Source of the DNA: Candidatus Aenigmatarchaeota archaeon
GTDB taxonomy: Archaea > EX4484-52 > B79-G9
Direction of reading: 5' to 3'
DNA: 27,259 nucleotides
NCBI GenBank assembly: GCA_023139785.1
Contig: JAGLMX010000001.1
Location: 1-27,259 of the forward strand
Positions 1-27,259 of the stretch are shown piece after piece. A model generated the notes under the pieces. That model saw only the letters and a program-made list of their open reading frames with translations, was not told the DNA's origin and did not search any database. Within the stretch, counting starts at the first letter, position 1, and the number at the start of each line of letters is the position of its first letter. A program made the position numbers and the translations under genes.

Positions 1-1715
1 GCAAGATGCTTTGCAATAGGAACGCCGAATCCGACTTTTTTTCGGTTTACTATTTCCTGGGGGAGTTTTTGTCCTATTGCTTTTTTCAAAATGTATTTTG
101 AAATGCCGTTTTTCATGTGCAGTGAGTGCGGCGGTATGCTGAATGCATGTTCTGCGAGCTTATAATCGAGGAATGGCTCCCGTGCCTCAATTGAGGCGGC
201 CATTGTGAATTTGTCAACGCGCATCAAAAGAAGTTCTGACAGGCGATTTTTGAGTTCGATTATCCGAACTTTCTGGAGAAATGCGTCTTTTCCAGTGCCT
301 CCGACTTCGTTGCTTATGTTTCTGAAAAGGTTATAAGAGTCTAATGTGGGGCTCTTAAGTTCTTCACTGAGGATTTCTTTTTTCTCAAGCTCTGTGAAGC
401 CAATTATACCTCTTCGTGAAAATTCGCTTGGTTTTTTCATGCTTTCAAGATGGTCTTTCGCGTGTTCGAAAAACGACTTCTTTTTTACAACCGTGATTGT
501 GCTAAGGGCGGCTTTTGCGGCGAGCCTTGCAGGAGGCACGGCGCGCAGGAATGAGGAATAGGGCGATGTTTTTGCTTCAAGTCCGTATATTGGGTATCCA
601 CAGAAAAGCTCGTCAGCACCTTCGCCCATCTGAAGGACAATGACTTTTTCTTTTCTTGCATATTTTGAAAGATAATATACCGGCACATTTACTGGGTCTG
701 CTATTGGTTCGTCTTCGTGATACACGATTTCGGGCAGTGCGCGAAGAACTTCCTTGTGGCCGATAGTGTATTCGTGGTGGTTTGTGCTGAATTTTTCAGC
801 AACAATCTTTGCGTACTTTAGTTCATTAAATTTCTCATCGGTGCCTGTTGCAATTGAAAATGTGTTTATGGGTGTTTCAGAACGTTCTGACATCATTGCG
901 ACAAGTGCGCTTGAGTCAAGGCCACCGGATAGGAAAACCCCCTGCGGTACGTCTGCAATCATGCGCTGGCGCATTGAGTCTTCAAGAAGGAAGCGTGTTT
1001 TTTTTATTGCCTCTTCTTCAGTTATGTTTGGATTGATTTTGCAGTTTTGTATGTCCCAGTATTTTTGTTTTGTTATTGTTATTTTTTCATTATTTTTTGT
1101 TACCGTCAATGTATGTCCGGGTTCAAGCTTGTAGATGTTTTTGAATAGTGTAGAGGGTGCGGGGGTGTTTAGGTAGGTCATATAGTGGTAGAATGCTTCT
1201 GTGTTTACTTCCCGTTTTATGAATTTTGCCTGAAGTATGGCTTTTATTTCTGAAGCGAATATGAATTTTTCATTGTCAACATAGTAGTACAGGGGTTTTA
1301 CGCCGAGGCGGTCGCGCGCGAGAAAGAGTTTCTTTTTATTTGAGTCCCAAATAGCGAAAGCGAACATGCCGTTGAATTTGTTTACGCAAGCTTCACCCCA
1401 TTCTTCGTAGCCGTGGACTATTACTTCTGTGTCGGATTCGGTCATGAATTTATGCTTTGACTTGAGTTTTGGGCGCAGATCATGGAAATTGTATATTTCT
1501 CCATTGAATACGACTTGAATGGTTTCGTCTTCGTTTGGCATTGGCTGGTTTGAGCGGGTGTCGAGGTCTATTATTGCAAGGCGCCTGTGGGCAAGAGAAA
1601 TGTTTTTGTCTACGTAGAACGCTTCTGCGTCAGGGCCGCGGTGTTTTAGTGTTGATGCCATTTTTTTTAGGAGGGTTTTGTCTTCAAAGCCTAGGAAGCC
1701 TGTGATTGCACACAT
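1..1715 (-). CDS. asnB: Asparagine synthase (glutamine-hydrolysing) family amidotransferase, glycan-locus type; 3' end runs off the left edge (partial)
   Basis: Manual translation from ATG 1715: MCAITG (Ntn Cys2), HRGPD, LAHRRLAIID, FNGEIYN, NGMFAFAIWD, ARDRLGVKPLYY, FLSGGLDSS, GEGADELFCGY. Same frame checked at about 360-420 and at the edge (RKKVGFGVP). Missing from the ORF track because it has no stop inside the window. Confidence 0.93.
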   Translation of the reverse strand, partial: MCAITGFLGFEDKTLLKKMASTLKHRGPDAEAFYVDKNISLAHRRLAIIDLDTRSNQPMPNEDETIQVVFNGEIYNFHDLRPKLKSKHKFMTESDTEVIVHGYEEWGEACVNKFNGMFAFAIWDSNKKKLFLARDRLGVKPLYYYVDNEKFIFASEIKAILQAKFIKREVNTEAFYHYMTYLNTPAPSTLFKNIYKLEPGHTLTVTKNNEKITITKQKYWDIQNCKINPNITEEEAIKKTRFLLEDSMRQRMIADVPQGVFLSGGLDSSALVAMMSERSETPINTFSIATGTDEKFNELKYAKIVAEKFSTNHHEYTIGHKEVLRALPEIVYHEDEPIADPVNVPVYYLSKYARKEKVIVLQMGEGADELFCGYPIYGLEAKTSPYSSFLRAVPPARLAAKAALSTITVVKKKSFFEHAKDHLESMKKPSEFSRRGIIGFTELEKKEILSEELKSPTLDSYNLFRNISNEVGGTGKDAFLQKVRIIELKNRLSELLLMRVDKFTMAASIEAREPFLDYKLAEHAFSIPPHSLHMKNGISKYILKKAIGQKLPQEIVNRKKVGFGVPIAKHL

Positions 1716-1741
1716 GATTTATTATGGGGGTGATGGTTTTT

Positions 1742-2656
1742 TTAAGTGTTGATACTTTCAGTGACCGTTTTTTTTATTGCTTCATTACTGGTTCTTTTAG
1801 GTTTCCAGCCAAGAGCAGTAAGTTTCGTTATGTCCAGCATCATGACAGGCACATCCCCTTTCCAGCCTTCGATGCCTCCAGTAAACACATGGTGTGGTGC
1901 AAGGTTTGCTTCGTCAGCAACTATTTCTGCAATTTTTTTAACATTTGTCTGAGTTTTTGAGCCGACATTAAAAATGTTTATCTTTTTACTGCTTTTTTCA
2001 AAACCAACAATTATTGCGTGAATGCAATCTTCTATGTACAGGTATGATTTGTTTTGTTCTCCATTTCCAAGAATCTCTAGTTTTTTTGGGTTTGTTTTTA
2101 GCTTTCTGATGAAATCAGGTATTATCCCGTGGTTGCTTCGCGGACCAATGACGTTGGCAAATCTAAAAATCCACGCTTGCATATTGAATGTGTGGCAATA
2201 TGCACAGATAATGGATTCACACGCAAGCTTTGAAGCACCATAGATTGAAACAGGCTCTAACGGAGCATATTCTTCAGGCGTCGGAATTTTTTTTGCATTT
2301 CCGTACACCGTTGATGATGATGCGAAAACTATTTTTTTTACACTGTTTTTTCTCATTGCTTCAAGGACGCGGTGTGTGGCAATTATATTTTGTTCGATAT
2401 GTATGTTTGTGTTTGTTGCACCAATTTTTACATCGGGATTTGCCGCAAAATGAAAAACCGTTTCTGCACCTCTAAAATGTGGTGTGATGTCATCGGAAAC
2501 AATATCTTTTTTTATGGCGGGTACTTTTTTCAGAACACCTGCAGAGAAATTATCTATACCTAAGACAGCGTATTTTTCTTCAAGTGCCTCTGCAAGATGA
2601 GAGCCTATGAAACCCGCTGAGCCAGTGACGAGTGCTTTGGGTTTGTTGGTTTGCAT
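1742..2656 (-). CDS. galE: NAD-dependent NDP-sugar epimerase/dehydratase (extended SDR, GalE-like)
   Basis: GSAGFIGSHL Rossmann motif, HFAA, ASSSTVYG, YGASK (YxxxK), FRFANVIGP; 304 aa. Substrate not determinable. Confidence 0.85.
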   Translation of the reverse strand: MQTNKPKALVTGSAGFIGSHLAEALEEKYAVLGIDNFSAGVLKKVPAIKKDIVSDDITPHFRGAETVFHFAANPDVKIGATNTNIHIEQNIIATHRVLEAMRKNSVKKIVFASSSTVYGNAKKIPTPEEYAPLEPVSIYGASKLACESIICAYCHTFNMQAWIFRFANVIGPRSNHGIIPDFIRKLKTNPKKLEILGNGEQNKSYLYIEDCIHAIIVGFEKSSKKINIFNVGSKTQTNVKKIAEIVADEANLAPHHVFTGGIEGWKGDVPVMMLDITKLTALGWKPKRTSNEAIKKTVTESINT

Positions 2657-2700
2657 GCTTAAAGTAATAAATTTAATTAATAAATATCCACTGTGTTTCT
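2657..2700. promoter_or_regulatory. Bidirectional archaeal-type promoter (back-to-back TATA boxes, probably leaderless transcripts)
   Basis: 44-nt AT-rich gap between divergent ATGs. TTTAATTA about 26 nt before ATG 2701 on +; TTTATTAA about 28 nt before ATG 2656 on -. No SD. Confidence 0.6.
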
Positions 2701-3429
2701 ATGAGAAAATCAGTAATTTCCATAATTGTGCCAACATACAATAGTGAAGGTTTTCTTGAAAAGAACATAAAAATAATAATTTCTACTGCAAAAAAACTCA
2801 AAACACCTTTTGAAATAATTATTGCCGAAGATGGATGCAGTGACAGAACGCCGAAAATTGCGGAAAAGTTATCGAAAAAATATTCCTGTGTGTTTCACCA
2901 GCACTACAAAGAGAAACTCGGTAGAGGGAGGGCTCTGAAAAAAGCTTTTATGAGGGCAAAAGGGAATATTATTGTCTATATGGATGACGACCTAGCCACG
3001 GACTTAGTACATCTGCCAGAATTGATGCACCCTGTTTTGGATGATGGTTTTGATGTCGTTACAGGATCGCGGCTTATGGTAGGCAGCAAAGTTATTGGAC
3101 GTCCAGCCAAGCGAGAGATTGCAAGCCGAGCATTCAATTTTTTTGTGCGGCTTTTGCTTCACTCTAGATTGTATGATCATCAATGTGGGTTCAAGGCGTT
3201 CAAAAAAAACACAGTTAAACCCATTTTACCCGCGGTGAAAGACAGTCATTGGTTTTTTGATACAGAAATACTTGTTCGTGCTCAAAGGCGTAATCTTCGT
3301 GTAAAAGAGATTCCTGTGATATGGCAAGACGATCTTCGGGAGAGCACGGTGCATTTTTTGAAGGATGCAAAAAACATGGGTATGAAGATTTTTAGGTTGT
3401 GGTTTGAGTTTTCTTTTTCGCATAAATGA
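2701..3429 (+). CDS. GT2 polyprenol/dolichol-phosphate glycosyltransferase (Dpm1/ALG5/AglD-like)
   Basis: IIVPTYN, IIIAEDGCSD, GRGRAL, YMDDDL (DxD), VTGSR, DHQCGFKAF, WFFDTEIL, VKEIPVIW. Confidence 0.88.
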   Translation: MRKSVISIIVPTYNSEGFLEKNIKIIISTAKKLKTPFEIIIAEDGCSDRTPKIAEKLSKKYSCVFHQHYKEKLGRGRALKKAFMRAKGNIIVYMDDDLATDLVHLPELMHPVLDDGFDVVTGSRLMVGSKVIGRPAKREIASRAFNFFVRLLLHSRLYDHQCGFKAFKKNTVKPILPAVKDSHWFFDTEILVRAQRRNLRVKEIPVIWQDDLRESTVHFLKDAKNMGMKIFRLWFEFSFSHK

Positions 3430-4129
3430 AAAGACTTACCCCTAACGGGAGTTTTATTCCGGATAGAATTGCATTGTTTTCCAAACGAAGTGTATTGAAT
3501 AGCAAGCTGTTTATGCGGTTCGGTAAATGGCGCATATCATCTCCTGTTTTTTCAGATATCTTGAAAAAAGCCATAATACATTTTGGAACAAACGCAAAAG
3601 CATTCCAAAAAGAGAGGCGCAATATTTCAAAGTTGTTCTTTTCAAGGATTTTTTTCACGATAGGATATGTATATCTTCTATAGTGCTTGTTTTTCACATC
3701 ATGTTCGCTCCATAAAAATTGGAATGCCGGTACAAACAGTATCAGTATGCCATTTGGCTTTAGAATGCGATTCCATTCTGAAAGAGCCAGTTCATCATTT
3801 GCGCAGTGCTCTAAAATGTCTGATGCGATAAGTATGTCAAAGCTATTTTCTTTATATTTTGTTTTCATTCCATTACAAACACAGGCGGTTTTCAATCCTC
3901 GTTCATTACATGTTTTTATTGCACTTTTGCTGATATCGATCCCAGAAACATTTATATACCCTGCTGAATAAAGTTTTTTCATTAGACTACCGCCAGCACA
4001 GCCAATATCAAGAATTTTTGCTTTTTTTGAGACTTTTCTGATTAGCTTCATTATTATGTCTCGCCTTCCAAGAAACCACCAATTACTTTCTTCAATTGCG
4101 TGATATCTTTTTTCGTATTTTTTTTCCAT
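3392..4129 (-). CDS. Class I SAM-dependent methyltransferase (type 11-like)
   Basis: WWFLGRR N-terminal motif, ILDIGCAGG motif I, FDILIASDILEH, RILKPNG, FVPAF. ATG at 4129 preferred; GTG at 4138 possible. Confidence 0.85.
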   Translation of the reverse strand: MEKKYEKRYHAIEESNWWFLGRRDIIMKLIRKVSKKAKILDIGCAGGSLMKKLYSAGYINVSGIDISKSAIKTCNERGLKTACVCNGMKTKYKENSFDILIASDILEHCANDELALSEWNRILKPNGILILFVPAFQFLWSEHDVKNKHYRRYTYPIVKKILEKNNFEILRLSFWNAFAFVPKCIMAFFKISEKTGDDMRHLPNRINSLLFNTLRLENNAILSGIKLPLGVSLFIYAKKKTQTTT

Positions 4130-5483
4130 GAAGTACACAGCGTAATATTATGTTTTTCATATATTTTGAAGACGCAAACGCTTTCATGCCATATACGGCA
4201 ATAAAAAGAACAAAGTAATTTATTGGAATAAAATATCTTGGTTCAATATGATGGAAAACATTTGACAACATAATAAGGATTAAGACAATGAATAAGTAAT
4301 GTTCTTTCTCTTTGTTCCTTAATATGAAATATGTTCCTACAATGGCGAACAGATAGACTAAAACTTGTTCTGTCCACATTAGCAACAATACAATTCCGTT
4401 TTTGTCAACAATAAGACTTTGCAGTAACGTAGGTATTTGCGAGAAATTTGTATTGTATATGAGTTTCTCCTTGAAATCTCCTGATAATCCGGCGCCTAAA
4501 TTCATGAATATAAATTGTGGTACTCGTTTTATCATGATACCAGCATACCATATTGGCTCGTTTTTTATAACTTCAATAGCTTTGTTTATCCTTAGTTTGT
4601 CGCGAGAAAATGGGTCTGGGTATAGAAACGATGTAGCATTTTCGCTTTTTATAAGATTTTCATCGCCCCAGGGTGCTCCAAATCGCTTTTCTGTATCGAA
4701 TTCGCCAATACCCTCCCACATAGAAATTCCTATTTTTGGTGCGGAAATTACAAGATGATTGTGGTGGTAATCGTTTCTTATCATCCAAGGAAAAACAATG
4801 AGGAGCAAAGCGACAATAAAGACGAGAGCAATTTTAACGGGCTTTTTAGGTCGTGCAACAAAGAGATATATCAGAAATGCGGGCGCAAACATTATGCCGA
4901 AATCCCTTGTCAGGCTTGCAATCCCTAAAACAATACCGGACCAAAAATATCTTTTTTCAAGAAAAAGCATTGCCGATGCAAGTAAAAGAGGTCCAAACAG
5001 GACTTCTGAGAGGATTGTTGTGGACAGGCGAATGTTTGGCAAATAAAATATTGTAATTAGGGCAAGAAGTAGCGAATATTTTTCGCCAAGACGTTTTTTT
5101 GAAAAGAAATAAAGTGCAGGAGGCACCAATGAAAGCAGAAGTATCTGCATTATTTTAAAGACAATTAGGCTCTTCCCAAAAAGCAAAAAAGAGGCATACA
5201 CAAAAAGAGAATATATGGGCGGTTGCCATACTGCTGGCTGATAAAAATATTCATTTCCATCGAAAACCTGTTCAACAAATCCGTGTCCTTCAAGCAGATT
5301 CTCTGCAACAGAAATGAAATCACTGCTTATGCCTTCAAAATAAGGCATGCCTGAGAAATACGAAAAGAAGAGCAAGTTTATTGCAAGTGTTGCGAAGTAT
5401 ATTTTTACAACTTTTTTATTTAAGGAGTGTGTTTTTACATCAAGTTCCTTTTTAGATGAACGATTTTTGCGTTTTTGTTTAAT
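4092..5483 (-). CDS. GT-C fold multi-TM glycosyltransferase (ArnT/PMT-like); start uncertain (ATT 5483 inferred, TTG 5375 in ORF track)
   Basis: D..SVAENLLEGHGF loop after TM1, QPPIYSLF, LSEVLFG, GIASLTRD, PWMIRN, EPRYFIP and many hydrophobic segments. The frame is open upstream of 5375 to a TGA at 5490-5492. Confidence 0.8.
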   Translation of the reverse strand: MKQKRKNRSSKKELDVKTHSLNKKVVKIYFATLAINLLFFSYFSGMPYFEGISSDFISVAENLLEGHGFVEQVFDGNEYFYQPAVWQPPIYSLFVYASFLLFGKSLIVFKIMQILLLSLVPPALYFFSKKRLGEKYSLLLALITIFYLPNIRLSTTILSEVLFGPLLLASAMLFLEKRYFWSGIVLGIASLTRDFGIMFAPAFLIYLFVARPKKPVKIALVFIVALLLIVFPWMIRNDYHHNHLVISAPKIGISMWEGIGEFDTEKRFGAPWGDENLIKSENATSFLYPDPFSRDKLRINKAIEVIKNEPIWYAGIMIKRVPQFIFMNLGAGLSGDFKEKLIYNTNFSQIPTLLQSLIVDKNGIVLLLMWTEQVLVYLFAIVGTYFILRNKEKEHYLFIVLILIMLSNVFHHIEPRYFIPINYFVLFIAVYGMKAFASSKYMKNIILRCVLHGKKIRKKISRN

Positions 5484-7017
5484 GATATATCACCTTTTCT
5501 GTAATGTCAATATAATTATAGGGGTATTGTAGATCTTCAAAAATATAGCTTCGGTCATTTAATAAACTATAATTTGCATTAAAATATTCGTTAAAAATAA
5601 TCCGAAAAGAATTAACAGGAGATAGTTCATTATAGAATATCTTTTTGTCATTTTGTGGTATGTAGATTGCGTTGAAGATTCTCATATGAACTTGAAGGGA
5701 TTCGTCACTTAATGTTGTCCAGTCTATGCCTGCACCACCATGTTCTCCAAATTCCGGTGTAAATGGTCCCTCATCGGATTGCAATATTATTATTACGGGG
5801 CGCTCGGATTTTGATATTAGAGCATCAGTAAGAAAACGCAGTTTTTTTTCGAGAAAAATTACTTGCTCAATATACAGTTCTTTTTCGTTTTGTCCTGTGT
5901 TTTCAAGTAAATCTCCTTCTCTTGTAAACGAATATGGGTCGTGCGTGACAAGAAAATGGGCAAAAACAAACTTGGGTTCCTCTATTTCTGGCATTTCCTC
6001 TAGTTGGTCAAATTTATACAGTTCGCGGGTCCATTGTTCTTTTTTGAATAAAATTTTGTTAATGAATGGATATATTGCAGTGGTTTTCAATAATTCTTTA
6101 TGGAATTCATTCATTTCGAGAGCATAATAGTTGATATTTATATCGGCATATTCGTTTTTTCTCGTAGGCTCCCACCAAGTGCCAAAATGTATGAATGTGT
6201 AATTTTTTTCTTTTAAGAGCCCCCATACTTTATGGTCTTTCATCATGTTGTTTGCAATATTGGTGTCTTTGGAGTTTTCTCCTAACATTTCTGATAGATA
6301 TAAGAGGTGTTTCATATTAAGGGATGATGCCAGAGAAAGATGGGTTTTTGGATAATTTGCCAAACTTTCATTTGCTATATAGAACCCTTTGTCTGTGAGG
6401 TACTCTATAAATTTGCTGTTGTCATAACCATAATATTCTTTCAGGGTGCTTGAAGGCGCGTATCGGTCAAGAATGATGTAGTATATGTCTGGAGCCACTT
6501 CTGGGACTTCAAGAGACTCATTGAAGAGAACTTTGTTTTCATTGGATTTTTCACCAAAAGCCATAAAATGGTTGATTTCGTATGCAGCAATATTAAATAA
6601 AGAAATAGATACCAGTGCAAGAGCAATATAGTTTAATGCGGGAGTGATGTTTTTTGCGCGCTTAACAGTCAATTTTAAAAGAGGGCATGATACAAGGACG
6701 AAAAACAGGGCGTATGCAATCATGCCGTCTTGGTTTCTTGCAATGGTGAACCCGTTAAGCTCAAATCTGGAAATAAGACTGTAGAAATGAACATATGAAA
6801 AAAATATCAGGATACAAAATGAAAGAAGTATTGCTTTTTTTTCACTGTTTTTAAAAACAAAGCCAAAAAGATGCCCTGCTGTCCGATACAGCAAAAGTAT
6901 GATGACAACGGGTAGGATGAGGGCATCAATGGATATTTGCTCGATGTTGTTGGCTGCCAGAAAGAAAAGCGGAAATAAGGCAAACAATACGGTGTGCATG
7001 GTTTTTGTTTTAATCAT
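5479..7017 (-). CDS. Membrane-anchored alkaline-phosphatase/sulfatase-superfamily transferase (LtaS/EptA-like architecture; NoeB-like)
   Basis: About 5 N-terminal TM segments, then PDIYYIILD184, NYPKT225HLSLAS, FAHFLVTHDPY and IILQSDEG. No CxPxR formylglycine motif. Confidence 0.78.
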   Translation of the reverse strand: MIKTKTMHTVLFALFPLFFLAANNIEQISIDALILPVVIILLLYRTAGHLFGFVFKNSEKKAILLSFCILIFFSYVHFYSLISRFELNGFTIARNQDGMIAYALFFVLVSCPLLKLTVKRAKNITPALNYIALALVSISLFNIAAYEINHFMAFGEKSNENKVLFNESLEVPEVAPDIYYIILDRYAPSSTLKEYYGYDNSKFIEYLTDKGFYIANESLANYPKTHLSLASSLNMKHLLYLSEMLGENSKDTNIANNMMKDHKVWGLLKEKNYTFIHFGTWWEPTRKNEYADININYYALEMNEFHKELLKTTAIYPFINKILFKKEQWTRELYKFDQLEEMPEIEEPKFVFAHFLVTHDPYSFTREGDLLENTGQNEKELYIEQVIFLEKKLRFLTDALISKSERPVIIILQSDEGPFTPEFGEHGGAGIDWTTLSDESLQVHMRIFNAIYIPQNDKKIFYNELSPVNSFRIIFNEYFNANYSLLNDRSYIFEDLQYPYNYIDITEKVIYH

Positions 7018-7027
7018 ACAGAGTTCC

Positions 7028-8413
7028 CTACTTTTTTTGCATTAGATAAAGAGTCCGGCAAGAATTTTTATTTTTTACAGATTCTTTTATGCGAAAATTT
7101 GATTTAAATTTTTTCTCAAAAGAGCCTTGCGTGTAATCATGGAAAATGTCTTCTCTATTTAAGAGAAGCCTTTTTACCTGAGAATCTTCTTTTGGTATGA
7201 ACTCAATGATAAGTGTGTTGCACGCTTTGCTGAAGAAATCCGCGATTTTTTCCAGAGGGGTGTTATTGGATATCGCAAGATGATGGAGTAATGCAAGGGC
7301 GATTGCACTGTCTGCGGGCCCTCTTTGCAGTAAAGACAACCTCTCTTTGTTTTCCCAACCAATACCTGGACTGGGATTTGTTATATCAAGAACTGCCGGA
7401 ATGATCTTCTTTTCATTGGACTCTACGCATGCAAGGTAGTTTTTTTCTACCGCAGCATAATCTATATCAAAAGAGATGACTTGGTTGCAAAATCCTGAAG
7501 CTATTCGGCTGAATTCTCCGGTGTTTGCACCAAGATCCCAGATTGTTTTTGATGAAGGGCTTTTTTTTAGGAATGATTTTAGAACTTCTTTTTTATGAGC
7601 AAATGCGGTTTCAGAGTAGTTCGTGGCATCATAATACTCGGCCCATTCGGTTCCTTTTGGACGCCATTTTAGTTTCTCTATTGTTGAGATAAGGTGCTCC
7701 AAAAGACCAAGGAACGAACGCCTGCTTATTCTGTTAGACTTTAGACTTTTGCCTTTATCTGCGAAGTGGTTTTGGCTTTTTGAGTGCAGATGTATGTGTG
7801 ACAGCAGCGAGAGCATACATCGAGTCCGTAGTGGCAGGAGAGTGCTTGCAAGATTCAGTGGAATTCCGTCAAGGTATATTTTTAACAATTGATTTAGCCT
7901 GACATCTTTGTGGCTCATTAGTGCAATGGGGGCAAGAAAATGCTGGCAGAATTGCCTGTAGGCTATCCACGGTTGTCCTTCGCAATACTTTTCAAATGAG
8001 AGTGTGTCAATGAGGAGTGGCTTTCCGTTCACGAATTGTATATTATACGCGCTGGCATCTTTAAGAGACATTTCATATTTAAGTGCTGTTTTTTGTATGT
8101 TGAGCGTTGCCAGTGCAGCATCCTTTAGCTGGCTGAAGCACCACTCATAAGGATAAGATATGAATGGCACAGGTTCTGGCTTTAGTATTTTGTATGCTAA
8201 GTGATCTTTTTTTATTTTTGAAGACATTTCTTCACATTTGACCAACAAGTTAGTGTCAACAAGGGCTGCGTAAAGCCCGGAATTCATCAACATATCGTAG
8301 TTTTCTTTATATTCTTTGTTTACTTGCCGGTAGAGGGTTCTGTCTTCATAGAAAATAAATCCGCTTGAATCACGAAAAGAACTCGGATGGCTTTGTCTAT
8401 TTGTTTTTTTCAT
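7028..8413 (-). CDS. NoeA-like protein: kinase-like N-domain plus C-terminal SAM methyltransferase
   Basis: N-terminal SFRD, ISYPYEW, LKD119ASAYN124 and LLID136; C-terminal WD293LGANTG motif I, SFDID, ALALLHHL. The NoeA resemblance is from memory and needs a search. Confidence 0.75.
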   Translation of the reverse strand: MKKTNRQSHPSSFRDSSGFIFYEDRTLYRQVNKEYKENYDMLMNSGLYAALVDTNLLVKCEEMSSKIKKDHLAYKILKPEPVPFISYPYEWCFSQLKDAALATLNIQKTALKYEMSLKDASAYNIQFVNGKPLLIDTLSFEKYCEGQPWIAYRQFCQHFLAPIALMSHKDVRLNQLLKIYLDGIPLNLASTLLPLRTRCMLSLLSHIHLHSKSQNHFADKGKSLKSNRISRRSFLGLLEHLISTIEKLKWRPKGTEWAEYYDATNYSETAFAHKKEVLKSFLKKSPSSKTIWDLGANTGEFSRIASGFCNQVISFDIDYAAVEKNYLACVESNEKKIIPAVLDITNPSPGIGWENKERLSLLQRGPADSAIALALLHHLAISNNTPLEKIADFFSKACNTLIIEFIPKEDSQVKRLLLNREDIFHDYTQGSFEKKFKSNFRIKESVKNKNSCRTLYLMQKK

Positions 8414-16868: not shown

Positions 16869-17877
16869 AAATATCCCCCATTTTATCTAATTTTATCGTT
16901 CTCTTTTCTTTAGCAGACAGAAGACCTGCTGTAAGGATTTTTATTGTGCGAAGACCAATTTCACCAGATGCTTTAGGGGTTGTTTTATCTTGTATGCTAC
17001 AGATAAAATCCGTTAGTTCTTCTTTCAATGGTTCTTTCTTTTCTATGCTAAGTTCTACAGGTGCGCTTTTTACGATGTTGTAATATTCTTTATTTTTTTC
17101 GAGGCACTCATTAATTATGATCAGTTTGTTGTTCATTGTGTCAACTTCGGCGCTTCTTTTTTCGCCGGTAATGATAATGTCTCGCATTTTCTTGGGCGTT
17201 AACCATCCGACTTGACAGTATCCGAGTATGTCTTTATTAAATCGTGCAACAATAACTGCTAGATCTTCATTGGAGTTACCTAGATTTCTCGAAGTTATTG
17301 TAGTAATTTCCTCAGGATATACGTCTCCCAAAATATCGCACATTATATCGATATCGTGAACCGCATAGTTTAGTGTTGCACCTACATCATTACGAGGTAA
17401 CTTAAGACCCATCCGTGACGTATATATGCTGTATATTTTTCCGAAAGAACCTGTTTTTAGTTCTTCTTTTAGTTTGTTTATTGCAGAATCATATCTGAAT
17501 AGATGACCCACCATCACGGTTATTTCGTTTTCCTTAGCCAGATCCATTATTTTGTTTGCGTCTTCAACATTCAAAGCCATTGGCTTTTCAATTAAGACAT
17601 GCTTTTTTGCACTGATGAATTCCAATGCAATTCTGTAGTGCATTGACGCGGGCGCGCAAATGCTGACGCCCCGTATTTTTTCGTTAGTAAGAAGCTCTTT
17701 ATATTCTTTTGTGGTTTTTATGGGGTACTTTGCTTCTAGTTCTTTCAATCGGGTTTCATCAATGTCTGCAACCCACACATCCAGACCCAAAGTACAGTAG
17801 TTCCTGATGTGGTTTTCGCCCCATGGACCTGCACCCACCACTCCAATAGACATGCTTTTTTTAGGCATAGAAATCAT
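16861..17877 (-). CDS. wbpB: Gfo/Idh/MocA oxidoreductase (WbpB-like sugar 3-dehydrogenase)
   Basis: GVVGAGPWGENH, HVLIEKPMA, VMVGHLFRY, YAVHDID, EPLKEEL..F. Alternative starts at 17868 and 17853. Confidence 0.82.
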   Translation of the reverse strand: MISMPKKSMSIGVVGAGPWGENHIRNYCTLGLDVWVADIDETRLKELEAKYPIKTTKEYKELLTNEKIRGVSICAPASMHYRIALEFISAKKHVLIEKPMALNVEDANKIMDLAKENEITVMVGHLFRYDSAINKLKEELKTGSFGKIYSIYTSRMGLKLPRNDVGATLNYAVHDIDIMCDILGDVYPEEITTITSRNLGNSNEDLAVIVARFNKDILGYCQVGWLTPKKMRDIIITGEKRSAEVDTMNNKLIIINECLEKNKEYYNIVKSAPVELSIEKKEPLKEELTDFICSIQDKTTPKASGEIGLRTIKILTAGLLSAKEKRTIKLDKMGDICV

Positions 17878-17919
17878 GCAAAGTAATTATTTAATATTTA
17901 TTCATGTTCTTATTATTAT
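17878..17919. promoter_or_regulatory. Bidirectional archaeal-type promoter
   Basis: 42-nt AT-rich gap between divergent ATGs. TTTAATAT about 26 nt before ATG 17920. Shares AAAGTAAT with 2657-2700. Confidence 0.55.
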
Positions 17920-19194
17920 ATGAATCTTTCTGTTATTGGTTGTGGATACGTTGGTCTTGTGACCGCAGTAGGGTTTTCATCTCGCGGGCATGATGTGATA
18001 TGCGTTGACGTGGATGAAAAGAAAGTTGATATGATAAATTCTGGAGAACCACCTATTTATGAGTCAGATCTAGAACCACTCATAAAGTCATGTATTCAAG
18101 AAAAAAAAATTCATGCTACAAAAAACTTTGAAGATGCAGTAAAAAACACACAAATTACTTTTATTTGTGTTGGCACACCCTCTAAAGGGGATGGGGGCAT
18201 GGAGTCTAAATATGTGTTTTCTGTAGCGGACTCCCTGGGCAAGTTTATTGGAAAAAAAGCAGAGTATCATTTAGTTGTTTTTAAGTCAACGATTGTTCCG
18301 GGAACAACAGCGTCTATGATATCGATTATCGAAAAATCGTCTGGCAAGAAAGCAGGCAAAGATTTTGGCGTGTGCATGTCACCGGAATTTCTGAAAGAAG
18401 GCAATGCCCTCGACGATTTTTTTAATCCGGATCGAATAGTTATTGGAGAATTCGATAAGGTTTCGGGAGATGTTCTTGAAAATCTTTTTATCGGCTTTAA
18501 TGCACCAATCCTTCGTACATCCATAAAAGTAGCTGAAACTATAAAGTATGCATCTAATTCATTTCTTGCTATGAAAGTTTCCTTCTCAAACGAGGTTGGA
18601 AATATATGTAAGTTAATGGGTATTGATGTTTATGAGGTTATGACGGGTCTGGGTATGGACGAGCGCATAAGCCCTGAGTTTCTTCGCGCAGGTTGCGGCT
18701 TTGGAGGGTCATGTTTCGGGAAAGATGTTCTTGCATTCATTGATACTTCGAAGAAAATCGGATATGTGCCCTATCTGCTTGAGTCGGTCATGGAGTTGAA
18801 TGAAGCGCAACCAAGTCGCATGATTGAGTTGCTTAAAAAACATACTGCTTTAATGGGCGCAAAGGTTTGTGTTTTGGGTCTCGCATTTAAGCCAGGCACC
18901 GATGACATACGTGATGCCCCGTCTTTGAAAATAGTCAATGAGTTAATCAGTCAAGGTGCAAAAGTGACTGTTTACGATCCTAAAGCAATGGAGAATGCTA
19001 AAAATGTTTTTGGTTCAAACGTAACTTATACAGAATCCGCGGAAGCCGCGGTCTCTCATTCTGATTATGTGTTAATAGTTACTGAATGGGATGAATTTCG
19101 GAACAAACAGCTTTACGTAGATGCGGTTGTGGTCGACGGAAGAAAAATAGATGAAGCCAAAACTGCAAAAGTGTATGAAGGCCTTTGCTGGTGA
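17920..19194 (+). CDS. ugd: UDP-glucose/GDP-mannose 6-dehydrogenase family, Ugd/AglM type
   Basis: IGCGYVG, ICVGTPS, KSTIVPGT, SPEFLKEG, IKYASNSFLA, GFGGSCFGKD (catalytic Cys), GLAFKPGTDDIRDAPS. Confidence 0.9.
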   Translation: MNLSVIGCGYVGLVTAVGFSSRGHDVICVDVDEKKVDMINSGEPPIYESDLEPLIKSCIQEKKIHATKNFEDAVKNTQITFICVGTPSKGDGGMESKYVFSVADSLGKFIGKKAEYHLVVFKSTIVPGTTASMISIIEKSSGKKAGKDFGVCMSPEFLKEGNALDDFFNPDRIVIGEFDKVSGDVLENLFIGFNAPILRTSIKVAETIKYASNSFLAMKVSFSNEVGNICKLMGIDVYEVMTGLGMDERISPEFLRAGCGFGGSCFGKDVLAFIDTSKKIGYVPYLLESVMELNEAQPSRMIELLKKHTALMGAKVCVLGLAFKPGTDDIRDAPSLKIVNELISQGAKVTVYDPKAMENAKNVFGSNVTYTESAEAAVSHSDYVLIVTEWDEFRNKQLYVDAVVVDGRKIDEAKTAKVYEGLCW

Positions 19195-19198
19195 TTAT

Positions 19199-19930
19199 GT
19201 GAAAATAAAATATGGTGTGATTCCTGCGGCAGGGAGGGGTGCGAGAATGGGTTTGTTAACCCGTGCAGTGCCTAAAGAACTTTTACCTGTTGGTGGAAAG
19301 CCCTCGATTCAGTATGCTGTCGAGGCCATGGTTGGAGCCGGCATAGAAAAAATATTCATTATTACTGGATGGAAAAAGCATGCAGTTCTTGATTTTTTCG
19401 GATCTGGAAAAGAGTTTGGTGTAGACATAGCGTATGTTGTTCAGGATGATGTTTGTGGTCTTTCAAAGGCAATTTCTGCTGTAGAACCATTTATAAACGA
19501 ACCTTTTTTGACGATATTGGGAGACGATATATTCTATGGAGAAGGGCTTGTTTCAGGCATAATTTCGGATCACATTAAGCGAAACGCTGTGGCGACCATT
19601 GGTGTGGAACAAGTAAAAGATGTTTCGCGTTTTGGTGTTGTTGTTTCTGACACAACAGGGAAAATAAACACGGTTGTAGAGAAACCAAAACAAGGTATCA
19701 TTAAAACTAATGATGTAGCGTGTGGCATTTATGTTTTTGACAAAACATTATTTGCTGCAGTCCGGCAGACACAACCCGGTGTAAATAATGAGTACCAGCT
19801 TGCAGATGCAATCAATGTGTTGGTGAATGACGAATTGCCTGTTTTTTCGCATAAGATACGGGGGAAACGGATTACTGTTGGATCTATTGAGGATCTTAGA
19901 AAAGCGAATAGGTTTTTTGACGCTGTTTAA
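19199..19930 (+). CDS. Sugar-1-phosphate nucleotidyltransferase (GalU/RmlA/AglF-like)
   Basis: VIPAAGRGAR, PKELLPVGGKP, LGDDIF, FGVV, VEKP, GIYVFD, EYQLADAI. GTG 19199 lies 4 nt after a GGTGA SD that overlaps the ugd stop. Confidence 0.88.
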   Translation: MKIKYGVIPAAGRGARMGLLTRAVPKELLPVGGKPSIQYAVEAMVGAGIEKIFIITGWKKHAVLDFFGSGKEFGVDIAYVVQDDVCGLSKAISAVEPFINEPFLTILGDDIFYGEGLVSGIISDHIKRNAVATIGVEQVKDVSRFGVVVSDTTGKINTVVEKPKQGIIKTNDVACGIYVFDKTLFAAVRQTQPGVNNEYQLADAINVLVNDELPVFSHKIRGKRITVGSIEDLRKANRFFDAV

Positions 19931-19980
19931 TTAGGTGTCGTTTGAAGATACGACGATTATTGTATTTAGGGTGGTTTCGG

Positions 19981-20592
19981 ATGATGATTATTAATTATGG
20001 AGTTGGCAATCTCGGTTCAATTGAGAATATGCTGAAGAAAATCGGTGTTGATTTTTGTAGTTCTTCAGATGTTTCTGAGTTAAAGCGTGCTGATAAGCTG
20101 ATTCTGCCTGGCGTAGGATCCTTTGATGCCGGAATGAAAAACATTAAAGCTTTAGGACTTCTCGATATTTTGAATAAAAAGGTTTTAGGTGAAAAGACGC
20201 CTATTTTAGGCATTTGTCTTGGAATGCAACTTCTTACTGCCGGAAGCGAGGAAGGCATATTGCCTGGTTTGGGCTGGATTGATGCACGGACTGTTAAATT
20301 CAAGTTCAGTATGGCACAAAAACAACTAAAAATTCCGCATATGGGTTGGAACAACATATCATATTCTAAAGAATGCGTATTATTCAAGGAACTGTGTCCG
20401 GAGTCAAGATTTTATTTTGTACATTCTTATCATGTTTTGTGCTCGGATAAAAACCAAGTGGCTGCAACCGCGAATTATGGTTATGAGTTTGCATGCGCTG
20501 TAAATAAAGGAAACATTTTTGGTGTTCAGTTTCATCCCGAAAAAAGCCATAGGTTTGGCATGCAGGTTTTGAAAAATTTTTCTGGAGTTTAG
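19981..20592 (+). CDS. wbuY: HisH-like class I glutaminase subunit (WbuY/AglY type)
   Basis: NYGVGNLGS, LPGVGSFD, LGICLGMQ (nucleophile Cys), FYFVHSYH, QFHPEKS (His-x-Glu). ATG 19981 after GGTGG. Confidence 0.85.
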   Translation: MMIINYGVGNLGSIENMLKKIGVDFCSSSDVSELKRADKLILPGVGSFDAGMKNIKALGLLDILNKKVLGEKTPILGICLGMQLLTAGSEEGILPGLGWIDARTVKFKFSMAQKQLKIPHMGWNNISYSKECVLFKELCPESRFYFVHSYHVLCSDKNQVAATANYGYEFACAVNKGNIFGVQFHPEKSHRFGMQVLKNFSGV

Positions 20593-20593
20593 T

Positions 20594-21346
20594 ATGCTTG
20601 CTACAAGAGTAATCCCGTGCCTGCTTCTTAAAGGAACAGGTCTTGTAAAGACGGTAAATTTCAAGGAGCCGAAATATGTTGGAGATCCCATAAATGCAGT
20701 AAAGATTTTTAATGAAAAAGAAGTTGATGAGTTAGTATTTCTTGATGTTATGGCAACACCAGAGAGCAGGAAGCCTGATTTTGAGCTTATTTCAAAAATT
20801 ACCACCGAGTGCTTCATGCCATTTGCATATGGCGGTGGCATCAATAGCATAGAAACGATAAAAACATTGTTTACATTGGGTGTTGAAAAAGTAGTTCTAA
20901 ATACGGCTGCATTAGAAACGCCATCGCTTGTAAAAGACGCTTCGGCAATTTTTGGAAGCCAAAGTATTGTTGTTTCAATAGATGCCAAAAAAGACCTGCT
21001 TGGCAGGTCTAGATTGTTTATACGCAGTGGAACAAAAAGCACTGGAATCGATCCTGTGCAATTTGCAATACAAATAGAGAAAGCCGGTGCAGGAGAGATA
21101 TTCTTGAATTCAATTGATCATGATGGTTGTATGGATGGATACGATCTTGATTTAATACGCAATGTTTCTGAAGCAGTTAAAATACCTGTGATTGCATGCG
21201 GAGGCGCTGGCAAGCTTGACGACTTTAGAGAGGCAATATGTTTCGGAGCTTCAGCAGTTGCTGCTGGAAGCTTTTTTGTTTTTTATGGACCTCACAAAGC
21301 AGTGCTTATAAATTATCCTTCCCCAAAAGAGCTCAGGGAACTATAA
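20594..21346 (+). CDS. wbuZ: HisF-like glycosyl-amidation-associated protein (WbuZ/AglZ/HisF2 type)
   Basis: RVIPCLLL (canonical HisF is PCLDV, so the catalytic Asp is lost), YVGDPINAVKIFNEKEVDEL, C-terminal AGSFFVFYG..KAVLINYP. Confidence 0.88.
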   Translation: MLATRVIPCLLLKGTGLVKTVNFKEPKYVGDPINAVKIFNEKEVDELVFLDVMATPESRKPDFELISKITTECFMPFAYGGGINSIETIKTLFTLGVEKVVLNTAALETPSLVKDASAIFGSQSIVVSIDAKKDLLGRSRLFIRSGTKSTGIDPVQFAIQIEKAGAGEIFLNSIDHDGCMDGYDLDLIRNVSEAVKIPVIACGGAGKLDDFREAICFGASAVAAGSFFVFYGPHKAVLINYPSPKELREL

Positions 21347-21368
21347 CTCACTTATACGGGGCGATATT

Positions 21369-22487
21369 ATGAGCAACGAATACAAGGTCTGCACAAGATG
21401 TATTATGGATACAACAGACCCTGAGATTAAATTCGGCGATAAAGGAGTATGCAATCACTGTAGACAATACAATATTACTGCAAAGAAATATCTGTTCTCA
21501 GGAAAAGACGGCGAAAGAAGACTTCAGGATCTTTTTTTAAAAGTTCGGCAAAGTGGTATGAATAAGCCGTATGATTGCATAATGGGGCTTAGTGGTGGAG
21601 TCGATAGTACATATGTGGCCTATATTGCAAAGAAACAGGGTTTAAGACCACTTGCGGTACATCTTGACAATGGCTGGAATTCAGAACTTGCTGTTAAGAA
21701 TATTGAGAACATTGTGCGAAAGCTGGATTTGGATTTATACACCCATGTGATTGATTGGGTTGAATTTAGAGACCTTCAAATTTCTTTTTTCAAAGCAGGG
21801 GTAATTGATATAGAAATGCTAACAGATCATGCAATTACCGCGATATTGTATCGATTGGCAAGCAAGCACGGTATAAAATATATATTGAGTGGCAGTAACA
21901 TGGCAACAGAAGGTATAATGCCAACGTCTTGGACGCATAGAAAATCGGATCTTCGAAACATCAAGGCAATTCATAATAGATATGGAAAAGAACAGATGAA
22001 GAGTTTTCCGACTGCAAGTACATTCCAAATATATTTTTGGTATCTTCTTATAAAGCGCATGAAATCGATTAGGGTTTTGGATTATATTGATTATAATAAA
22101 GAAATGGCTATGTCAATAATCGAGAAGGAGCTTGGATGGAAATCATATGGCATAAAACACTATGAATCAATATTCACGCGATTTTATCAGGGGTTTATAC
22201 TCCCCAGCAAATTTGATGTGGATAAAAGAAAGGCACATCTTTCCACACTTATCTGTTCGGGACAGATTTCGCGCGCAGAAGCACTCAAAGAAATTAAAAA
22301 GAATGCTTATGATCACGAGGTGCTAGCGTCAGACAAAGATTTTGTTTTAAAGAAATTGGGTTTCGGCGAAAAACAATTTGAGGAATATGTGAAGAGCAAA
22401 CCAAAAGCTCATTTTGATTATGGTTCTGACGAGTATTTTTTTAAGGTTTTACGTGTCTTAAGTGAGATACTCTATACTAAAACGTGA
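21369..22487 (+). CDS. wbuX: N-acetyl sugar amidotransferase, PP-loop (WbuX/AglX/WbpG/PseA family)
   Basis: CTRC and CNHC zinc motif, YDCIMGLSGGVDST PP-loop, HLDNGWNS, KHYES.FTRFYQ, KFDVDKRK..LS..I.SGQISR.EAL. Confidence 0.9.
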   Translation: MSNEYKVCTRCIMDTTDPEIKFGDKGVCNHCRQYNITAKKYLFSGKDGERRLQDLFLKVRQSGMNKPYDCIMGLSGGVDSTYVAYIAKKQGLRPLAVHLDNGWNSELAVKNIENIVRKLDLDLYTHVIDWVEFRDLQISFFKAGVIDIEMLTDHAITAILYRLASKHGIKYILSGSNMATEGIMPTSWTHRKSDLRNIKAIHNRYGKEQMKSFPTASTFQIYFWYLLIKRMKSIRVLDYIDYNKEMAMSIIEKELGWKSYGIKHYESIFTRFYQGFILPSKFDVDKRKAHLSTLICSGQISRAEALKEIKKNAYDHEVLASDKDFVLKKLGFGEKQFEEYVKSKPKAHFDYGSDEYFFKVLRVLSEILYTKT

Positions 22488-22491
22488 TTTT

Positions 22492-23721
22492 ATGAAAATT
22501 TGCATTATATTGCCTCGCGGATTCCCTCCAGAAATTCGCGTTGAAAAAGAAGCAAGGACACTTTTGAAAGAGGGTCATGAACTTCATCTTATATGTATTC
22601 AAAAAGAATATACTCAGCCATTAGAAGAGCTTGTTCAGGGAATACATGTTCATCGAATTAAAAAGCCGAAAAGGCCATTCGGAAAACTAAGTGGCTTGTT
22701 AACTGTTGAGTTTTTTCTTAATCCTATTTGGACAAGCAAATGGGAGAATAAAATAAAAGAAGTTATAAAAGAACACGGTGTTGATGTTTTAAATGTGCAT
22801 GATTTGCCTGTTGCATATACAACAATAAGAACGGGAAAAAAATATGGCATTCCCATAATTTTTGAAATGCATGAGAATTGGCCTGCGGCTTTAAGTGCTT
22901 GGGGAAAAAGTCACATATATGATCGTCTTTTTATGAATGTGACATTACACAAGATGCTAGAAAAAAAATGTATCAAAGACGCAGATCATATTTTGGTGGT
23001 AGTTGACGAGCAGAAAAAGAGGCTTTTGAAATTAAACATTCCTGAGAAGAAAATCACTGTTGTTTTAAATGTAGAAGATATCAACTATTTTGATAAATTC
23101 TTAATTGACAACGCTCTTGTTTCAAGATATGGTGGAAAGTTCATAATTTCTTATATTGGGGGTATAGGGCCGCATCGTGGGGTGGATACGGCAATCAAGT
23201 CAATGCCCACGGTGCTGAAAAAAATACCTAATGCCAAATTATTGGTTGTTGGAGCAAAGGGCGGAAAATATGTTGACACATTGAAGGTATTGTGCGTGAA
23301 ATTAGGAATTGCCCATATTGTTGAGTTCATAGATTGGGTGCCCTTTGATAAAGTGCCGTCCTACATTGCAGTGAGCCATGTTTGTCTAGTTCCTCATCAT
23401 AGGAGTGAGCATACAGAAACAACAATACCACATAAACTTTTTCAGTACATGGTTATGAAAAAGCCGGTTATAGTGACCGATGTTGCTCCCCTGAAGCGCA
23501 TTGTAGCTGATACTAAAGCGGGTATTGTCGTTTTAGCAGGCAATCCAGAAAAAATGTCTGAAGCGATAGTGTCTTTATCGTCCTCTGAGAGGCAAAGATT
23601 TTTTGGAGAAATGGGGAGAAAATCGGCAGAAAAGAAATATAACTGGTATTTTGAATCAAAAAAACTTATTAGGGTGTATAAAAAATTTGCTAAACATCAA
23701 AAATTGAAAGAGCATTTGTGA
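22492..23721 (+). CDS. GT4 glycosyltransferase
   Basis: FPPEIRVEKEA, HDLP, FEMHENWP, SYIGGIGPHRG, DWVPFD, PHKLFQYM..KKPVIVTD. ATG 22492 after GTGAT. Confidence 0.9.
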   Translation: MKICIILPRGFPPEIRVEKEARTLLKEGHELHLICIQKEYTQPLEELVQGIHVHRIKKPKRPFGKLSGLLTVEFFLNPIWTSKWENKIKEVIKEHGVDVLNVHDLPVAYTTIRTGKKYGIPIIFEMHENWPAALSAWGKSHIYDRLFMNVTLHKMLEKKCIKDADHILVVVDEQKKRLLKLNIPEKKITVVLNVEDINYFDKFLIDNALVSRYGGKFIISYIGGIGPHRGVDTAIKSMPTVLKKIPNAKLLVVGAKGGKYVDTLKVLCVKLGIAHIVEFIDWVPFDKVPSYIAVSHVCLVPHHRSEHTETTIPHKLFQYMVMKKPVIVTDVAPLKRIVADTKAGIVVLAGNPEKMSEAIVSLSSSERQRFFGEMGRKSAEKKYNWYFESKKLIRVYKKFAKHQKLKEHL

Positions 23722-25471
23722 GTGCCATTAAATACGAGCCAATTTCATATGTTCCCTTAAACATTTCGTTAGGATATGTTATTTCCCCTTCTATTGTCAT
23801 AAAGCGTATGGGAATCCCAATTCTGCTTTTTTCAACAAGGTTTTCTTTTAAGATGTTGTTTCCAAATATCCAGCCAAGTGAGTTTAACATGGGCCATTGG
23901 TAATTTTTCCTCCCTCCAGCCAGGATATAATACGATGCGGCGTTGAAGAAAAATGTCTGATGACATTCAAAAAGAAGTTTCCAGTATCTTTGTCTTTTAT
24001 CGAAAGGGCGACGTAAATAAAGGTGTGTTTTTTTAATGAAGGGTATGTCTTCCCACAGGATTGCGCTATCTTCAAGAAACCTTTTGTTTATTGTATGGTC
24101 TATAGTGCGTTCTACATGGCGTAAAACGTCACTTTTGTTTAATATTTTAGAGGCCATGCAGATTCCCCAGAGAGTATACATCTGGTTTTGATGCCGTTTT
24201 GTAGTCATATTGGAGAAAATGAAGAGTCCTTCTCTATCTTGCTTTGGCATAATTTTATTGAGTGCGCGGTCTATCTCTTTTAGAACTGTTTTTTCTTTAA
24301 ACACCTCATAAAAAAAACATAAGCCGAAAAGAACAAGCCCGTCTTCACTATGATTAAAAGAGCAATTTTGTTTCAAGGAGTGATAAAGAGTATATGCAGT
24401 TTCTTTATATTTTTTTTCATTTAGTGTCTGGTATGCTAAAGAAAATGTAATGATGAGCGGGCCGCTACTGTAACTTGGAATGTCTTTTTTCATATCGTTC
24501 TTTATTTTATCACAAAAATATTCCAGCGATTTTTTTATTTTTTTATCATATTTTGGTGTGGCATATTTAGAGGCTCTCCAATACAACAAACCCATTAAAG
24601 CAAAGGAGGAATAACGATAATCTGTTGTCTGCTGTTTTCCCCAAATAATTTGTTTTTTATCAATAGAATATTCAAGACCTCTTGCAATAGATTTTGTTTT
24701 TGAGTCGAAAAACCCATTCTTTTTTGCTGGTCTAAATAGGCAATCAATAGCTTGGTTAAGATAATAAGAATAATCAATTTTTCTTACACACATTACAAAA
24801 TAAGAGGATTTTTCCCAGCTACGATCTTTTGTATATTGCACACTTTTTCTAAATGCTCTTTTGACCGCATAATTTTGTATTGAATTTGGTGCTCTCACTA
24901 AAGAATAATGTAGAGGATGTGGGTATTGATAAATGAATTTACAGTCCTCTAGAAACCACGGACATAAATTTACAAGATTAAAAGCATTTTTTTTAGTGTA
25001 ATATCTAAATTTAGTTTTAGTTTTTTGATAGTATGGAGACTGTGGGGTTGGCACAGAGAAAACAAAAACACCACCTTCTTTTAGCACACGGTATATTTCT
25101 TTTGTCAGTTTATTGATATTTAGAAAAATCCAGTCATACGGTCCTATACATACGATGCCGTCAAAAGAGTTATCCGCATAAGGGATTTTCGGATTTTTTG
25201 GGTGTATTGTGCGGAACTTATTTACTTTTTTTTTGAGAATCTTTTGTGCACATTCATAGGATTGTTTTGAAAAGTCAATTCTTGAGATATCTTGAGATTC
25301 GAGTCCTAGCGTAACTTTGGATTCTGATGCAATATCTAGTACTTTTTTACAACCTCTAGTAAAATTCCATGCAGCACACTTCTCTTCATCACGTAGTTGT
25401 TGCACAATTGGTGGGGCATGATGTTGTTCCACCCATTTCAAAATAAGGTCTCCATTCATAATATTCTCCAT
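23690..25471 (-). CDS. Fusion of a degenerate class I methyltransferase domain and an uncharacterised helical C-terminal domain
   Basis: 593 aa. N-terminal VLDIASES, RIDFS, IPYADNSFDGIVC, YRVLKEGGVFVFSVP; C-terminal ~360 aa of repeated amphipathic helices. Confidence 0.7.
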   Translation of the reverse strand: MENIMNGDLILKWVEQHHAPPIVQQLRDEEKCAAWNFTRGCKKVLDIASESKVTLGLESQDISRIDFSKQSYECAQKILKKKVNKFRTIHPKNPKIPYADNSFDGIVCIGPYDWIFLNINKLTKEIYRVLKEGGVFVFSVPTPQSPYYQKTKTKFRYYTKKNAFNLVNLCPWFLEDCKFIYQYPHPLHYSLVRAPNSIQNYAVKRAFRKSVQYTKDRSWEKSSYFVMCVRKIDYSYYLNQAIDCLFRPAKKNGFFDSKTKSIARGLEYSIDKKQIIWGKQQTTDYRYSSFALMGLLYWRASKYATPKYDKKIKKSLEYFCDKIKNDMKKDIPSYSSGPLIITFSLAYQTLNEKKYKETAYTLYHSLKQNCSFNHSEDGLVLFGLCFFYEVFKEKTVLKEIDRALNKIMPKQDREGLFIFSNMTTKRHQNQMYTLWGICMASKILNKSDVLRHVERTIDHTINKRFLEDSAILWEDIPFIKKTHLYLRRPFDKRQRYWKLLFECHQTFFFNAASYYILAGGRKNYQWPMLNSLGWIFGNNILKENLVEKSRIGIPIRFMTIEGEITYPNEMFKGTYEIGSYLMALTNALSIFDV

Positions 25472-25582
25472 ACAGTTCTAATCACTTGCTTGATATAACA
25501 AGTTTTCATTTACGACATGCATTGTAATAGGACACAGATCCATCCTTTGCTTTTGGAAGTAATACGAACGCAATATTAAAAT

Positions 25583-25599
25583 AGGTATTAAGAATACCT
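25583..25599. promoter_or_regulatory. Perfect 7-bp inverted repeat (operator or terminator candidate)
   Basis: AGGTATT-AAG-AATACCT in the 138-nt intergenic gap, directly followed by ATTTTAATA on the - strand. Confidence 0.35.
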
Positions 25600-25609
25600 C
25601 TTTTGGAAT

Positions 25610-26107
25610 CTAAATGTTTTTCGTACTGCGTTTTCTTCCTGAATACTTTTTGTGTATCGGTTTGATTAAATCAGATTTATATTCTGCATATATTTTGTCT
25701 GCACCGAGTTCCTTGACTGTCGCGCTAATTTTTCTTTCTAGAGACTTACGATTATTTTTTTCGTTGTTCAGAAGCAATGCAGTCCACAAAATGAAGAGAG
25801 GTGCAAAAGGATTTCGATCGGGAGTGTTAAATCTTGCCTGCTCTACTCCGAGAATTCTTAATTTTGTATCCATATACCCTAAAATTAAGACGCATATGGC
25901 AAAAAAGATACTTCCTATAATGATAAAATTGGTCTTGGATTCAAAAAAAGATTGTATTAGGTCAACATTCCACACAGTCGTGTTAAGAAAAATCAAAAAT
26001 ATCATAAAAAGCTGGAAAGGCGCCAAATACGTTTGGGTTCTATTTGTGTATATCTTAAACTCAGCAATCATCCTGCGCACTTTAATCAAAGTATCTCTTG
26101 TTGCCAT
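25610..26107 (-). CDS. Hypothetical two-TM membrane protein
   Basis: Hydrophobic segments LAPFQLFMIFLIFL and FIIIGSIFFAICVLILG. Co-oriented with its neighbours. ATG 26107 lies 6 nt after GTGAT. Confidence 0.62.
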   Translation of the reverse strand: MATRDTLIKVRRMIAEFKIYTNRTQTYLAPFQLFMIFLIFLNTTVWNVDLIQSFFESKTNFIIIGSIFFAICVLILGYMDTKLRILGVEQARFNTPDRNPFAPLFILWTALLLNNEKNNRKSLERKISATVKELGADKIYAEYKSDLIKPIHKKYSGRKRSTKNI

Positions 26108-26157
26108 ACACATATCACGTTGGTTAAGTTTTTTATACTGTTGCAAAAATACAGTTT

Positions 26158-26758
26158 TTATGGTCGTGCATTGCGCAGGAAATATCCTTTTCCTATAATT
26201 ATACTTCTCTGGGATGGCTTCAATAGCGCTTCAATTGTTGGCTCTTTTGCCCTGAGCGTTGCAAAGAATTCCTTCTTTTAGCACAAGCGGGCTTATATCC
26301 CTGCCAAGCACAGCGGACATATCCCTGCAACCCTTTAAAATTCTTTCGTCATGCGCCTTTACGGCAAATAGCAGGTCCATGTCGCTTTCCTTTGTGGCTG
26401 CCCCGCGCGCGAAGCTGCCGAAAAGGCAGCACGAAAGAATGTTTTTATCGCCTGAGAAGACATTCAGGACTGCGTTTATTGCCTGCATTGCTTTTTTGCT
26501 TATAGTGGAGAGCCGGCAGTCTTCTAATACAGAAAAAAATTCCGTGGTTTCTTTGATATTTTTATCACTCTTTAGCACCATAGTCTTTCCGAATCTTTTC
26601 TTTTCCACAAACGGTGGGGAAGAGAGCGTTTTCTGTGCGCTGAAGGGGTGCAAGCCAAGCTTTTTGGAAATTTCAAGAAGATGCGTCCCTTCGGACTCGT
26701 AAATTTCATTAAGTATCCTGAGCTTGTTCTCTGTTAGCGGGAGCAGCTTTTCAATCAT
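26158..26758 (-). pseudogene. wHTH plus minimal nucleotidyltransferase (MNT) antitoxin-like gene with a +1 frameshift near 26272
   Basis: N-terminal HTH-like RILNEIY..THLLEISKKLGL; LFGSFARG..TKESDMDLL (GS-x10-DxD). The +1 frame 26271-26158 encodes EFFATLRAKEPTIEALLKPSQRSIIIGKGYFLRNARP*, which looks like an MNT C-terminus. Confidence 0.72.
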
Positions 26759-27248
26759 TCAATACCCCCCTAGTATGTTTATGAGATCCCGTATTTCATC
26801 CAGTGTGTCGGATATGGTGACATTCAATTTTCTTTTGGTTTTTGGAAGATACAGGTATTTGTTCCTTGTAACTCGTATGTTTGACACTTCTTTGAAGACG
26901 TCTTCAGTTTTCTTTTTACTTTTCAGGGCAGAAGAAATTCTGTTAAGCACATCTTTTGAAATAATATTTTCATTTAGAAGCGCTATTAGAACGCAGCCAT
27001 GGTCTTTGGAATAAAAGCCCATTTTTTATCAGGATTGCACGGGTTGCCAAAAAAAGCGCCTGATACGCTTTTACGATAGCCCATTTTGGCGAGGTTTCAG
27101 CTTCTTTTTCAGCAGAAGCCAGATTGGAATAAGCTTCTTTGATAGATTCTGTGTAAAGCTCTTTTGGAATCTGCACGAAAGCGCGCTTTTTTATGCACCG
27201 AGCATATTCTTTTTCAATCGAGGATTTTTTTTGGAACCATTCAATCAC
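26759..27248 (-). pseudogene. HEPN-domain protein (COG1895/UPF0332-like) split by a +1 frameshift in an A6 run; 5' end uncertain
   Basis: ORFs 26970-27248 and 26759-27022 join as KWAIVKAYQALFLATRAILIK-MGFYSKDHGCVLIAL...RNKYLY if one A is removed from 27022-27027. Its stop abuts the MNT ATG (TGAATG). Confidence 0.72.
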
Positions 27249-27259
27249 CGTTGTATGTA

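Follow-up and report, generated by a model that had tools for sequence, protein, structure and literature searches.

A NoeA-family protein kinase-like and methyltransferase fusion in a surface-glycan gene cluster of an Aenigmatarchaeota genome

A three-gene cassette within a glycan cluster

The window analyzed here, a stretch of 27,259 nt from a Candidatus Aenigmatarchaeota archaeon (contig JAGLMX010000001.1), carries a gene whose 461-aa product is almost certainly a protein of the NoeA family, in which an N-terminal protein kinase-like (PKL) domain is followed by a methyltransferase domain (Table 1). Sinorhizobium meliloti NoeA was identified by BLASTP as a homologue over the full length of the protein (34% identity, E 2e-74), and tblastn against pSymA records covered 98% of the query (33% identity, E 1e-50). 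As the original prediction had anticipated, the database label refers to the methyltransferase alone, with public records reading "class I SAM-dependent methyltransferase," "PrmA," or "hypothetical." Scanning of the whole sequence revealed no hydrophobic segment, and the protein is therefore taken to be cytoplasmic.

Table 1. Positions of the genes, domains, and residues discussed in the text, numbered from the first nucleotide of the window.
Feature	Position	Strand	Basis
NoeA-family kinase-like/methyltransferase fusion, whole gene (461 aa; stop codon inside range)	7028..8413	-	ORF list and translation
Atypical PKL domain (predicted), residues 1-250	7664..8413	-	AlphaFold model and fold searches
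Possible Gly-rich-loop stand-in, S12-F-R-D15-S-S-G18	8360..8380	-	Conserved; precedes strand 1
R29, likely beta-3 Lys equivalent	8327..8329	-	Invariant Arg in second N-lobe strand
Putative catalytic-loop equivalent, K118-D119-A-S-A-Y-N124	8042..8059	-	Conservation; follows helix 93-112 and strand 115-117
D136 (I-D-T), putative DFG-type metal-binding Asp equivalent	8006..8008	-	Conservation; directly after strand pair 125-128/131-134
Class I SAM-dependent methyltransferase domain, residues 268-461	7031..7612	-	VIA-align, Foldseek, weak Pfam, and profile matches
SAM-binding motif I, D293-L-G-A-N-T-G299	7517..7537	-	D293, G295, N297, and G299 at least 90% conserved
H377-H378, His pair aligned with WbdD H132/H133	7280..7285	-	H378 invariant; H377 conserved in 90% or more
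Partner 1, small membrane protein with AYLDPGIGS motif	8397..8669	-	Matches the 71-aa ORF preceding S. meliloti noeA (E 6e-12)
Partner 2, NoeB-like membrane protein (4-5 TM helices and alkaline-phosphatase/sulfatase-fold domain)	5479..7017	-	Homology and position

The gene is tightly packed between two partners. Partner 1, which has two hydrophobic segments, overlaps its start by 17 nt; the AYLDPGIGS-type motif is kept in Omnitrophota and Actinobacteria loci, and a small ORF of the YLDPGxGS type was found in 55 of the 72 loci surveyed. Partner 2 starts 10 nt past the stop codon. It weakly matches the Pfam family Sulfatase (E 1.4e-4), is 40% identical to its positional counterpart in a locus of Actinobacteria, and is weakly and collinearly similar to NoeB of S. 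meliloti (E 0.002). A NoeB-like gene lies directly downstream in 35 of 69 loci. Its conserved residues comprise D184, T225, H354, H359, D415, and G417, with the window copy reading D-E-G where 68% of its relatives read D-H-G. Together, the YLDPGxGS micro-protein, the NoeA-type enzyme, and the NoeB-like membrane enzyme form a cassette that is conserved across phyla and is also contained in the nodL-ORF-noeA-noeB operon of S. meliloti. Glycosyltransferase and sugar-nucleotide genes flank the cassette in the window and recur at other loci.

The spread of this cassette extends to at least 594 of about 185,000 species genomes and to 1771 clusters at 50% identity. The archaeal copy, which sits inside a surface-glycan gene cluster of a small genome (a 59%-complete MAG), belongs to a very conserved subgroup of about 60% identity that is spread over many phyla. 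Ribosomal protein S4e and STT3/AglB identify the genome as archaeal, while neither an SSU rRNA nor S8e was found in it. Since none of the 60 related genomes searched carries the gene, it represents an accessory gene here rather than a trait of the lineage. The archaeal copy was probably acquired horizontally.

The N-terminal kinase-like domain

The original prediction had placed a cryptic kinase-like domain at 7600-8413, a range that corresponds to residues 1-272 and thus to the N-terminal domain plus the linker. Fold searches with the full-length model (pLDDT 96, pTM 0.94) returned methyltransferases only, and residues 1-250 were therefore modelled alone (AlphaFold, pLDDT 95.4). With this model, the best 50 Foldseek matches in the PDB were protein kinases without exception, and the same was true for the best 50 matches of VIA-align, which aligned 165-205 residues with moderate Z scores of 8.5-10. 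Sinorhizobium NoeA was the one close structural match in the Swiss-Prot part of the AFDB (TM 0.91, rmsd 1.9 Å), the ESM Atlas contained a "Nodulation protein NoeA" cluster with a TM of 0.92 to the domain, and the AFDB matches beyond the relatives of NoeA were PKL proteins as well (homoserine kinase, AceK, Bud32, and eukaryotic-type protein kinases). Residues 1-250 are thus predicted to adopt a bilobal PKL fold, as had been proposed. Moreover, the order of secondary-structure elements in the model is that of the kinase core, running from helix 93-112 and strand 115-117 through K-D119, N124, and the strands 125-128 and 131-134 to I-D136-T.

At the level of sequence, neither Pfam nor NCBIfam gave a match to residues 1-250; they recovered no kinase family from the whole protein or from 84 N-domain sequences taken individually, with noise being the only result, and phmmer and profile searches of PDB sequences yielded nothing for this domain. 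None of these sequence methods, therefore, linked it to a kinase family. The residues named in the original prediction were all found at their claimed positions (D119 and N124 in LKDASAYNIQF, D136 in KPLLIDT, and D293 in WDLGANTG), and the kinase-type spacing of the first three held up in part: a D-x4-N-x10-14-D pattern occurs in 21% of shuffles of the same protein, so that the bare spacing is not significant and lies at chance level, while conservation and the predicted fold back it. In a sample of 100 diverse homologues (41-63% identity), D119 was conserved in 98%, N124 in 99%, and D136 in 99%, as the proposed conservation check had called for. A chance match of the motif in a domain unrelated to kinases would agree with the frequency of the pattern in shuffled sequences and with the lack of sequence-level matches to kinase families. 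However, two fold-search methods on a high-confidence model returned kinases only, and the residues are not only conserved but also fit the expected elements of secondary structure, which renders this explanation extremely improbable.

Profile alignments place the motif in the same register. In hhalign comparisons with kinase profiles from related genomes, 4 of 5 showed the expected D/N/D register, at E-values (0.012-0.37) that are individually insignificant, so that the alignments serve as supporting evidence. In these comparisons, D119 aligned to the Asp of HGD and N124 to the Asn in profiles of the Bud32 and APH families, and in four kinase profiles D136 coincided with the Asp equivalent to that of DFG. 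By topology in the model, profile register, and the published family analysis (PMC9758233), the catalytic Asp, the Asn, and the DFG-type Asp are assigned to D119, N124, and D136, respectively.

This published analysis from 2022 described the kinase-like domain of the NoeA/Lani_1194 family, with an Arg replacing the beta-3 Lys (R38 of Lani_1194, assigned as the equivalent of K72 of PKA) and conserved D/N/D residues (equivalents of D166/N171/D184; PMC9758233). Our assignments are the same. The gene is a new archaeal member of the known and widespread NoeA family, and the novel discovery of a hidden kinase domain is ruled out, since homology to NoeA extends over the whole protein and the domain was published in 2022 (PMC9758233).

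The original prediction had also stated that an obvious Gly-rich loop and a beta-3 Lys are lacking, and this was borne out. Instead, R29 is found in 100 of 100 homologues, and a stretch with the consensus S12-x-[RK]-D15-x-x-G18 (S12 98%, R/K14 99%, D15 98%, and G18 95% conserved) may act in place of the loop. The N-domain has no GxGxxG motif, and helix 33-44 has no conserved Glu of the alpha-C type. Position 60 is a Cys in the archaeal copy and a His in 85% of its relatives. R29, D119, N124, and D136 are all kept in S. meliloti NoeA, at 34% identity.

The missing canonical Lys, Glu, and Gly-rich loop, together with the presence of the pseudokinases IRAK3 and NFR5 among the best VIA-align matches, could point to a pseudokinase, i.e., a substrate-binding or scaffolding module that places the methyltransferase, a possibility that had been raised earlier. 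Pseudokinases, however, typically lose those catalytic residues that are 98-100% conserved here across phyla (D119, N124, D136, and R29), down to S. meliloti NoeA, and because of this near-invariance we regard a pseudokinase as very unlikely. A further alternative is that the domain is catalytic in a non-classical way. Atypical PKL families with changes in the Lys, the Glu, or the Gly-rich loop sometimes perform non-kinase chemistry. For the domain described here, the replacement of the beta-3 Lys by Arg and the lack of an alpha-C Glu and of a Gly-rich loop (PMC9758233) would be compatible with nucleotidyl transfer (AMPylation), as in SelO, or with another ATP-dependent ligation. Such chemistry appears improbable, if not quite to the same degree, as D-x4-N and the DFG-type Asp constitute the nearly invariant set for phosphotransfer and nothing points specifically to a flipped nucleotide. 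We consider it probable from these conserved residues that the kinase-like domain is an active phosphotransferase.

The methyltransferase domain and its putative acceptor

The C-terminal domain was matched to class I methyltransferases by VIA-align (Z up to 18.1), and methyltransferase matches were likewise obtained with Foldseek and, weakly, with Pfam (Methyltransf_23). It shows the features of this class, namely a Rossmann-like fold, an acidic motif II, and conserved D316 and D343 alongside motif I, which aligns with motif I of WbdD (DLGCAQG). In agreement with the original prediction, the SAM motif is limited to the C-terminal part of the protein, its position at 7517-7537 lying outside 7600-8413.

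Several features bear on the acceptor of the methyl group. H377 and H378 fall on the "FHHIV" pair of WbdD, which corresponds to H132/H133 after an offset of 13 residues due to a tag; in WbdD, these are residues of the phosphate site and essential for methyltransferase activity (PMC3482155). Y260 and R453 are perhaps the equivalents of WbdD Y16 and R203, judged by their spacing. Furthermore, K274, H378, and R453 are invariant basic residues, and R358 and R364 are at least 90% conserved. The best structural matches of the domain include the phosphate/phosphonate O-methyltransferases MePCE, BCDIN3D, DhpI, and WbdD, at Z scores of 15.8-18.1 that do not separate phosphate methyltransferases from others. 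Among solved structures, the methyltransferase domain of WbdD was also matched by profile (E about 1e-3), ranking first with the full-length profile and third to sixth with the methyltransferase-only profile. WbdD was consequently rejected as the specific closest relative of this domain, as its rank is lost with the methyltransferase-only profile and the kinship is not robust.

By analogy with WbdD, the methyl group may go onto a phosphate, an assignment that we make tentatively and rate at somewhat short of even chances. Both domains could instead be active on different atoms, with phosphorylation at one position of the substrate and O- or N-methylation at another, be it on a sugar, an amine, or the head group of a lipid, so that two independent decorations and no methyl-phosphate would arise. 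This would fit the mixture of N-, O-, and C-methyltransferases among the best sequence and structure matches (NodS, PH0226, Trm5b, and phosphoethanolamine N-methyltransferases), which score equal to or better than WbdD, and the fact that a His pair does not by itself mark a phosphate methyltransferase, since NodS and RebM have His-His or Tyr-Tyr pairs at the same site, yet do not methylate phosphate (PMC3482155). On the other hand, 94% of family members retain the fusion of both domains (PMC9758233), the model packs the two domains into a single body (pTM 0.94), which suggests consecutive steps towards one product, and the invariant basic residues K274, H378, and R453 fit an anionic acceptor. 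Methylation and phosphorylation of different atoms is therefore rather unlikely.

Proposed function and comparison with known systems

On balance, we favor the explanation that the protein is an active kinase-like and methyltransferase enzyme of the NoeA/Lani_1194 type, with a chemistry directed at envelope precursors. It would be a soluble cytoplasmic enzyme of two domains, the first of which is very divergent and yet apparently equipped for catalysis, with R29 replacing the beta-3 Lys, D119 serving as the catalytic base, and Mg/ATP being bound by N124 and D136. With ATP as the donor, this domain would place a phosphate on a hydroxyl group of an envelope precursor, on the inner side of the membrane; the acceptor would most likely be a lipid-linked sugar or glycan. 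The resulting product would then be methylated by the fused methyltransferase, with the newly added phosphate as the most plausible site. A phosphorylate-then-methylate logic as in WbdD is plausible for the archaeal enzyme. The outcome could be a phosphate-containing decoration, possibly of the methyl-phosphate type, that is handled or completed by the membrane partners, among which the NoeB-like protein may be an outward-facing LtaS/EptA-type enzyme that uses a Thr as its nucleophile.

A more far-reaching and considerably more speculative proposal, which we think unlikely to hold in full, is that the micro-protein, NoeA, and NoeB constitute a self-contained and horizontally mobile pathway common to bacteria and archaea. 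In such a pathway, the kinase-methyltransferase would make a methyl-phosphate (or other phospho-) donor from a lipid of the membrane or from a lipid-linked carrier, and the NoeB-type enzyme, aided by the YLDPGxGS micro-protein, would move the head group onto surface glycans or proteins. If true, this would amount to a new kind of envelope decoration and would explain the effect of noeA and noeB on the host range of rhizobia.

The present analysis explains a gene that databases know merely as a methyltransferase and adds an archaeal copy, located in a glycan cluster, to the NoeA/NoeB cassette. It thereby supports the view of the cassette as a portable unit for envelope decoration that is independent of a particular glycan pathway. 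The cassette became known through genetics in 1995, and the literature has since reported no biochemical activity for any NoeA/Lani_1194 family member; for testing the chemistry of the cassette, the archaeal window is no easier test bed than culturable hosts such as Sinorhizobium.

With small-molecule and atypical PKL kinases (APH/homoserine kinase II, Bud32, and AceK), the N-domain shares the PKL core as well as D-x4-N and the downstream Asp in the same register. It differs from them in its N-lobe, the TM values to the N-domain are only 0.35-0.47, and sequence homology was not detected. Partner 2 resembles membrane phosphotransferases of the LtaS/EptA type in having an N-terminal TM bundle, an outward-facing alkaline-phosphatase-fold domain, a Thr where the nucleophile is expected, and conserved Asp/His metal ligands, whereas its only Pfam match, to Sulfatase, is weak.

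WbdD of Escherichia coli O9a (PDB 4AZS; PMC3482155) likewise combines, in a single chain, a domain of the kinase fold with a class I methyltransferase and is also found in a surface-glycan context. However, its domains are arranged in the order methyltransferase, kinase, and coiled coil, while in the archaeal protein the kinase-like domain comes before the methyltransferase, so that the reversed order put forward in the original prediction is confirmed. The archaeal protein has no coiled coil, as the modelled chain ends with the last methyltransferase strand (454-460); a PDB sequence search revealed no similarity of its kinase part to the WbdD kinase domain, and an Arg takes the position of the beta-3 Lys. 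Unlike the WbdD system, which serves an ABC-transporter-dependent pathway (Wzm/Wzt) for polymannose or similar O-antigens, the 27-kb window contains no ABC-transporter genes, and the conserved partners are instead the micro-protein and the NoeB-like enzyme of the membrane phosphotransferase type. The roles of chain terminator or donor synthase suggested in the original prediction are no more than putative for the archaeal protein. In the published classification, WbdD, Lcin_0519, and Lani_1194 represent separate kinase-methyltransferase families (PMC9758233).

The closest counterpart is the family of NoeA (S. meliloti/medicae pSymA) and Legionella anisa Lani_1194 (PMC9758233), which shows the same kinase-like plus methyltransferase architecture and the same R/D/N/D residues. 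The NoeA system is also alike in its surroundings, with a YLDPGxGS membrane protein of 71-90 aa upstream and a membrane protein of the alkaline-phosphatase fold downstream. The two differ in that the rhizobial copy belongs to the nod regulon, whereas the archaeal copy lies in a glycan cluster and has no neighbor of the nodL acetyltransferase type.

Relationship to NoeA and the predicted kinase-like fold

An ESM Atlas entry pointed to rhizobial NoeA for the kinase-methyltransferase, and in a tblastn search against plasmids, noeA of Sinorhizobium pSymA aligned over 98% of the query. BLASTP of NoeA against the window protein gave an E-value of 2e-74 at 34% identity, with R29, D119, N124, D136, motif I of the methyltransferase (D293-L-G-A-N-T-G299) and the His pair H377/H378 all conserved in NoeA. 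Furthermore, of all structural matches to the N-terminal domain, the Swiss-Prot NoeA model was the best by a wide margin (E 2e-20, TM 0.91, rmsd 1.9 Å). The window protein is almost certainly a NoeA-family protein-kinase-like (PKL)-methyltransferase. Krysinska and colleagues already described this family in 2022 as Lani_1194, reporting a kinase-like domain with conserved equivalents of D166/N171/D184, an Arg in place of PKA K72 and no identifiable ion-pair Glu, fusion to a methyltransferase in 94% of members, and conserved neighbors including an alkaline-phosphatase-fold NoeB homolog (PMC9758233). Since the protein belongs to this known family, its "cryptic kinase" has been published since 2022, and the window gene is a new archaeal member of the biochemically unsolved NoeA/Lani_1194 family, for which no activity was reported in the literature searched.

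Translation placed the residues named in the original prediction at exactly the positions given, with D119 and N124 in LKDASAYNIQF, D136 in KPLLIDT and D293 in WDLGANTG. Because the bare D-x4-N-x10-14-D spacing is not significant by itself, occurring in 21% of composition-preserving shuffles of the protein, the kinase-like finding rests on conservation and fold. The family is very large: among the matches listed are over 8000 clusters at 90% identity, 1771 clusters at 50% identity match with E < 1e-30, and a relative is encoded in at least 594 species genomes. Across 100 aligned members (41-63% identity to the window protein), the predicted catalytic residues proved to be conserved as proposed (D119 98%, the remainder being Glu; N124 and D136 99% each). 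R29 is invariant, while the S12-x-[R/K]14-D15-x-x-G18 stretch and the YPYEW motif (E90 and W91 at 99%) are nearly so; no conserved Lys or Glu was found in N-lobe helix 33-44 of the family alignment. At residue 60, the window protein has Cys where 85% of the family has the His of an H-x-E motif in strand 60-63. The original prediction had also considered a pseudokinase, which is unlikely, as the conservation of D119, N124, D136 and R29 speaks against it.

AlphaFold modelled the full-length protein with very high confidence (pLDDT 96, pTM 0.94), and a fold search with this model returned class I methyltransferases only, aligned to residues ~250-461 with Z up to 18.1. When residues 1-250 were modelled separately (pLDDT 95.4), the best 50 Foldseek matches in the PDB were all protein kinases (E from 4e-5), as were the best 50 of an exhaustive, independent VIA-align search (Z 8.5-10), in which 165-205 aligned residues spanned nearly the whole domain. 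Apart from NoeA relatives, AlphaFold DB matches were PKL proteins of diverse kinds, namely homoserine kinase II, AceK, Bud32 and eukaryotic-type kinases (TM 0.35-0.47 throughout). In the model, the elements follow the kinase-core order: helix 93-112, strand 115-117, K118-D119, N124, strands 125-128 and 131-134, I-D136-T and strand 140-142. Local profile-profile alignments with four families from related genomes (Bud32, two APH-type and one other), each statistically weak, matched D119 to the HGD Asp, N124 to the Asn and D136 to the DFG-type Asp. Together with conservation, the two fold searches and the topology thus bear out the predicted PKL fold with its catalytic D/N/D; judged from the models, a chance motif in a domain unrelated to kinases is excluded. 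Pfam, NCBIfam and phmmer/profile searches of PDB sequences linked the N-terminal domain to no kinase family, and public names are therefore limited to "SAM-dependent methyltransferase", "PrmA" or "hypothetical".

A conserved three-gene cassette

The annotated Sinorhizobium meliloti locus has the order nodL, a 71-aa ORF, noeA and noeB. The small ORF upstream in the window matches the 71-aa ORF (E 6e-12), including its AHAYLDPG(I/T)GS motif, and the protein encoded downstream is weakly similar to NoeB in a collinear alignment (E 0.002). Omnitrophota and Actinobacteria contigs carry the same three genes, overlapping or almost touching. Across 80 species genomes, which represent many bacterial phyla and several archaeal lineages, 72 loci had sufficient upstream sequence, and in 55 of these a gene for a Y[LI]DPG[TS]GS micro-protein ends at the noeA-like start. 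The gene immediately downstream is NoeB-like in 35/69 loci, and 12 others have a NoeB-like gene elsewhere within 6 kb. Other families each recur in at most 8 of the 80 loci, the recurring ones being sugar-nucleotide enzymes, glycosyltransferases and ABC ATPases.

Features of the window discussed in the text, with positions in nucleotides
Feature	Position	Strand	Length	Remark
Kinase-methyltransferase (noeA-like) gene	7028-8413	-	461 codons	ORF list and translation
Range named in the original prediction	7600-8413			Residues 1-272 of the kinase-methyltransferase
Codon of residue 60	8234-8236
Micro-protein gene	8397-8669	-		Two possible starts, TTG at 8669 and ATG at 8630
NoeB-like gene	5479-7017	-	512 aa
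UDP-sugar 6-dehydrogenase, GFO/IDH/MocA oxidoreductase, hexapeptide acetyltransferase, DegT aminotransferase	15128-19194			Four adjacent genes; Pfam families
HisH-like glutamine amidotransferase, HisF-like cyclase, PP-loop ATPase	19942-22487			Adjacent; Pfam families
593-aa protein	23690-25471	-	593 aa	Methyltransf_11 only in residues ~60-160

The micro-protein has two hydrophobic segments, its motif lying immediately ahead of the main TM helix and basic C-terminal tail. The ORF of some genomes (e.g., locus L053) apparently starts M-YLDPGTGS without a preceding hydrophobic segment; the N-terminal signal-like part is therefore not universal. The window's NoeB-like protein has 4-5 transmembrane segments followed by a catalytic domain. 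Conserved among NoeB-like proteins are D184, T225 (Thr or Ser), H354, H359, D415 and G417, a residue pattern that fits LtaS/EptA-type phosphotransferases rather than sulfatases. The window copy carries T225 at the nucleophile position; it reads Q-S-D415-E416-G, relatives having D-H-G (28/41) or D-E-G (13/41).

In about five Chloroflexota loci, including L094 (7387-8988), a 534-aa Capsule_synth protein (KpsC/KpsS-type, PF05159) is encoded directly downstream of the noeA-like gene, and no NoeB-like gene was detected in these genomes. A 335-aa protein without a Pfam match takes this place in 6 other loci. Both may be alternative partners.

Genomic setting and probable horizontal transfer

Around the cassette, the window encodes glycosyltransferases, methyltransferases, a GT-C-type enzyme and proteins of sugar-nucleotide pathways. 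By their families, the four genes starting with the UDP-sugar 6-dehydrogenase look like a WbpA/B/D/E route to 2,3-diacetamido-2,3-dideoxy-uronic acid, and the amidotransferase set resembles WbuX/Y/Z-type systems for acetamidino sugars. The remaining ~430 residues of the 593-aa protein matched no Pfam family.

The host genome, an archaeal MAG that is small and 59% complete, encodes ribosomal protein S4e and an oligosaccharyltransferase (STT3/AglB). A search of 60 related genomes, including 3 of the same genus and 12 of the same family, found no copy of the kinase-methyltransferase gene. In a quick tree, archaeal copies (Nitrosopumilaceae, Methanomicrobia, Methanobacteriota) are interspersed with bacterial ones, which points to repeated horizontal transfer. 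No sister group of the window copy is supported, and the sequences closest to it by tree path are bacterial (Stahlbacteria, Clostridia, Ignavibacteria). Therefore, the cassette is probably an acquired accessory unit.

Proposed activity and comparison with WbdD

No hydrophobic segment was found in the kinase-methyltransferase, which from its sequence is taken to be cytoplasmic and has two conserved membrane partners. The PKL domain keeps the phosphotransfer residues, and in the model, the class I methyltransferase is packed against it. Conservation and predicted fold argue that the protein is probably an active phosphotransferase; a rival reading is that the PKL domain carries out ATP chemistry other than a kinase reaction. 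As a phosphotransferase, it would add a phosphate to an envelope precursor on the inner side of the membrane, and the methyltransferase domain would then modify the same product. The most economical reading, held only tentatively and by analogy, would be WbdD-like methylation of the newly added phosphate; its rival is that the two domains decorate the substrate independently. In a profile alignment, H377/H378 fall on WbdD H132/H133, which make up its phosphate site with R203 and Y16 and are essential for its methyltransferase activity; His-His or Tyr-Tyr pairs also occur in NodS and RebM, which do not methylate phosphate (PMC3482155). The methyltransferase domain has invariant basic residues (K274, H378, R453), and its best structural matches include phosphate/phosphonate O-methyltransferases, among Z-scores that do not separate kinds of methyltransferase; when it was searched alone, WbdD was no longer the best match. 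These are weak hints of phosphate methylation.

As anticipated in the original prediction, the fold searches with the models place the PKL domain before the methyltransferase, the reverse of the order in WbdD, with which the domain order of Lani_1194 had been explicitly compared (PMC9758233). In addition to this different architecture, the coiled coil of WbdD is absent, as is its ABC-transporter context within the 27-kb window. In sequence, the methyltransferase domain is weakly similar to that of WbdD (E ~1e-3), and the kinase-like part gave no WbdD match. By architecture and context, the window protein falls outside the WbdD family, and its conserved partners suggest that the overall system differs from a WbdD-type chain terminator.
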